Positions 1 to 64,000 of a DNA stretch of 64,000 bases are shown here, one piece after another. A program made the translations under genes and the position numbers. The stretch covers positions 1 to 64,000 of the forward strand of contig JAGWLG010000004.1 of the NCBI GenBank assembly GCA_028864975.1, read 5' to 3'. The stretch comes from Thermoplasmata archaeon. GTDB taxonomy: Archaea > Thermoplasmatota > Thermoplasmata > Lutacidiplasmatales > UBA184. Below the pieces are notes generated by a model that saw only the letters and a program-made list of their open reading frames with translations, was not told the DNA's origin and did no database searches. How positions within the stretch are numbered: position 1 is the stretch's first letter; each line of letters opens with the position of its first letter.

Positions 1-443
1 ACGACCCGCCCGCGCCATCCCCGCGCCGCCGCGCGCCGCTCGAGCTCCCGACCGAAGCGCGCCGCATCCGGGTCGCAGGCGTCGGCGTAGACCTCCTCGG
101 GCGAGAGCCTCACAACGAGGCGGGCCATCATGGAGAGCTCTAGCTCGTTGAGCCGGCCGCGGTCGACATAACGATCGACGAGCGCCGGTTCGGCCCTGGG
201 CGCGGCCGCCCTTCCCAGCCGTTGGAGCGCATGATAGATCCGCTCGCGTTCCGCGGCCCGCAGGAGCTTGGAATCCTTGACGCCGAGGGCTCGCAGCCCT
301 TCATCGGTCACCCCCTCATCGACGAGGAAGGCCCCCACCACCAAAGGTCCGAGCAGGCTCCCCCGCCCCGCTTCGTCGAGCCCGAGGCGACCGTGCAACG
401 GGAGGGCTCGCGGGGAGGACCGGAGGGTGCTCTGCCGCGCCAC
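1..443 (-). CDS. rnhB: Ribonuclease HII, C-terminal part outside the window; absent from the ORF track
   Basis: Manual minus-strand translation gives LGLDEAGRGSLLGPLVVG...GVKDSKLL...LNELE...VYADAC, the RNase HII motifs. Start is GTG 443 or TTG 398; frame runs off the left edge. Confidence 0.9.
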   Translation of the reverse strand, partial: MARQSTLRSSPRALPLHGRLGLDEAGRGSLLGPLVVGAFLVDEGVTDEGLRALGVKDSKLLRAAERERIYHALQRLGRAAAPRAEPALVDRYVDRGRLNELELSMMARLVVRLSPEEVYADACDPDAARFGRELERRAAARGWRGRV

Positions 444-502
444 GCTCCCTCCAAGGCCTGCAGAAGAGCGAGGCTTAGATATGACGGGGGGTCCGGCCGA
501 AC

Positions 503-1396
503 GTGCCGCTCAATGGGCTCGTCGTTCCGATCGTGACGCTCTTCGGGGACCAAGGAAAGCTCGACCTGACGAGGAACACCCGGTTCGTACGGGGGCTGAT
601 CGACGACGGCGTGCACCACCTCCTGAGCCTGGGGGTCCCGGGGGAGCCCTCCTCGCTCTCGGAGACGGAGCGCGAGCAGCTGCTCGAGAAGGTCGTCGAG
701 AGCTGCACCTTCGGGACCGATGTCTGGGCAGGGATCGATGGCGTCACGACCGAGGAGGCGGTCGCCAGAGCGGACACGGCCGAGGCGGTCGGAGCTTCGG
801 TCCTGGTCGCGTTCCCCCCGCACGGCGCGCGTGTCGAGCCCTCCCACGTCCTCGAGAGGTTCCGTGCCATCCACTCCTCGTCCAAGCTCTCCCTGGTCGC
901 CTACCGGGTGCCGGGGCAAGGAGGGGAGCTCCTCTCCCCGGCGGTCGTGCACACCCTCGCGAAGGAGGGGGTGTTGGAGGGGGTGATCGACGCCTCGGGG
1001 GACCTCACAAGCCCCTTCCAGCTCCTCGAGAGCGCCCCGGCAGGGTTCACGGTCTTCGGCGGTGACGGAGATGACTCGGTCGAAGCCCTCGAGAAGGGCG
1101 CGCTAGGGGTCGCGTGGGAGACGGGGAACATCCTTCCCCGATTGAGCTCGAAGATCTGGGAGCTCTGGGAGCGCCACGAGACGGAGAAGCTCCGCACGTT
1201 GCTCCCGCTCGAGCGGCTCCTCCTTGACGCGAGCCGCGCGGCGCCGCGCCCCGCCTCGATCAAGTTCCTCGCGCATGACCTTCGCGAGGCGGACGAGGGA
1301 TATCGGGCGCCGCACGGAGCGCTCACGGAGGAGCAGCGCGCGAAGGTCCTGGCGATGGTGGAACCGCGGAAGGCCGAGCTCCAGGAGTACGCTTAA
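503..1396 (+). CDS. DapA/KDG-aldolase-family TIM-barrel protein lacking the Schiff-base lysine
   Basis: GLVVPIVTLF, LGVPGE, YRVP and GVIDASGD align with DHDPS motifs, but the usual GIKD reads GVID. Confidence 0.8.
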   Translation: MPLNGLVVPIVTLFGDQGKLDLTRNTRFVRGLIDDGVHHLLSLGVPGEPSSLSETEREQLLEKVVESCTFGTDVWAGIDGVTTEEAVARADTAEAVGASVLVAFPPHGARVEPSHVLERFRAIHSSSKLSLVAYRVPGQGGELLSPAVVHTLAKEGVLEGVIDASGDLTSPFQLLESAPAGFTVFGGDGDDSVEALEKGALGVAWETGNILPRLSSKIWELWERHETEKLRTLLPLERLLLDASRAAPRPASIKFLAHDLREADEGYRAPHGALTEEQRAKVLAMVEPRKAELQEYA

Positions 1397-1448
1397 ACGT
1401 CGTCGCTCGGTGGGTGCCGCCGAGCTTCTCCGCTGCCCCCGCTAGCCG

Positions 1449-1458
1449 TAATATAGGG
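1449..1458 (+). promoter_or_regulatory. Archaeal TATA box of the rps8e-srp19-GPN operon
   Basis: TAATATAGGG about 38 nt upstream of the rps8e ATG in otherwise GC-rich DNA. A similar TATAGGG core occurs at 37707 and 63089. Confidence 0.6.
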
Positions 1459-1492
1459 TCCTCGGTAGGCCCGAACCCCTCGAGGCAGACCG

Positions 1493-1894
1493 ATGGGCAT
1501 CTGGCAGGGCCGTCCGCGAAGGAAGCGCACGGGCGGACGCCTTCGACCCAACCGGAACAAACGCCGGTTCGAGGTCGGGAGGGAGCTCCAGTTCCCGACC
1601 ATCGGGGAGCCCAAGCACAAGTTCTACCGCGTGCGCGGGGGGAACCGCAAGGTCCGCATCCTGCTCGCCCAGGAGATCAACGTCTACGATCCCCAGACCA
1701 AGACCATGAAGCTCGCCAAGGCCGTCACGGTCCGCGAGAACAAGTCCAATCCCAACTACGTCCAGCGGAACATCATCACCCGGGGAGCCGTTCTCGAGAC
1801 CGAGCTGGGCCCCGTGGAGATCCGCTCCCGGCCCGGACAGCACGGGCAGTTGAACGGCGTCCTGGTCGCGCGCCGCGACGCCTCGGCCGCGTAG
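1493..1894 (+). CDS. rps8e: 30S ribosomal protein S8e
   Basis: MGIWQGR..RKRTGGR, NPNYVQRNIITRGA, SRPGQHGQLNGVL. Confidence 0.97.
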   Translation: MGIWQGRPRRKRTGGRLRPNRNKRRFEVGRELQFPTIGEPKHKFYRVRGGNRKVRILLAQEINVYDPQTKTMKLAKAVTVRENKSNPNYVQRNIITRGAVLETELGPVEIRSRPGQHGQLNGVLVARRDASAA

Positions 1895-1898
1895 GCCG

Positions 1899-2201
1899 AT
1901 GCCGGACCACTTCTACGTCTACCCCAGCTACCTCAAGCGCTCGGTGAAGCGTTCGGAAGGCCGTCGGGTCCCGGAGAGCGTCGCGGTCGGAGGGGAATTG
2001 ACGGCCGAAGGGATGAGGGAGGCGGCCCAGGCACTCGGGTTCCATGCGGAGGTCGAGACCAAGCACTATCCGAAGGAAGCCTGGCGCGTGGAAGGGAGGA
2101 TCAAGGTGGCGAAGAAGAAAGGGGTCAGCAAGGCCGAGTTCCTTCGGCGGCTCGCGAAGGAACTGCATACCCGGGCCCAGGCCGCGGCGGGGGCCCCTTA
2201 G
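1899..2201 (+). CDS. srp19: Signal recognition particle protein SRP19
   Basis: YVYPSYL....RSEGRRVP, K.YPKEAW...GRI.V; follows rps8e by 4 bp. Confidence 0.92.
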   Translation: MPDHFYVYPSYLKRSVKRSEGRRVPESVAVGGELTAEGMREAAQALGFHAEVETKHYPKEAWRVEGRIKVAKKKGVSKAEFLRRLAKELHTRAQAAAGAP

Positions 2202-2225
2202 GGCGAACGATCGGGAGGGAGGCAT

Positions 2226-3020
2226 CTGACGGACCCGATCGCGATCTACTTCACGGGTACCGCCGGCGCGGGCAAGACCGCCATCACCCGGGCCTTCCAC
2301 GACTGGATGGAGGAGAGCGGCTACGACGCGCTCACGGTGAACCTGGACCCCGGGATGGAGGAGCCCGGGTACGAGGCGAACATCGACATCCGAGACTGGG
2401 TCAAGCTCACGGACATCCAGAGCGAGTTCGGGCTCGGCCCCAACGGGGCGCAGATCGCGGCCAGCGACATGATCGCGCTCAAGGTCTTCGAGGTCCGGGA
2501 GGAGCTCGACCGGCTGAACGGCGACTACGTCCTCATCGATACGCCCGGGCAGGTCGAGCTCTTCGCCTTCCGGGAGTCCTCGAAGGCGATCGTGGAGGCG
2601 CTTTCGGGAGAGCGCTCGATGCTCGCCTTCCTCTTCGACCCCGCGCTCGCAAGGAGCCCGGGGGGGTTCGTCTCGCTCCTGCTCCTCTCCGCCACGGTCC
2701 AGTTCCGCTTCGGCCTGCCGCTCACGAATGTTCTGTCGAAGGCCGACCTGCTGAAGCCCGGGGACCGGGAGCGTCTCCAGCAGTGGGGCGAGGAGCCCTA
2801 CTCGCTCTACGACGCCGTGGGGGACGAGAGCCCGGGGAAGGACACGGGGCTCTCGCTCGAGCTCTTCCGTGCGCTCGAGTCGATCGGTCCGCTCTGGCAG
2901 CCGATCTTCACCAGCGCCGAGACCCGTCTGGGGATGGAGGACCTCTACGCGATGGCCCAGAAGGTCTTCGCGGGCGGCGAGGACCTGGAGAAGAGCGGTG
3001 GCACGGGCACGACCGACTGA
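2226..3020 (+). CDS. GPN-loop GTPase, probable CTG start
   Basis: Walker A GTAGAGKT lies upstream of the tracked ATG 2307; also NLDPG, LGPNG, DTPGQVE, NVLSKAD. The in-frame stretch between the srp19 stop and the P-loop has no ATG/GTG/TTG; CTG 2226 follows GGAGG. Confidence 0.9.
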   Translation: MTDPIAIYFTGTAGAGKTAITRAFHDWMEESGYDALTVNLDPGMEEPGYEANIDIRDWVKLTDIQSEFGLGPNGAQIAASDMIALKVFEVREELDRLNGDYVLIDTPGQVELFAFRESSKAIVEALSGERSMLAFLFDPALARSPGGFVSLLLLSATVQFRFGLPLTNVLSKADLLKPGDRERLQQWGEEPYSLYDAVGDESPGKDTGLSLELFRALESIGPLWQPIFTSAETRLGMEDLYAMAQKVFAGGEDLEKSGGTGTTD

Positions 3021-3027
3021 CCGGCCC

Positions 3028-3726
3028 GTGGGCCGGAGCGCGGTCGACGCCCCCAGGCTCCTTCGTTCCCTTCGGCGGGCCCTCGCCACCGCGGGGGACC
3101 CTGTCGACGCGAAGGCAATGCAGGCCTACATGCGGTCGCGGATGCCGTTCCATGGCGTCCATGCCGAGGAGACGCGCCGCCGGGCGAGGGAGGTCTTCTC
3201 GGGGGTACAGTTCACGACTCCCGCCGAGTGGCGTGCGACCCTCGTCGCGCTTTGGGACGGCGCTCGCTTTCGCGAAGAACGCTACGCCGTAGTGACGCTC
3301 GCTCGTTCCTACGTCAGCGACCCGTTCCAAACCCCCCGGGCCCTGCCGGTCTTCGAGCACCTCATCGTGACCGGCGCCTGGTGGGACCTCGTGGACGAGA
3401 TCGCGATCAAGTGCGTTGGTCCCCTCCTCCTCCAGCATCCTCGCGAGGTCGCCGGGGTGATGCGGGAGTGGAGCCTCTCCTCGGACCTCTGGAAACGACG
3501 TACGGCCATCATCTGTCAGGTCGGTGCCAAGGAGAGGACCGACGTCGCCCTCCTCGCCGACTGCATCGGTCCTTCGATCCGGTCGAAGGAGTTCTTCCTC
3601 CGCAAGGCGATCGGGTGGTCGCTGCGGCAGTACGCCCGAACGGACCCGTCGTGGGTCCGTCGTTTCGTCGCGGGGCACCCGACGATGAGCCCGCTCAGCC
3701 GGCGGGAAGCGCTACGCCACCTGTAG
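3028..3726 (+). CDS. AlkD-like DNA alkylation repair protein (HEAT-like repeats)
   Basis: AMQAYMRS..PFHGV, REERY, WWDLVD, W.RRTAI, EFFLRKAIGWSLRQY. Confidence 0.88.
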   Translation: MGRSAVDAPRLLRSLRRALATAGDPVDAKAMQAYMRSRMPFHGVHAEETRRRAREVFSGVQFTTPAEWRATLVALWDGARFREERYAVVTLARSYVSDPFQTPRALPVFEHLIVTGAWWDLVDEIAIKCVGPLLLQHPREVAGVMREWSLSSDLWKRRTAIICQVGAKERTDVALLADCIGPSIRSKEFFLRKAIGWSLRQYARTDPSWVRRFVAGHPTMSPLSRREALRHL

Positions 3727-3744
3727 CGGCCGCAGGGCGGCGGC

Positions 3745-4047
3745 TCAGTCTGAGAAGATGAGGCCCATCCCCTGGGCGGACTTCTCTTCCTCTTCCTTGA
3801 ACTGCGTGTGGAGCTTCTCGGCCAGGGCCGCTTCGACCTTCTTGGCGACCGAGGTGACCTTCTCGTCCGCGTGGGCCATCGCGGTGTCCGACCCTTCCAT
3901 GTACAGGTAGACCTCGTCCGCCGCCCCTCCCAGGGGAGCCGCGTCGCGGAGGATCCGGGTCTGTCGCCAGATGAGGTCGTCCTTCGTCAGGACCTCCTCG
4001 AGCTCCGCACGCTTGCCCGAAGGGACCACGTAGATGCGCCACGCCAT
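3745..4047 (-). CDS. Small hypothetical protein (100 aa)
   Basis: Typical codon usage; MAWRIYVV start; C-terminus EEEEKSAQGMGLIFSD. Confidence 0.7.
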   Translation of the reverse strand: MAWRIYVVPSGKRAELEEVLTKDDLIWRQTRILRDAAPLGGAADEVYLYMEGSDTAMAHADEKVTSVAKKVEAALAEKLHTQFKEEEEKSAQGMGLIFSD

Positions 4048-4143
4048 ACGACCGGGGCCACCTGCGAGTCTATGTAACGGTTCGTAGGGTTGGGGCCAGT
4101 GCACCGCGGCCCCCACGCTCTGGTGAGGCCGTTCGCAAGCACC

Positions 4144-5004
4144 ATGGCGGCCCCTCCCTCATCGCCCGCTCCCGCGGCCCCCTCGGCCCCCGGCCTCACC
4201 CGGGAGATCTCCCTCCCTCCCCCCACGGCGCCCGATCCCTCGGTCCTCCTGGTCGGGGTCGCCCACGTGCTCGACCTGGAGTCCGGTCTCGACCGGGTGC
4301 TCGCGGCCTACCATCCGAAGGCCCTCGCGGTGGAGCTCGACCCCGAGCGTGCACAGCTCCTCTCCTCCCGCGTCCAGGAGCGGACGAGCGCGCAGGCCGA
4401 GGGGAAGCCGATGCCGGCGCGCCCCCGGTCAGAGGCCCCGCTCACGCTGCGGCTCTGGGCGAAGCTCCAGGACCGCTTCGCTTCCGACCTGGGCGGGGTC
4501 CCCGGGGAAGAGATGCTCCAGGTAGGTGCGTTCGCGAAGCGGCGGTCGCTCCCTTGCTTCTTGGTCGACGATCCGCTGCGTCAGGTCGCGCCCCGGCTCT
4601 TGGGAGCGCTCTCACCCCGCGAGCGGGTGAAGCTCCTGGTCTCGACGCTGGTCGCGCTGTTCATCCCGACGCGCGTCGTGGAGCGCGAGATCCATCAGTA
4701 CGAGGAGCACCGCGAGGAGTACCTAGGCGTGCTGCGCGAGCAGTACCCCACGGTGACCCGGGTGTTGTTGGACGAGCGCAATGCCCACATGGCCGAGCGG
4801 ATCGCAGCCCTCGCCCGCTCCTACGGCCCGGTGGCGGCGGTCGTGGGGGACGCTCACGTGGGCGGTCTCGCGCAGGCCCTCGCGGGAACCGGGTTCCCTG
4901 TGAAGGAGGTGCGGCTCGAAGCCCTTCGGGCGGCCGAGCACGCGCCTCTACCCGGCGCTGCCTCGGTGGTTCGCCCTCCACCGAAGAAGGACCAACCTGC
5001 CTAG
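4144..5004 (+). CDS. TraB/PrgY/GumN-family protein
   Basis: LVGVAHV, AVELDPER, GEEM, DERNAHMA, VVGDAHVGG. Confidence 0.85.
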   Translation: MAAPPSSPAPAAPSAPGLTREISLPPPTAPDPSVLLVGVAHVLDLESGLDRVLAAYHPKALAVELDPERAQLLSSRVQERTSAQAEGKPMPARPRSEAPLTLRLWAKLQDRFASDLGGVPGEEMLQVGAFAKRRSLPCFLVDDPLRQVAPRLLGALSPRERVKLLVSTLVALFIPTRVVEREIHQYEEHREEYLGVLREQYPTVTRVLLDERNAHMAERIAALARSYGPVAAVVGDAHVGGLAQALAGTGFPVKEVRLEALRAAEHAPLPGAASVVRPPPKKDQPA

Positions 5005-5357
5005 AACGCCTGCGATCTCCGTTTCGGCCAGTCCGCGTCCGCGGCGGGGAGCGAGGATGGGGCCGGGCTCCCCCGAACGTTGGGCGCCGGGCGCCGTCCC
5101 AGGAAGGCCGAGGGGACCGGGGGGCCCGCGGTCCGGCCGTGAGGTCGCGGCGGCCGCGCGAGCAGCGCGGGCAGCCTCAGCCCTTCGCCCGGACGATGGC
5201 GGATGACGCGGCAGTACGCCCCGGGGGCGTACCACCATGTGGGGGCGGTCAGCGGGACCACCTGTTCGCAGGCGTAGCAGTAGACGTAGTCGTCGGTGTC
5301 GCGGACGGTCTCGCTGCCGCCGCAATGGGGACACGCTTCGGGGGCCTGGTCGTTCAC
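5001..5357 (-). CDS. Zinc-ribbon hypothetical protein
   Basis: CPHC..CYAC pair at the N-terminus; the rest is low complexity. Confidence 0.4.
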   Translation of the reverse strand: MNDQAPEACPHCGGSETVRDTDDYVYCYACEQVVPLTAPTWWYAPGAYCRVIRHRPGEGLRLPALLARPPRPHGRTAGPPVPSAFLGRRPAPNVRGSPAPSSLPAADADWPKRRSQAF

Positions 5358-5578
5358 GGGAGCTCCGCGGGGCGGGGGTCCCTATCCTATCGGTAATGGC
5401 CTCACCGGTAGGGGTAGGTTACCTCGCGCTCCGCGAGCATTATGTACGTCGAATGGTATCATAATCCACGCGTAACCCCGGAGATAGCCGAGGAAGCTTC
5501 GAGCGCGAACGGTCCCCTCACGGGAAAGGTCGAGGGTCTCGAGAGCGCGAGAAGGTCTCGGTCGGGGACGCAGGGTCT

Positions 5579-6136
5579 ATGCGAGGAGATATCGAAAGCG
5601 CCACGACGACCGTTCCGAGACGCGCGTTCGCTGAGCCCCCCAGCCTCTCGGAGTTCCGACAGTTCGCACGCACCTCGGCCGAGTTCTCCCGGGAAGCGAT
5701 GCAGCGATTGGGGCTGCACCCCGAGGCCTTCATGTCGAGGAGCGTCGAGAACAACCTGGCCGTGAGCCGGGCCCTCTTCGGCAAGTGGTCCGCGGAGCTC
5801 GTCGTGGTCCTCTACGGACAGCGAGAGCTCGGGTTCGAGGACCTGCGACGCCATCTGACCGGGGTCTCGCCCAGGATCCTGTCGAAGAAGCTCAAGGACC
5901 TGGAGCGCTTCGGCGTCGTGCGAAGGGTCACGATCTCCACGCACCCGCCCCGGGTGCGGTACTCGCTCACCGACCACGGCATCATCGTTGCGCGGATCGC
6001 GGAGCCGCTCTTCCTCTTCCTGAGGTTCCTCTCGCGCTACCCGCCCACCGACGGACACCACCGCGACGGACCCTCGGAGGCCCCGCGCATCGAGGCCACG
6101 ATCCCGCCGCCGGTCGAGGTCCCTAGAGTACTGTGA
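5579..6136 (+). CDS. HxlR-family winged-helix transcriptional regulator
   Basis: LFGKWS..., F.DLRRHL.GVSPRILSKKLKDLE, PPRVRYSLT. Confidence 0.9.
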   Translation: MRGDIESATTTVPRRAFAEPPSLSEFRQFARTSAEFSREAMQRLGLHPEAFMSRSVENNLAVSRALFGKWSAELVVVLYGQRELGFEDLRRHLTGVSPRILSKKLKDLERFGVVRRVTISTHPPRVRYSLTDHGIIVARIAEPLFLFLRFLSRYPPTDGHHRDGPSEAPRIEATIPPPVEVPRVL

Positions 6137-7001
6137 GCGTGCGCTTCCGGCTCTCCTCCAGGCTCTGGAGGAAGCCGGAGGCGAGGCCCGCGACGCTGGG
6201 GGAGGCGTACTGCTCCAGCTTGCCCTCGTCCCCCAGCTCGCTGATGCGGGGGTCGATCGGCAGGCTCGCCAGCAGCGGCAGGTCGAACTCCTGCGCTAGC
6301 TCCCTGGCCCGTCCTTTTCCATAGGGGCGGAAGTCTTTCTGGCAGTGGGGGCACTTGACGGTGGCCATGTTCTCGACGAGCCCCAGCAACGTGACGTGGA
6401 GCTCCCGGGCCATGTTCACCGCTTTCTTGACGATCAGGCCGGCGAGCTCCTGAGGGGTGGTCACGAAGACCATGCCGTCGATCGGGATGGTCTGGAAGAC
6501 CGTGAGCGGCACGTCGCTCGTGCCGGGGGGCATGTCCAGGAGCAGGTAGTCGAGCGCGCCCCAGTTCACGCCGCCGAAGAACTGAACGATGAGCCGGGTG
6601 ACCAAGGGACCGCGCCAGATGACGGGGGTCTCCTCGTCCTCGACCAGGAACTGGCTGGAGACGACCTTGAGCCCCTTCCCCGTGACCGCGGGTTCCACCC
6701 CCTCCCCCTTGTCGAGGAGATGCCCGCTCAAGCCCAGGAGCTTGGGCACGGAAGGCCCCGTCACGTCGGCGTCCAGGATGCCGACCTTCTTCCCCTGCCG
6801 CGCGAGCTCGCAGGCGAGGAGCACGGTGACCGCGGACTTGCCGACCCCTCCTTTCCCGCTCCCCACCGCGATGACGTTCTGGAGGTTCCCCTTCGGGAGG
6901 CGTTGCAGAACCCCTCCCCCCGCTCCGGGGCGTCGGGCGCCAGGGCCCGAGGGAGGAGGACGGCTCGGCGCGGCGCCGGTACCGTCGGAGGGAACGGCCA
7001 T
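6123..7001 (-). CDS. Mrp/NBP35 (ApbC) Fe-S cluster carrier ATPase
   Basis: GSGKGGVGKS, DADVTGPS, WRGP, DMPPGTSD, ENM..VKCPHC. Confidence 0.93.
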   Translation of the reverse strand: MAVPSDGTGAAPSRPPPSGPGARRPGAGGGVLQRLPKGNLQNVIAVGSGKGGVGKSAVTVLLACELARQGKKVGILDADVTGPSVPKLLGLSGHLLDKGEGVEPAVTGKGLKVVSSQFLVEDEETPVIWRGPLVTRLIVQFFGGVNWGALDYLLLDMPPGTSDVPLTVFQTIPIDGMVFVTTPQELAGLIVKKAVNMARELHVTLLGLVENMATVKCPHCQKDFRPYGKGRARELAQEFDLPLLASLPIDPRISELGDEGKLEQYASPSVAGLASGFLQSLEESRKRTLTVL

Positions 7002-7089
7002 GGCCGTTCGACGGGTCAACGCTATTTAACAAGGTCTTCATGGCAAGATCTCGCGGGTCGCGACCCGCGGTTCCGGGGGGCTGGAAGGC

Positions 7090-9267
7090 GTGGTCGCGAA
7101 AGGGGCGGACGGACTTCCTGCGCTCTTCTCTCCTCGCTCGATCGCGGTGATCGGGGCCTCGCGCCGCGCGGGGAGCGTCGGCGCCAGCATGTTCCAGAAC
7201 ATCCTGGGCGCCGGGTTCACGGGCGTCGTCTACCCGGTCAACCCCTCGTGGGAGAGCGTGGGAGGGGTCCGCTGTTATCCCAAGGTCGCGAGCCTTCCCG
7301 AGGTCCCGGACCTCGCCGTGGTGATCGTGCCCGCGCCCGCCGTCGAGCCGACCGTCGAGGAGCTGGGCCGTCGCGGGACCCGGGCGGCCATCGTGATCTC
7401 GGCGGGGTTCAAGGAGATCGGCGGCGAGGGGGTCGAGCGCGAGCACGAGCTCGTCGCGACGGCACGTCGGTGGAAGGTCCGGCTCGTCGGGCCCAACTGC
7501 TTCGGCGTCATCAACACCGACCCCGAGGTCCGATTGAACGCCACGTTCTCGGACACGCTGCCGCCTCCCGGGAACATCGCCTTCGTCTCGCAGAGCGGGG
7601 CACTGGGCGCGGGGATCCTTCACTATGCCCAGGTGCAGCGCATCGGGTTCACCAAGTTCGTCTCCGTCGGGAACCGCGCGGGGATCGATGAGAACGACCT
7701 CCTCGCGGCCCTTGCCGACGACGAGCGGACGCGCGTCATCCTGCTCTACGTGGAGTCGCTCGCGGCGGGGCGAAGGTTCCTCGAGGTCGCGGAGGCCGCG
7801 ACGAAGAGGAAGCCGGTCCTCTGCATCAAGTCGGGTCGCACGCCCCAGGGGGCGGCCGCCGCGCTGAGCCACACCGGCTCGCTCGCCCGTGCCCAGTCCG
7901 ACCGGCTCTACGACGGGCTGTTCCTGCAGTCCCGCGTCCTCCGGGCGAGCTCGCTGGCCGAGCTCTTCCAGATGGCGAAGGTCTTCGCTTCGGCCCCGGA
8001 CCTGGGGGGGTCCCGCCTGGCCATCCTCACCAACTCGGGCGGACCCGCGATCCTCGCGGCCGACGCGGCCCCTCGCGCAGGGCTCTCGCTCGCCTCGCTC
8101 CCCGAGCATCGCCAGGAACGCCTGCGACGCTTCCTCTCGCCGAACGCGTCCGTCCGGAACCCCGTCGACATGACCGCCGACGCCACGCCCGAGACCTACG
8201 CGCGGGCGCTTCGTGAGCTCCTGGGCGACACGAGCGTCGACCAGGTCCTGGCCATCGCCACGCCCACGGGCACCTCCACGGGCCTCGCCATCGCGAAGGC
8301 CTGGCTCGACGCCTGGAAAGAGCGGCCCAAGCCGACGGTGGCCTGCCTCTTCGGGGTCGAAGACCTCTCCGAGGAGGTCGCGCTGCTGGAGTCCGGGGGG
8401 ATCCCCAACTTCACCTTCCCCGAGGAGGGGGTACGGGCGCTCGGGCGCTGGGCCGAATGGCAGGACTGGAAGCGACGGGTCCGCAAGCCCCCGCCGACCT
8501 TCCAGGTCGAGCGGGCGAAGGCGCGTCGGCTCCTGGAGCGCGCCCGGCATCGCGGGCAACGGGCGCTGGGCGACTATGAGGCCCGCGAGGTCCTGCGGTG
8601 CTACGGCTTCAAGATCCCCGAAGGAGGGTTGGTCCACAACGAGCGGGAGGCCCGGGAGCTGGCGGAGCGCATCGGGTACCCGCTGGTCCTCAAAGTGGTC
8701 TCGCCCGACATCCTCCACAAGACGGACGTGGGGGGCGTTGCACTAGGACTGAGGGACGCGGCGTCCGTGGCGGCCGCGCTCCGAGGGATGCAGCAGCGCC
8801 TCGCGAAGGTGGCTCCGACCTCCCGCGTCGAGGGGTTCCTGCTGGAGCGCATGGTGGAGGGGGGACGCGAGCTCATCCTCGGGGTCCAGCGGGACCCCGA
8901 GTTCGGTCCGGTCATCGTGTTCGGGATGGGAGGGATCTACGTCGAAGTGCTGAAGGACGTCTCCTTCCGTCTGGTGCCGATCACGCAGCGATCGGCCGAG
9001 CACATGGTGGAAGGGACCCTGGGCTATCGGTTGCTCCAGGGGGTGCGCGGAGAACCTCCTGCGGACCTGGGCGCCGTCCATGAGGCGCTCCTGAGGCTCT
9101 CCCAATTCGCCCGTGAGCAGGAGCTCGTGGGAGAGCTCGACATCAACCCGCTGCTCGCGCTCCCGTCCGGGAAGGGCGCCGTCGCCGTCGACTGCCGGAT
9201 CGGGCTCGTTCCCCCTCCAGCACGTCCGTCTTCCAGATCGGCACGTCGCTCTTCAACCGGTCGATGA
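7090..9267 (+). CDS. ADP-forming acetate/acyl-CoA ligase, fused alpha-beta
   Basis: AVIGAS, GPNCFG, SQSGALG, SHTGSLA (phospho-His), NSGGP, NPVD, ATP-grasp PLVLK...HKTDVGGV, ELDINPL. Confidence 0.93.
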   Translation: MVAKGADGLPALFSPRSIAVIGASRRAGSVGASMFQNILGAGFTGVVYPVNPSWESVGGVRCYPKVASLPEVPDLAVVIVPAPAVEPTVEELGRRGTRAAIVISAGFKEIGGEGVEREHELVATARRWKVRLVGPNCFGVINTDPEVRLNATFSDTLPPPGNIAFVSQSGALGAGILHYAQVQRIGFTKFVSVGNRAGIDENDLLAALADDERTRVILLYVESLAAGRRFLEVAEAATKRKPVLCIKSGRTPQGAAAALSHTGSLARAQSDRLYDGLFLQSRVLRASSLAELFQMAKVFASAPDLGGSRLAILTNSGGPAILAADAAPRAGLSLASLPEHRQERLRRFLSPNASVRNPVDMTADATPETYARALRELLGDTSVDQVLAIATPTGTSTGLAIAKAWLDAWKERPKPTVACLFGVEDLSEEVALLESGGIPNFTFPEEGVRALGRWAEWQDWKRRVRKPPPTFQVERAKARRLLERARHRGQRALGDYEAREVLRCYGFKIPEGGLVHNEREARELAERIGYPLVLKVVSPDILHKTDVGGVALGLRDAASVAAALRGMQQRLAKVAPTSRVEGFLLERMVEGGRELILGVQRDPEFGPVIVFGMGGIYVEVLKDVSFRLVPITQRSAEHMVEGTLGYRLLQGVRGEPPADLGAVHEALLRLSQFAREQELVGELDINPLLALPSGKGAVAVDCRIGLVPPPARPSSRSARRSSTGR

Positions 9268-9598
9268 GGAACCTGCAGGCATCGAACGCCTGGGCGCGGT
9301 GCGGCGCCGAGACGGCGACGAGGACCGAGACCTCGCCCACGGGGACCACCCCCAACCGGTGCACGACCACGATGTGTTCGGTCGCCCACCTCTGGGCCGC
9401 TTCCCGTTCCAACCTCGCCATCTCCCGGGTCGCGAGGGGTCGGTAGGCCTCGTAGTAGAGGGCGCGGACCCGGCCTCGGGCGGTCCGGTCCCGACGCACG
9501 CGTCCGAGAAAGAGCACGACGCCCCCGGAGGCTCCCTTGCAGACGGTCCGGAGCGCGGAGCCTACGGAGATGCCCTTGGAGGTGAGTTGGAAGCTCAC
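9143..9598 (-). CDS. moaE: Molybdopterin synthase large subunit
   Basis: GGVVLFLGRVR, L.YEAY, HRLG.V.VGE, SAPHR, LK..VPIWK. Confidence 0.9.
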   Translation of the reverse strand: MSFQLTSKGISVGSALRTVCKGASGGVVLFLGRVRRDRTARGRVRALYYEAYRPLATREMARLEREAAQRWATEHIVVVHRLGVVPVGEVSVLVAVSAPHRAQAFDACRFLIDRLKSDVPIWKTDVLEGERARSGSRRRRRPSRTGARAAG

Positions 9599-9599
9599 G

Positions 9600-9857
9600 C
9601 TAGCCTCCTGAATAGGGCGGCAGCAGGGCGACCTCGTCGGCGTCCTGCAGCACGAACCGGGCGCTGCGGCGGGGGACGTACGCCCCGTTGACGGCGATGC
9701 GCGCGTGGGGGAGCACGCGGGCGAGAGGCGGATGGAGCCTGACAAGCTCTTGGAGCAAGTCCTCCAGGGTCGTGGCCCCTTCTCGTGAGAGGCGCAATCG
9801 CAGCTCTCCCTCTCCCCCTGCCGCCTCCCTGGCGCCCGCGAACAAGAGGACCCTCAC
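9600..9857 (-). CDS. moaD: MoaD/ThiS/SAMP ubiquitin-like sulfur carrier
   Basis: VRVLLFAGAREAAG, AVNG, DEVALLPPYSGG ending in diglycine. Confidence 0.9.
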   Translation of the reverse strand: MRVLLFAGAREAAGGEGELRLRLSREGATTLEDLLQELVRLHPPLARVLPHARIAVNGAYVPRRSARFVLQDADEVALLPPYSGG

Positions 9858-9916
9858 GCCACCCGACGGGCGGGCGTGGCGGATGAGGCTTTCACGGGGC
9901 AAGGCGCCCGTTGGGC

Positions 9917-10294
9917 TCAATCCCACTCGATCATGCCTGAGCCGTTTCCTGCATCCAGCCGGATCCTCATCCCGGCCGCCCGGAAGAGCTCCATTCCCAG
10001 AGAGCCTTGGACGGAAAGCCGCCCTCGGTCCTCGGGGAGCACCAACACCTTCGGGACCGGAACCATCCTCGGTCGTGGGCCGAACAGGACGAAACCCAGG
10101 TCCTCGATCACTCGGCTCCCCGAAGGGCCGCCCATTCCAAAGGTCGGGTGAAGAGGCAAGGCGGAAAGGTCGGGGTATCCGAGCTCTCTCGCCAGCGTCT
10201 GGGTGATCGCCGGCCATCGGGCGCCGGAGTCCAGAACGAACTGACCTTCCAGATGGACAAGGTCCTCTACAAATCGGACCACTCGGGCATCCAC
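9917..10294 (-). CDS. Retropepsin-like aspartyl protease
   Basis: FVLDSGA catalytic motif, GMGG flap, GSLGMELF (GxLGxD-like). The start may lie about 50 nt further upstream. Confidence 0.75.
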   Translation of the reverse strand: MDARVVRFVEDLVHLEGQFVLDSGARWPAITQTLARELGYPDLSALPLHPTFGMGGPSGSRVIEDLGFVLFGPRPRMVPVPKVLVLPEDRGRLSVQGSLGMELFRAAGMRIRLDAGNGSGMIEWD

Positions 10295-10328
10295 GAGGAA
10301 CAGCCCCGAGTTGTCGTCGTAGTCGAGC

Positions 10329-10604
10329 TCAACGACGGGCAGGTAACAGCTGGATGTCGAGGTCTCGTTCGGGAACGGGGAAGACGTAGAGACCCCGCTC
10401 TCCGGCGAACTTCGACCTCAGCTCCCCTGGATCGTCCCCCGAGCCCAGGACCTGTCGACGTCCGACGGCAACGAATTTGCCACGAAAGGGTTCGAACGAC
10501 CCCCAGTGCGTCCGAGCCCATCGGGAGTTCCTGGAGAACTCCACATGCTCGGCCTCCCAAGCGCTGAGGAGCTCCGGCGGGATCCTGCGGGGTGGAGCGA
10601 CCAT
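10329..10604 (-). CDS. DUF5678-like small protein
   Basis: N..W....W...RGKFVAV....VLGSGDD pattern, directly upstream of the retropepsin gene. Confidence 0.7.
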   Translation of the reverse strand: MVAPPRRIPPELLSAWEAEHVEFSRNSRWARTHWGSFEPFRGKFVAVGRRQVLGSGDDPGELRSKFAGERGLYVFPVPERDLDIQLLPARR

Positions 10605-10957
10605 CGGACCGATTCAGCCGACCAGCTCGGATAAGGATGAGCGGGAACGCTCCCAAGGTTGAGTGGTGAGGGACGCAAGGTCGGTCTCGTGGCTCCTCCC
10701 CGCGTCGCGCGGAAGGTCGTAACCGACGAGCCGCCATCGCGGAAGGTGCGAGAGCGGCTCCCGCAACCAGCCAGTCCGCAGAGGGCCGCGAGTCGTCCTG
10801 TCCATCCTTGAGCGGTGGTGTCAGGAGTCGCCTTTTCAGCCGCCGAGCAGCCCTTCCCACCGCTCAAGGTCCCCCCCGGACACCCTACCCTCGATTGCAG
10901 AACCGGTTCAACCCTCCCTTTATTATCGGCCCGGTCTAGCAAGTTCGAGAGGCGGCG

Positions 10958-12721
10958 ATGAAGGACATCTCCCTCCGCGTCGGGGGCGCGGCGGGCGACG
11001 GGATCGCGTCGGTGGGCGAGTCGTTCTGCCGCATCTTCTCGCGCAACGGTTTCTACGTCTTTGGCCACAACGGTTACCAGTCGGTCATCCGGGGGGGGCA
11101 CGTCTGGTTCCAGGCCCGGGCCTCGCCCGAGCGGATCTGGTCTCAGGGGGACGGCTGCGACCTCCTCTACGCGCTCGACCGCCAGACCGTGGACGTCCAT
11201 GCCCCCGCGCTGCGGCAAGGCGGCATCATCGTCTTCGACCCCGAGAAGTTCCAGGTCCCGCCGGAGAAGGTGCCCGCAGGGGTCCGCGCCTTCCCGGTCC
11301 CCACGCTGGAGCTCGCACGAAAGTTCTCCCCCCAGTCGATCCTCCAGAACGCGGTCGGCATGGGGGCGTGTGCCTTCCTTGCCGGGGTCCCCTTCGCCAC
11401 GCTCGAGAACGTCCTGGGCGACCAGTTCCGCAAGAAGAAGGACGTGCTCGAACAGAACCTGGGAGCGGCGAAGCTGGGGTACGAGCATGCTCAGGCGCAC
11501 GGCGCGGCGTCGGACAAGGCCATGCCGATGAAAGGGGGGGCTCCCAAGTTGCTCCTCACGGGGAACCAGGCCATCGCGCTGGGCGCGGCCTCGGCGGGGC
11601 TCAAGTTCCTCGCGCAGTACCCCATGACCCCGGCGACCTCGGTGATGCACTGGCTCGCCGCCCATGCGACACAGTTCGACATCGTCGTGAAGCAGGCCGA
11701 GGACGAACTGGCCGCGATCAACATGGCGATCGGAGCCTCGTACGCGGGCGTCCGCGCCATGACCGCGACGAGCGGCGGTGGGTTCTCCCTGATGGTCGAG
11801 GGCCTGGGGCTCGCCGGGATGACCGAGACCCCGCTCGTCGTGGTGGAGGCCCAACGCAGCGGTCCCTCGACGGGGCTGCCCACCAAGACCGAGCAGGGGG
11901 ACCTCAACATGATGCTCGGGGCCTCCCAGGGCGACTTCCCACGGGTGATCCTCGCCCCCGGGGGGGCTGCCGAGGCGTTCCGGTCGACGGTCCGAGCGTT
12001 CGAGCTCGCGGAGGAGTTCCAGACCCCGGTCCTCCTGGCGAGCGACCTCTACCTCTCCGAGGACCTGCACGCCGTCGACCGGGAGGAGCTGCCCCTCGAC
12101 CACGTTCCCGCCTCGCTCTTCGCGGTCCCCGATCCTCCCTCCGGGTCCAACGGGTACAAGCGCTACCTGCTCACCCCCTCCGGGGTCTCCCCCCGGGCCA
12201 TCCCGGGGCAGAAGGGGCTCAACTTCATCGCCTCCTCGGACGAGCACGACGAGGCGGGGCACCTGATCTCGGACATCTACGCCGGGATCCCGATGTTCGT
12301 CGAGGTGCGGCGGAAGATGATGGAGAAGCGCATGCGGAAGCTGGGGGGCATCCTCCGGACGACGGAGCCCCCGAAGCTCGAGGGGCCCGCGAACGCGGAG
12401 GTCACCCTGGTCGGGTGGGGATCGACCGCGCTCCCGGTACGGGATGCGATGGCGATCCTCTCCTCGCGAGGGGTCGCGGTGAACTACCTCCACGTCCGCC
12501 AGCCCTTCCCGCTGCATGCCGAGGCGATCGCCCAGGTCCTCCGCTTGGCGAAGCGCACCCTGCTCGTCGAGCAGAACTACACCGGGCAGCTGGGGAGGTT
12601 GATCCGGGCGGAGACCGGGATCGACCTCCCGCACAAGCTCCTTCACTACGACGGCGAACCGCTCTACCCCTGGCAGGTCGTCGGAAAGGTCCTGGAGGTG
12701 ACCGGACGTGTCGCTAGCTAG
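10958..12721 (+). CDS. korA: 2-oxoacid:ferredoxin oxidoreductase alpha (gamma-alpha fused)
   Basis: GGAAGDGIAS, IRGGH, YPMTPATS, EDELAA, TSGGGFSL, QRSGPSTGLPTKTEQGDL. Confidence 0.95.
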   Translation: MKDISLRVGGAAGDGIASVGESFCRIFSRNGFYVFGHNGYQSVIRGGHVWFQARASPERIWSQGDGCDLLYALDRQTVDVHAPALRQGGIIVFDPEKFQVPPEKVPAGVRAFPVPTLELARKFSPQSILQNAVGMGACAFLAGVPFATLENVLGDQFRKKKDVLEQNLGAAKLGYEHAQAHGAASDKAMPMKGGAPKLLLTGNQAIALGAASAGLKFLAQYPMTPATSVMHWLAAHATQFDIVVKQAEDELAAINMAIGASYAGVRAMTATSGGGFSLMVEGLGLAGMTETPLVVVEAQRSGPSTGLPTKTEQGDLNMMLGASQGDFPRVILAPGGAAEAFRSTVRAFELAEEFQTPVLLASDLYLSEDLHAVDREELPLDHVPASLFAVPDPPSGSNGYKRYLLTPSGVSPRAIPGQKGLNFIASSDEHDEAGHLISDIYAGIPMFVEVRRKMMEKRMRKLGGILRTTEPPKLEGPANAEVTLVGWGSTALPVRDAMAILSSRGVAVNYLHVRQPFPLHAEAIAQVLRLAKRTLLVEQNYTGQLGRLIRAETGIDLPHKLLHYDGEPLYPWQVVGKVLEVTGRVAS

Positions 12722-13601
12722 TGCTCCCCCGAAGACCGCGGGCCCTGCGCTGAAGGTCGTGTACAAGTCGTCGACGAAGCCCACCTGGTGCCCCGGGTGC
12801 GGCGACTATGGGGTCGTCGCGAGCGTCGAGCGCGCGCTCTCCTCGCTCCAGGTCCCGCCGCACGAGGTGGTCGTGGTCGGGGGCATTGGCTGCTCGTCGA
12901 ACCTCCCGCACTTCCTCTCCTCCTACGGGTTCCACGGCCTGCACGGGCGGGCCATGCCCGTCGCGGAGGGGGTGAAGCTCGCGAACCACGGCCTCCACGT
13001 GATCGTGACCGGTGGGGACGGGGACGGATGGGGCATCGGGCTGGGGCACGCGCTCCATGCCATGCGACGCAACCTGGACCTGACCTACATCGTCATGGAC
13101 AACGAGATCTACGGCCTCACCACCGGACAGGCCTCGCCCACCTCGACCATGGGGCAGAAGACGAAGAGCACCCCCCAGGGGGTCATCGAGGAGCCGGTGA
13201 ACCCCATCTCCCTGTCCCTCGCGGCGGGGGCGACCTACGTGGCCCGCGGGTTCTCGGGGGACCCCAAGCAGCTCTCCGACCTCATCGCGGGGGGGATCAA
13301 GCACCGGGGGTTCGCGCTCATCGATGTCTTCTCCCCGTGCGTCACCTACAATCCCCTCAACACCTTCGACTTCTTCCGTCAACGCCTGTACAAGCTCGAC
13401 AGCGCGGGGCACGACCCCTCGGACCTGGTCAAGGCCCACGCCAAGGCGCTGGAGTGGGGCGATAGGATCCCCACGGGCCTCTTCTACCGGGTCGAGCGCC
13501 CGACCTACGAAGAGCTCGAACCCGCCCTGAAGCCGGGACCGCTCGTCCACCAGAAGGCAGGGCTCCAGGGGAAGGATAAGGTCCTCGACGAGTTCGTCTA
13601 G
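12708..13601 (+). CDS. korB: 2-oxoacid:ferredoxin oxidoreductase beta
   Basis: WCPGCGD, GIGCSS, HGR, GGDGD TPP motif, DNEIYGLTTGQASPT, SPCVTYN. Confidence 0.95.
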   Translation: MSLASAPPKTAGPALKVVYKSSTKPTWCPGCGDYGVVASVERALSSLQVPPHEVVVVGGIGCSSNLPHFLSSYGFHGLHGRAMPVAEGVKLANHGLHVIVTGGDGDGWGIGLGHALHAMRRNLDLTYIVMDNEIYGLTTGQASPTSTMGQKTKSTPQGVIEEPVNPISLSLAAGATYVARGFSGDPKQLSDLIAGGIKHRGFALIDVFSPCVTYNPLNTFDFFRQRLYKLDSAGHDPSDLVKAHAKALEWGDRIPTGLFYRVERPTYEELEPALKPGPLVHQKAGLQGKDKVLDEFV

Positions 13602-13637
13602 GACGAGATCGACCGCCCCGCCCTCCCCGTACCGAGA

Positions 13638-14096
13638 TCAGCCCGGGAGCCCCTCGGACCCCACGCGGGTCCCGTCGAGCTCTCCGCCGCTCGTTTCGGA
13701 GTCCCCTCGCGGAGCTTTCTCCCCGTCCTCGCCCGCCTTGTCGGTCCCTTCCGCGGGGCCCGTCGTGTCCTCCGTGGTGGTCTTCTCGTCCGGAGGTGAG
13801 GACTCCTTCCCCCGCTCCGGCCCGTCCTTCTCTGCGCGCTGGGCCCTCGCCCGCTCCTCGCGGACATGGTCGACGAGCAGGAGGACGACCCCTCCCGCGA
13901 GGAGGAAGAAGACGTACTCCGAGAGGACGTTCGCGTCCGCCGTTTGGCCCGCCGCGTCGACGACCGCGGTCACCACGAGCAGGAGGAGCGCCGCCCCGAC
14001 AAGATAACGGGAGTCGAGACGCGCCCACTCCGAGTAGACCATGTAGACCAGGAGGAGCGCGAGGAAGGGGTAGGTCGGGTCGAAGGTCAACGCCAT
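13638..14096 (-). CDS. Small membrane protein, 3 TM helices plus acidic disordered tail
   Basis: Hydrophobic N-terminal 80 aa, then a D/E/G/T-rich tail. Confidence 0.75.
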   Translation of the reverse strand: MALTFDPTYPFLALLLVYMVYSEWARLDSRYLVGAALLLLVVTAVVDAAGQTADANVLSEYVFFLLAGGVVLLLVDHVREERARAQRAEKDGPERGKESSPPDEKTTTEDTTGPAEGTDKAGEDGEKAPRGDSETSGGELDGTRVGSEGLPG

Positions 14097-14182
14097 CGGC
14101 GCACGAAGCGTCGTCTCGGACTTATCTTTTGGGCCTCAGGAGCCAAGGGCACGGGAAGGAGGTCCAGCCCTCCTTCTCAAGC

Positions 14183-15658
14183 TCACGTCTTGAGCCAGCC
14201 TGCCTTGATGAAGCAGTAGATGAGGAAGGCGACGGTGAGGGCCATCCCTCCGACCACCTGCCACATCTCGAGGGGATAGGGCTGGCCCAGGAGGTTCATT
14301 CCCAGCACCCCTCCCAGGACCGCAGGGATGAGCGACAGCCCCGTGATCACCGCGAGGACCTTCAGCATCTTGTTGGTCTCGAACGCCTCCTGATTGATGT
14401 AGAGGTCCACGTCCATCTGGATGCTGTCGGTGATGTCGTCCGAGAGCTCGCCCAGGAACTCGGTGTCTCCTTGGAGGACGCGGAAGTTCTGCAACGCCTC
14501 CTCATCGAACCCGTCCAAGGGGAGACGCCCCCCGTCGATGCGGATCAACATGTCCTTCATGTGCACGAGGCTCGAGTTGACCCTCGCCATCTCGCGACGC
14601 ATCGCGTACATCCGCTCCAGGAAGTCCCTGGGCAGCCGCTCCCGGGGGAGCTTCCCGATCTTGTTGAGGTCGGCCTCGATGTCCGACAGGATGTGCCGGT
14701 ACTGGTCGAGGGTCGAGCTGAAGATCGCATAGAGGACGCCCGAGAGGTACTGCCCGGGGGGGACCTCCGAGGGGAGCCAGGAACGGGTCCGCCGGGGGAC
14801 GTCGAGGTGGTGCGGGGAGATCGTCAGGATGGTCGGTCCCGCACAGATGATCACGAGCCCGGAGCGGTCGACGCTCAGGAACTCCTCTTCGCTCGTGGGA
14901 AAGCTGACCTCCCCGGAATGCAGGAAGAGGAAGGTCGCTCGCTCGGCCCGGTGGACGTGGGGCGAGACGTTGTCGATGTCCTTGCTCTTGAAGTGCGGCT
15001 CGGGGATCTTGAGGAGCTCGCTCAACCTGTGGATCCCGGCACGACCGATCCCCTCGATGTCGATCCACTCGGGGGACGGGTTGAGGACATGCGGCGCCAC
15101 CTCCTCCCAGGTGAGCCGGCTCCCCGGGGCCTTCGCTCCGGGGGTGAGGCTGTCGATCGTCTCCGGGACCGCCGCCTCGCGGGAGGCCACCGGGCGGCCT
15201 TGTTCGTGGGTCGCGCGGCCGACCACCCGGGCCCCGACCGCGAAGGCCCGGGGAAGCCGCAGGAGCCGCAGGAGCAGCGGCCATGACCCGTGGAGCGTGA
15301 GGCCGAGCAGCGGCAGGTACGAGATGACCGAGACGACCACCACCGCGAGGTCGAGCAGCCGCCAGGGGCTCCGAAAGTGGGCCCAACGGCCCTCCGAGAG
15401 GTAGAGCTTCGCCACGTACTCGATGACGAAGAAGGCCACGACGATGACGTCCCCGACACCGAGGAATCCGAGGACGCTTGCGGGGAGCGCGACGAAGAGG
15501 GGAAGGAGGATGACGGGGACCAGCAGGACCGCGAGAACGGCCATGAAGCCGTCGGAGAGGATCGAATCGACGAGATGGCGGCCCGCGCGTCGAGGGTCTT
15601 TCGAGACGACGAAGAACGAGCGGGGCAGGTCGGCAGGGGTGATCTCTCCGGCCCCCAT
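14183..15658 (-). CDS. Voltage-sensor-like (S1-S4) domain fused to a CorA-family transporter
   Basis: N-terminal FFVIEYVAKL, WRLLDL and LLRLLRLPRAF; C-terminal CorA funnel helices, KVLAVIT, LGMN signature and final TM. Confidence 0.85.
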   Translation of the reverse strand: MGAGEITPADLPRSFFVVSKDPRRAGRHLVDSILSDGFMAVLAVLLVPVILLPLFVALPASVLGFLGVGDVIVVAFFVIEYVAKLYLSEGRWAHFRSPWRLLDLAVVVVSVISYLPLLGLTLHGSWPLLLRLLRLPRAFAVGARVVGRATHEQGRPVASREAAVPETIDSLTPGAKAPGSRLTWEEVAPHVLNPSPEWIDIEGIGRAGIHRLSELLKIPEPHFKSKDIDNVSPHVHRAERATFLFLHSGEVSFPTSEEEFLSVDRSGLVIICAGPTILTISPHHLDVPRRTRSWLPSEVPPGQYLSGVLYAIFSSTLDQYRHILSDIEADLNKIGKLPRERLPRDFLERMYAMRREMARVNSSLVHMKDMLIRIDGGRLPLDGFDEEALQNFRVLQGDTEFLGELSDDITDSIQMDVDLYINQEAFETNKMLKVLAVITGLSLIPAVLGGVLGMNLLGQPYPLEMWQVVGGMALTVAFLIYCFIKAGWLKT

Positions 15659-15872
15659 CGACACCGAGCGCGGGCGGTTCGGGCTAAAAAACATCGCGGT
15701 GGCCGCCTTGCCCCACCGCTAGGTCGTCGATCAGACGCTGTCAGGTTACGGCCGTCCTCGACCTTCTCGAGGGAAGAGCCGCCCCTCCTCCTCGACGGGA
15801 GGGTGGGCGAATGCCGGTCGATAGCTACAGTTGAAATATGTGAATTACGCATAGTTCGAGAGAAGGGCATCG

Positions 15873-16298
15873 ATGGCCGAGAAGTTGAGCGAACCGGCAA
15901 CCCCGTCCTGGTGGCGTCGCGCGGTCCCGACCGCCTTGGCCGTCGGCATGGCCGTGACCGTCGGCTATGGTGTCCTGGAAGGCCCCCACGCCAGCGCGAA
16001 CGCGATCCCCGCTCCGTCCCAGTACACTACTCCTACGACCAGCCCGTTCTCCGACCCTCTTGTCATCGCCGGGGTCGCCCTCGGCATCCTGGTCGTGATC
16101 TTCGCGGTCCTCCTGGCCCTCCGCCTGCGCGGCGGCCGCATGGGTGGCGGGGGCGCGGGTGGCGAAGAGGAAGAGCCGAAGGACGGCTCCGACGAGGAAG
16201 AGGATGAGAACCTCGACCAAGAGGGGGACGGGACCGACTCCAGCGAGGGCCCCTCGGACACCTCGGAGGGGTCCGAACCCTCCGAGAGCTCGGCCTAA
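15873..16298 (+). CDS. Membrane protein with AIPAPSQYTTP motif and acidic tail (paralog 1)
   Basis: RR plus hydrophobic segment, shared motif, second TM, RLRGG, D/E-rich tail. Confidence 0.75.
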   Translation: MAEKLSEPATPSWWRRAVPTALAVGMAVTVGYGVLEGPHASANAIPAPSQYTTPTTSPFSDPLVIAGVALGILVVIFAVLLALRLRGGRMGGGGAGGEEEEPKDGSDEEEDENLDQEGDGTDSSEGPSDTSEGSEPSESSA

Positions 16299-16393
16299 GG
16301 CACGCCCGGCGTTCGCCCATAGGTTCTTGAACCCCAGGCCTTAGCCTGGGGCGCGGCATCGCCTAGCTCCTCTCCGAAAGGGGGGTTCTGGGC

Positions 16394-16933
16394 ATGGCCG
16401 AAGCACGAGCAATTTCCATGACGAGCAAGAATCGTGGCGCACAAGAGAACACCCGTCGCTGGGTCCCCCTGGGTTTGGCCACCGCCATGTCGGTCCTGAT
16501 CGCCCTGAGCGTCCTGGGGACCTCCTCGGCGCCCTCCACGGCCATCCCGGCGCCTTCCCAATACACCACGCCTCCACCTCCGTCCATCTTTGCGAACCCC
16601 GTGGTCATCGGCGGGATCGCCGCGTTCGCGATCCTCGTCATCCTCCTGCTCTTCCTGATCCTGCGCCGCCGTGGGATGTTCGGCGGCGGAGGCGGAGCCG
16701 CGACCTCTGAAGAAGAGGAAGGCGAGGGCGGTGCCGGGGCCGGCGAGGAAGATGAGGGCAGCGAAGAGAAGCCCGAGGAGGAGCAAGGCTGGGACGAGAG
16801 CCAGTCCTCCGAGAAGTCCAGCCCCAAGACCGGCGGCAACGGGAACGGCAACGGGAACGGCGACCTCGGCGACACGTTGAGCGAGCTCGACGAGCTCGCC
16901 AAGACGGCGGACCAGCAGCCCCCACGAGAATAG
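16394..16933 (+). CDS. Membrane protein with AIPAPSQYTTP motif and acidic tail (paralog 2)
   Basis: Same architecture as paralog 1: TRRW, TM, AIPAPSQYTTP, TM, RRRG, acidic tail. Confidence 0.75.
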   Translation: MAEARAISMTSKNRGAQENTRRWVPLGLATAMSVLIALSVLGTSSAPSTAIPAPSQYTTPPPPSIFANPVVIGGIAAFAILVILLLFLILRRRGMFGGGGGAATSEEEEGEGGAGAGEEDEGSEEKPEEEQGWDESQSSEKSSPKTGGNGNGNGNGDLGDTLSELDELAKTADQQPPRE

Positions 16934-17026
16934 GCCCGGGTGCCCCCTGTGCTAGGGCCTTCCCCCTCGGTCCAGGCCCTCGAGCAACCCTTTCAACCTC
17001 GCGAACCTCCTCAGCCCCGAGGGGCC

Positions 17027-17287
17027 ATGCAGAACCCACGGGAGGAGGCGCTCCTCGACGAGCTCCACCGGGCCGTTCGGACCGCCCCTCACCTGCCCAG
17101 GGAGATCGAGGTCGGGACCGAGCTATCGATCGCCTTGGGACGTCGTCGCACCGTGGTCGAGTGCGGAGGATGCACGACCCCGCTCTCGTTCGAAGGGGTA
17201 CCGGTTCGGACCGTCGTGGGACTCAGATCCCCTTTCCGACTGGTCACCGATGCCGTCTCGCCCGAGAGGAACCGAGGCGCGCCGTAG
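17027..17287 (+). CDS. Hypothetical protein
   Basis: Open frame filling the gap before dedA; contains a CGGC motif. Confidence 0.45.
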   Translation: MQNPREEALLDELHRAVRTAPHLPREIEVGTELSIALGRRRTVVECGGCTTPLSFEGVPVRTVVGLRSPFRLVTDAVSPERNRGAP

Positions 17288-17299
17288 GGGGAAGACAGG

Positions 17300-18010
17300 T
17301 TGTCCCTCACGGGTTTCGTCGCCGCCATCATCATCCGTGCGCTCGTCGCCTCGGGCCCGGCGGGGCTCGGGGCCCTCTTCGCGCTCATGGCCGTGGAGAG
17401 CTTCGGCATCCCTCCCCTCCCAAGCGAGGTCATCCTGCCGGTGGCCGGGATCATCCTGGCGGGGGGGTCCGCAGGCTCGACCATCGAGGGGGTCTCGATC
17501 CCGGGCGACCCGTGGTTCACCTGGCCCACCGTGATGGTGGCCGCCGTGGGGGGCGGGCTCACGGGGGCGATCATCGGCTATGAGCTCGGACGGGTCCTGG
17601 GCCTTCCGTTCGTCCACCGGATCGGACGACGGTTCGGGCTCGAGGAGAAGGACCTCCAACGGGCGCAGGCCTTCTTCGACCGAAGGGGCCCGATCACCGT
17701 GCTCGTCGCTCGCCTCGTCCCTCTGGTCCGGGCCTACATCTCCTACCCCGCGGGCGCGGCCAAGATGAACCGTCCCAAGTTCGCGGTCTACACCGCGATC
17801 GGCGCGACGCCGTTCACCTACGTCCTGGTCTATCTCGGCGTCGTGCTGGGCACGCACCTTCGAGCGCTCCAGCTCTTCTTCCAGGCGCTCGACATCTTGG
17901 TCGGCGTCGGCCTCGTGGCGTTCCTCGTCTATGCCGTTCTGCGGCTCCGCAAGCGCCGGCAGAGGACGGAACAGGAGACCAAAGGAACCTCGGCCTCCCC
18001 CGAGGGCTGA
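17300..18010 (+). CDS. DedA/SNARE-associated membrane protein
   Basis: ES..IPPLPSE, GA.IGY.LGR, ARLVPLVR.YIS.PAG, F.VYT.IGA. Confidence 0.92.
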   Translation: MSLTGFVAAIIIRALVASGPAGLGALFALMAVESFGIPPLPSEVILPVAGIILAGGSAGSTIEGVSIPGDPWFTWPTVMVAAVGGGLTGAIIGYELGRVLGLPFVHRIGRRFGLEEKDLQRAQAFFDRRGPITVLVARLVPLVRAYISYPAGAAKMNRPKFAVYTAIGATPFTYVLVYLGVVLGTHLRALQLFFQALDILVGVGLVAFLVYAVLRLRKRRQRTEQETKGTSASPEG

Positions 18011-18194
18011 GACCGACCTGGCGCCCAACTCGCTTCCGGTGCGGGCACCGGTGGCGGGCAATGGAGCTTTGGCGTCCGCCGCCCCTGGTCGGCAGGATGC
18101 TCCCGCGGCCCCTCCCTCTCCTCAGGGAGGGGCGATCGACCTCCCCACGGGGATTCAGGGAAGAGCCGGGTCCCTGTCCGCACAGGGAAGGGCC

Positions 18195-19415
18195 TCACAT
18201 CTCGCGAAGGGCTTCGACTGCCTCGAGACGGGAGGCCTGGTAGGCGGGAAGCAGGGAGAAGAGGAACCCCACGAACCAGAGCACGAGCAGGAGCTCGACA
18301 AAATAGAGCCCCAGGTCGACCGGGTTCGTCACCAGGGCGGAGTAGAAGCCGGACCCGTTCGTCTTGAGGAACCGGACGACCAGCGTCCCCAATCCCACGC
18401 CCAGGCCGATCCCCACGACGCTCATGGTCCCCGCTTCGAGCAGGAACTGCAGCATCACGTCCGTGCGCTCGGCCCCCAGCGCGCGCAGGACGCCGATCTC
18501 CCGACGACGGTCCTTCACGGCCATGGTCATCACGACGAAGATGCTGAAGGCCGAGAGGACCAGGAGGGTCATCTCGACGAGCTGGATGATCGTCTGGAAC
18601 TGGCCGATCTGCTGGAGGACGAACTGGACCTCCGACTGCTGGTTCGAGACGGTGAAGTCCTGGGTATCGTTGTGCCGGGCGTAGATGAGGTTCGTGATCG
18701 CGTCGCTCGCGGACTGCACATGGGAGGAGGAGTCCGCCGAAGCGAAGATGTAGGTCAGCGTCGGGGCGCCCGTCAAGTTCACCAGGGTCGAGACCGGGAT
18801 GAGCGCCGCCAGGTCGAAGTTGATCCCCGCGACGGTGCCCTTGTGGCCCAAGAGCCCCTCGACGACGAGCGTGACCTGGATCGGACGCGAGTTCCCGCCG
18901 GGGAGCACGTTGATCACCGTGACCGGCAGGGACTGGCCGACGGAGAGGGAATGGTTGTTCCAAAGGTCGTAGCCGACCACGAGCGGGATCGGGTCGTTCA
19001 TCGAAGCGGGGGCCGAGAGGTCGACCGAGCCCTGGGCCACTTGGAAGTTGAAGATGGAGGTGAGCGCGCTCGTCGACCCCGTGAGGGTCACGGCCGAACT
19101 GCCCCGGGGCCAGCTGTTGAACTCTCCCAGTGCCCAAAGGATGGGGGTCACGGCCGTGAGGTGGGGCACGTCGGCTTGGATCGCGTTCGCGTCCGCCACG
19201 GTCAGCGGCCGGTAGTAGGCCGCGTTGGGGGTCACATCGATCCAGTTCACCGCGAGGTTGTTCACCTCGGAGAGGAAGCTCTCCTCGTTCCCCACCACGG
19301 CGCTCGTGAGCAAGAGCGTCACCGTGACCGCGGCGGTGTAGGTGGCGATGACGAAGGCGGTCCGCCCCTTCTGGCGGAGCATGTAGCGGATGGCGAGCGC
19401 GCCCCGCGAGGTCAT
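18195..19415 (-). CDS. ABC transporter permease, MacB/FtsX family
   Basis: N-terminal TM, large extracellular domain, V.DRRREIGVLRALGA, LLPAYQASRL. Confidence 0.92.
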   Translation of the reverse strand: MTSRGALAIRYMLRQKGRTAFVIATYTAAVTVTLLLTSAVVGNEESFLSEVNNLAVNWIDVTPNAAYYRPLTVADANAIQADVPHLTAVTPILWALGEFNSWPRGSSAVTLTGSTSALTSIFNFQVAQGSVDLSAPASMNDPIPLVVGYDLWNNHSLSVGQSLPVTVINVLPGGNSRPIQVTLVVEGLLGHKGTVAGINFDLAALIPVSTLVNLTGAPTLTYIFASADSSSHVQSASDAITNLIYARHNDTQDFTVSNQQSEVQFVLQQIGQFQTIIQLVEMTLLVLSAFSIFVVMTMAVKDRRREIGVLRALGAERTDVMLQFLLEAGTMSVVGIGLGVGLGTLVVRFLKTNGSGFYSALVTNPVDLGLYFVELLLVLWFVGFLFSLLPAYQASRLEAVEALREM

Positions 19416-20161
19416 CCGCTCCCCTCCTGCCCTGAGGGGTGGGGCGGCCGTTCCTCGCGGACGATCCTTCCGTCGCCGACCCGGACGACCCTCTGGGCGT
19501 GCTCCGCCACCTCGGGATTGTGGGTCACGAGGACGATGGTCGCGCCTTCGCGAGAGAGCTGGTCGAAGATCCGCATGACCGCGCTCGAGTTCACGGTGTC
19601 GAGGTTCCCCGTGGGCTCGTCGCCCAGGAGCAGCGACGGAGCGTTGGCGAGAGCTCGCGCGATGGCGACCCTCTGCGCCTCTCCCCCGGAGATCTGGGTG
19701 GGGTGGCGGTCCAGCAGCGCGGCAGGGAGACGCACCCGGCGGATCAGCTGTTCTGGCGTGGGGAGGTGCTTGCCCTCACGGCGTCGGAGGTAGACCTGCG
19801 GGAGCTCGAGGTTCTCCCGTACGGTCAGGTCACGCAGCAGGTGGAACTGCTGGAAGACGAACCCGATCCTTTCGCTGCGCAGCCGCGTGCGTTCCGAGTC
19901 GCTCTGCCGGGGGACGGGCACGCCGTCGATCTCCACCTCCCCTTCCGTCGGGACGTCCATGCACCCCAGGATGTGCAGGAGCGTCGACTTTCCGCTCCCC
20001 GAGGGCCCCATGATCGCGACGAACTCTCCGCTGCGGACCGTGAGGTCCACGCCTCGGAGCGCGTGGACCTCGGAGGCGCCCTCGCCGTAGGTCTTGGCGA
20101 CCCCCCGCAGGAAGGCCACCGGGGCCTCGCGTGTGGTGGTCGTCGCGGAAGGAGCGCTCAT
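19412..20161 (-). CDS. ABC transporter ATP-binding protein, LolD/MacB family
   Basis: GPSGSGKST, ISGGEAQRVAIARAL, DEPTGNLD, VTHN. Confidence 0.95.
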   Translation of the reverse strand: MSAPSATTTTREAPVAFLRGVAKTYGEGASEVHALRGVDLTVRSGEFVAIMGPSGSGKSTLLHILGCMDVPTEGEVEIDGVPVPRQSDSERTRLRSERIGFVFQQFHLLRDLTVRENLELPQVYLRRREGKHLPTPEQLIRRVRLPAALLDRHPTQISGGEAQRVAIARALANAPSLLLGDEPTGNLDTVNSSAVMRIFDQLSREGATIVLVTHNPEVAEHAQRVVRVGDGRIVREERPPHPSGQEGSG

Positions 20162-21543
20162 GCGGAGGGGGAAGGAACCGATGGCGCAGAAGAGGGGTTC
20201 GGGGAAGAAGAAGGACGCGGCGCGGTCCTAGGGGTCGGAGCCGCAGGGAGGGAAGCCCCCGCCCCATCTCCGCGCGAGAGAAGGAGGCCCGTGTGGTCTC
20301 CGACGAACTCGCCATCCTCGACGATCTGGCGGCCCCGAAGATAGTGTGCCCGCGGGAAGATGCCCTCTCGGCCCTCGAAGGCGGTCCACCCGCAAGGGGC
20401 GTGCAGGTCCCTGGCCCGGATTCTCGTCTTGTCGCGGAAGTCCACGACCAGGAAGTTCGCTTCCATCCCCGCCGCCAAGTGTCCTCTCGGGAGACCCAGG
20501 AAGAGGGCGGGGCGGCGGGCCGCGGCGGCGACGAGTGTCGGGAGCGCGAGGTCCCCCGAACGCACCTTCTCCAGCAGAAGGGGAAGCATCGTCTCGACCC
20601 CCGGCATGCCCGAGGGAGCCTCGGGGAACGGCCGCTCCTTCTCGGAGAGCGCGTGGGGAGCGTGGTCGCTGGCGAGCATCGTCACCCGACCGGTCTTGAA
20701 CGATCCGAAAAGCGCGTCGCGTTCGGCGACCGAGCGGAGCGGGGGATTGACCTTCCAACGCGCGTCCTGATGGGCCGTCGCCGCCAGCAGGAGGTGCTGG
20801 GGGGTCGCTTCGACGCTCCACCCTGCCCCCCGGGCGAGCTCGACCGCCTCGACGGTCGTGGCATGGGCAAGGTGCAGGCGCAGCCCCTCGGCGAGAGGCA
20901 GGAGCGAGCGGACCGCGGAAATCTCGCTCCGCGCGGGGCGCTTCGCTGCCCACCCCTCGGGGTCCACGGCGTAGAGGCCTTCCTGGAACAGACGGGGGTC
21001 TTCGGCGTGGACGTGGACGGGCGCTCCGGTCCGCGCCACCCGCTCGAGGAGCGGACGAAGGTCCGTGCCGGGGGGAGCCGCAAGGTCCCCCGTCGTGGGC
21101 GCCATGTAGAGCTTGAACCCCGCCCCCTGCGCCGCCAGCTCCTCCACTCGGGTCTCCGTGCGCAAGGCCGCCAGGAGGAGCCCGTCGACCTCCGCCTTCG
21201 CCCGGAACCGGTCTCCCTTCTCCTCGAGCCGCTCGACGCTCGTCGTGGGCGGGTCGGTGTTCGGCATGTCGACCACCGCGCCCACCCCTCCCAGAGCCGC
21301 CTGGACCGTGCCGCTCTGGAAGTCCTCGACGCTCCCCGGTGGAGAAGGGTCGCGGAAGTGGACGTGAAGGTCGATCGCCGAGGGCAAGAGCAGGGCCTCC
21401 CCCAGGTCCACCCGGCGCCCACCGCGGACGCTGGGGGCTACCTTGAGGATCCTTCCCTCTTCGCTCACGCCCAGTTCGGCGGGGATGATGCGGCCCCGGT
21501 AGAGGATGCGCCCTGCAAAGACGGTCCGTGGTTCGACCTCCAC
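20158..21543 (-). CDS. pyrC: Dihydroorotase
   Basis: DLHVHFRDP, DMPNT.PP, GFKLYM, HVHAED, KVNPPLR, SDHAPH, G.PGVET. Confidence 0.9.
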   Translation of the reverse strand: MEVEPRTVFAGRILYRGRIIPAELGVSEEGRILKVAPSVRGGRRVDLGEALLLPSAIDLHVHFRDPSPPGSVEDFQSGTVQAALGGVGAVVDMPNTDPPTTSVERLEEKGDRFRAKAEVDGLLLAALRTETRVEELAAQGAGFKLYMAPTTGDLAAPPGTDLRPLLERVARTGAPVHVHAEDPRLFQEGLYAVDPEGWAAKRPARSEISAVRSLLPLAEGLRLHLAHATTVEAVELARGAGWSVEATPQHLLLAATAHQDARWKVNPPLRSVAERDALFGSFKTGRVTMLASDHAPHALSEKERPFPEAPSGMPGVETMLPLLLEKVRSGDLALPTLVAAAARRPALFLGLPRGHLAAGMEANFLVVDFRDKTRIRARDLHAPCGWTAFEGREGIFPRAHYLRGRQIVEDGEFVGDHTGLLLSRGDGAGASLPAAPTPRTAPRPSSSPNPSSAPSVPSPSA

Positions 21544-21700
21544 GTGGACGTTCTGGCGCCCGTGCAGCTTGCTCCCGCGGGACCGCGCTGGCACGACCGG
21601 GCCAGCGTCGGGCGGGGAGATAAGCCCGCGCGCTGCGTAGGCCCAGGGTCGTCGCGGCGCGCGCCGACCATGTTTATGCCCGTCGGCGCTACCCTGGCCG

Positions 21701-22789
21701 ATGCCCTCCATCGCTCTGGGGTCGGAGGAGACCCTCGCCCGCCCGGCACCTTCGTCACCCGTGACGTACGCCCAGACCGGGGTCCGCCAGGACCTGGTCG
21801 CGCTCGCTTTGAGCAAGCTCCTCGAAGGAACCAAGGGGAGGATCCCGCCCGGAAGCGGGGAGCCCTTGAAGCTCCCGGGCCACTTCGCCGGGATCGTCCG
21901 GATCGGTCGCGAGAGCGTCGCCCTCACCACGGACAACGTGGGCACGAAACTCCTGCTCGCGCGGACCCTCGACCGATGGGAGGAGGTCGGGGAGGATGTC
22001 GTCGCGGTGAACGTGAACGACCTCTCGGCCGTGGGAGCTCGCCCCTCCGCCCTGGTGGACTACATCGCGGTGCAGTCGCCGGTCCCTTCGGTGTTCGAGG
22101 CGCTCGGACGGGGGATCGGACGGGGACTCAAGGAGGCGTGCTGCCACTTGGTCGGAGGGGAGACCTCCGTCGTCCCGGACCTCGTGAAGAGCCTCGACCT
22201 TTCTGGGACCGCCCTGGGGTTCTTTCCGAAGGGTCGCGCCCCGGTCACGGGGGAGAAGCTCCGACCGGGGGATGTGCTCCTGGGGCTCTCCTCCTCGGGC
22301 TTCCACGCCAACGGCTACACCCTGCTGCGGCGCCTCATCGAGGAGAACGCGATCGACATCACCCGCCCGCTCCCCGGCGACCCGATGCCCCTCGGAGAGC
22401 GTCTGCTCGCCCCCACGCGCATCTACACCCGACCCGTCGAAGCGCTCCTCGCGGCCCGCCTCCCGCTCGCCCTTGCCCACATCTCCGGCCGGGGGCTGCG
22501 CAACCTCATCCGCCTGAACCCCAAGGTCCAGTTCACCCTGGACGCGCTGCCTCCGCTCGAGGGGATCTTCCGTTGGGTCGCGGACCTTTCGCGACTGCCG
22601 ACGGAGGAGCTCTACCAGACGTTCAACATGGGCATCGGCTTCGTCCTTGCGGTCCGTCCGAACCATGTCGAGCGGTCCCTCTCCGTCCTACGACGCTCCG
22701 GGGGCAAGGACGCCCGCGTCATCGGCCGCGTCGAGAAGGGACGGGGCGTCTACCTGCCCAACGAGGGCGTACGGTACGACTCCTACTGA
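21701..22789 (+). CDS. purM: Phosphoribosylformylglycinamidine cyclo-ligase
   Basis: YAQTGV, DNVGTK, VNDL, GGET, SSGFHANGY, HISG.G, FNMGIG. Confidence 0.95.
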   Translation: MPSIALGSEETLARPAPSSPVTYAQTGVRQDLVALALSKLLEGTKGRIPPGSGEPLKLPGHFAGIVRIGRESVALTTDNVGTKLLLARTLDRWEEVGEDVVAVNVNDLSAVGARPSALVDYIAVQSPVPSVFEALGRGIGRGLKEACCHLVGGETSVVPDLVKSLDLSGTALGFFPKGRAPVTGEKLRPGDVLLGLSSSGFHANGYTLLRRLIEENAIDITRPLPGDPMPLGERLLAPTRIYTRPVEALLAARLPLALAHISGRGLRNLIRLNPKVQFTLDALPPLEGIFRWVADLSRLPTEELYQTFNMGIGFVLAVRPNHVERSLSVLRRSGGKDARVIGRVEKGRGVYLPNEGVRYDSY

Positions 22790-22844
22790 GCTCCAGGGGC
22801 CAGGGTCGCCGAGACGCCGCCGTCGGCCCCCCGAGGGGGCGGCC

Positions 22845-23276
22845 GTCCGCGCGTGCCCTCGCTGCGGTTGTCCGACGCTACGGCCCGGCCGCGCCTGGGA
22901 GGGCCCGGTCGTGTACGACCACGAGCCGCTCGGCACCGGAGGCTGCCCCGCCTGCGCTTTTCGCGGGGTACCGATCGAGTTCCGCGACGAATTCGAGTGG
23001 AGGGTGTTCGCGCGGGAGTGCCTTCTGACCTTCTGGGCCGAACTTCGGGAGCCCTCCACCTCTGGTCTGCCTCCTTCTTCGCGTCCGTGGCACGCGTGCG
23101 CCTCCTGCCTGTCGCCTTGGGTGGAGGGAAGGGCCGAAGCTCCGGGGGTCGTTCGCTGCCGGGTCTGTGGAATCGAGGGTTCGGCGCGACACTTCCTGTC
23201 GCGAGTTGCATGGACCGCCGAACTTAGGACGCGGAGGGAGAGGGGGCCCGAGGGGGATCGAGGCGAGGACTCATAG
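22845..23276 (+). CDS. Four-CxxC zinc-ribbon protein, start codon unclear
   Basis: CPRC, CPAC, CASC, CRVC in one frame; no ATG/GTG/TTG between the purM stop and the first CxxC. Confidence 0.5.
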   Translation, partial: VRACPRCGCPTLRPGRAWEGPVVYDHEPLGTGGCPACAFRGVPIEFRDEFEWRVFARECLLTFWAELREPSTSGLPPSSRPWHACASCLSPWVEGRAEAPGVVRCRVCGIEGSARHFLSRVAWTAELRTRRERGPEGDRGEDS

Positions 23277-23298
23277 TCGGCGGTCTCTGACCACGACC

Positions 23299-24228
23299 AT
23301 GCCACCTCCCCGGGCGAACCTGCTCGCGGGCGCGGCGGGGGGCCTCGCGGCGTTCATCTGGGCGTCCTACTACATCCTCCTGGTCCTCCTCCCGAGAGTC
23401 CCCACCCCCACGGTCATCGTCGTCCCGTTCCTCGTCGCCGGCTCCGCCTTCTTGGTCGGACACCCTGGGCGCCTCCGTCGAGGGGCCGCGACACTCCTCC
23501 GGAGGCTGCCCACCCCCGCGGGGATCGCGCTGGGGCTCATCTTCCTCATCCTGCAGATCGACGTGGTCCTGGCGACGCGGCTCACGGGGGCGGTCGACGC
23601 GGCGCTGGTCACCCTCCTCGCTGACGTGGTCGCGACCCCGCTCCTCGTCTTCGCCCTTCTCCGCCAGGACGCGGACCGTTTCCGCTCGGTGGCGTTCTGG
23701 GGTGGGGTCGCGGTCGCCGCCCTGGGCGCGGTCGGCACCATTTTCGCGGGGGGGTCGGGCCGTCCGCTCACCTTGGCGGGGGCGGCCTCGCTCATTCCCC
23801 TTCCGTTCCTCGTGGCGGTCTTCTTCGTTTGGGTGAACGAGGAGTCCCGCTCCACTCCCGCGGGGGAGGTCCTGGGGGCCGCCGCCCTGCTGGCGGGCTT
23901 CGTGGGCCTCGCCGGGGGCGTCCTCCTCTTCGGCCCTGGGTGGACGAGCGCCCCCTTGGCACCGGCCCAATGGGCCGCGCTGCTGGCCATGGGCCTCTCC
24001 AGCTTCTACCTCGCACCCTGGGCCTACTTCTGGGCCGCCCAGCGAACCTCCATCCTGGTACCGGCGGTGCTCCAGGCCTTGATCCCGGTCTTCACGCTGG
24101 TGCTCGTGGCGGCGCTGATCGCTCCCGTACCTTGGATCGCATGGGTCGGGGTCCCCCTGGCCTTTGGCGGGAGCGCCGTCGCGGTGCTGGCGCCCGAGAG
24201 GGCCCAACACGCACATCCTTCCGGCTGA
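23299..24228 (+). CDS. EamA/DMT-family transporter
   Basis: About 10 hydrophobic helices in two repeat halves. Confidence 0.8.
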   Translation: MPPPRANLLAGAAGGLAAFIWASYYILLVLLPRVPTPTVIVVPFLVAGSAFLVGHPGRLRRGAATLLRRLPTPAGIALGLIFLILQIDVVLATRLTGAVDAALVTLLADVVATPLLVFALLRQDADRFRSVAFWGGVAVAALGAVGTIFAGGSGRPLTLAGAASLIPLPFLVAVFFVWVNEESRSTPAGEVLGAAALLAGFVGLAGGVLLFGPGWTSAPLAPAQWAALLAMGLSSFYLAPWAYFWAAQRTSILVPAVLQALIPVFTLVLVAALIAPVPWIAWVGVPLAFGGSAVAVLAPERAQHAHPSG

Positions 24229-24341
24229 GGCGATCCGCTCCCGGGCACGGCGACCGGGTGACCGGTGCGCAGGCAAGCCGCTCAACATGGTCGAGGCGCG
24301 GCCTTCTCTTCCCAGCGCCCACGGGGCGCGAAGGTGGGAAC

Positions 24342-25292
24342 ATGGCCCTATCGGTCCTGGAGGACGAGATCACCAACGCCGTCGAACGGCTGAGCGAACA
24401 TGTCGTGAGCATCAACAGCCAGAGGATCCTGGCCCATCCCCGAAGAGGGATCGTCCCGATGGAGGGGAGCGGCTCGGGGGTCATCTTGGAGAAGGAGGGG
24501 CTCATCGTGACGAACCATCACGTCATTGACGGAGCGACGCATGTTCGCGTCACCCTCCATGACGGGCGGGAGTTCCAGGGGGAGGTGGTCGGCACCGACC
24601 CTCAGACCGACGTCGCGGTGCTCAAGGTCGACGCCGGGGTGTTGGGCCCCGCGACCTTGGGCGATTCCGAGAAGCTCAAGGTGGGACAGATCGTCCTTGC
24701 CATCGGGAACACGCTAGGGCTCCCCGGAGGTCCCACGGTCTCGACGGGGGTCGTGAGCGCCCTGGGCCGGCCAATGCCCTGGTCGCAGTTCATCTTCGAA
24801 GGACTCATCCAGACGGATGCCGCTATCAATCCGGGGAACAGCGGGGGCCCGCTCGCCGACCGACACGGGAACGTCATCGGGATCAACACCGCCATGGTCC
24901 CCTTCGCCCACGGGATCGGATTCTCCGTCCCGATCAACACCGTCCGCTGGGTGGCCGAGCAGATCACGAAGTACGGTCGCGTGATACGCCCCTTCCTGGG
25001 CATCGTGGGCGTGACCGTGACGCCGACGCTCGCCCGCGTCCACGACCTCAAGTCGGACCGAGGGATCCTCATCGTGGGGGTGGAGCCGCATACGGCGGCC
25101 TCCCGAGCTGGGATCCGGGCGGGCGATATCTTGACGCGGATCGGCGAGCGCAACGTGGACAGCATGAAGGACCTGCTCGAGGCCCTCTCGAAGAGCGGCA
25201 TCGGCTCGGACGCGCCGCTTGCCTACCGCCGAGGAAGGAACGAGCAGTGGACCCAGATCCGCCTCGAGGAGTCACCGGAAGAAGCACGTTGA
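24342..25292 (+). CDS. HtrA/DegP-type serine protease with PDZ domain
   Basis: GSGSGVI, VTNHHV, TDVAVLK, QTDAAINPGNSGGPL, C-terminal PDZ. Confidence 0.95.
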   Translation: MALSVLEDEITNAVERLSEHVVSINSQRILAHPRRGIVPMEGSGSGVILEKEGLIVTNHHVIDGATHVRVTLHDGREFQGEVVGTDPQTDVAVLKVDAGVLGPATLGDSEKLKVGQIVLAIGNTLGLPGGPTVSTGVVSALGRPMPWSQFIFEGLIQTDAAINPGNSGGPLADRHGNVIGINTAMVPFAHGIGFSVPINTVRWVAEQITKYGRVIRPFLGIVGVTVTPTLARVHDLKSDRGILIVGVEPHTAASRAGIRAGDILTRIGERNVDSMKDLLEALSKSGIGSDAPLAYRRGRNEQWTQIRLEESPEEAR

Positions 25293-25343
25293 GCGTGGGT
25301 GGGGGTCGTGCGAGACGCGTGGCCCCCGCTCTTCCCTGCGTCC

Positions 25344-26165
25344 TCACTTCGATCCCGTCGCTAGCAGGCCCTCGCCGAAGAAGTTGAGGACCCGCCGCCA
25401 GGCGTCCTGCGCGGCCTCGGCGTTGTACATCGGTCGCGTGTCGTTGAAGAAGGCGTGCTGGGCCCCGGGATAGACGTGGGCCTCGAACCGAACGTGATGG
25501 GCCCTGGCAGCCCGCTCGAGCTCAGGGACGGTGTCCGTGATGCGATGGTCCTCTCCCCCGTAGAGGCCGAGGATGGGGCATCGGGCCTTCGCGACAAGCT
25601 CTTCGGAGGGCGAGTTGCCGTAGAAGATCACGCAAGCGGCGAGCTTCGGGTCGTGGCAGGCGAGCAGTGCGCTCATCCCCCCTCCGAAGCAGAACCCGAC
25701 GGAACCCACTCTCGTGGGGTCGACGTCCGCGCGGGAGCGGAGCCCGTCCGCCACCCCCACGAGGTCCCGAGCGAACCGAAGATGCTCCTCGGGATTCTGG
25801 ATGCGTCGCAGGGCCTCAAGGACGGCTCGCTCCTCCGTCGGGCGTTCCGCGATCCTCCTCTGGATGGCGGCGGGGTCCCGCTGTACCTCCGGCGGCAGCG
25901 ACCTCAAGAAGCCGAAGCCCGTGGCCACCGCGGCGGGCGTCAGCAGGCGCTCGATCTCCCCGGTGAACAGGTTGGGGGCAAGCGCCACCTAGCCCTCCCT
26001 CGCGAAACGCCGCGCGACGTCCTGGATGTGGGCGTCAGGTCCGAAGATCTCGTGGATCACGATGACGGCGGGGCAGCGCCCCCCGCCCCCGCCTTCCGGA
26101 AGGGCGAGGTAGGCCTCGAGCTCGCGTCCGTCTCCCGCCATCTTGAGCTTCTCGTTCCGCGCCAT
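25344..26165 (-). pseudogene. Dienelactone hydrolase interrupted by an in-frame TAG (25989-25991)
   Basis: PAVIVIHEIFG...RRFAREG*VALAPNLF...GFCFGG...YGGED...HAFFND in a single frame; the stop sits where the family normally has Tyr (GYVALAP). Confidence 0.85.
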
Positions 26166-26176
26166 CGGTCTCCTCC

Positions 26177-28642
26177 TCAGAACTCCCCGAGGCTCGCCTG
26201 CCGTTTCTTGCGGCGGCCGGTCTCGAGGGCCTCCAGCGCGGAGGTCCCCCCGCCGACGGCGATGCCGGCCTCGACCGGGGGCCGCGCGGAGGCCACCTCG
26301 CCCCCGAAGAGGTTCTGTTGCTGCGTCCTTTGGAGCAGCCGGGCCTGGTCCCATCCGAAGACCTCCGTCACCCGGGCGAGCGTCTGGGCGACACGCTCCG
26401 CGTAGTATTGGACGTCAGGGCGGCCCTGGAGCTCTCGTCCTTCCACGTACGGCTCGACCTGCTGCGGGCTCTTCTTCGCGTTCGTCACGATCCAGGCGAC
26501 CTTCATCCCCGGGACCACGGGGTAGCCCTCCTCCTTGAGCTGTCGGAAGATCCGCAGGAAGGGGAGGGCGTCCCGGGTCGCCGCGTTGTACTGCTCCTCG
26601 CCTCGGACCGTCCGGGCGATGATGTACCGTTCGGCCTCGTACTTCCCCTGGAGGACGTTCTGCACGACCTCGCGGGCGTGCTCGCACGCCTTCTCCGTCT
26701 CCCCGGAGAGGACGAGCTCGAAGACCTCCTGCAGGCTCTGGCTCTGCAGGTCGAAGGAGTCCGTGCGCCGGGTCTCGTACCCCCGGATGATGGTGTCCTC
26801 CTTCGGCCAGACCTGACGGGCGACGTAGCGCTTCTTCACCCCGTGGCTGAAGAAGGAGGCGTAGACGCTCTGGAACTCGAGCGAGGTCCCCTCCTTCGAG
26901 AACGTGGCGGAGAGCTTCTCTCCCAGGGCCCGGGCGCCCTCCAGGGAAGGCTGCGGGGAGCGGACGAAGATGCTGTCGGTGTCCGAGTAGATCACCTCGG
27001 CGCCCTCCGCCTCGACCGCCGCGATGACGCTCTTGGTCGTTTCGCGAGCGAAGGCGGTGATCGCCGCCCCGATCTCCTTGTTCGTGAAGCGGTAGAAGGA
27101 GCTCGCGAGCACGCCGTAGAAGGAGTTCATCAGGATCTTGACCGCGTTCTGGAGTCCGTCCAGGTAGAGGCGCTCGTCGTCGCCCTTCGTCGCCTTGAGC
27201 TCGCGTTTCAGACGGTCGCGCTCCGCCATCAGGGACCGGAGGATGTCCGGGACGAGCCCCCGCCGAACGTCGGGGGAGAGGAACCGGGCCCCGTTCGGGG
27301 CCACGACGCTGCCCTGCGGGGAGAGCGTCGTGAAGCAGATGTTCTTCGAGATGATGATCGACGGGTACATCGACTTGAAGTCGAGGACCACGACCCACTT
27401 GACCAGGTCGGGCTTGATCGCGTGGACGTATCCGCCCTCGATCGCGGCGTCCCCCGCGGTCCTCCGCGTCGGGGGGACCCCGATACGGCGTCGGTCCGCT
27501 TCCGGGATGAGCAAAGAGTCGACCAGCAGGCTGGTCCGGCCGTTGAGCCCCTCCTCGAGGTAGAGGTGGGCCACGGTCGCCATGTCCGACCCCCGCTCGA
27601 CGGCGCGGAGCTTGCGGAGGATCCTCAGCGCGAGGACCGCATCGTGCTCGCAGTACTCTACGACCTTCGCCGGGTCCTTGGCCCATTCCTCGTCCATGTT
27701 CCGGCGGTCGACGTCCTTCTTCCCCTCGCCCAGGAGGAGCCGGGAGACGAACTCGAGCGTCTCCTGCTTCGGGTGCAGGATCGTCCGCGCGAACCACCAG
27801 GCGTCGGCGATGGCCCGACCGTGGGCCCGCCACAGCCGGTCGCCGATGTCGCTCACCGGGCCTAGGTCGCGTCCGAGCGGGAGGGCGCCGTTGTCGGGGA
27901 GCCCCAGAGCCTTCGCCCGCTCTTCGAGCAGCGGGATGTCGTACCCGCCGATGTTGTATCCGACGATGATGTCCGGGTCCTCTTCCTGCACCTTGGCGAA
28001 GAACCCCTCGAGGATCCCTCGCTCGGCTCCCTGCAAGCGGAAGCCCCGGAGCTCCCCGTCCCCGCGCTGGACGACCCCGCACAGGCAGAAGATGGTCCGG
28101 TCCTTGAGCGAGTTCTCGATGTCGAAGGAGAGGTACGTGAGGGGCGGTCGGAAGGTGTCGCAAGGTGAGATCGCTCCCTGGACCCGAACGACCTCCTGGG
28201 TCGTGTACCCGCGACGGGCCGCCTCCGGCTCGGGCTCTGCGTCGAAGGCGACGGTGAGCCCCAGGTCGCGGTCGTAGAGGAAACGATGGGCGAAGGGGAT
28301 GTCGCAGGCGAGGACCCCCTCGTCCTCGCCCGGCTTCGCGAACCTCCGGCGATAGTCAGGGACCTTCCAGGGGAACTTGATCGTGACGCGAAGCGTGTCA
28401 CGCTCCGCCCCTCGATAGAAGACCTTCAGGTCCTCGAGCTTCAGGACCTCGGGGTCGTGCGAGAGCGCTTCCCGGACGGCGGGGTCGGGTTCGACCAGCA
28501 TGAACCAGGGGCGGTGGTCGTAGCAGCGGGCCGTGACCGACCGCCCGTCCTTCGTGCGTCCGAAGAGCTCGACGACGACGGAATCGCCGTCGGGGTGGTG
28601 GCGGTAGGAGCCCCCGAGAAGGAAGAGCTCGTACCGGGACAT
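26177..28642 (-). CDS. polB: Family B DNA polymerase
   Basis: Exo motifs FDIE, GYN...YD, YC..D; polymerase motifs DFKSMYPSII, K..MNSFYG, YSDTDS; C-terminal PIP-like QASLGEF. Confidence 0.97.
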   Translation of the reverse strand: MSRYELFLLGGSYRHHPDGDSVVVELFGRTKDGRSVTARCYDHRPWFMLVEPDPAVREALSHDPEVLKLEDLKVFYRGAERDTLRVTIKFPWKVPDYRRRFAKPGEDEGVLACDIPFAHRFLYDRDLGLTVAFDAEPEPEAARRGYTTQEVVRVQGAISPCDTFRPPLTYLSFDIENSLKDRTIFCLCGVVQRGDGELRGFRLQGAERGILEGFFAKVQEEDPDIIVGYNIGGYDIPLLEERAKALGLPDNGALPLGRDLGPVSDIGDRLWRAHGRAIADAWWFARTILHPKQETLEFVSRLLLGEGKKDVDRRNMDEEWAKDPAKVVEYCEHDAVLALRILRKLRAVERGSDMATVAHLYLEEGLNGRTSLLVDSLLIPEADRRRIGVPPTRRTAGDAAIEGGYVHAIKPDLVKWVVVLDFKSMYPSIIISKNICFTTLSPQGSVVAPNGARFLSPDVRRGLVPDILRSLMAERDRLKRELKATKGDDERLYLDGLQNAVKILMNSFYGVLASSFYRFTNKEIGAAITAFARETTKSVIAAVEAEGAEVIYSDTDSIFVRSPQPSLEGARALGEKLSATFSKEGTSLEFQSVYASFFSHGVKKRYVARQVWPKEDTIIRGYETRRTDSFDLQSQSLQEVFELVLSGETEKACEHAREVVQNVLQGKYEAERYIIARTVRGEEQYNAATRDALPFLRIFRQLKEEGYPVVPGMKVAWIVTNAKKSPQQVEPYVEGRELQGRPDVQYYAERVAQTLARVTEVFGWDQARLLQRTQQQNLFGGEVASARPPVEAGIAVGGGTSALEALETGRRKKRQASLGEF

Positions 28643-28668
28643 GGCCCCGCGAGCCTACGATGGAGATA

Positions 28669-28676
28669 GGGGTTTG
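28669..28676. repeat. Left target-site duplication GGGGTTTG
   Basis: Identical 8-mer at 30227-30234; both copies abut the inverted repeats. Confidence 0.85.
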
Positions 28677-28698
28677 GTATGTGTTCAGCTCCCCCGGC
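28677..28698 (+). repeat. Left terminal inverted repeat
   Basis: GTATGTGTTCAGCTCCCCCGGC; 18/22 identical to the reverse complement of 30205-30226 (12/13 at the tip). Confidence 0.85.
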
Positions 28699-28907
28699 AA
28701 GAACTCAGGTGCTGACGGCGCTAGAACCTGCGGCCAGTGCGCCACGGTTGTGATCTCTTCGTCACGGCGGGGAGGCAGCCCCGCAGTCCCCGCCTGAAAC
28801 GGTTGCGCCATCTCGAGCTCCCCTCTAGAACTCGGTTTCACGTCCTCTCGAGGGTTCATCTTCTCGGACCGCTCGTCCCTCTCTCCCCTTACGCCCCGGA
28901 GCTCCCC

Positions 28908-30218
28908 TTGCACCTCTCCTACCAGTACCGGATCTATCCTCGCCCCTCGCAGGAGGCCACCCTCGAATCCTGGAGGAAGGAGCTGGGCTATCTATGGAAC
29001 TTCGCCCTCGCTCAGCGGAAGGACGCCTGGGAGCGCGAGCACCGCCCCGTTTCCTACCTCGACCAGCAGGAGAGCCTGGCCACTTGGAGGAGCTTCGACG
29101 CTCGGGGGTTGGGGCAGGTCCGTTACGTGGTCGCCCAGAACCTGCTCCAGGAGCTCGATCTCGCCTACCGCTCCTTCTTCCGCAGAGTGAAGGACGGGGA
29201 GCGGCGACCGGGGTACCCTCGGTTCAAGAAAGACGGCACGGTCCGCTCCTTCCGCTTCAACTACGCGGACACCTACGTCAAGATCGGGACCTCGGCGACA
29301 GACCGGCGGGTCCGGCTCTCCGGGATCGGGTACGTTCCCATCGTGGTTCACCGCGAGCCCCCCGCTGATGGGAAGCTCCTCACCGCCACGGTCTCCCGCG
29401 AGGCGGACCGCTGGCTCCTGACGCTCGTCTACGAACTACCGGACCCTGCTCCGCCCCCTCCCCCCGAGGTGGCGCCCGCGAACCCTGTCGGGATCGACCT
29501 GGGGATCATGCACCCCCTCGCCCTTTCCACCGGAGAGGTGGTCGAACCTCTGCGTCCCCTTGAGGCGGCGGAGGAGCGGCTGAAGCGGGAACAGCGACGA
29601 CTCGCTCGGAAGGAGAAGGGGTCGAACAACCACCGCAAGCAGGCGGCGAAGGTGGCGCGCTGCCATCAGAGGGTCGCGGACCGTCGCAAGGACCTCTGCC
29701 ACAAGCTGACCTCCCGTATTGCGCGCGAGCACGACCTGGTGGCGGTGGAGGCGCTGAACGTCCCGGGGATGGTCCGCGGGCCGCTTGCGAAGGCGATCCT
29801 GGACGCGCCGTGGGGGAGGATGCGGTCGATGCTGGAGTACAAGCTCGCTATGAGGTCGGGGCGCTACGTGGAAGTGGACCCGCGGGGGACCACCCAGACG
29901 TGCTCGGCGTGCGGGCGGGTCGCCGACCCACCGCTTGCGCTGGGGGAGCGCGTGTTTGCCTGTCCCTGCAGGCATCGCGAGGACCGTGACGTGAACGCGG
30001 CTCGCAACGTGCTGCATCGTGGATGTGACAGCGTACGGCGGATGTCGTCGGAAGTGAAGCCTGCGGAGAGGACGCCACCACCGCGGACCGGGGGCCGTCG
30101 GGTCTACCGGGGGCGGCGAGCGACCTCGAGGAACCAGGAAGACGCCTCACGACCGGAGGGGGAGGGCTCTCCCGGGGCCATCCCCGGGCGGCGCAAGCCC
30201 CCCGGCCGGCGAGGCTGA
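28908..30218 (+). CDS. tnpB: TnpB RNA-guided endonuclease (IS200/IS605 OrfB family)
   Basis: YQYRIYP..SQ and LWN HTH, GYPRFKK, RuvC GIDLG and VAVEAL, TTQTCSAC...CPC, DRDVNAARN; all three acidic residues present. TTG start. Confidence 0.95.
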   Translation: MHLSYQYRIYPRPSQEATLESWRKELGYLWNFALAQRKDAWEREHRPVSYLDQQESLATWRSFDARGLGQVRYVVAQNLLQELDLAYRSFFRRVKDGERRPGYPRFKKDGTVRSFRFNYADTYVKIGTSATDRRVRLSGIGYVPIVVHREPPADGKLLTATVSREADRWLLTLVYELPDPAPPPPPEVAPANPVGIDLGIMHPLALSTGEVVEPLRPLEAAEERLKREQRRLARKEKGSNNHRKQAAKVARCHQRVADRRKDLCHKLTSRIAREHDLVAVEALNVPGMVRGPLAKAILDAPWGRMRSMLEYKLAMRSGRYVEVDPRGTTQTCSACGRVADPPLALGERVFACPCRHREDRDVNAARNVLHRGCDSVRRMSSEVKPAERTPPPRTGGRRVYRGRRATSRNQEDASRPEGEGSPGAIPGRRKPPGRRG

Positions 30219-30860
30219 ACATATACGGGGTTTGCTGCCTTCCGCGAAAGGGTCGGGTCGGAGGGACGGCAGGAGCACGGCGAAGCGTGCCCAGTCGTCC
30301 CGCCATCGCTCTCCGTAGCGCTTCGAGTGGAGGGTCGAGGCGGGGTGGAGCATCGGAAAGAGTGTCCGCCCCCAGATGGTGGCCGCGTGGCCCGCCGCAC
30401 GGGAGATGGGAAGTTCCTCCGGCGCGAACGCCTCGAGAGCGTGCGTGCCAAGGGTGACCAGCACGCGGGGGTCGAGCGTGCCGAACTTCGCTTCGAGCCA
30501 AGGTCGGCAAGCGGCGGCGGCCCTGCGGTCGAAGCGGTTCTGCGGGGGCCGGCACATGATCACGTTCGTGACCCCCCAGTCCCTGGGGCGAAGCCCCGAG
30601 GCCGCCACCGCCCGGTCGAGGATCCGCCCCGCCCTGCCGACGAACGGGAGACCGGAGGCGTCCTCTTCCTTCCCGGGGGCCTCTCCGATGAACAGGACCC
30701 AGGGGCGCGGCGCTCCTCGATAGACCACGACCTGATGCCGAAGGGAGGCGAGATGGCAACGGACGCACGCCTTCATCTCAAGTTCGAGGGCCGCCCACGG
30801 CACGACGGCCTCGGGAAGGCTGACGGGATGGAGCCGCAGACGCCGCCGACGCTCGGTCAA
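30147..30860 (-). CDS. udg: Family 4 uracil-DNA glycosylase; C-terminus altered by the insertion
   Basis: CVRC, FIGEAPG.EED..G.PFVG.AG, TNVIMCRPP.NR, ACRPW, PMLHPAS. Confidence 0.93.
   Translation of the reverse strand: MTERRRRLRLHPVSLPEAVVPWAALELEMKACVRCHLASLRHQVVVYRGAPRPWVLFIGEAPGKEEDASGLPFVGRAGRILDRAVAASGLRPRDWGVTNVIMCRPPQNRFDRRAAAACRPWLEAKFGTLDPRVLVTLGTHALEAFAPEELPISRAAGHAATIWGRTLFPMLHPASTLHSKRYGERWRDDWARFAVLLPSLRPDPFAEGSKPRICSASPAGGLAPPGDGPGRALPLRS
30205..30226 (-). repeat. Right terminal inverted repeat (contains the tnpB TGA stop)
   Basis: GCCGGCGAGGCTGAACATATAC. Confidence 0.85.
30227..30234. repeat. Right target-site duplication GGGGTTTG
   Basis: Identical to 28669-28676. Confidence 0.85.
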
Positions 30861-33800
30861 GGAGGCCCTACCGTAGGTGCGCCGCGATCGGGACCGGCGG
30901 GAGAGGACGCTTCGGCCTCGCGCATGAGGCGCTCGGACTCCTCGCGCAGGCGGGGCGCTTCCTCAGCATGTCCCTCGCGTTCCAGAAGCTCCGCCTCCAG
31001 CGCCATGCCCCTCCCTTCGAGGTACCGAGCTTGGGGGCGGCCCGTGAGGAAGCCCTTCGCCTCGTTCAGGTAACGTCTCGCACGAGGAGCGTCGGGGACC
31101 CTCAAGGCGAGACGGGTCATCCAGAGCCGAAGCTCGGCCTGGTCCTCCACCTCCTCGTCCCGCAGAGCGGGAGCGTTCTTCTCGAGCGAATCTAAGACCT
31201 CTGTCAGGGCGTGCGGGTCCTCGGAGAGGGCCCCCTCGGCCTCGGCCATCAGGATCCTCCCTTCGGCCAGGTGCTCCTCGCGTCCGATGCGCAGCGCGAT
31301 TTCGACGGCCTCCCGCGCGAGCTCCTTGGCCTCGACGAACCGGCCGAGGTTGAGGTAGACCCTCCCGAGCACCATCTTGGCCGCGGTCAGTCCCCGCTCG
31401 ACGCCGAACTTGAGAGCGAGCGCCAGGGACTCCTTCGCGAGCTCCTCCGCATGCTTGAGGTCTCCCGAGTAGGTGAGCACCCAGGCAGCGCTCGAGAGCG
31501 TGAAGCAGCTCGGCAGGACGGTCCCGGCCCGTTGGGCGTAGAGGTGAGCCTCGTGGAAGTCGTGGAAGGCGCTCTTGGCATCTCCCTCGCGCATGTGGAG
31601 CGCCGCGCGGGTGTTGAGGGCGGAGGAGAGGCGAACCGTGGCCCCGCAAGCCTGCGCGATCTCGATGCCCCGGTCCAGGAGCCCCCGGGCCTCCTCGATC
31701 TGCCCGGTGACGATCATGCAGTAGGCCTTCTGGATGAAGGCGGCCGCGCGCACGGGGCTCGGGCCCTCTCCCTCCGTCAGCTCGATCGCTTTCGTGAGGA
31801 CGGGGATCCCTTCCCTCCAGGCGTTCCGTCCCGAGGCCGTGAGCCCGAGGGTGACGCAGGCCAGGGCCTCTTGGGCGCGGGAGACGCTCCCGGGCCGGGC
31901 CTCGGCTAGCTCCAGGACCTCGTGAGCACGCCTCTCCGACTCTTGCACGCTCAGGTCGCGGGTGGCCCATGCGAGGTCGGCCATGAGCTCCGCCTTCGCC
32001 GCGGGTGAAGGCTCCTCGGAGAGTAGTTTGAGCAGGGCGTCGTGCAGCACCTGATTGTTCCCGAGCCCGTCGAGCGCGAACGCGAGCCGTCCCTCCTCCA
32101 GGATCGCTTCCTCGCGCTTGCCCTCCGCGCCGGCTCCCGTCCCCTCGCTTCTGCGCATCTCGCGCAGCCACGCCAGGTAGGTCCCGCCCACCTCGACGGC
32201 CGAACGCGCGGTCGCGACCTGCAACGCCTTCACGATCCAGGGGCGGGCGCGCCGACCATCCCCTGCGTCGTGGTACAAGCGGGCCAGCTCTTCCGTCCTC
32301 TCAGGACGGTGCATCGACCACCACTCCGCGAGCTTGCCCGCGACCTCCCGGCGGGAGGCCGGCGCCATCTCGGCCAAGGTCACTTCCCCGACGAGCGGAT
32401 GCGCGCAGACCCAGCGCTCCCCCTCCGGTTCGATCAGCCGACGCCGTCGGTAGAGGTTCTCGAGGCGATCGAGCACCTCTCGGGCGGGGGTTCCCAGGAC
32501 CTCGGACACCGGGGAGAGCTCGAACTCGCTCCCGGAGACGGCCGCGCACTCGAGCACCCTTCGTTCCTCCGGGGGAAGCGCTTCGAGCCGCCGTGCGACC
32601 AAACGTCGTACAGAAGCGGGCAGGGACTCGGCCGCGTCGCTCGGGGGCAGGTCCAGCACCGCCCCCCGGGAGGTCCGTCGCAGGCGCCCCTCTTCGATGA
32701 GCTGGGCCAGGATCTCTCGCAGGAAGTACGGGTTGCCCTCGGTCCGGTGGACGAGACGGTCGACGGCGCTGCGCTCGGCGACCTCGACCGAGGGCGCGTC
32801 CACCGCGAGGGCGGCGAGACGGAGCACGTCCTCCGCCCCCAGCCCCTTGAGACCGAGCACCTGGAGCAGCCCCTCGCGGGAGAGGGCGTCGCGCGCCTCC
32901 TCGAGACCGGTGAAGGCGACCGCCCGTTCGGGGCTCTCCTCCTCGCGAAAGGCGACGACCAGAAGGACCGGGAGCCCCGACTGGTTCCGTGCGAGGAACT
33001 GGAAGGCCGAGACCGATTGCGGGTCGGCCCACTGAAGGTCGTCCAGGATGAGGAGCTGCGGGGCGCGGCCCGCCGCTTCCTCGAGCATCGAGAGGTAGCG
33101 CATCAGGGTCGCGGCGGGGGTCTCGGGTCCAGATGAGGGGGAAGCTCCCTTGTCCGCGGCGGCCTTCGGGTCCTCCCGTTCCACCTCAGCGTCGGACTCC
33201 AGCAGGGAGACCTCCCGGGGCTCCAGGGCCGACGGATTGAGCGTGGTCAGAAGATGGCCGTCCGTCTCCGAGGCGACGTCGTGCAGGAACTGCAGGAGCC
33301 GCAGGACCGGAGGGAAGGCGTTCTGGCTCACGAGGTACTCGAGCCCCTCGACGGCGACGACCCGTCCTGGACCCCCTCGCAGGTGCGCCTCGAGCCTCTC
33401 CCCGAGCGCATCGATCGCCCCGGGGGCCACGTGGTCGCTCCCTTCCAGACGTGTCATCCAGAGGAGGGTCGCGCCATCCTTCAGTGCGGGTCGGGTCTCT
33501 CGGAGCGAGCTCGGCTTCTCCCGCGTCACGAGGAGGAGCGAGGACCCTCGTGCGGCCTCTTCGACCTGGTTCCAGAACCTTCGGGGCCGCCCCTCCTCCA
33601 CGATCCTCATCGTGGGAAGCGCGGGGTCCGTAGGAGCGTCCTCGCCTCGGGGAACGTTCGGGGGGACCGAGCCCCGCCGGAACACCTGCTCGAACGGGAA
33701 GAACGGGGCCAGCGACTCCTTGAGGCACCCCCCCGCCCGTACCTCGAAGCCTCTTCCTCGCGCCTCCTCCTCCAGCCATCGGAGCAGCCGCGTCTTCCCC

Positions 33801-33955
33801 ATGCCTCCCGGGCCGGTCAGGGCCCAGCTCTCGCCCCGGCCCCCGGCGGCGCGCTCGAGGGCCGCGCGGAGGTCGCGGGTCTCGCGTTCCCGCCCGACGA
33901 GCGGCGGCTGGAGCGCTCGGCCCGATGCTGGAGGGGAGTCCCGCGATATCTCCAC
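30857..33955 (-). CDS. STAND/AAA_16-type ATPase with nested DUF835-like domain, winged helix and TPR repeats
   Basis: LVGRERE, GPGGMGKT, LILDDLQWAD, RTEGNPYFL, H.LV.E and TPR helices; DUF835-like insert (LLVTRE, LWMT, VAVEGLEYL..QN.F, LNPSAL). Start GTG 33955 or ATG 34126. Confidence 0.88.
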   Translation of the reverse strand: MEISRDSPPASGRALQPPLVGRERETRDLRAALERAAGGRGESWALTGPGGMGKTRLLRWLEEEARGRGFEVRAGGCLKESLAPFFPFEQVFRRGSVPPNVPRGEDAPTDPALPTMRIVEEGRPRRFWNQVEEAARGSSLLLVTREKPSSLRETRPALKDGATLLWMTRLEGSDHVAPGAIDALGERLEAHLRGGPGRVVAVEGLEYLVSQNAFPPVLRLLQFLHDVASETDGHLLTTLNPSALEPREVSLLESDAEVEREDPKAAADKGASPSSGPETPAATLMRYLSMLEEAAGRAPQLLILDDLQWADPQSVSAFQFLARNQSGLPVLLVVAFREEESPERAVAFTGLEEARDALSREGLLQVLGLKGLGAEDVLRLAALAVDAPSVEVAERSAVDRLVHRTEGNPYFLREILAQLIEEGRLRRTSRGAVLDLPPSDAAESLPASVRRLVARRLEALPPEERRVLECAAVSGSEFELSPVSEVLGTPAREVLDRLENLYRRRRLIEPEGERWVCAHPLVGEVTLAEMAPASRREVAGKLAEWWSMHRPERTEELARLYHDAGDGRRARPWIVKALQVATARSAVEVGGTYLAWLREMRRSEGTGAGAEGKREEAILEEGRLAFALDGLGNNQVLHDALLKLLSEEPSPAAKAELMADLAWATRDLSVQESERRAHEVLELAEARPGSVSRAQEALACVTLGLTASGRNAWREGIPVLTKAIELTEGEGPSPVRAAAFIQKAYCMIVTGQIEEARGLLDRGIEIAQACGATVRLSSALNTRAALHMREGDAKSAFHDFHEAHLYAQRAGTVLPSCFTLSSAAWVLTYSGDLKHAEELAKESLALALKFGVERGLTAAKMVLGRVYLNLGRFVEAKELAREAVEIALRIGREEHLAEGRILMAEAEGALSEDPHALTEVLDSLEKNAPALRDEEVEDQAELRLWMTRLALRVPDAPRARRYLNEAKGFLTGRPQARYLEGRGMALEAELLEREGHAEEAPRLREESERLMREAEASSPAGPDRGAPTVGPP

Positions 33956-34224
33956 GGGCCGCGTCAGAGCTTTCTGCCGTAAGAGCGTGCCCGTTACCGG
34001 ACCGTTCCAAAGCGAAGAGTGGTTGGGGTTCGGGCGACTGATGTGGGGCAACTCGTCTAAGAGCTGAACCCACCTGCCCGACAGCAGCTCCACCGGTAAT
34101 GGGGGATGCGACAAACCACCTCGCATAGGGCCACCGGGCTCTCGACGTTGTGGAACGGTGACGAACGCAGAGAGAGCTCGTCCCCGGCCGCGCGGTTCAA
34201 ATCCTTCTCCCTCATGACTACCGC

Positions 34225-34542
34225 GTGGCGTGTCTCGCCTGTGGCTCCCAGAGCGCCGGCTACCGGAGTAGCTGCGGAGCCTTTCTATGCCAGAAGTGCG
34301 CTTCGCGCCCCTGCCCCTCCTGTGGAGAGAAGTACGATACCCTGATGCTCAACTACCTGCCGGCCCAGCCGGAGACCGCCCTTCCCGTCCCGACCGGTTC
34401 GCGCTTCGCCCCCCCTCCTCCTCCGCAACCCCAGGTCATCTACCGTGAGACCATCGTCGTCAAGATCCCGTGCAAGCACTGCGGCTATCTGAACCTCAAC
34501 ACTGACCCGCGGTGCTCGAGCTGCGGGGCACCATCAAAGTAG
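34225..34542 (+). CDS. Multi-zinc-ribbon protein with poly-Pro linker
   Basis: CLAC, CSSC, CQKC, CPSC, then PPPPPQP, then CKHC and CSSC. Confidence 0.8.
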   Translation: MACLACGSQSAGYRSSCGAFLCQKCASRPCPSCGEKYDTLMLNYLPAQPETALPVPTGSRFAPPPPPQPQVIYRETIVVKIPCKHCGYLNLNTDPRCSSCGAPSK

Positions 34543-34882
34543 TAGGACGCTTGCACCCCGTCGAGGTCTCCGACCTTTCACCTCTGCCAGTGGACCGCCC
34601 AAGATGCGGAGGGACCGAAGCACACCACGACGGGCCTGACGCGGAAGTCCACCGGAGGCCAGGACCGAGGAACGGGAGCTTCGTCGCGCTGGCCATGGGG
34701 AACCAGGCGGAGCACTCGCTCCCGACATTCTCGGCGAGCTCGGGTCCTCGAGGAGAAGTTGAGAGGCCGTGGTTCATTGCCCCCAAACGAGAGGTCATTC
34801 GTGTCGGGGGGCAAGACGCATTCCTCCCTCCTCAGCGCCCCTCGAAGCGAAGATTGAAGTCAAGCCGTACGGTGTCGACCCT

Positions 34883-37342
34883 GTGGCGGTTCCACGGCAA
34901 GCGGTTCTCGGTCGTATACTCTCTCTGACCTTGGTACCCCTGCTCGTCCTCGGACTAGGGCTGGCGGCGGTCACCGCGACCAGCGGGCCACCCAAGAGTG
35001 GCTGCGTACTCCCCTCGCATTGCTCGTCGGAGCCATCCCGTGCCGGTGGCCGTCCTACGGGTTCGGCGCGAGCGCTTGCGCCTTCGGCCCCAGGACTGTC
35101 CATCCCGTCGGTGCAGGGGCCACCGCACGGTCGTGGCTCGACGGGCGACCCCCCAGGTCGCGCGAACGAAGCGGGGCCCTCAAGCGACCACGGGGTCGTC
35201 CTACCAGGCCCCGAGGTCGTCACCCTTACAGGTCCTCAACAGGTCTCCACCTGGGGCGCCACCGATACCTACGTCGCGGTGCTGTCGGGGCCTCTGGTGC
35301 CTTCGAACTATACGTGGGACATCGACGAGCAGGCCGCCGGCGGCGTTGTCGAGCACACCACGGTGCCTACCGTCGATGTCACTTGGACCGCGGCGATGTG
35401 CTACAGCGGCGTCGTCAACACCATCTTCGCCGTGAGCGTCACCGTCTCGTTCCAATCGACCCCTCTGATCCCCAACCCTCGAGGGGGTTACGACTCTATG
35501 ACCGCAGAGCTCGTTGTCTACCCACCCACGTCCCCCCCAACGGGTTGCTACTCCTCTCCCCCTCCCTATCTCCTGTACAGCCTGTCAAGTTGGGGGGATC
35601 GGCCGCAGGTCTTCCTCCACCCGACCTCGTACGCTAACACGACGAGTCATGTATGGCTCAACACGACCGCGGGAGCCACGGGGGCCTCCGTGACCGTCTG
35701 CGATCTTCCCGTGACCACATGCAGCCCCTCGTACACAAACATGACGGGCAACTTCGACTTCCTCGCGCAGTTCTACCCTAGTTCCGGGTGCTGTGGCTTT
35801 GGCCCGGGATGGACCGGCATCACGGTCGTCATGGACTACGTTCCCTTCCAGTCGGTGGGGAAGTTCATGGTGCAGTTCTTCAATCTTGCCGACGGTCTCC
35901 AGGCCTCAGCCACCGCCTCTCCACTGCAGGGGGTCCTTCCTCTCCCCGTATCGTTCGGGTCCAGCGCTCGGGGCGGTCTCCCGCCCTACACGTTCAACTG
36001 GACCTTTGGTGACGGGACGTCCGTCTACTTCACGCAGAATCCTAACCACACGTTCACCTCGACAGGTACCTTCCATGCGTGGCTCAACGTGACCGATTCG
36101 CTGGGTTTCTCCGTGAGCGTTGCGCTTCCCGCGATCGCGGTGGTCAGTCCCCTGAGCGCGGTCATCGTCCCTAGCTCCGTCGCCGGCCCCCCGCCCTTCA
36201 CAGTGAGCTTGGCAGCTTCCCTATCCGGAGGTCTGCCCCCCTTCCAGTACTCATGGGACCTGGGCAACGGTGCGACGGCGAGCGGGCCCTCGACGGCGGC
36301 CACCTACGTCCAACCGGGCGCCTACCTGGTCTCGCTCACGGTCTCCGATGCCCTCAGCGAGCTTGCCACGACCTACGCGATCCTGCGGGCCGACGGGGCA
36401 CCGACGTTCCCGGTGACATTCCAGGAGTCTGGACTTCCCTCGGGCGTCCAGTGGGGCGTGGCCGTAGATGGGGACCTGCCCCTGAGCACGGGCCCTTCGC
36501 TCACCGTGGACCTCCCCAATGCGACCTATGTCTACGGAGCCGTGGCAGCCGCGCGCTATCTCGCCCAGCCCGCCACGGGCATCTTCACCGTTCAGGGCAG
36601 CCCGGTCTCGGTTCACGTCTCCTTCGTGGCCTCTCCTGCGCCCTCGTTCCTCCTCGATTTTCTGTCGTCGGACCTACCACGAGGAGTCAACTGGACGGTG
36701 CACTTGGCCCACGGTGGTGTGCCCCTCGCGTCGGGAGGATGCGCCTGCGCGTCCGTCCCCTTCGTGGTCCCGAACGGAGCCTACGGTTTCACGGTTGGGG
36801 GCGCGTCGGGCTTCAAGTCCAACCGGACCGTGGGGAACGCTACGATTCAGGGAGCTGCCGACTTTGTCCTGATCGGCTGGGACCGTCTCTATCCCGTCGC
36901 ATTCAACGAAACGGGACTTCCGGCCTCCACGAATTGGTCGGTCCAGCTGGGTGGGGACAGGTGGAGCACGACCACGAACAGCGTGACCTTTGAGGCCGTC
37001 AATGGGACGTACAACTTCACGGTCCTCGGACCCCAGGGGTACCGAGCCTCTCCAGGTTCGGGCAGTCTGTCCGTACATGGGCCCGCCTTGGTTTCGATCA
37101 CTTTCTCCTCGTCGTCCTCAACCTGGGCCGGCTTAGCGGGCTTCTTCGCCCGCAATCCGTGGCTGGTGGTGGGCGCGGGCGCAAGTACGATCGCAGTCGC
37201 GCTGGGGATATGGCGATGGAAGAAGCCCCCATCCCGCCGGAGGACCGCGGCCACGAAGGGCGAGCCGTCGTCGGAGCCCTCGGGAGGATCTGGTCCATCC
37301 GATCCTAACTCTAGCACCCACGGCGGCACCAGCGTGAGCTGA
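34883..37342 (+). CDS. Secreted, membrane-anchored PKD-domain surface protein
   Basis: Signal peptide, PKD repeats (GGLPPY.F.W.FGDG, HTF), three V.F.ESGLP..W.V-type repeats, C-terminal TM followed by RWKK. Confidence 0.85.
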   Translation: MAVPRQAVLGRILSLTLVPLLVLGLGLAAVTATSGPPKSGCVLPSHCSSEPSRAGGRPTGSARALAPSAPGLSIPSVQGPPHGRGSTGDPPGRANEAGPSSDHGVVLPGPEVVTLTGPQQVSTWGATDTYVAVLSGPLVPSNYTWDIDEQAAGGVVEHTTVPTVDVTWTAAMCYSGVVNTIFAVSVTVSFQSTPLIPNPRGGYDSMTAELVVYPPTSPPTGCYSSPPPYLLYSLSSWGDRPQVFLHPTSYANTTSHVWLNTTAGATGASVTVCDLPVTTCSPSYTNMTGNFDFLAQFYPSSGCCGFGPGWTGITVVMDYVPFQSVGKFMVQFFNLADGLQASATASPLQGVLPLPVSFGSSARGGLPPYTFNWTFGDGTSVYFTQNPNHTFTSTGTFHAWLNVTDSLGFSVSVALPAIAVVSPLSAVIVPSSVAGPPPFTVSLAASLSGGLPPFQYSWDLGNGATASGPSTAATYVQPGAYLVSLTVSDALSELATTYAILRADGAPTFPVTFQESGLPSGVQWGVAVDGDLPLSTGPSLTVDLPNATYVYGAVAAARYLAQPATGIFTVQGSPVSVHVSFVASPAPSFLLDFLSSDLPRGVNWTVHLAHGGVPLASGGCACASVPFVVPNGAYGFTVGGASGFKSNRTVGNATIQGAADFVLIGWDRLYPVAFNETGLPASTNWSVQLGGDRWSTTTNSVTFEAVNGTYNFTVLGPQGYRASPGSGSLSVHGPALVSITFSSSSSTWAGLAGFFARNPWLVVGAGASTIAVALGIWRWKKPPSRRRTAATKGEPSSEPSGGSGPSDPNSSTHGGTSVS

Positions 37343-37706
37343 CTTCGCCGTCGTTACGAGCGACCTCGCAGACGGTAACGAAAGCAGACGGAGGACTGCA
37401 GCTCAAGTGCAGAAGGGCCCGCTGAGACCTCTACTTACGACTGCGAGTCATCTCGAGCCATCACGTGAACTCATGGACCCCTCGACGACCAGGTCGGCGT
37501 TCCATCACCCTACGGGGAGCTCCCGTCGGCGAGTAGCCCGATGTAGATCCCGGCGGGGTGCCTGCCCTTATCGACGAAGCGCGGGTCGGAGCCCAGGATG
37601 GCACTGGGTAGTCGTGGTCGAAAAGCCGTGAGGGGTGCTCATGGAGTCCCGGCGACCCATCCGCTCCCAGTTTCGGGCGCGCTCTCTCAGGCCGCTCAGC
37701 GTACAG

Positions 37707-37716
37707 TTTTATAGGG
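37707..37716 (+). promoter_or_regulatory. TATA box of the rps12-rps7-EF2 operon
   Basis: TTTTATAGGG about 40 nt before the ATG. Confidence 0.6.
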
Positions 37717-37752
37717 AACCTATGTGGCCCGACCCCCCCAAAGGACCCCTCG

Positions 37753-38193
37753 ATGTCACCCCCGCCACCCTCCGGCACCTTCACGGCCGGCAAGCTCCGG
37801 CACCTTCGGCAGCGACGGCGCTGGTCCGACCGGTACTACAAGCGTCGGGAGCTCCATCTCAAGGAGCGGTCGGACCCTCTGGAGGGCGCTCCCCAGGGCC
37901 GAGGGATCGTGATCGAGAAGGTCGGGGTCGAGGCGAAGCAGCCCAACTCGGCCATCCGCAAGTGCGTCAAGGTCCAGCTCATCAAGAACGGCCGTCAGGT
38001 GACAGCCTTCGCGGTGGGGGACGGCGCGATCAACTTCATCGACGAACACGACGAGGTCCTCGTCGAGGGCATCGGAGGGCGCATGGGAAGGTCCTACGGC
38101 GATATCCCCGGGGTCCGCTACAAGGTCATCAAGGTCAACAACGTCTCGTTGGACGAGCTCGTTCGGGGCCGTAAGGAGAAGCCGCAGCGATGA
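37753..38193 (+). CDS. rps12: 30S ribosomal protein S12
   Basis: [21 protein letters not shown]-like [25 protein letters not shown]. Confidence 0.97.
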
Positions 38194-38933
38194 GCCCGAA
38201 AGAGGAGAAGACCGTGGCCGCCGCCCCCGCCGCGGCGGTGGCCGCCGTCCTGCCCCCTGCCGCGCCCTCCACCTCCGCGGGGGCCCCGGCCGCTTCGGTC
38301 TCGGTGGTCGGCGACGAGGAGGGTACCCTCCCCACGAGCGCGCCGGCCCCTCCGCCCCGACCCCGGCTCCCGTTCCCGCCGCTCTTCGGACGGTTCAGCT
38401 TCGAGGGCGTCGAGGTGCACGACCCCGGGCTCAAGAACTACCTCTTCCTGGACCCGGTCTACCTCCCGCACTCAGAAGGTCGGCTCGCCAACCACCCCTT
38501 CTCGAAGACCCGGATGCATGTGGTCGAGCGCCTGGCGAACGACCTGATGAAGACCGGGAAGTTCACGGGGAAGAAGGCGAAGGCCCTGAAGACCGTACGG
38601 GACGCCCTGACGGTCCTGGCGAAGCAGCCCGGGGCGAACCCGCTCCAGCTCCTGGTCGATGCGATCGAGAACTCGGCCCCACGGGAGGAGGTCACCCGTC
38701 TCCAGTTCGGAGGCATCTCCGTGCCGCGGGCCGTCGATTCTGCTCCTGCCCGCCGCTTGAACGTCGCGCTGCGCAACCTCGCCCAAGGGGCGATCCAGGC
38801 CACCAAGGGCCCCGGGGTCGCGATCTCGGACGCCCTCGCGAAGGAGATCCTCCTCGCCTCCAAGGGGGACGCGGGGTCCTTCGCCGTGGCGCGCAAGGAA
38901 GAGGTCGAGCGCGTCGCGCAGTCGGCCCGCTGA
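38190..38933 (+). CDS. rps7: 30S ribosomal protein S7 with Ala/Pro-rich N-terminal extension
   Basis: [43 protein letters not shown]. Confidence 0.97.
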
Positions 38934-38982
38934 GCACACCTCGGGCGCCCGGTCGGACAGAGAGAGCAGGTAGGAAGGCACC

Positions 38983-41187
38983 ATGGGACACATCCGCGCG
39001 GAGCTTGCGAAGGCCATTCCCGAGATGATGCACGTCCGGGAGAACATCCGGAACATCGGGATCGTGGCGCACATCCACCACGGGAAGACCACCCTCTCGG
39101 ACAACCTGCTCGCCGCGGCGGGAATGATCAGCGAGGAGCTCGCGGGGAAGCAGCTCTACCTCAACTTCGACGAGCAGGAACAGGCGAGATTGCTCACCAT
39201 CAACAACGCGGACGTGACCATCGTCCACGCCTACGAGGGGAAGAGCTACCTCATCAACCTCATCGACACGCCCGGGCACGTCGACTTCGGCGGGGACGTG
39301 ACGCGCGCCATGAGGGCGGTGGACGGCGCCGTGGTGCTGGTCTGCGCCGTCGAGGGCGTCATGGCCCAGACCGAGACCGTGCTGCGGCAGGCGCTGCGCG
39401 AGAAGGTGAAGCCCGTCCTCTTCATCAACAAGGTCGACCGAGCGATCCGGGAGCTCAAGCTGACCCCGGAGGCGATGCAGAAGCGCTTCGTCAACATCAT
39501 CACGGAGGTCAACGAGCTCATCCGAAAGATGGCCCCCGAGGAGTTCATCGAGAAGTGGAGCGTCAAGGTCGAGAACGGCACCGTCGCCTTCGGTAGCGGG
39601 CACGACAACTGGGCGATCAGCTTCCCCTACATGCGGCGCACAGGGATCAAGTTCGCCGATATCGTGCGGCTGGTCAACGAGGGGAAGGGCAAGGAGCTCG
39701 CCCAGAAGGCCCTCATCAACGACGTCGTCTTCGACATGGTGGTCAAGCACCTCCCGAGCCCGCTGGAGGCGCAGCGTTACCGCATCCCCCACATCTGGAA
39801 GGGACCGCTCGACAGCCGTGTCGGGAAGGCCGAGGTCACCTGCGACCCGGACGGCCCGCTCGCCTTCATGATCACCGACATCACCATGGACCCGAACGCG
39901 GGGGAGATCGCGACCGGGCGGGTCTTCTCCGGCCGCGTCGCCAAGGGGACCGAGGTCTCCATCGTCGGGACCAAGTCCAAGAACCGCATCCAGCACGTCT
40001 CCCTGTTCATGGGCCCCGAGCGGCTCATGGTCGAGGAAGTGACGGCGGGGAACATCGCGGCCGTCATCGGGCTCACCGACGCGTTCGTCGGCTCGACGAT
40101 CTCGACCGACCCCGAGATGGTGGAGTTCGAGGAGATCCGCCACGTGAGCGAGCCGGTGGTCACGGTGGCCATCGAGCCCAAGCACATGGGCGACCTTCCG
40201 AAGCTGATCGAGGTCATGCGCAAGGTGGCGAAGGAGGACGCTTCGCTGAGGGTCGAGATCAACAACGAGACCGGCGAGCACCTGCTCTCGGGGATGGGCG
40301 AGCTCCACCTCGAGATCACGCAGTACCGGATTGTCAACGACTACCACGTCGAGATCACGGCCTCGCCTCCGATCGTCGTCTACCGCGAGACCGTGGGCGG
40401 CAAGAGCCCCCAGGCCTTCGAGGGGAAGTCTCCGAACAAGCACAACCGGTTCTACATCGAGACCGAGCCGCTCCCCGCGGCCGTGGTCAAGGCCATCCAG
40501 GAGGGCGAGATCCACCAGGGGAAGTCCTTCAAGGACATCAAGACGGTCGTCCAGAAGCTGGTCGACCTCGGCATCGACCGCGACGAGGCGAAGGGGATCA
40601 CCGCCGTGGAGGACACCAACATCCTCTTCGACGCGACCAAGGGGATCCAGTACCTCCACGAGACCATGGACCTGGTCATCGACGCCTTCAAGGAGGCGAT
40701 GGGACGGGGACCGCTCGCGGCCGAGAAGTCCCGGGGCCTCCTGGTCCGCTTGGTGGATGCAAAGCTCCACGAGGACTCGATCCACCGGGGTCCGGGCCAG
40801 ACCATCCCTGCCGTCCGCTCCTCGATCTACGGGTCGATGTGCACGGCCGGACGCGTGCTCATGGAGCCGCTCTCGAAGGTCACCGTGAACGTGCCCCAGG
40901 AGGTGCTCGCCGGCGCCACGCGCGAGATGCAGCGCCGACGGGGAGAGATCCTGGACATGACCCAGGTGGGGGACCTGAACACGATCGTCGCCAAGGTCCC
41001 CGTCGCAGAGCTCTTCGGGTTCGCGAGCGACCTGCGCAGCGCGACCGCGGGCAAGGTCCTCTGGAGCACGGAGACCATGGGGTACGACCGGCTCCCCCGC
41101 GAGCTTCAGGACAAGATCGTCGGTGAGGTCCGCACGCGACGCGGGCTCAAGCCCGAGCCGTACGACGCCTCGTACTACGCCGGGTGA
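38983..41187 (+). CDS. fusA: Archaeal elongation factor 2
   Basis: RNIGIVAHIHHGKTT, DTPGHVDF, NKVD, GMGELHLE, SPNKHNR, diphthamide loop IHRGPGQ. Confidence 0.98.
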   Translation: MGHIRAELAKAIPEMMHVRENIRNIGIVAHIHHGKTTLSDNLLAAAGMISEELAGKQLYLNFDEQEQARLLTINNADVTIVHAYEGKSYLINLIDTPGHVDFGGDVTRAMRAVDGAVVLVCAVEGVMAQTETVLRQALREKVKPVLFINKVDRAIRELKLTPEAMQKRFVNIITEVNELIRKMAPEEFIEKWSVKVENGTVAFGSGHDNWAISFPYMRRTGIKFADIVRLVNEGKGKELAQKALINDVVFDMVVKHLPSPLEAQRYRIPHIWKGPLDSRVGKAEVTCDPDGPLAFMITDITMDPNAGEIATGRVFSGRVAKGTEVSIVGTKSKNRIQHVSLFMGPERLMVEEVTAGNIAAVIGLTDAFVGSTISTDPEMVEFEEIRHVSEPVVTVAIEPKHMGDLPKLIEVMRKVAKEDASLRVEINNETGEHLLSGMGELHLEITQYRIVNDYHVEITASPPIVVYRETVGGKSPQAFEGKSPNKHNRFYIETEPLPAAVVKAIQEGEIHQGKSFKDIKTVVQKLVDLGIDRDEAKGITAVEDTNILFDATKGIQYLHETMDLVIDAFKEAMGRGPLAAEKSRGLLVRLVDAKLHEDSIHRGPGQTIPAVRSSIYGSMCTAGRVLMEPLSKVTVNVPQEVLAGATREMQRRRGEILDMTQVGDLNTIVAKVPVAELFGFASDLRSATAGKVLWSTETMGYDRLPRELQDKIVGEVRTRRGLKPEPYDASYYAG

Positions 41188-41376
41188 GGTCCTCCCCGCG
41201 CTTGAATCGGGGGCTTCCTCCGGCCGTAGGGTTCTCGCCCCCACGGCCGGGGGCGGCTCGTGCTCCCTCGGACCGGCTGGTCGCTCCAAGGCGGTCGCGC
41301 GACTCTGGCGAGAAGAGGCGGGGGTCGGCCGTAGGACGCTGGGCTGTCTCCTTGGAGGCTCCGCCGAACGGCATGC

Positions 41377-41799
41377 TCAGGCGGCGCCGGAACTCGGGGG
41401 CATGTGCGTCCGCTCGGTGACCCAGTCGAACACCCTTTCCGCCCGGAGCACCATCTCTCTTGCGGTCCTCTCCTCCACCAAGGCGGGCCCGTACTGCACG
41501 GCGGTCTTCCGTTCCAAGACGTACTCGGCCTGTCTCCGAATGGCATCCAGCCCTGGTTCCGCCAGCCCTCGAAGGAGACGCAGCACGTCCAGGTGGTTCT
41601 GGCTGGTCGACTTCACCCCCAGCGACCAGCAGGTGAAGGCGTCCAGGGCGGAGATGACCGTTTGCACCGCCTCGATCGCCGCGCTGTTGAACATCCGGGC
41701 TTCGACGCAGGACTTCATGGTCCTCGAGGCCTCCTCCGCCCGCCGGAAGAAGACCACGAACTTCTCCCGAGGCAGGGGAGCGACCGAGGTCTCTTTCAC
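41377..41799 (-). CDS. HEPN-domain protein (pair 1)
   Basis: AAIEAVQTVISALDA, NHLDV, KTAVQY; 4-bp overlap with the upstream MNT gene. Confidence 0.75.
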   Translation of the reverse strand: MKETSVAPLPREKFVVFFRRAEEASRTMKSCVEARMFNSAAIEAVQTVISALDAFTCWSLGVKSTSQNHLDVLRLLRGLAEPGLDAIRRQAEYVLERKTAVQYGPALVEERTAREMVLRAERVFDWVTERTHMPPSSGAA

Positions 41800-42395
41800 C
41801 GTTCCCTCGCTTCGAGCGCCACGATGCCCTCGCTCCGGACCCGGTCTAGGAAGGAAGGGCTCTTGGTGGACCGAACCTCCTCGGCGCTGTAGACCAGGGG
41901 AGAGAGGGTCGTGCCGTACCGGACCGCGACCCTGTCGAACAGGACATGAAGGGCCTCGCGCACCGCTCCCTTGTCCCACTCGGTGGGAACCTCGACGAAC
42001 AGGTCCAGGTCGCTGTTGGACCGTTCCTTTCCCCTGGCGACGGAGCCGAAGATCGTGGCCCGCCGCGCCGGCGTTCCTTCGAGGGCTTTGGCGATATCGG
42101 ACCGGATGGCGTCCATCAGCCCTCGCTCCACGCCCAACATCTCCTTCAACGCACGGTACAGGACATGCTGCCGCTCGACCCTCCAAAGATGCACGGGGCC
42201 CACGACCCTTCTGCGGGCCATCCCCTGCCGCTCTAGCTCCAAGAGGACCGCTCGGGCCTGGGAGGGCGAGAGCCTCGCAACACGCGCCGCCTCTCGCCCC
42301 GTGAATTCGCGGTCCTCGAGAAGGACCAAGGCCCGGAAGGTACGGAGCGTAGCCACGCCGTTCAGGATGTCGTCGAGCGGGGTGTGCAAGTTCAT
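41796..42395 (-). CDS. HTH plus minimal nucleotidyltransferase (pair 1)
   Basis: N-terminal wHTH (GREAARVARLSPSQA), then IFGSVARG...SDLDLFV. Confidence 0.88.
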   Translation of the reverse strand: MNLHTPLDDILNGVATLRTFRALVLLEDREFTGREAARVARLSPSQARAVLLELERQGMARRRVVGPVHLWRVERQHVLYRALKEMLGVERGLMDAIRSDIAKALEGTPARRATIFGSVARGKERSNSDLDLFVEVPTEWDKGAVREALHVLFDRVAVRYGTTLSPLVYSAEEVRSTKSPSFLDRVRSEGIVALEARER

Positions 42396-42428
42396 CGTAC
42401 TAGAACTAGTACGCTCGTTCTTATTAAA
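42396..42428 (-). promoter_or_regulatory. Leaderless-type promoter (TTTAATAA) with a perfect operator-like palindrome
   Basis: CGTACTAG-AA-CTAGTACG at 42396-42413 touching the ATG; TATA at 42421-42428 about 26 nt upstream. Confidence 0.7.
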
Positions 42429-42623
42429 GTCCTCTTTGCGGGGTCGGCGGCTTGGTCGGGGGAACCTCCGTGGCCGGGGGATCCTCGGAGAGGTAGGGCT
42501 CCCCCGGGATAGAGGGAAGGGGGACCCAGGAGCTTCCTTGAGGAACGTGAGCTGGGGCCCCGACACCCTGAGCCGCCTCCCCGGGAGCGGTCCCCCCTCC
42601 GTCCCGGCGCCGCGTCGAGGAGG

Positions 42624-43628
42624 TCAGCTCGCCTCTTGCACGCGGTGCAGGACGCGAAGGGCGGTGAGCGTGGTCCACAGGCTCCTCTCGCCCGGCTTCT
42701 CCAGCGCGAGGGGCCTCACCCTTCTCGGTCCGCGGCCAGCCGGGTGCGATGGCTCCTCGTCAGGATGCACCCGGTCAAGGTTCCACCACCCATCGCTCCG
42801 TTGCTTCTCGCGCAAGAGACGAAGCGCGGGACCGAGACGGCGGTCGCCTCCCGCGCCCAGGCTGGTGAGCACCTCGAGCCCGACCAGCACGTCGTAGTAG
42901 TAGTGCGTGGGATAGTGGAAGCGGAACCAGGGCAGATATCGCCTTCCCTCCTGGAAGAGCTTCCGCTCGAGGTAGAACTCCAACCCGCGATCGATGGCCC
43001 GCTCCATGGCGGCGCTCCGCTTGGGCTTCGGGACAGCGGCGAGGGCGGATAGGGGCTCCCAAGCGTCGAGCGTCCCCGGCTTTCCCGGGGCGCAGTTCCA
43101 ACCCCCGTCAGCTCTCTGGTCCTCGAGCATCCAATCGAAGAGCTTGCGCACCCTGCGGTCGTCGCCGTAGCCGAGGCGCGTCAACATGCGAGCGACGTTC
43201 CCGACGATGCAGGCCTCCTCCGTGAAGATGTTCAAGGGAGAGCTCAGCGGGAGCAGGTACTGGAAGATGCGATCGGCGAACTTTCGGATGCGCGGGTCCT
43301 CCGAGGTCAGCCCGAGGTCGGAAAGGACCATCCCCTTCCAGACGGACGACTGGAACACCGGGAAGCGAAGGAAGCTCACCCACTCCCGGAGCGTCTTCGG
43401 CTCATGCGCCTCCCAGAAGCCTTCCGGCCCCTGGGTCGCGAGGAGGTCGCGCGCCCACCCTTCGCGGGAGAGACTTGAGCGGGCTCGTCGGACCTCTGGG
43501 TCGTCCTGGGGTCGACCCAGCAGCTCGGTGAGGGCGTAGTACCTGACCGAAGGTTGGCGGCTCGCGAGGAGCCCGTTGAGCGTCGCGCGGTCCAGGCCGT
43601 CGCTCGTTGTCGCTTCTCGACGTCCCAT
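42624..43628 (-). CDS. Prenyltransferase/squalene-cyclase-like repeat protein of unknown function
   Basis: Q..EGFW, QRADGGWNC, QRSDGWW repeats; FHYPTHYYYDVL. Confidence 0.75.
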   Translation of the reverse strand: MGRREATTSDGLDRATLNGLLASRQPSVRYYALTELLGRPQDDPEVRRARSSLSREGWARDLLATQGPEGFWEAHEPKTLREWVSFLRFPVFQSSVWKGMVLSDLGLTSEDPRIRKFADRIFQYLLPLSSPLNIFTEEACIVGNVARMLTRLGYGDDRRVRKLFDWMLEDQRADGGWNCAPGKPGTLDAWEPLSALAAVPKPKRSAAMERAIDRGLEFYLERKLFQEGRRYLPWFRFHYPTHYYYDVLVGLEVLTSLGAGGDRRLGPALRLLREKQRSDGWWNLDRVHPDEEPSHPAGRGPRRVRPLALEKPGERSLWTTLTALRVLHRVQEAS

Positions 43629-43662
43629 CTCGTACTCCTCTCCGTGCCGCCTTTCCTTGGTC

Positions 43663-44277
43663 CTATCCCCGCGCCTTCGGCTGCCGCAGGCTTTCCTCGA
43701 GCGTCGCTTGCCGCCCTCGGTCCGAGTCCGAGGAGCGCGCGGGAGGCGGGAGCGGATAGATCCCCTCGTGCTTGAGCAACCAACGCTTTCGCCATAGCCC
43801 AAGACCGAACCCGGTGAGCGAACGGTCCTGTCCGACGAGCCGGTGGCACGGAACGATGATCGGGATGGGGTTGCGGTGGGCCGCGCCGCCCACCGCCCGC
43901 GCCGCCCTCGGCTGCCCTATCCGACGGGCCACCTCGCCGTAGGTCCGGAAGTTGCCGAAGGGAATCTGATGGAGCCCGTACCACACCTTACGGTCGAACC
44001 CGCTACCCCCTAGGAAGGCGAGCTCGACCGCGAACTCGTGTCGCTTGCCCTGGAAGTACTCCTGGAGCTGTTCGGGAGGGGACCCGTGCGGGAAACGGCT
44101 GCGCTGGACCTCGTCGACCTCTGAGGGCCCGCTGCGCTCGATCCCGTGCTCCATCAGATCGACGTAGGCGACCCGCTTCCCGTCGTACCCCACCCGGAAG
44201 GTGCCGATGGGAGAGCGGACGTCGGCCGTGCTGAGCGTGTCGACGCCCTCGGGTACAGGGAGCTTCTTCCTCGGCAT
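43663..44277 (-). CDS. ogt: Methylated-DNA-protein-cysteine methyltransferase
   Basis: IPFG..RTYGEVA, ARAVGGA..RNP.PIIVPCHRLV, KRWLL.HEG. Confidence 0.95.
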   Translation of the reverse strand: MPRKKLPVPEGVDTLSTADVRSPIGTFRVGYDGKRVAYVDLMEHGIERSGPSEVDEVQRSRFPHGSPPEQLQEYFQGKRHEFAVELAFLGGSGFDRKVWYGLHQIPFGNFRTYGEVARRIGQPRAARAVGGAAHRNPIPIIVPCHRLVGQDRSLTGFGLGLWRKRWLLKHEGIYPLPPPARSSDSDRGRQATLEESLRQPKARG

Positions 44278-44342
44278 GGGAGAAACCGTTTGGTGAGACA
44301 CTTATTAGTCAACCCGACTAAAGCTTCTGGGTAGGGGGAGCA

Positions 44343-45092
44343 TTGCCCAGGTCCATCACGTACAGTGTCGTGGACTCGACCCAGGAGGTCGCCCTCCGTC
44401 TGGCCCGGGAAGGGGCCCCGCACGGGACCTCGGTCTCGGCGGAGACGCAGCTCCTGGGGCGCGGGCGCGAGGGGCGTGCCTGGGCCTCGCCCAAGGGAGG
44501 GCTCTACGCCTCCGTCGTGCTCCGCCCGGAGGCCTCCGCCTTCCCCTTGCTCTCGCTCTCCGCAGGGCTCGAGCTGCGGGAGCTCCTCGCCGAGCGTGCG
44601 CCCAAGGCCAAGGTCATGATCAAGTGGCCGAACGATCTGCTGCTCGTTCCCCGGGACGCTCCGGGGTCGGCCCGCAAGGTCGGTGGGGTGCTGACGGACA
44701 TCATCACCCGTCCCGGGATCACCACCGTCGCGGTCGTCGGGGTGGGGCTGAACGTGGACGTCGCCGTGTCCGACCTCCCCCCCGATCTCCAAGGACAGGT
44801 GGCGTCGCTGCGGGAGTTCACTCCCGGGCCCGTCTCGGTCCGAGACCTGCAGGAGCCCGTGCTCCATGCGGTGGTCCGAGCGTGCCAACGCGTCTCGACC
44901 TCGGAGGGTCGTGCGAGCCTGCCTCAGGCCGTTGCGAAGCACCTCTTCGGGGTGGGGAGCCCGGTCGCGCTCGAAGGGGCCCGAGGGACCTTCCGGGGCG
45001 TGGGCCCCGGTGGCGAGGCGCTCGTCGAGCCCGAGGGCGGGGGCCCGCCGCGCGCGCTGCATGCCGGCGAGCTCAAGATCGAGGTGCCATGA
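44343..45092 (+). CDS. birA: Biotin-protein ligase
   Basis: DSTQ, AETQ..GRGREGRAW.SP.GG, KWPND, KVGG, GVGLN. Confidence 0.93.
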   Translation: MPRSITYSVVDSTQEVALRLAREGAPHGTSVSAETQLLGRGREGRAWASPKGGLYASVVLRPEASAFPLLSLSAGLELRELLAERAPKAKVMIKWPNDLLLVPRDAPGSARKVGGVLTDIITRPGITTVAVVGVGLNVDVAVSDLPPDLQGQVASLREFTPGPVSVRDLQEPVLHAVVRACQRVSTSEGRASLPQAVAKHLFGVGSPVALEGARGTFRGVGPGGEALVEPEGGGPPRALHAGELKIEVP

Positions 45093-46726
45093 CGACCACG
45101 AGCCGTCCGCCCACGGGCTCCGACGGGGTCGGGAAGGGGGGCGCAGCGGCCCCGCCTGGTCCCTCTCGTTCCCACCGCCCCTCCCCGCGCGAAAGGTTCG
45201 CCCGAGAGAAGGCCCGTGTCCGAGAAGGGGCGGGGAAGGACCGACAGGAGAAGCTCCGCGCCCAGGGGAGGCTGGCAGCGCGCGAGCGGTTGGAGACCCT
45301 GTTCGACCCCGGGACCTTCGTCGAGATCGACCCGTTCGTCTCCCACCGCATCACTTCCTTCGGGCTCTCTGAGCGACGGATCCCGGGCGACGGGGTCGTC
45401 ACAGGATGGGGCAAGATCGAGGGGCGGGTCGTGGCGGCCTTCGCGCAGGACCCGACGGTCTTCGGCGGGGCGCTGGGGGAAGCGCACGCCAGCAAGATCG
45501 TGAAGATCATGGAGTTCGCGGCGAAGGTCGGAGCCCCGGTCGTAGGCCTGAACGACTCCGGGGGCGCGAGGATCCAGGAGGGGGTCGTCTCCCTCGGGGG
45601 CTACGGGGAGGTCTTCCACCGCAACGTGCTCTATTCCGGGGTCGTCCCCCAGGTCTCGGTCATCCTCGGAGCCTGCGCGGGGGGAGCGGTCTACTCCCCG
45701 GCCATGACGGACTTCATCATCATGGCCGAAGGGGCGAGCCACATGTTCATCACCGGACCGGACGTGATCCGCACGGTCACGGGCGAGGAGGTCACCCACG
45801 AACAACTGGGGGGAGCCCATACGCACGCGTCGAAGAGCGGCGTGGCCCACCTGGTCGCTCCGGGGGAGAAGGAGGCGCTCGCCCTCACTCGACGGCTCCT
45901 CTCGTACCTTCCGTCGAACAACCTCGAGGACCCGCCCTCGTCCCCGCCTCGCTCGCCTCCGCCCTCCGCTGCGGGAGAGCTCGACGCCCTCGTTCCCGCC
46001 GAGGCCGACCGGCCCTACGATATGCACGAGGTCATCGGGCGGGTCGTCGACCCCGAGAGCACGCTCGAGATCTTCCCGTCCTGGGCCCCGAACATGATCA
46101 CCGAGCTCGCCCGGCTCGACGGTCACCCGGTCGGGGTCGTCGCGAACCAGCCCCAGGTCCTCGCCGGTTGTCTCGACATCGAGGCCTCCGAGAAAGGTGC
46201 ACGCTTCGTTCGCACCTGCGACGCCTTCAACTTGCCGCTCTTGACCTTCGTGGACGTTCCGGGGTTCCTCCCCGGCACGCAGCAGGAGTACGGCGGGATC
46301 ATCCGTCACGGCGCGAAGCTCCTCTTCGCGTTCTCCGAGGCGACGGTCCCCAAGCTCACGGTGATCCCCCGCAAGGCCTACGGCGGGGCCTACGATGTCA
46401 TGTGCTCGAAGCACATCGGTGGGGACTACAACGTGGCCTGGCCGCAGGCGGAGATCGCGGTCATGGGCGCGGAGGGCGCGGTGAACATCCTCTTCCGCCG
46501 AGAGCTCGACAAAGCGCCGGAGGGGGAGCGCTCTTCCCTGCGCAAGACGCTCACCGACGAGTACGCGGCCGAGTTCCTCAACCCCTACCTTGCCGCCGAA
46601 CGGGGCTACCTCGACGACGTCATCGACCCGAGCGAGACCCGCAAGAGGCTCCTGGAGGCCTTCGAGGCGCTGCGGGGCAAACGGCAGGACCGTCCCCCGA
46701 AGAAGCACGGGAACATCCCGCTGTGA
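45089..46726 (+). CDS. Acyl-CoA carboxyltransferase subunit (PccB / transcarboxylase 12S-like)
   Basis: GDGVVTG, DSGGARIQEG, AGGAVYSP, MFITGP, VDVPGFLPG, RKAYGGAY, KKHGNIPL. Confidence 0.95.
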   Translation: MTTTSRPPTGSDGVGKGGAAAPPGPSRSHRPSPRERFAREKARVREGAGKDRQEKLRAQGRLAARERLETLFDPGTFVEIDPFVSHRITSFGLSERRIPGDGVVTGWGKIEGRVVAAFAQDPTVFGGALGEAHASKIVKIMEFAAKVGAPVVGLNDSGGARIQEGVVSLGGYGEVFHRNVLYSGVVPQVSVILGACAGGAVYSPAMTDFIIMAEGASHMFITGPDVIRTVTGEEVTHEQLGGAHTHASKSGVAHLVAPGEKEALALTRRLLSYLPSNNLEDPPSSPPRSPPPSAAGELDALVPAEADRPYDMHEVIGRVVDPESTLEIFPSWAPNMITELARLDGHPVGVVANQPQVLAGCLDIEASEKGARFVRTCDAFNLPLLTFVDVPGFLPGTQQEYGGIIRHGAKLLFAFSEATVPKLTVIPRKAYGGAYDVMCSKHIGGDYNVAWPQAEIAVMGAEGAVNILFRRELDKAPEGERSSLRKTLTDEYAAEFLNPYLAAERGYLDDVIDPSETRKRLLEAFEALRGKRQDRPPKKHGNIPL

Positions 46727-46757
46727 TCCCGCCGGGCCTTCGCCACAGAGGAGGAGG

Positions 46758-47195
46758 CTACTCCGAGCGAGCGGAGGTGGACCCCTGGACCAGCTTTCGG
46801 ACCGTGCCCAGGACCACCGTCGCCCGCTGAAGGAACTCCCTGGCGCGACGAGGGTCCCGCACGTCGCGCGTCGGGCCGACCCCCTTCTGGCTGCCATAGA
46901 GGGCCGCTTCGCGGCGGTCTGCCAGAGCATGGGAGAGTTCCGCCATCTCAGGGATCGCCGACCGGAACCAGGCTGGGAACTTGTCGCGGTGGTCCTCGAG
47001 CACGAACCCGACGTCGTGGAACTTCGGGTAGTCGATCCCCGCCGACCGCAGGGCGGACTTCAACGAAAGCTCGACGGCCTCTTGGGAGAACCGAACGACA
47101 TCGGGGGTACGACGGCGGCCGAGGGCCGCGCGCGCCGCACGGACCCGCTCGTCGGCGCGAACCAGGAACTCCTCAGGGCCATCCTCGGGATTCAC
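46758..47195 (-). CDS. HEPN-domain protein (pair 2)
   Basis: SQEAVELSLKSAL, PKFHDVG, RREAALYG. Confidence 0.85.
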   Translation of the reverse strand: MNPEDGPEEFLVRADERVRAARAALGRRRTPDVVRFSQEAVELSLKSALRSAGIDYPKFHDVGFVLEDHRDKFPAWFRSAIPEMAELSHALADRREAALYGSQKGVGPTRDVRDPRRAREFLQRATVVLGTVRKLVQGSTSARSE

Positions 47196-47929
47196 GAGGC
47201 GAGCACCTCCGCGAAGACCGAGCCCCTCGGCACTTCCCAGTAGCGCGCTCCCGTGGCGTCGCGCAACCGCCGGGCATGGAGGTCTCGGAGCCGGTGGCGG
47301 ACCTGCTCGAAGCGGCGAGAGAGCAACCGGTCCCGGTCCAGGATGACGATGGCGTCCTCGGCGAGGTCGAGCCAGAGGTAGCGGGGCGCGTCCACCTCCG
47401 ACGGCGAGAGCAAGATGACGGAGGGTGGATGGCACTCACGTAGGGCGGACCACTGACGAGCGAGCAGGGGCCCGAGATCGGCGTGCAGGGAACGGAGCTC
47501 GTCGGGGCGCTCGGAAGGGGGTCCCTGCAATCCCTCGACGACCCCGAGAAGGTCGACATCGCTCTGGGCGCCCTCCTCGCCCCGCGCGACAGAGCCGAAG
47601 AGGGCCAGCCCACGTAACCGGGCGCCGTACGTGCGCAGGAGCCATCCAACGGCGACTTGGAGAGGAGGGAGGGACCGATGTCCGACCAGGCGTTCCCCCC
47701 AGTCGCGCTCCATCCGGGACAGGGCCGCCAGGGGGTCGTGGAGGACGTGGACCCCCCTGCCGAGGGAGAACGCCCAGCCTCGTGCGGCGAGGCGAGAGAG
47801 AAGGAGGTTCGTCCACGTCTCGCTCGAACGGAGAACCTCACGCGCATCGCCGTTCGAGAAGGGTCTCGGGCCGAACGCCCCTTGGAGTTGAGCGTAGGCA
47901 CGAGCTGCCGATGGGGACAACCATCTCAT
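47192..47929 (-). CDS. HTH plus minimal nucleotidyltransferase (pair 2)
   Basis: N-terminal wHTH, LFGSVARGE...SDVDLL, C-terminal GARYW. Confidence 0.88.
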   Translation of the reverse strand: MRWLSPSAARAYAQLQGAFGPRPFSNGDAREVLRSSETWTNLLLSRLAARGWAFSLGRGVHVLHDPLAALSRMERDWGERLVGHRSLPPLQVAVGWLLRTYGARLRGLALFGSVARGEEGAQSDVDLLGVVEGLQGPPSERPDELRSLHADLGPLLARQWSALRECHPPSVILLSPSEVDAPRYLWLDLAEDAIVILDRDRLLSRRFEQVRHRLRDLHARRLRDATGARYWEVPRGSVFAEVLAS

Positions 47930-48064
47930 TTCAGATATTATATCATATTTGGCTATAAACACGTTCGCGAGCCCTGAGCGGGCGGTCACCGTCAGGGCGC
48001 CGCGGCCCGACCCGAATGTTGGGAGGAAAGGAGATAACCTGACGCAGCACGGACATCTCGCGGC

Positions 48065-49615
48065 ATGGTCGAGCTCACCGAGACCGTCCTTCGCGACGGG
48101 CACCAGTCGCTCATCGCGACCAGGATGCGGACCCGGGACATGCTTCCCGCGGTCGAGCGCCTGGACGCGGTCGGTTACCGCTCGCTCGAGGTCTGGGGCG
48201 GCGCGACCTTCGACGTCTGCCTGCGCTATCTCCACGAGGACCCCTGGGAGCGCCTGCGGGAGATCAAGCGGCGAGCGAAGCGGACGCCGCTCCAGATGCT
48301 CCTCCGGGGGCAGAACCTGGTGGGCTATCGCCACTACCCGGACGACGTCGTCGAGCGCTTCTGCGCGAGGGCCGCGAAGGAGGGGGTCGACCTCTTCCGC
48401 GTCTTCGACGCGCTCAACGACCCCAGGAACATGCGCACGGCGGTCCGAGCGATCAAGAAGGCCGGGGGACGAGTGCAGGGGACCATCTGCTACACCGAAA
48501 GCCCGGTGCACACCCAGGAGGCGTTCGTGTCCCTGGGCCGCGAGCTCGCCGAAATGGGTTCGGACGAGCTCTGCATCAAGGACATGGGCGGGTTCATGCC
48601 GCCCCACGCGGCAGCGGCGCTCGTCTCCGCACTGAAGAAGGAGATCGGGCTCCCGATCGCGGTCCATACGCACTCCTCCAGCGGCATGGCCCTCATGGCC
48701 CTCCTCGCGAGCGCCGAGGCCGGAGCGACCTCCCTCGACACGGCGCTCTCGCCTTTCGGAGGAGGGACCTCCCAGCCCCCGACCGAGTCCGTCGTCGGAG
48801 GCCTGCGTGGGACGCCGTTCGCCACCCGGCTCTCCCTGGAGCCGCTCGCCGACCTCGCCGACTACTTCCAGGGGGTGCTGGAGCGCTACCGCCCCATGCT
48901 GGAGTTCCGTTCGCTCCAGGTGGACCCTCAGGTCCTGCTCCACCAGGTCCCGGGGGGGATGCTCTCGAACCTCTTCTCGCAGCTGAGGGAACAGGACGCC
49001 CTCGGGCGCCTCCCTGAGGTGCTGAAGGAGGTGCCGCGGGTGCGGGAGGACCTGGGCTACCCTCCACTCGTGACGCCCACGAGCCAGATCGTGGGGATCC
49101 AGGCGGTCTTCAACGTCCTCTTGGGGCAGCGCTACAAGGAGATCACGAAAGAGGTCCGGGACTACGTGAAGGGCCTCTACGGACACGCTCCCGGTCCGAT
49201 CTCCTCCGACCTTCAGCACCGGGTCCTCGACGGGGCGGCGCCCCTCGACGGACGACCGGCGGACCTCCTCGCGCCCGAGTACGAGAGGATACGGAGCGAG
49301 CTCTCGGCGCTCCTCCCGGCGGCCACGGAGGAGGAGGTCCTCTCCTACGCTATCTTCCCCCAGGTGTTCAAGGAGTATCTCGTGGGTCGGTCGAAGGGGT
49401 ACACCGCCGAGATGCTGACCGTGGCCGCCGCGGGAGTGCTAGCGGCCCTCCGAGCTCCTACCGTCGCGGCCGCGCCTCCCTCCACGGCGCTCTCCTCAAC
49501 CTCGCCGACCTCCTCCGTCGCCGCTCCGTCCTCCGGGTGGGCGCTCGCGGGTCGGATACGAAGCATGGATCCCCATCGGTGGCAAGATGCGTATACAGCT
49601 CGTCGTCGACGGTAA
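48065..49615 (+). CDS. Pyruvate/oxaloacetate carboxyltransferase (OadA/PycB/5S-like), no biotinyl domain, epsilon-like tail
   Basis: LRDGHQSL.ATR, WGGATFD, FRVFDALND, IKDMGG, HTH, HQVPGGM.SN, PLVTPTSQIVG. Confidence 0.92.
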   Translation: MVELTETVLRDGHQSLIATRMRTRDMLPAVERLDAVGYRSLEVWGGATFDVCLRYLHEDPWERLREIKRRAKRTPLQMLLRGQNLVGYRHYPDDVVERFCARAAKEGVDLFRVFDALNDPRNMRTAVRAIKKAGGRVQGTICYTESPVHTQEAFVSLGRELAEMGSDELCIKDMGGFMPPHAAAALVSALKKEIGLPIAVHTHSSSGMALMALLASAEAGATSLDTALSPFGGGTSQPPTESVVGGLRGTPFATRLSLEPLADLADYFQGVLERYRPMLEFRSLQVDPQVLLHQVPGGMLSNLFSQLREQDALGRLPEVLKEVPRVREDLGYPPLVTPTSQIVGIQAVFNVLLGQRYKEITKEVRDYVKGLYGHAPGPISSDLQHRVLDGAAPLDGRPADLLAPEYERIRSELSALLPAATEEEVLSYAIFPQVFKEYLVGRSKGYTAEMLTVAAAGVLAALRAPTVAAAPPSTALSSTSPTSSVAAPSSGWALAGRIRSMDPHRWQDAYTARRRR

Positions 49616-50153
49616 GAGGCAGGAGCTCGAGGTCGACCTCGCCAAGGGCGAGGTGCGCCTCGGTGGGCGGAGCGTGCCGTTCCACGTGGTCGACGACGCG
49701 GGCGGGCGGGTCGAGGTTGATGTGGGGGGGGAGAAGCATGTCCTCGAAGGTTGGCCGGACGGGGCACCCTCGCCTCCGACGAACACGCTCGTCGTGAACC
49801 GGGAGCTCCATCGTGTCGAAGGCGTTCACGCGGAGACCGAGCGCGTCCTCACCCCCACCCTATCCTCCCAGGAGAGAAAGACCCCGGTCCCCCCGACACG
49901 CGCTGCCGCGTCCGGCCCGTCCTCGGACGGCCCCGGCGTCCCGATCGCGCCGCCGATGCCGGGGAAGGTCCTCGAGGTCCGGGTGAAAGAGGGCGAGGAG
50001 GTGGTCCCAGGACAGACCCTGCTCGTCCTTGAGGCGATGAAGATGCGGAACGAGATCCAGAGCCCCGGCGCGGGGAAGGTCCAAGGGCTGTCGGTCGCGC
50101 CCGGGGCGATGGTGAAGGCGAAGCAGGTGCTGCTCCGGATCGTTCCCCCGTAG
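49587..50153 (+). CDS. Biotin carboxyl carrier protein (1.3S/BCCP-like)
   Basis: APMPGKV, LEAMKMRNEI, Pro/Ala-rich linker. Confidence 0.93.
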   Translation: MRIQLVVDGKRQELEVDLAKGEVRLGGRSVPFHVVDDAGGRVEVDVGGEKHVLEGWPDGAPSPPTNTLVVNRELHRVEGVHAETERVLTPTLSSQERKTPVPPTRAAASGPSSDGPGVPIAPPMPGKVLEVRVKEGEEVVPGQTLLVLEAMKMRNEIQSPGAGKVQGLSVAPGAMVKAKQVLLRIVPP

Positions 50154-50264
50154 GGCCTGTCGGCCCCGCTCACGCGACCCCGCGTGGTCAATACCCGCAG
50201 GTGAGCTTTCGTGAAGGCTCGAGCAACCCTTGAAAGGGAGGTTCGGCCTATCAGAAACAACGCC

Positions 50265-50606
50265 ATGACGAAGGCCATGGGGGGACGACCCGATCCGAAC
50301 GCGGTCCAAGAGGCCATCCGTCGGATCGTGGGGGCCGCGCACCCCGTTCGCATCATCCTCTTCGGCTCGGCCGCTCGCGGGGAGATGAGGGACGACAGCG
50401 ACCTCGATATGCTGGTGGTCTGCAAGCCGCCCCTGGACCGGGTCGAAATGACGAGCCGTATCTACGAGGGACTCCTGGGGGTCGAGTTCCCGGTCGATGT
50501 TCTTGTCGTGACCGAGGAGTCCCTTGCGAAGACCCGGGACAACCCGGGTTTCATCTACGGCACGGCGTTGGAAGAGGGGAGGGAGATCTATCTCGCCGGA
50601 GCCTGA
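50265..50606 (+). CDS. Minimal nucleotidyltransferase (pair 3)
   Basis: IILFGSAARG...DSDLDMLVV, PVDVLV, ALEEG..IY. Confidence 0.9.
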   Translation: MTKAMGGRPDPNAVQEAIRRIVGAAHPVRIILFGSAARGEMRDDSDLDMLVVCKPPLDRVEMTSRIYEGLLGVEFPVDVLVVTEESLAKTRDNPGFIYGTALEEGREIYLAGA

Positions 50607-50982
50607 GTACCTCGGAGCCCCCACAGAGTGGCTGACCAGGGCTCGGAGCAACCTTGAGCTCGCGCACCGGGCGGTGGGTCCCGGGGTGTTGTGGGAGGAT
50701 CTCGCCTTCGAGGCCCAGCAGGCCGCCGAGAAGGCTCTCAAGGGCGTTCTGATCGCCCGAGGCGGCTCCTTCCGAAAGACGCACGACATCGGCGTCCTGC
50801 TTACTCTTCTCCGGAATGCCGGTGTCGAAGTGTCGCACGACCTCGATGCTTCGGTCCATCTAAGCCAGTACGCGTTCGCAAGCCGTTACCCGTCCGAGGT
50901 GCCTCTCACGGAAGCAAACTTCCGTGAGGCGCTGCAACTCGCCGAAGCCGTGGTGGCGTGGTGCGAGACGCAGGTGGCGTAG
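50590..50982 (+). CDS. HEPN-domain protein (pair 3), probable non-AUG start
   Basis: WLTRARSNL, AQQAAEKALKG, KTHDI, ASRYP; no ATG/GTG/TTG near the N-terminus, ATC 50590 follows GGAGG. Confidence 0.85.
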   Translation: MSPEPEYLGAPTEWLTRARSNLELAHRAVGPGVLWEDLAFEAQQAAEKALKGVLIARGGSFRKTHDIGVLLTLLRNAGVEVSHDLDASVHLSQYAFASRYPSEVPLTEANFREALQLAEAVVAWCETQVA

Positions 50983-51083
50983 CCCGCTGTTGTCGTTCTT
51001 CCTCGCTCACGGCGATTTCTGGCCGCCATGCTTTGGGCTCGAGGCACCAACACCTTAATGGGTCCCGCCGTGGCGGCCCCTTC

Positions 51084-52550
51084 ATGCCGCCTCCACCGCG
51101 CCGCGTCATCCCGGTCGAGCGGCTCGACGACTGGCGGTACCGCCTCCCCAAGTCCACTGTCCCCGGGATGAACACCGACGGGATCCTCTTCTCGACGCCA
51201 AAGCTCGTGGAAGGATCCATCTCCGACGGGTGCTTGGAGCAGCTCGCGAACGTAGCGACGCTCCCCGGGATCCTCGGGAGCTCCCTCGCCATGCCGGACA
51301 TCCACTTCGGCTACGGCTTCCCCGTGGGGGGCGTGGCCGCCTTCGACCTGACCGAAGGGGTCGTCTCCCCCGGAGGGATCGGCTACGACATCAACTGCGG
51401 GGTCCGATTGATCCGCACCGACCTCACCGCCGTGGAGGTGAGGACGCGCCTTCGCGAGCTCACCCGAGCCCTGTTCGAGGCCGTCCCGAGCGGCGTGGGG
51501 AGCAAGGGCGGCGTGCGCCTGGACCACTCTGAGCTGGACAAGGTCCTGGAGGGCGGGGCGCGTTGGGCCGTGGAGCAGGGCTACGGCGTGGGCGAAGACC
51601 TTGAGCACCAGGAGGAGCACGGCAACCTTGCGGGCGCCGTCGCTTCCAGGGTCAGCGCACGGGCCCACGAGCGGGGCTTGAAGCAGTTGGGGACCCTCGG
51701 CTCCGGCAACCACTTCCTCGAGGTCCAGGAGGTAGCGGAGGTGCTCCGCCCGGAGGCCGCGAAGGCGATGGAGCTCGTTTCGGGCCAGGCTGTCGTCATG
51801 CTCCACACCGGCTCGCGCGGGCTCGGCCACCAGGTGGCGACAGACTACATCGCGCAGTTCGACGAAGGCTTGCGCGTGCAGGGGAAGACGCTCATCGACC
51901 GCCAGCTCTCCTGTGCGGGAGCGGACTCTCCCGAGGCCAAGGCCTACCTCGAGGCCATGGCCTCCGGGGCCAACTTCGCGTGGGCCAACCGGCAGATCAT
52001 CACCGACGGGGTCCGTAAGGCCTTCTCGAAGGTCTTCGGTCGGACGGCCGACGAGCTGGGGGTGCGCGTGGTCTACGACCTCTCCCACAACATGGCGAAG
52101 GTCGAAGAGCACGTCCTCCCGGACGGCGGGCGGAAGAAGGTCATCGTCCACCGCAAGGGAGCGACGCGCGCCTTCCCCGAGGGACGGGAGGAGATCCCCT
52201 CCCGCTATCGTTCGGTGGGGCAACCGGTCCTGATCCCCGGCGACATGGGGACCGCGAGCTACGTCCTGGTCGGGGCCCCCGGGAGCATGGAGCGTTCCTT
52301 CGGCTCGGCCTGCCATGGGGCAGGGAGGGTCCTCTCCCGCGCGGCCGCGACGCGCCGGTTCCGGTTCCGCGACGTGACGGAAGGCCTCGCCGCGAAGGGG
52401 ATCATCGTCGAGTCGGCGAGCAGGGAAGGGGTGACGGAGGAGGCCCCGGGCGCCTACAAGGACGTGCACGAAGTGGTCCGCGCGACGGAAGGTGCCGGGC
52501 TTGCCCGCGTCGCCGTCCGCCTCTCCCCGCTCGGGGTCGTGAAGGGGTAG
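51084..52550 (+). CDS. rtcB: RNA-splicing ligase RtcB
   Basis: MPDIHFGYGFPVGG, GYDINCGVR, GSGNHFLE, HTGSRG, HNMAK, HRKGAT, HGAGR, EEAP.AYK. Confidence 0.97.
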   Translation: MPPPPRRVIPVERLDDWRYRLPKSTVPGMNTDGILFSTPKLVEGSISDGCLEQLANVATLPGILGSSLAMPDIHFGYGFPVGGVAAFDLTEGVVSPGGIGYDINCGVRLIRTDLTAVEVRTRLRELTRALFEAVPSGVGSKGGVRLDHSELDKVLEGGARWAVEQGYGVGEDLEHQEEHGNLAGAVASRVSARAHERGLKQLGTLGSGNHFLEVQEVAEVLRPEAAKAMELVSGQAVVMLHTGSRGLGHQVATDYIAQFDEGLRVQGKTLIDRQLSCAGADSPEAKAYLEAMASGANFAWANRQIITDGVRKAFSKVFGRTADELGVRVVYDLSHNMAKVEEHVLPDGGRKKVIVHRKGATRAFPEGREEIPSRYRSVGQPVLIPGDMGTASYVLVGAPGSMERSFGSACHGAGRVLSRAAATRRFRFRDVTEGLAAKGIIVESASREGVTEEAPGAYKDVHEVVRATEGAGLARVAVRLSPLGVVKG

Positions 52551-52566
52551 CCGCCCTCGGGTCGGC

Positions 52567-55500
52567 TCAGAGATGCGCGCCGCAGTGCGGGCAGTCGCGG
52601 GCGCCCCGTGCGACCTTGCCGATGCAAACCGGGCAGACCTCGGCCGCCGACCCTGAGGGAGGGGGCTCAGTCCCCTCCTGGAGCGGGACGCTGGCCGGCT
52701 CGGCCCCTCCTTCGGACCCTACACGGTCGCTCTGGGCGTCGGTCGACGACCCGCTCGCGGGTGCCGGATACGGCGAGGACGGCGCGGCCGGTCCTCCCAC
52801 TTGGACTCCCTGCAGAGAAGTAGCCGACAAGGCGGCGGTCGGCCCCACCGGGGGAGCGATCATGTCCATCGGTCCGGGGGGTGGGGGGCCTGCGGGAGGT
52901 CCCTCCCCCGGTTCGTAACCTGGGCCGATCACGGAAGGGAAGGGGGCCAGGTCCGAAGGGGGCGGGGCGACGGCGAGCCGGGACCGCCCGCGTCGCCGAA
53001 GCACGAGAAGGGCCACGATCGCCGCCACGACCAGGGCTACCGTCACGAGGAAGAGGGGGCTCGAGAGCACCCCCACCATCCTGGAGAACACGGAACCTGG
53101 CGTGGTGGCCGCCGAGACGTTCACCCAGAGGGTCCGGTTGAACTCCTCCCCCAACGCATCGCTCATCCGGGCCGTGGCCTGGAACGTCCCGGTCCGGTTG
53201 AACGTGTGCGTCGGGTCGAGGGCTTGAGAGGGGCCCCCTCCATCCGAGAACGTCCAGAGGACCGCGTACGGGGCGAGCCCCCCGCTGGGGATCGCGTCGA
53301 GGTGGACCGTGAGCGGTGCGTTCCCCGAGGTGCGGTCCGCGCTGACGTTTCCTCTCAGCGGACCCACCACCGAGACGACCAGGGTCGTGGTCGCGCTCTG
53401 GCGCGAGGGCGTGGAGGAGTCGTTCACGTACAGGCGCACCACGTAGCTTCCGCGGGTGGGGTAGGTGTGCGTCGGAGAAGCGAGCGCCGAGACGTTCCCG
53501 TCGCCGAAGCGCCAGGAGTAGACGTACGGGAGGTTCCCCCCCGAGACGCCGGCCTTGAAGTCGACGGCGAGCGGTGGGAGGCCTGCGGGGGGGGTCGCTC
53601 GGGGGTTCAGCGTCAGCGGTCCCTTCGACACCGCGATGACGACGGGGGCGAAGGACGCCGCGCCATTGAGGTCGGTCGCACGTAGCGTCGCGGTGAAGTT
53701 CCCGGACCGGTTGTAGACGTGGGTCGGGTCCGGCGCCGAGGAGAGCGGAGCGCCGTCCCCGAAGCTCCAGCGGTAGAGGTAGGGACCTGTGCCCCCCCTC
53801 GCGCCGCCCGAGAACTGGACGGCGAGGGGAAGGACCCCTGACGTGGGCGATGCCGAGGCCATCGCGGTCAGGGAGCTGGCGCTCGGAGAGACCGAGAGGA
53901 AGAGGCTCGACGCGTTGGTCTTGCCCACCGCGTCCGTGACGGTGAGCGTCGCTCGGAAGGTCCCGGAGCCGTTGTAGATGTGCTGGGGAGCGGTGGCGCC
54001 GGACGGGGTCGAGAGGTCGCCGAAGTCCCAGCTCCAACGCAAGGGCCCCGTGCCTCCCACGACGGTCGAGCTGAAGGCGACCGAGAGCGGGGCGGTCCCG
54101 CTCGTGGGGGTCGCCGTTGCGCTGACCAACGGGAGCGGTGCCACCACCACGCGCGCGAGGGCGGTGGCGCTGAATCCCGCCGTGTCGTTGACATAGAGCC
54201 GGGCGTAGAACGTGACCGGGACCGTTCCCGTGACCACGTACGGGTGGCTGACGTTCGCTCCCATCGCGGGGGCACTCCCGTCCCCAAAGACCCAGGTGTA
54301 GGTGTAGGGGGGTGTGCCCCCCACACCGAGACCCTGGAAGATCACGGGGATCCCCGAGTCGGTGGGAGAGTTGGTCGCGGCCGCGGAGGCGGAGAGGATC
54401 CCCCCGCCGGCCGCGGGACAGGTGCCGCTCGCTCCTCCCACGTCCACCTGGACCATCGGGCTCTCGCCCGCCATCGGGACGGGAGCGGTCGAGTCCGTCG
54501 CCGTCGCGTAGGCGCAGTCGACCCCCACCGCCTGGTAGGTGTGGCTGGGCGAGGTCGCCCCGGTCGAGGAGATGTTCCCTTCGAACGTTCCGTCACCCCA
54601 GTACATCGTCCAGGCGAAGGGCCCTGTGCCTCCCGTGGGCGTCGCCGAGAACGGGACCAACTGGCCCACCGTCGGGCTGGGGGAGCTTGTGGTCAGGGTG
54701 ACCCCGAACGTGGACGTCCCCACGGAGATGAGCACGGGGGCGGAGGTCGTCGAGTTGCCCGAACTGTCGAAAGCGACGACCCAGGCGAGGTAGGAACCTG
54801 GGATGAGGTAGGTGTGGGTCGCCAGGGTCCCCGGCTGGGTCGTCGCATTCCCGTCCCCGAACAGGAAGGTGTAGGTCGGATAGGTGCCCGTGCCCCCGCT
54901 GGCCGACGCCGCGAACGTGACCGGGAGCGGAGCGCTTCCGCTCTGCGGACCGAGGGAGAGGGCGACCTCGAACCCGCCTCGCGGGGGAACGGGTCCTCCT
55001 CGCGCCAGGTCCGGCACCGCGTAGGCGGCCTTCGGGGTCCCGATCCCCGTGATCGGGTCCCACCCGGGGGTCGCCGAGTACCCGTTGTTCCCGGAGGTGA
55101 TGTCATGGAAATCGGTCGAGTAGCTCGTGGAACGGAGGATGGCGTAGAGCGTGGGGTCGAGCAGTCCGATGCCTCCTCCATGGATCTGGTCCGCGGTGGC
55201 CGCGAGGCCCGCCCACATGGGGGAGGCGTCGGAGGTCCCTTCCACGAGCCAGGTCTGGCCCCCTTCGACCATCTCGAGGTAGCTCCCGGCCGTGATCCCG
55301 ACGTCCGGGACCCCGCGCAGCCCGTTGTTGACGACGCCGAGGCCGCGTTGGTACCAGGGCTGGGGTTGAGGCGACCATCCTCCCCCGGCCCCTCCCCCGT
55401 TGTTGCAGCTGCTGCCGGAGAGGTTCCCGCTCCAGGCGGTCTCGCTGCTATAGCTCGTGCCGCTCACGGTCAGGACGGTCCCCCCCACGCCGGTCGCTGC

Positions 55501-56772
55501 GTCGTCGGAGGCCGGATAGTCCGTGGAGGCGGTCTGCGTCCCGTCCGCGGCTCCGCAGTCGCCGCTCGCGGCGAAGACACTGATCCCCTCGACCGCGGCT
55601 GCCTGGAGGATAGGATGCAGGATGGCGTAGGTGCCGTCGGTGGAGGCGTTGCAGCTCGAGGAGCAAGCAGCCCCACCGTAGACCCCAACGTCCGGCTCGC
55701 CCCAGGAGAGCGAGATGACGTCCGCCACGTGGTACTCGACCAGGAAGTTCACGGCCTGGTAGAGCCCGAACCCCGAATCGGGGGAGAAGACGACGTCCAG
55801 ATTCGCCCCCTCGGCCATGACGTGCGACCATTCCATGTCCAGGGCGGTCTCGATCCCCCACCCGCTCGAGGTGCTCGCGTTCGGGTCCCGCGTGTCCGGG
55901 TCCGGGTAGAGGAACGAGAGCGAGGAGCTCGGAAGCGCGAAGTTCGCGTTGAAGGAGGCGTAGTCGCTCGCGAGCTGGGCCTGGGTCTCGCTCGAGTCGT
56001 AGTCGTCCACGACGGCGACCGTGCGACCGGCGCCGGTCTCGCTCTTCCCGATCAGCGTGGAGTCCCCGTAGGCGGATTGCACTTCGCAGGGAGTGTACCC
56101 AAATGTCCCCGTCGCGCAGGAAGCCCCAACCTCTGGGGAGCGCGGGCTTGAGAGAGAGAACGGACCGTTCACCATCTCGAGAGGTCGTGCATCCAGAGCG
56201 TTCGTGAGGCCGAAGCTCCCCGACACGGAGAGGTCAGAGGGCAGGCTCGGGGCCGTGCTCGGTCCGTAGACGACACGAGGACCCACCTGCCAGAGCTCGA
56301 GGGAGGTGTGGAACGCGGCGGACATCTCGGCCGAGGTGCCCGAGAGCCCCAGGGTCAGCCGGTTCGACGAAGGCTCGACCGTGAGGCCGTAGGAGGAGAA
56401 GTACGCCGAGGCCCGGTCGTAGGCGGAAGAGGAGGGCGAGAACTGGGTCGCGAACTCCGTTGGGGAGAGGAAGGTACGGTAGAGAGGGGAGTTCGGGGTC
56501 GACTCCTCTTGCACGAGCCGCGAAAGCTCCTGTGGGTCCCTCGTGGGGAGAGCGATGCCGGCATGCAGCGGGGCGGAACCCGTGAGCTTCCCGAGGTCCC
56601 TCGCCGCGGGGAAGATAGCCGGGATCGCGGCCCCCACGGCGTGGAGCATGGTGGGTGAGCCTCCGGCGATGGAGGTGACCGGAGCCGCGGCCGGGGGGAT
56701 CGCCGTCACCGACAAAAGCGCGAGGACGAGAACCGCGATGGGGAGCCCCCGATGTTGAGGACCCTTGGGCAC
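52567..56772 (-). CDS. Sedolisin (S53) protease with prodomain, about 7 PKD domains, TM, Pro-rich tail and C-terminal zinc ribbon
   Basis: IETALDMEW, AASGDCG, PDV, GTSDASPMWAG, GWDPITGIGTP; FGDG PKD repeats; terminal CPVC...CPHC. Confidence 0.92.
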   Translation of the reverse strand: MPKGPQHRGLPIAVLVLALLSVTAIPPAAAPVTSIAGGSPTMLHAVGAAIPAIFPAARDLGKLTGSAPLHAGIALPTRDPQELSRLVQEESTPNSPLYRTFLSPTEFATQFSPSSSAYDRASAYFSSYGLTVEPSSNRLTLGLSGTSAEMSAAFHTSLELWQVGPRVVYGPSTAPSLPSDLSVSGSFGLTNALDARPLEMVNGPFSLSSPRSPEVGASCATGTFGYTPCEVQSAYGDSTLIGKSETGAGRTVAVVDDYDSSETQAQLASDYASFNANFALPSSSLSFLYPDPDTRDPNASTSSGWGIETALDMEWSHVMAEGANLDVVFSPDSGFGLYQAVNFLVEYHVADVISLSWGEPDVGVYGGAACSSSCNASTDGTYAILHPILQAAAVEGISVFAASGDCGAADGTQTASTDYPASDDAATGVGGTVLTVSGTSYSSETAWSGNLSGSSCNNGGGAGGGWSPQPQPWYQRGLGVVNNGLRGVPDVGITAGSYLEMVEGGQTWLVEGTSDASPMWAGLAATADQIHGGGIGLLDPTLYAILRSTSYSTDFHDITSGNNGYSATPGWDPITGIGTPKAAYAVPDLARGGPVPPRGGFEVALSLGPQSGSAPLPVTFAASASGGTGTYPTYTFLFGDGNATTQPGTLATHTYLIPGSYLAWVVAFDSSGNSTTSAPVLISVGTSTFGVTLTTSSPSPTVGQLVPFSATPTGGTGPFAWTMYWGDGTFEGNISSTGATSPSHTYQAVGVDCAYATATDSTAPVPMAGESPMVQVDVGGASGTCPAAGGGILSASAAATNSPTDSGIPVIFQGLGVGGTPPYTYTWVFGDGSAPAMGANVSHPYVVTGTVPVTFYARLYVNDTAGFSATALARVVVAPLPLVSATATPTSGTAPLSVAFSSTVVGGTGPLRWSWDFGDLSTPSGATAPQHIYNGSGTFRATLTVTDAVGKTNASSLFLSVSPSASSLTAMASASPTSGVLPLAVQFSGGARGGTGPYLYRWSFGDGAPLSSAPDPTHVYNRSGNFTATLRATDLNGAASFAPVVIAVSKGPLTLNPRATPPAGLPPLAVDFKAGVSGGNLPYVYSWRFGDGNVSALASPTHTYPTRGSYVVRLYVNDSSTPSRQSATTTLVVSVVGPLRGNVSADRTSGNAPLTVHLDAIPSGGLAPYAVLWTFSDGGGPSQALDPTHTFNRTGTFQATARMSDALGEEFNRTLWVNVSAATTPGSVFSRMVGVLSSPLFLVTVALVVAAIVALLVLRRRGRSRLAVAPPPSDLAPFPSVIGPGYEPGEGPPAGPPPPGPMDMIAPPVGPTAALSATSLQGVQVGGPAAPSSPYPAPASGSSTDAQSDRVGSEGGAEPASVPLQEGTEPPPSGSAAEVCPVCIGKVARGARDCPHCGAHL

Positions 56773-56916
56773 ATCGTTTCGAGGTGGCCGGGGCTATATG
56801 ACCGTGCCCCGGGGCGTCGAGCGTAGGAGGGGACCCCAAGTCCCTCGCCTGGGCGGCCGGACGATGCAGGAGGGTAGGGTCCCCGCCGGGGGTAGGACCG
56901 TCTTGAGCAAGTGGCC

Positions 56917-58551
56917 CTAACTCTCGATGGACTCGCGGGCCAGGTCGGGTCGAAGGTTCTCCCCCCTTGACCCGCGGGTCGACCGTTGAGGCTTCCGACG
57001 ACCCACGGCTCGGGGGCGGGAGACTCGCCGCCTCGCGATCACGAGGAAGCTGGTGCCGGTCAAGATGGAGACTGCCGCGAGGACCAGAGCCACCTCGTTG
57101 AAGAAGGTCCCAAGGTACCACGGCAGTGGGGGGGGTGGGTAGGCGATCAGCAGGGTGGCCGGGGGTGGGCTGCTGGAAGAGCACGCGCTCGAGCATCCTC
57201 CGACCGCCGCGGCGAAGACGACCCACGTCGGTCCCCCGATGGCGCCCTTCAAGTCCGAGAGCGAGGAGCCGTAGGGGGAACTCCCTCCAAGCCTGAGCGG
57301 CGTGCGCGTGGGGGGCCCTGCGGTGGTGGCGCCGGGGGGCACGACCCAACGTAGGATACCACCCCCCTGAGGGACGACCTCGATCGCGGTGAGGCCGCCT
57401 CCCGCCTCGCTGCCCACCGCGCTAGCCGTGGGGTTCAGGCTGGGCTGGGGCGATGAGGGGAGGTCGGGGAGGGCCACCGGACCCTGGATCGCGGACCCCG
57501 GGAGTCCGTAGACCGCACCCCACATGGAGAGGTAGGCCCCGACCTCCGGAGAGGTGAGGAGGGCGGGCGTTCCCGAGAGGTTCACGGGCTGACCTGGAAC
57601 GAAGGTTCCCGGTGCACCGTTCGTTCCGGGATCGTAGGAGTACGGGACCGCCCAGTACCAGGATTGGACCGGATAGCAGCTCTCGACGCCCGGATTCCAA
57701 AGGGCGACGAGCCCGATCGAGGAGCCGCTCGCGAAGACCGAGGCGGAGGTGCTCGCCCAAGGAGGGTAGGGGCAGTTGCGAGCGAACGACGGGGTTACGT
57801 TCTGGGAAGGGGACCAGGTCGTTCCTCCGTCCGCCGAGATGGTCACATTGTCCGAGGTCATCCCGTAGGAGGTGCCGAAGTAGGGCCCTCCCTCGTAGTT
57901 GAACGCGACGGCTTCGAGGGACCCCTGGACCGCGACCGAGAGGCTCGAGAAAGGTGAGGCATTCTGGGCGAGGAGGCGAGGGAGACCCCAAGTCTGTCCT
58001 TCGTCCGCGCTCGACCATGCCTCCACCCGGTAGGGAGCATGGGCCGGGGCCGCACCGATGCTCGTGCTTTGGTACAACGGCACGGGCGACGTTTGTAATG
58101 TTGCCATGGCGAGAAGAAGCTGTGCCCCGTCCGCAGCTAAGGACAGGTCCCCCCACCTCCAGGGGTAGGGAGAGTCCGAACCCGGGATGGTGGGATGGGC
58201 CGGAAGCTCCGACCAATGCCCCCCCCTGTCGAGGCTCCGATACAGGCTGACGTTCGACCAGGCTTGACCCGTCGCCTTGACGGGAAGCAACGCCGCGAAC
58301 ACCGCGGACGTGGTATCGGCGAAGACCACTTCTTCGGAGGGGGGAAGAACGGTGGAAACGACGCTCGGCGCGAACGCGTTGTTCACGAGCTGGTACCCCG
58401 CATCGGCCGCGAGGGCGACCCCGACGGCCAGAAGCACCACGCCCGCGACACGCAGCCCCCTGACCTGCTCTCCACGATGCGTCAGGGGTGGGACGACGAC
58501 AGGAGCATCGTCCGGTCCTCCGAAGGAGGGTGGGTCGGCCGCGGAGCTCAC
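56917..58551 (-). CDS. Membrane-anchored Asp-box (BNR) beta-propeller-like protein
   Basis: SLDRGGHW, SADEGQTW, SADGGTTW; N- and C-terminal TM segments. Confidence 0.78.
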   Translation of the reverse strand: MSSAADPPSFGGPDDAPVVVPPLTHRGEQVRGLRVAGVVLLAVGVALAADAGYQLVNNAFAPSVVSTVLPPSEEVVFADTTSAVFAALLPVKATGQAWSNVSLYRSLDRGGHWSELPAHPTIPGSDSPYPWRWGDLSLAADGAQLLLAMATLQTSPVPLYQSTSIGAAPAHAPYRVEAWSSADEGQTWGLPRLLAQNASPFSSLSVAVQGSLEAVAFNYEGGPYFGTSYGMTSDNVTISADGGTTWSPSQNVTPSFARNCPYPPWASTSASVFASGSSIGLVALWNPGVESCYPVQSWYWAVPYSYDPGTNGAPGTFVPGQPVNLSGTPALLTSPEVGAYLSMWGAVYGLPGSAIQGPVALPDLPSSPQPSLNPTASAVGSEAGGGLTAIEVVPQGGGILRWVVPPGATTAGPPTRTPLRLGGSSPYGSSLSDLKGAIGGPTWVVFAAAVGGCSSACSSSSPPPATLLIAYPPPPLPWYLGTFFNEVALVLAAVSILTGTSFLVIARRRVSRPRAVGRRKPQRSTRGSRGENLRPDLARESIES

Positions 58552-58625
58552 ATCCCACGATGCTCATCACCGCCCTATCTACCTTGCAAACTACCTTCCG
58601 CTCCGGGTAGTGGACCTCTTCCTGT

Positions 58626-58872
58626 GGGACCCCCCCGAGGAAGGCGCGGTGATTCCGTGGCCCGGTGCGCACGGGGTGAAAGCCCTGGGTCTCACCCTCA
58701 ACCCGCGAAGCGGAACGTCGCCGAGTCCACCGGATGACGAAGGCCGGGCTAGAACGGGGATGGTGAGGAAAGAGGGCACGCTCGAACCGGCAACGGAGGT
58801 CGCGCTTCCCAGGGAGGACTGGTCAAGACACGGGCTTCTCAACCCTCGAGCCGGGTTCGACCTGGGGGTCCC
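58626..58872 (+). ncRNA. Structured ncRNA candidate, possibly SRP (7S) RNA
   Basis: Terminal 9-bp stem GGGACCCCC/GGGGGTCCC; GNRA hairpins at 58674-58685 and 58787-58796; long rod pairing. Canonical SRP helix-8 CAGG/AGCA loop not found. Confidence 0.45.
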
Positions 58873-59032
58873 CCCGTGCCTTTCCGCCCCCAAGGGGCCG
58901 GCCCTCACAGCAACCCCGAGCCGTCAGCGATAGGGAGATCCTCGCCCTCCCGGGCCCGACGCCGAGACCTTCGGCAGACGTTAAGTCGCCCTGGGAGGTG
59001 AAGGCCCAGTACCATCCTCCGGGGAGCGCCTC

Positions 59033-60481
59033 TTGACCATAGATCTCAGCTACGTGATGGACGTCATTCTGCCGTACGTCATCGTGCCCCTGGTGGCGTA
59101 CATCGCCGTGCTCTTCGTGCTCGACCGGAAGGGGTGGCTGGGGAAGGACAAGCCCCTCGCCCTTCTCGGGCCGATCCTGATGGTCAAGACGCTCCACGGG
59201 CGCAAGCTCCTGGAGCGGCTATCGCGCTATCGCAGGTCCTGGAACCTATTCGGCGACTTGGGCATCGTCCTCGCGTTCGTCGGCATGGTCGTCATGTTCG
59301 CCTTCCTCCTGTGGGGGGCGTACCGGTCCTCGGTCCCGTCGACCGCCGTCAAGGCCCCGCTCAATGAGGTGGTCACGATCCCCGGCCTCAATCCCCTCTT
59401 GCCGATAGGCTACGGTCTCCTCGCCCTCGTCGTCGCCGTGGTGCTCCACGAGTTCTGTCACGGGATTCTCGCGCGAGCGAACGACATCCGCGTGAAGAGC
59501 CTGGGCGTGCTGTTCCTGGTGATCCCGCTCGGAGCCTTCGTCGAACAGGACGACGAGGACATGATGAAGGTCCCCGCGCGCAAGCGCGACCGGGTCGCTG
59601 CCGCCGGGGTGATGGCGAACTTTGTGCTCGCGTTCCTCTTCTTCGTCCTCATGGCGGGTCTCGTCGCCTCTTCCGTCCATGTGAAGACCTCCGGCATCGC
59701 CGTGCTGGGCGTCGTCTCGGAGAGCCCGGTGTCGAACGCCTCAGCGGCCCTGGGACCGGAGGGCCTTGCGCCGGGTGACTTCTTGACAGAGCTCAACGGG
59801 AGCGCGACCCCTGACTACCGCCACTTCCAGCTGGCCCTTTGGGAGACCCATCCGGGGGAGACCGTCAGCGTCCAGTGGTACTCGGAGTCCCGGGGGGGCC
59901 ATGTCTCGACGAACGTCACCCTCGGTGCCGCGGTCCACTGGTACGACGTGACGAAGTTGAACGCCTCCCAGATCCGCTCGCTGACGACGCTGTCGTTCCT
60001 CGGGTTCGAGCCCGCTTCCGTTCCCCCCTCCGTTCTCTTGGGCGTGCTCGCCAAGGGCCCGGCCGCGACGGGGACAGGAGCGTCGCTCAACACGAGCGAC
60101 GTCGTCGCCTCTTCCGCCCTCTTCCTCGCCCTGCCCATCACGAGCGAGATGCCCCTGCAGGGCGCGAGCGCCCAGTTCTACACCGTGGACGGTCCGCTCG
60201 GCGCCCTGGGGGCCGGGAACGTCTGGGTCGTGATCAACACGCTCTACTGGTTGGTCTGGGTCAACCTCCTCCTCGGTATCTTCAACGCGCTCCCCGCGGT
60301 GCCCCTCGACGGGGGCTTCCTCTTCCGCGACGTCGCGACGGGAGCGGTCCGCCGTCTCCGCCCCGCCTGGACCCAGGGGAAGACGGAGAAGGCCGTGAAC
60401 ATGCTGAGCATCTTTGCGACGCTCCTCGTCTTCTTCCTGATCCTCTGGGAGCTCGTCGCCCCGTACCTCCTCAACCCGTAG
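59033..60481 (+). CDS. Site-2 (M50) intramembrane metalloprotease with PDZ-like insert
   Basis: HEFCHG, GAFVE, AAG..AN, FNALP..PLDGG. Confidence 0.93.
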   Translation: MTIDLSYVMDVILPYVIVPLVAYIAVLFVLDRKGWLGKDKPLALLGPILMVKTLHGRKLLERLSRYRRSWNLFGDLGIVLAFVGMVVMFAFLLWGAYRSSVPSTAVKAPLNEVVTIPGLNPLLPIGYGLLALVVAVVLHEFCHGILARANDIRVKSLGVLFLVIPLGAFVEQDDEDMMKVPARKRDRVAAAGVMANFVLAFLFFVLMAGLVASSVHVKTSGIAVLGVVSESPVSNASAALGPEGLAPGDFLTELNGSATPDYRHFQLALWETHPGETVSVQWYSESRGGHVSTNVTLGAAVHWYDVTKLNASQIRSLTTLSFLGFEPASVPPSVLLGVLAKGPAATGTGASLNTSDVVASSALFLALPITSEMPLQGASAQFYTVDGPLGALGAGNVWVVINTLYWLVWVNLLLGIFNALPAVPLDGGFLFRDVATGAVRRLRPAWTQGKTEKAVNMLSIFATLLVFFLILWELVAPYLLNP

Positions 60482-60482
60482 C

Positions 60483-61718
60483 ATGACCGACGCGGCCCTC
60501 GTCGCCCGCTACCCCTTCCTCCCCGGAGCTTCCTCCGCGCTGGGAGATCTCCAACCCTCGCTGAGGGAGCTGGTCGAGGACCCCTCCTTCGAGCAGGTCC
60601 GCGCGCTCGCACGGGAGGAGGTCCTCCTGGCCCTCTCCTCCGCCCGCGAGGCTCCCGGGGAGGGCGTGGCGGGCTTCGACGCGGCCCGTCCCGAGGAGCG
60701 CGTCCTCGCCTTCCTCTATGCTCGGATGCTCGTGGCGGTGGCCCCCTCCTCGCAACGCGTCGCCCGGCGGTGGAGCGAGGGGCTCTCCCGCCGCGCCGGG
60801 GTCGAGATCGCGCGCAGGGAAGCTCCGAGCGAGGAGCTCCTCGCGCTGGGGGGAGCCCTCGACCTGGAGCTTGCACAGGACCCGAAGTTCCGGGGCTCCT
60901 TCGGCTTCGCCCTCCCCTCCTACGTGAGGCTCTCCTCTTCGTTGCGCGACGAGCGCTTCCGTCTCTCTCGCCAAAGGTTGCACCAGGGCACCGTGGACGT
61001 CGAGCACCGGGAGGTGGTCGAGCTGCTCCAGGAGGGCGTGCGTTCCTACTTGCTGGACGAGATGGCGATGCTCCGACTGGAGCCCGAGCTTCAGACCACG
61101 CTCAAGGCTCGGGAATCCGAGATCCTCACCCGCATCTCGACCCTCTCCCCGGCTCTGGGCCCGGGCGGGTTCGGGGTCGCGATGCGGCCCGACCTCTTCC
61201 CGCCCTGCATGCGGGAGATGCGAGCGACGATGGACCGCGGGGCGAACGTCTCGCACGCAGGTCGCTTCGCCCTGGCGAGCTTCATGCACAAGGTCGGGGC
61301 GGACCTGGACGCTATCGTCGAGGCCTACCACGGGTCTCCCAACTTCAAGGAGAGCATCACGCGCTACCAGGTCACGCAGATCGCGCACCACGACGGGGGA
61401 GAGGGGTACACGCCCCCCGATTGCGCGACGATGGCGGCGAACGGGCTGTGCGTCAAGGAGCTCGACGACGCCATGCCTCCGCTTTGCGCGGACCCGGGGA
61501 AGCTCAGGAATCCGTTGAACTACTACCGCATCCGAGTGCTGCCGCTCGCGCGCAAGAACGTTGGAGAGAAATCGGGTGAAGCCCCCGCGGCTACGGCGAC
61601 ACCGGAGGGCGCCCCCGCTCCTCCGAGCGCACCGACCGCCACGTCGTCCGGGCCCGCCAGTACGCCGTCGCCTGCCCCGCCAGAACGAACAACACCAGCA
61701 CCGCGTCCAGCGGCGTGA
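60483..61718 (+). CDS. priL: DNA primase large subunit
   Basis: ARYPFLP, FPPCM, H..RFALASF, F...ITRYQV.QI, YTPPDC......GLC, NPLNYY. Confidence 0.92.
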   Translation: MTDAALVARYPFLPGASSALGDLQPSLRELVEDPSFEQVRALAREEVLLALSSAREAPGEGVAGFDAARPEERVLAFLYARMLVAVAPSSQRVARRWSEGLSRRAGVEIARREAPSEELLALGGALDLELAQDPKFRGSFGFALPSYVRLSSSLRDERFRLSRQRLHQGTVDVEHREVVELLQEGVRSYLLDEMAMLRLEPELQTTLKARESEILTRISTLSPALGPGGFGVAMRPDLFPPCMREMRATMDRGANVSHAGRFALASFMHKVGADLDAIVEAYHGSPNFKESITRYQVTQIAHHDGGEGYTPPDCATMAANGLCVKELDDAMPPLCADPGKLRNPLNYYRIRVLPLARKNVGEKSGEAPAATATPEGAPAPPSAPTATSSGPASTPSPAPPERTTPAPRPAA

Positions 61719-62304
61719 GCACGACCCCGCCCAAGCTCTCGCGCGTCGGGAGCATGAGCCGTGCAGGGGCAAGGAGGTCCCAGACGATCATAGCCGAGAG
61801 GAACAGCGAGGCCCCGCTCACGATGACGATACGGTCGGCCCGTCCCAGGACCCCGCCGTACTGTCGCTTCCCGGTGACCGCCTGCGCCTGCGTCCCCATG
61901 TAGCTCACCAGGAGCAGGCTCACGAGGGCGAGCAACGCGAGCACGGGTTGGGCCCAGCCGCTCACCGCAATCCCGAGCAGCAGGGCCACGTCCGCGTACC
62001 GGTCGAGGACGTGGTCCAGCAGATCGCCAGCCTTCGAGGAGAGGCCCCGTCGTCGGGCCACGTGCCCATCTAGGGCATCGAACACTCCCCCGCCGAAGAC
62101 AAGGAAGGCCGCGGCGAGGAAGAGCAAAAGGCTCCACGGTGAGACGGGTGGGACGAATCGCGCCAGTGCGAGAGCGACCGATCCCAGCACGAAAAGTCCG
62201 AACGCGAGCCAGCTCAGGGCGTCGGGTGACCAGCTCGGAAGGGCCTCGGCCAGACGGTCCAGGTGGGGCAAGGCCCTAGAACGGTGTCGGTCGAGCATAT
62301 CCAC
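61591..62304 (-). CDS. CDP-alcohol phosphatidyltransferase (archaetidylinositol-phosphate synthase-like)
   Basis: SPDALS, FDALDGHVARRRG.SSK.GDLLDHVLDRYAD, SYMG, GR.DR. Confidence 0.9.
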   Translation of the reverse strand: MDMLDRHRSRALPHLDRLAEALPSWSPDALSWLAFGLFVLGSVALALARFVPPVSPWSLLLFLAAAFLVFGGGVFDALDGHVARRRGLSSKAGDLLDHVLDRYADVALLLGIAVSGWAQPVLALLALVSLLLVSYMGTQAQAVTGKRQYGGVLGRADRIVIVSGASLFLSAMIVWDLLAPARLMLPTRESLGGVVLTPLDAVLVLFVLAGQATAYWRARTTWRSVRSEERGRPPVSP

Positions 62305-62414
62305 AGTTACCGAAGGTAGGGCCCTACGGCCGACGGTGAGATCCTACCGGCCTCTCTATAGGTACTAGAGACCACCGTTTTTCCTCGCATCTTCGGGGGG
62401 GCGCTGGAGGGCGC

Positions 62415-63002
62415 TCAAGGGGGGACGCGCCTCCTCCGCCTTCTGGGTTTCGGCCGGGGGACCCCCATCTCGCCGCCCACGTCTTGGGCGAGCCAATCGA
62501 TCATGCCGTGGTGCGGTCGGACGTTCCCACGGAGCACCGACCTCGCCCAGCCGGCCACGCTCGAAGGTGTTCGGTCCGTGGTATCGATCTCCCAGATGCG
62601 ACGTCCGAGCGCGAGCGCTTCGAGCAGGATGACATCCACCATCTCGGCCTCGACGTTGCTCTGGAGCTGCTTCCCCTTCACGCCTCTTCGGAGCAACCGG
62701 CGTCGGAGGACGTCGGGACGGCAACGGAGCAGAAGGGCCCCGGAGACCGGAAGCAGGTGAGCGAGGTGACCGACCAGCAGAACCGGCTTTCCCCGGTCCC
62801 TCGCGATCTTCCGAACCCGTCGGGCTGCGAGCGCCATGTCGATGATCGCTGCGCCCGTTCTGTGGCGGCCTCGCCCCTCCGGAGCGAGGAGGTCTCGGAC
62901 CTCGATCACCCGCCACGGAGCTTGGGTTCCCCGCCGTGACAGCAGCGTTCCTAAGGTGCTCTTGCCGGTACCAGGTGTACCGGTCAACGCATAGATGCGC
63001 AC
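62415..63002 (-). CDS. Adenylate kinase 6 / Fap7-type kinase
   Basis: LTGTPGTGKST, VGHLAH, LLRCRPD.L.RRL..RG, N.EAE. Confidence 0.88.
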   Translation of the reverse strand: MRIYALTGTPGTGKSTLGTLLSRRGTQAPWRVIEVRDLLAPEGRGRHRTGAAIIDMALAARRVRKIARDRGKPVLLVGHLAHLLPVSGALLLRCRPDVLRRRLLRRGVKGKQLQSNVEAEMVDVILLEALALGRRIWEIDTTDRTPSSVAGWARSVLRGNVRPHHGMIDWLAQDVGGEMGVPRPKPRRRRRRVPP

Positions 63003-63088
63003 CGTCTCCAGGGAACTCCGATATCCCTCGCCACCAACCCGCGTTTCCGTCGGTGGTGGGCGATTTGGGGCGTGTTCGAGCGAACATA

Positions 63089-63097
63089 TTTATAGGG
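63089..63097 (+). promoter_or_regulatory. TATA box upstream of the thermopsin gene
   Basis: TTTATAGGG, the same core as at 1449 and 37707. Confidence 0.5.
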
Positions 63098-63153
63098 ACC
63101 CCCTTGATGGGCTCGCGCTTCCCGGTGGGCGGGGAGCTCCAAGGTGAACGACA

Positions 63154-64000
63154 ATGGGCAATACTGCGACCGCTGCCAAGAGCCGCTTGAACCTGACCGC
63201 TTGGGCCCGGAACGTCGCTCCGTTCCTGGCGATCTCCGTCATGATGTTGATGTTGGTCTCCGGACTCGGGCTGATCTCCGCGGTCAGTGGGGCCGTGCCC
63301 CTCGGACACGCCGGTATCCCGACCTCCCATGCCGCCGCCAAGTCCACTTCTTCGGCCGCGGCGCCCGCTAAGGCCTCGGGAAGTTCGTCGAACTTTGCCC
63401 CCAACATGGCCCAGCGCGCTGCCCTTGAGCAGAACTGGGCCGCGAGCTCGAAGGCCGCCCACGTGCCCAGCACGGCCTACCTGCCACCGGACCTACTCTC
63501 TAACCGGGTCACTGCCCACCCCGGTCAAGCACTCAGCGTCAACCCACCCAACGACACCTACCCCGTCGGGATTGGCGATGTTGGGGTCACGAGCCTCGGC
63601 TACCCGCCCCGCACCGCGAGCCTGTTCAACACGGCCAGCTGGGAAGGGACGATGACCATCAATTCCGGCAGCGCCTTCATGATCAACAACGACGGGCCGG
63701 ACTTCTTTGGTGCCCAGCTCAACACGGTGCTTGAGAACGTGACCGTCGGGGGAAGCGCCCAGAACAGCTTCTGGACGCAGGATGTCTTCGACTACTCGCC
63801 GGTCGCCGGCCTCATCATCACGGACAACATCTGGAACTTCTCCAGCGCTTCCGGAGCGGAGCCTGCAGGAACGTTCGAGACGGGCTACTACAACGGCACC
63901 CCGACGGGCTCGTACTACTACGACCAGACCTTCCCACCGGCCGCGAACGTCCCGGCGACCTACCCGTTCACGGTCGACATGTGGACGAACGCGAGCATCG
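63154..64000 (+). CDS. Thermopsin-family (A5) secreted protease, truncated by the window edge; absent from the ORF track
   Basis: Manual translation: signal peptide, PVGIGDVGV, AQLNTVL, FWTQDV, DNIWNFS. Confidence 0.85.
   Translation, partial: MGNTATAAKSRLNLTAWARNVAPFLAISVMMLMLVSGLGLISAVSGAVPLGHAGIPTSHAAAKSTSSAAAPAKASGSSSNFAPNMAQRAALEQNWAASSKAAHVPSTAYLPPDLLSNRVTAHPGQALSVNPPNDTYPVGIGDVGVTSLGYPPRTASLFNTASWEGTMTINSGSAFMINNDGPDFFGAQLNTVLENVTVGGSAQNSFWTQDVFDYSPVAGLIITDNIWNFSSASGAEPAGTFETGYYNGTPTGSYYYDQTFPPAANVPATYPFTVDMWTNASI

Follow-up and report, generated by a model that had tools for sequence, protein, structure and literature searches.

A tnpB-only element of a Thermoplasmata archaeon with IS66-type inverted ends and an 8-bp target-site duplication

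Cas12 descends from TnpB, which is believed to retain its transposon by cutting emptied sites. This logic was derived from transposons whose excision leaves no scar and whose insertion creates no duplication. What kind of transposon, then, carries a tnpB gene that lies between terminal inverted repeats and is flanked by a repeated 8-mer? The question is raised by a tnpB-only mobile element of 1,550 bp (positions 28677-30226) on contig JAGWLG010000004.1 of a Thermoplasmata archaeon, within the 64,000-nt stretch of DNA that was analysed as a whole (the window).

Borders, contents and insertion site

The element and the two host genes that it separates comprise the following features.

26177..28642, minus strand: family B DNA polymerase gene, polB (Pfam DNA_pol_B; the element lies 26 bp upstream of the start codon)
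28669..28676, no strand: left 8-bp target-site duplication GGGGTTTG (sequence; one copy at the empty site of G001 and G002)
28677..28698, plus strand: left terminal inverted repeat GTATGTGTTCAGCTCCCCCGGC (18/22 against the right arm, 19/22 against IS66-like ends)
28677..28907, plus strand: left non-coding end, 231 bp, 5' of tnpB (no IS605-type left-end hairpin motif, no Pfam-bearing ORF)
28908..30218, plus strand: tnpB, 436 aa, TTG start (Pfam; alignment to ISDra2 TnpB structures)
30205..30226, minus strand: right terminal inverted repeat GCCGGCGAGGCTGAACATATAC, reverse complement GTATATGTTCAGCCTCGCCGGC (holds the tnpB stop; 19/22 against the IS66-like end of G073)
30227..30234, no strand: right 8-bp duplication GGGGTTTG (sequence; one copy at the empty site of G001 and G002)
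30147..30860, minus strand: uracil-DNA glycosylase gene, udg, whose frame now enters the right end of the element (Pfam UDG, residues 49-181)

The original prediction had described an 8-bp direct repeat outside inverted arms that match at 18 of 22 positions (12 of 13 at the tips), with the tnpB stop codon inside the right arm. The sequence confirmed each of these points, the stop being the TGA at 30216-30218. Within the window the 13-nt tip occurs at the two element ends only (0.3 occurrences expected), and a genome-wide search (3.6 Mb, up to one mismatch) again returned those two sites only. The inverted ends and the duplication of the element exceed chance. The empty udg-polB allele, which it had been proposed to look for, was found in two genomes of the same genus (G001 and G002), where the uninterrupted site (...GGAGATAGGGGTTTGCTCTGCC...) holds a single 8-mer; the GGGGTTTG repeats therefore delimit, to the base, an insertion of 1,550 + 8 bp. 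This insertion changed the final codons of udg: from the right duplication inward the last 23 residues are altered, so that the product now has 237 aa, and the frame without the insertion would finish ...SKPLSPS at 215 aa. The region upstream of polB was duplicated and is intact.

A Pfam scan found tnpB as the sole recognisable gene of the element, in line with the predicted lack of a transposase gene, and four ORFs that overlap or run antisense within the element gave no Pfam match. The encoded protein belongs to the TnpB family by its domain set (HTH_OrfB_IS605, OrfB_IS605 and Cas12f1-like_TNB; E = 4.6e-29, 4.4e-21 and 4.5e-08) and by an intact RuvC D-E-D triad, found in GIDLG (D197), AVEAL (E281) and DRDVNAARN (D361); zinc-finger cysteines are present as CSAC / CPC. 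Residues 5-371 align to the ISDra2 TnpB structures 8bf8, 8ex9 and 8h1j (E = 1.5e-44), and the tail past residue 371 shows no homology to TnpBs of known structure. The TTG start is also used in the public annotation of a conspecific MAG. The original prediction took the nuclease to be active; the feature observed is that its catalytic motifs are intact. A promoter and terminator scan, run with bacterial consensus sequences, found nothing.

Searches with the element and with its ends detected no second copy of either in the source genome, which is 89.6% complete. The conspecific MAG (GCA_028867515.1) shares this insertion (DNA identity 99.5%) and is the sole close homologue found; the next-best protein in a collection of 5.8 billion proteins is 50-52% identical. 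For the window copy, reading the repeat as a duplication therefore leans on relatives. The element is a single copy, probably stranded between udg and polB.

Related elements and the origin of the ends

TnpBs of the archaeal family that are 43-50% identical fall into a hairpin-ended IS605-type group and a single clade whose inverted ends start with GTA. Placing the window protein in a tree and inspecting the ends of its neighbours, as had been suggested, grouped all inverted-end TnpBs in one clade (support 81/97, and 100/98 when the window TnpB is omitted), with 12 IS605-type relatives outside it. In G030, one genome of the clade, a tnpB-only element is present in 10 copies or more (reference copy about 1,385 bp, 19/23 inverted ends). 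By pairing flanks across contig ends we obtained five perfect and mutually different 8-bp duplications from it (CCTCGCGG, GCCACCGG, GAGCGGTC, CTCGCTCC and AAGTTGTC), and the 8-bp repeat thus behaves like a true target-site duplication. The expectation of further copies with other duplications was thus borne out in this multi-copy relative, but not in the source genome. A lone end-like match in G030 (L054) has no recognisable gene adjoining it.

Inverted ends of the GTA...TCA type were also found in G061, G062 (two), G119, G029, G032, G092 and GCA_049581265.1, with flanking repeats of 6/8 to 8/8; at the P0003 locus (L205) clear ends were not found. When 28 tnpB loci were scanned automatically for inverted ends with an exact duplication, the window element alone was recovered, the rate in mismatched-pair controls being 66/756. 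The other clade cases, whose duplications are 6-7/8 in the terms of that scan, were identified by reading the junctions. Matches to the 13-nt tip are present in 42 of the 121 family genomes, a figure that is unusable as a count of IS ends because about half of the matches lie within two or three conserved host genes.

The proposal that the ends are IS66-like was upheld by elements of sister genomes that encode DDE_Tnp_IS66. The left arm is 19/22 identical to the ends that lie upstream of the transposase in IS66-like elements of G066, G024 and G073, and the right arm is 19/22 identical to an IS66-like end in G073; the window ends are as close to the ends in these three genomes as the window arms are to each other. 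The G030-type end, in turn, is 19/22 identical to an IS66-like end in G106. An ORF of G100 (contig C5) that matches PF03050 with E = 2e-42 lies between GTACGTGTTCAGCCCC ends, and transposase-bearing copies show 8/8 duplications (GGCGCGTT in G100, GGAACTCC in G089). The window element has two features of a non-autonomous IS66 derivative, namely GTA-starting ends that match and an 8-bp duplication.

PF03050 was detected in 54 of the 121 family genomes (counts of family genomes include the unpublished G028, G070 and G082, on which no sequence-level claim rests) and at three loci of the source genome. The autonomous transposase that had been expected with the same ends thus has its counterpart in the sister genomes, at 19/22, but none of the three loci of the source genome (89.6% complete) has matching tips, and no cognate was found there. 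Its intact IS66 element (C40:3102-4828) reaches an end identity of only 12/22. The closest transposase lies on C75 and has decayed: a TGA interrupts its reading frame and the tips are eroded. The C23 locus is of a different type. An IS66 transposase is present in 2 of the 10 family genomes that hold inverted-end tnpB elements, and none was found in G030 (10 copies, 82% complete). A transposase and tnpB within one pair of ends were never found in the family genomes.

The explanation that we regard as likely is that the element is a non-autonomous IS66-ended insertion sequence that carries tnpB and a putative omega-RNA scaffold instead of a transposase. As part of this whole, and with the same good but incomplete confidence, the lineage of the window TnpB would have swapped IS605-type hairpin ends for IS66-type ends. 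These would be the terminal inverted repeats of the single-ORF, ISBst12-like branch of the IS66 family. DDE-type staggered integration brought the element into the udg-polB spacer and duplicated 8 bp there, and an IS66-family transposase that recognises the common ends would presumably have mobilised the element in trans.

A one-sided TA, the predicted RNA and the competing readings

Three further features concern the putative RNA-guided activity.

28667..28668, plus strand: candidate TAM, a TA that abuts the left duplication on its 5' side, within a wider motif of about G-N-T-A (clade tally; putative function)
30040..30226, limits approximate, plus strand: predicted omega-RNA scaffold over the tnpB 3' tail, reaching the element border (conservation, two covarying stems)
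30227..30246, plus strand: predicted guide segment, right duplication and downstream flank (general TnpB rule and position of the TA)

The dinucleotide TA, which makes up 1.3% of dinucleotides in the source genome, directly adjoins the left duplication on its 5' side in 19 of 21 tnpB insertions of the clade, whereas the corresponding right-hand position has it in 0/16 (Fisher 1e-8). In tnpB-less IS66-like elements it was found on the transposase-downstream side in 3 of 13 cases (Fisher 1e-4 versus 19/21). In two lineages of the inverted-end tnpB clade AA replaces TA. The putative omega-RNA region is conserved at the nucleotide level among nine clade elements and contains two stems with compensatory changes. 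The energy of a single-sequence fold of the 3' region (67% GC DNA) was no better than that of shuffles (z-score 0.07), and a search of 28400-30500 against Rfam gave chance-level matches only, with no family for the putative omega-RNA. In the window element and five further clade lineages, exactly 8 nt separate the end of the tnpB stop codon from the border.

As a general rule, the guide of a TnpB begins at the right element border. From this rule and the position of the TA we infer that the TAM is the TA adjoining the left duplication on its outer side and that the right duplication is the start of the guide, which would be read from the DNA past the right end, that is, the duplication followed by the flank. 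An unoccupied site (TA, the 8 bp and the flank) would then be a full target, and an occupied site would match over 8 nt only. The nuclease module probably works like that of other TnpBs, fitted to a transposon that makes duplications. A further step would couple the TAM to insertion itself: either TnpB or its ribonucleoprotein would help the DDE enzyme to choose its target, or homing, with the duplication as the first 8 nt of the guide, would be strong enough to purge all insertions that lack a TAM. In this joint reading, which we think possible but doubtful, the element would sit in one orientation and the 8-bp staggered cut would begin right after the TA.

It is improbable that the element is moved by another enzyme, unassembled or of another sort, whose target preference the TA would reflect. 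In eight of the ten family genomes with such elements, including the multi-copy G030 and G092, no IS66 transposase was seen, which is weak evidence since MAG binning often loses short multi-copy IS contigs. The tnpB-less IS66-like elements also have A/T dinucleotides on about 10 of 13 transposase-downstream sides, a weaker bias. Against this stand the 19/22 end identity to transposase-bearing IS66 elements, seen for two end types, the 8-bp duplications common to both kinds of element, and the rarity of TA specifically next to elements with a transposase alone (about 4/21, from a wider hand tally, and 1/17).

A nested origin, in which an IS605-type tnpB element landed within an older IS66-derived MITE that owned the ends and the duplication, appears quite unlikely. 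It would fit the left non-coding end of 231 bp, versus about 80-110 bp in relatives, and an IS66-like element that directly abuts an IS605-type tnpB in G106. However, the window element contains no internal IS605-type end motif; the spacing of exactly 8 nt between tnpB stop and outer border recurs in six independent lineages; the conserved RNA region extends to the inverted repeat; and what multiplied in G030 is the entire unit, both inverted ends included, with fresh duplications.

In IS605-type elements the left-target and right-end tetranucleotides are often alike. Target mimicry by an ordinary IS605/IS1341-type element that inserted 3' of ...TTTG and has GGGGTTTG as the last letters of its right end is nevertheless strongly disfavoured and hardly credible: although the sister group has the target TGAC and the right end ...GTCAC, and the empty site alone fits mimicry and duplication equally, the 8/8 match is far above the 4-5 nt that such systems need, the left and right IS605-type hairpin motifs of the 12 relatives are missing, the inverted-repeat ends match IS66 ends, and the related G030 family has five different 8-bp duplications. 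IS607 elements encode a serine-recombinase TnpA and have GG termini, without inverted ends or duplication; here the second gene is absent, whereas inverted ends and a duplication are present. The view that the ends are unlike those of IS200/IS605 or IS607 elements thus held, and the refuting conditions that the original prediction had set for itself were decided in its favour.

Comparison with known systems

The IS66-ended reading has close precedents. In their account of TnpB diversity, Altae-Tran et al. 2023 describe six DDE-associated TnpB branches (DDE-1 to DDE-6) that have inverted terminal repeats; they also report solo TnpBs flanked by these ends, probably mobilised in trans because these ends match those of transposase-bearing elements (PMC10691335). 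Given these inverted-end TnpBs, the original prediction went too far in suggesting an undescribed system, and the absence of inverted repeats from tnpB carriers, which it took as established, is out of date. Like them, the window element has a TnpB between symmetrical inverted ends, and the 3' end of the gene comes near the transposon end, at 8 nt where the limit for association is 250 bp from a DDE-shared inverted end. The DDE partners named are IS630 (PMC10691335) and, in a review, ISL2 and IS1031 (PMC13565253), and the passages that name them do not mention IS66; the window ends are of the IS66 type, and a transposase was never found inside the same ends. Measured against those passages, IS66 is new among the partner families of a TnpB-DDE pairing known in outline since 2023. 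If confirmed, IS66 would be one more family of transposases served by TnpB.

Single-ORF (ISBst12-like) IS66 elements share with the window element GTA-starting ends of about 20-26 bp and 8-bp duplications. The window element differs in having no transposase gene and in that the nuclease stop codon and the RNA scaffold overlap the right inverted repeat. The IS1341 group of IS200/IS605 has the same protein family (47-50% identity to IS605-type neighbours of the archaeal family), a similar size and a single gene; the definition of IS200/IS605 excludes inverted ends and target duplication (PMC4810608, PMC3119063), both of which the window element has, and it is without subterminal hairpins. The archaeal family offers a natural comparison, with TnpBs about 47-50% identical in hairpin-ended elements or in IS66-type shells. 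If confirmed, it would also provide a compact system with multi-copy relatives for asking whether a TAM biases DDE integration.

Fanzors in eukaryotic DDE transposons resemble the window element as TnpB-type nucleases in an inverted-end carrier that makes duplications. Of the two Fanzor duplications, the 5' one is taken to belong to the TAM and the 3' one is located within the RNA scaffold (PMC13565253). In the window element, by contrast, the duplication is of a variable kind and does not include the candidate TAM, and the guide would take its first 8 nt from the right duplication. The one-sided TA suggests that the geometry of guide and TAM was adapted to a DDE transposon differently from what is described for Fanzors.

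The tnpB element and its insertion site

The window element lies on a contig (C104) of a 3.6-Mb MAG (67% GC, 89.6% complete) labelled Euryarchaeota/Thermoplasmata. It is real, and the mechanism of the original prediction, in which tnpB is carried by a DDE-mobilised element with IS66-like ends, is right in large part. Direct reading agreed with the predicted borders, repeat and arms:

28669-28676 and 30227-30234: 8-bp direct repeat GGGGTTTG
28677-28698 and 30205-30226: inverted arms, 18/22 match (12/13 at the tips)
30216-30218: tnpB stop codon, inside the right inverted arm
30147-30860, minus strand: uracil-DNA glycosylase gene (udg), whose frame crosses the insertion border into the right end of the element
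30857-34126, minus strand: gene directly upstream of udg; its 1,089-aa product has AAA_16, DUF835 and TPR repeats, and it weakly matches BrxC/BrxD

The best start of tnpB is a TTG at 28908, also used in the public annotation of the conspecific MAG, which gives a 436-aa protein with the Pfam domains HTH_OrfB_IS605, OrfB_IS605 and Cas12f1-like_TNB. Residues 5-371 aligned with ISDra2 TnpB structures (E 1.5e-44), and the motifs GIDLG, AVEAL and DRDVNAARN are all in position. A Pfam search of the ORFs of the element gave no match other than tnpB.

The element is inserted 26 bp upstream of polB, inside the final codons of udg. The last 23 residues of the udg product are altered (237 aa vs. 215 aa); in the uninterrupted site the frame would stop 22 codons sooner, within the region upstream of polB. 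An AAA_16-TPR gene similar to that upstream of udg adjoins another inverted-end tnpB element in GCA_049581265.1 (L208).

The empty udg-polB allele that had been sought was found in G001 and G002, two genomes of the same genus, where the uninterrupted site ...GGAGATAGGGGTTTGCTCTGCC... contains a single 8-mer, indicating that the predicted borders are the true ones. Since the empty site alone cannot tell a duplication from an 8-mer borne by the element, we searched for more copies. No second copy was detected by a genome search of G000, the window's own genome. In a collection of 5.8 billion proteins, the sole source of a near-identical protein was GCA_028867515.1, a conspecific MAG (99.5% DNA identity) carrying the same insertion, and the next-best protein was 50-52% identical to the window TnpB. 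The single window copy may be stranded.

Two kinds of ends among related TnpBs

TnpBs of the same archaeal family with 43-50% identity to the window TnpB split into two types. The IS605-type (12 loci) has a left hairpin (GCGAGCGCAAGCC...) and a right end ...GGAGGATGTCAC, with neither inverted ends nor duplication. It includes a three-copy family in G031 and a second tnpB of G000, indicating that both element types coexist in this organism:

C46:63766-64998 (L197): tnpB, 49% identical, with one in-frame TGA and an IS605-type right end (GGAGGATATCAC)

The remaining relatives have inverted ends of the GTA...TCA type. A tnpB-only element (about 1,385 bp in the reference copy) occurs at least ten times in G030, with ends GTATTAGCTCACGTTTCAGGCAC and GTAACAGCTCACGTTTACGGCAC matching at 19/23 positions. 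Matching of left and right flanks across separate contig ends recovered five 8-bp duplications, each perfect and each different; copies with different duplications, predicted for the window element, were found in this related family and not for the element itself in G000. Additional inverted-end lineages occur in G061, G062 (two elements), G119, G029, G032, G092 and GCA_049581265.1, with flanking repeats of 6/8 to 8/8. In six lineages, that of the window element among them, the tnpB stop TGA falls exactly 8 nt short of the border and is the opposite-strand reading of the conserved TCA in the inverted repeat. In a maximum-likelihood tree the inverted-end TnpBs formed a single clade (support 81/97) with the IS605-type proteins outside; the window TnpB is its first branch, and support reached 100/98 once it was removed.

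The G030 copies, the shared stop position and the single clade speak against a tnpB element nested in a MITE, which is unlikely. Target mimicry, in which the 8-mer would not be a duplication, was ruled out by the inverted-end relatives, including the five different G030 duplications.

IS66 ends and the mobilising enzyme

PF03050 (DDE_Tnp_IS66) was detected in 54 of the 121 family genomes. On G100:C5, a 456-aa transposase (Pfam E 2e-42) lies between GTACGTGTTCAGCCCC ends flanked by the duplication GGCGCGTT; a copy in G089 has the duplication GGAACTCC. IS66 elements with ends like those of the window element were found in relatives, as anticipated: the left and right arms each match 19/22 positions of the transposase-upstream ends of elements in G066, G024 and G073, and are as similar to these as to one another. 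The G030-type end likewise matched an IS66-like end in G106 at 19/22, and for the G061-type ends the agreement with further subgroups of IS66 was 12-13 of 14 positions. Judged by sequence similarity, the ends of the window element are IS66 ends.

At L079 (G106:C4:388474-392322), an IS66-like element with ends GTAGTAGCTCACGATTCTGG / GTATGAGCTCAGGTTTCTGGCC lies flush against the start of a tnpB of IS605 type, whose right end is preserved and whose left end is gone. The arrangement may capture an intermediate on a route by which tnpB could become enclosed by IS66 ends.

Three IS66 loci are present in G000 (C40, C75 and C23, the last with tips of another type), none cognate to the window element:

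C40:3102-4828: intact IS66 element on a 5-kb contig, 529-aa transposase, tips GTACGTGTTCAC / GTACCGGTTCAC, 12/22 to the ends of the window element
C75:14250-15611: decayed IS66 transposase, the closest in G000, 63% identical to the G100 enzyme

No duplication was visible around the C40 element. The C75 copy belongs to a subgroup whose intact relatives have GTACGTGTTCAGC tips. This 13-mer recurs at conserved positions within two or three host genes in many family genomes (L128, L134, L143, L148, L154, L157, L158, L162, L169, L173 and others), so that motif counts alone overstate the number of IS ends.

An IS66 transposase was found in only two of the ten family genomes holding inverted-end tnpB elements, and neither HMM nor protein searches detected one in the multi-copy G030 and G092. 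Incomplete MAGs, from which short repeat contigs are easily lost, may account for the missing IS66 transposases; less probably, some other enzyme mobilises these elements.

One-sided TA and relation to known systems

In 19 of 21 clade insertions, the left duplication is directly preceded on its 5' side by TA (AA in the other two); at the right-hand mirror position, TA occurs in none of 16. TA accounts for 1.3% of dinucleotides in G000. For IS66-like elements without tnpB, TA was present in about 4/21 on one side and 1/17 on the other, with a looser A/T bias. In about 10 of 13 of them (L123-L175), an A/T-rich dinucleotide lies 9-10 bp past the transposase-downstream end, the other end being unbiased, a hint that the transposase itself may choose its targets asymmetrically.

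To our knowledge, all TnpBs studied so far have their TAM immediately 5' of the sequence that the guide matches, and take their guide from a transcript of the DNA immediately past the right end. Taken with the one-sided TA, this placement suggests TA (roughly GNTA) as a candidate TAM, and in the simplest reading the guide would begin with the 8 nt of the right duplication. Only the unoccupied site would then present the full target. Nucleotide-level conservation extends over the 3' 190 nt, where two stems contain compensatory pairs; thermodynamic folding and an Rfam search of this region both gave no signal. Older single-copy insertions, the window's included, lie 25-40 bp upstream of a neighbouring gene start, and the TA there probably belongs to the promoter of that gene. 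In G030, the younger copies occupy varied sites and retain the TA.

The element had been presented as the best candidate for an undescribed system, but its kind has been described: Altae-Tran et al. 2023 (PMC10691335) report DDE-associated TnpBs in six branches, bounded by inverted terminal repeats, as well as solo TnpBs having the same ends. Our literature search found no paper connecting RNA-guided TnpB with IS66 ends; the kind of pairing is already known, and what is new here is the partner family and the proposed TAM/duplication geometry. Whereas IS605 and IS607 elements have neither inverted ends nor duplications (PMC4810608, PMC3119063, PMC13565253), the window element has both. Inverted ends are a feature it has in common with the DDE-associated TnpBs, for which the partners named in the accessible text are IS630, ISL2 and IS1031 (PMC10691335, PMC13565253), as opposed to IS66 here.
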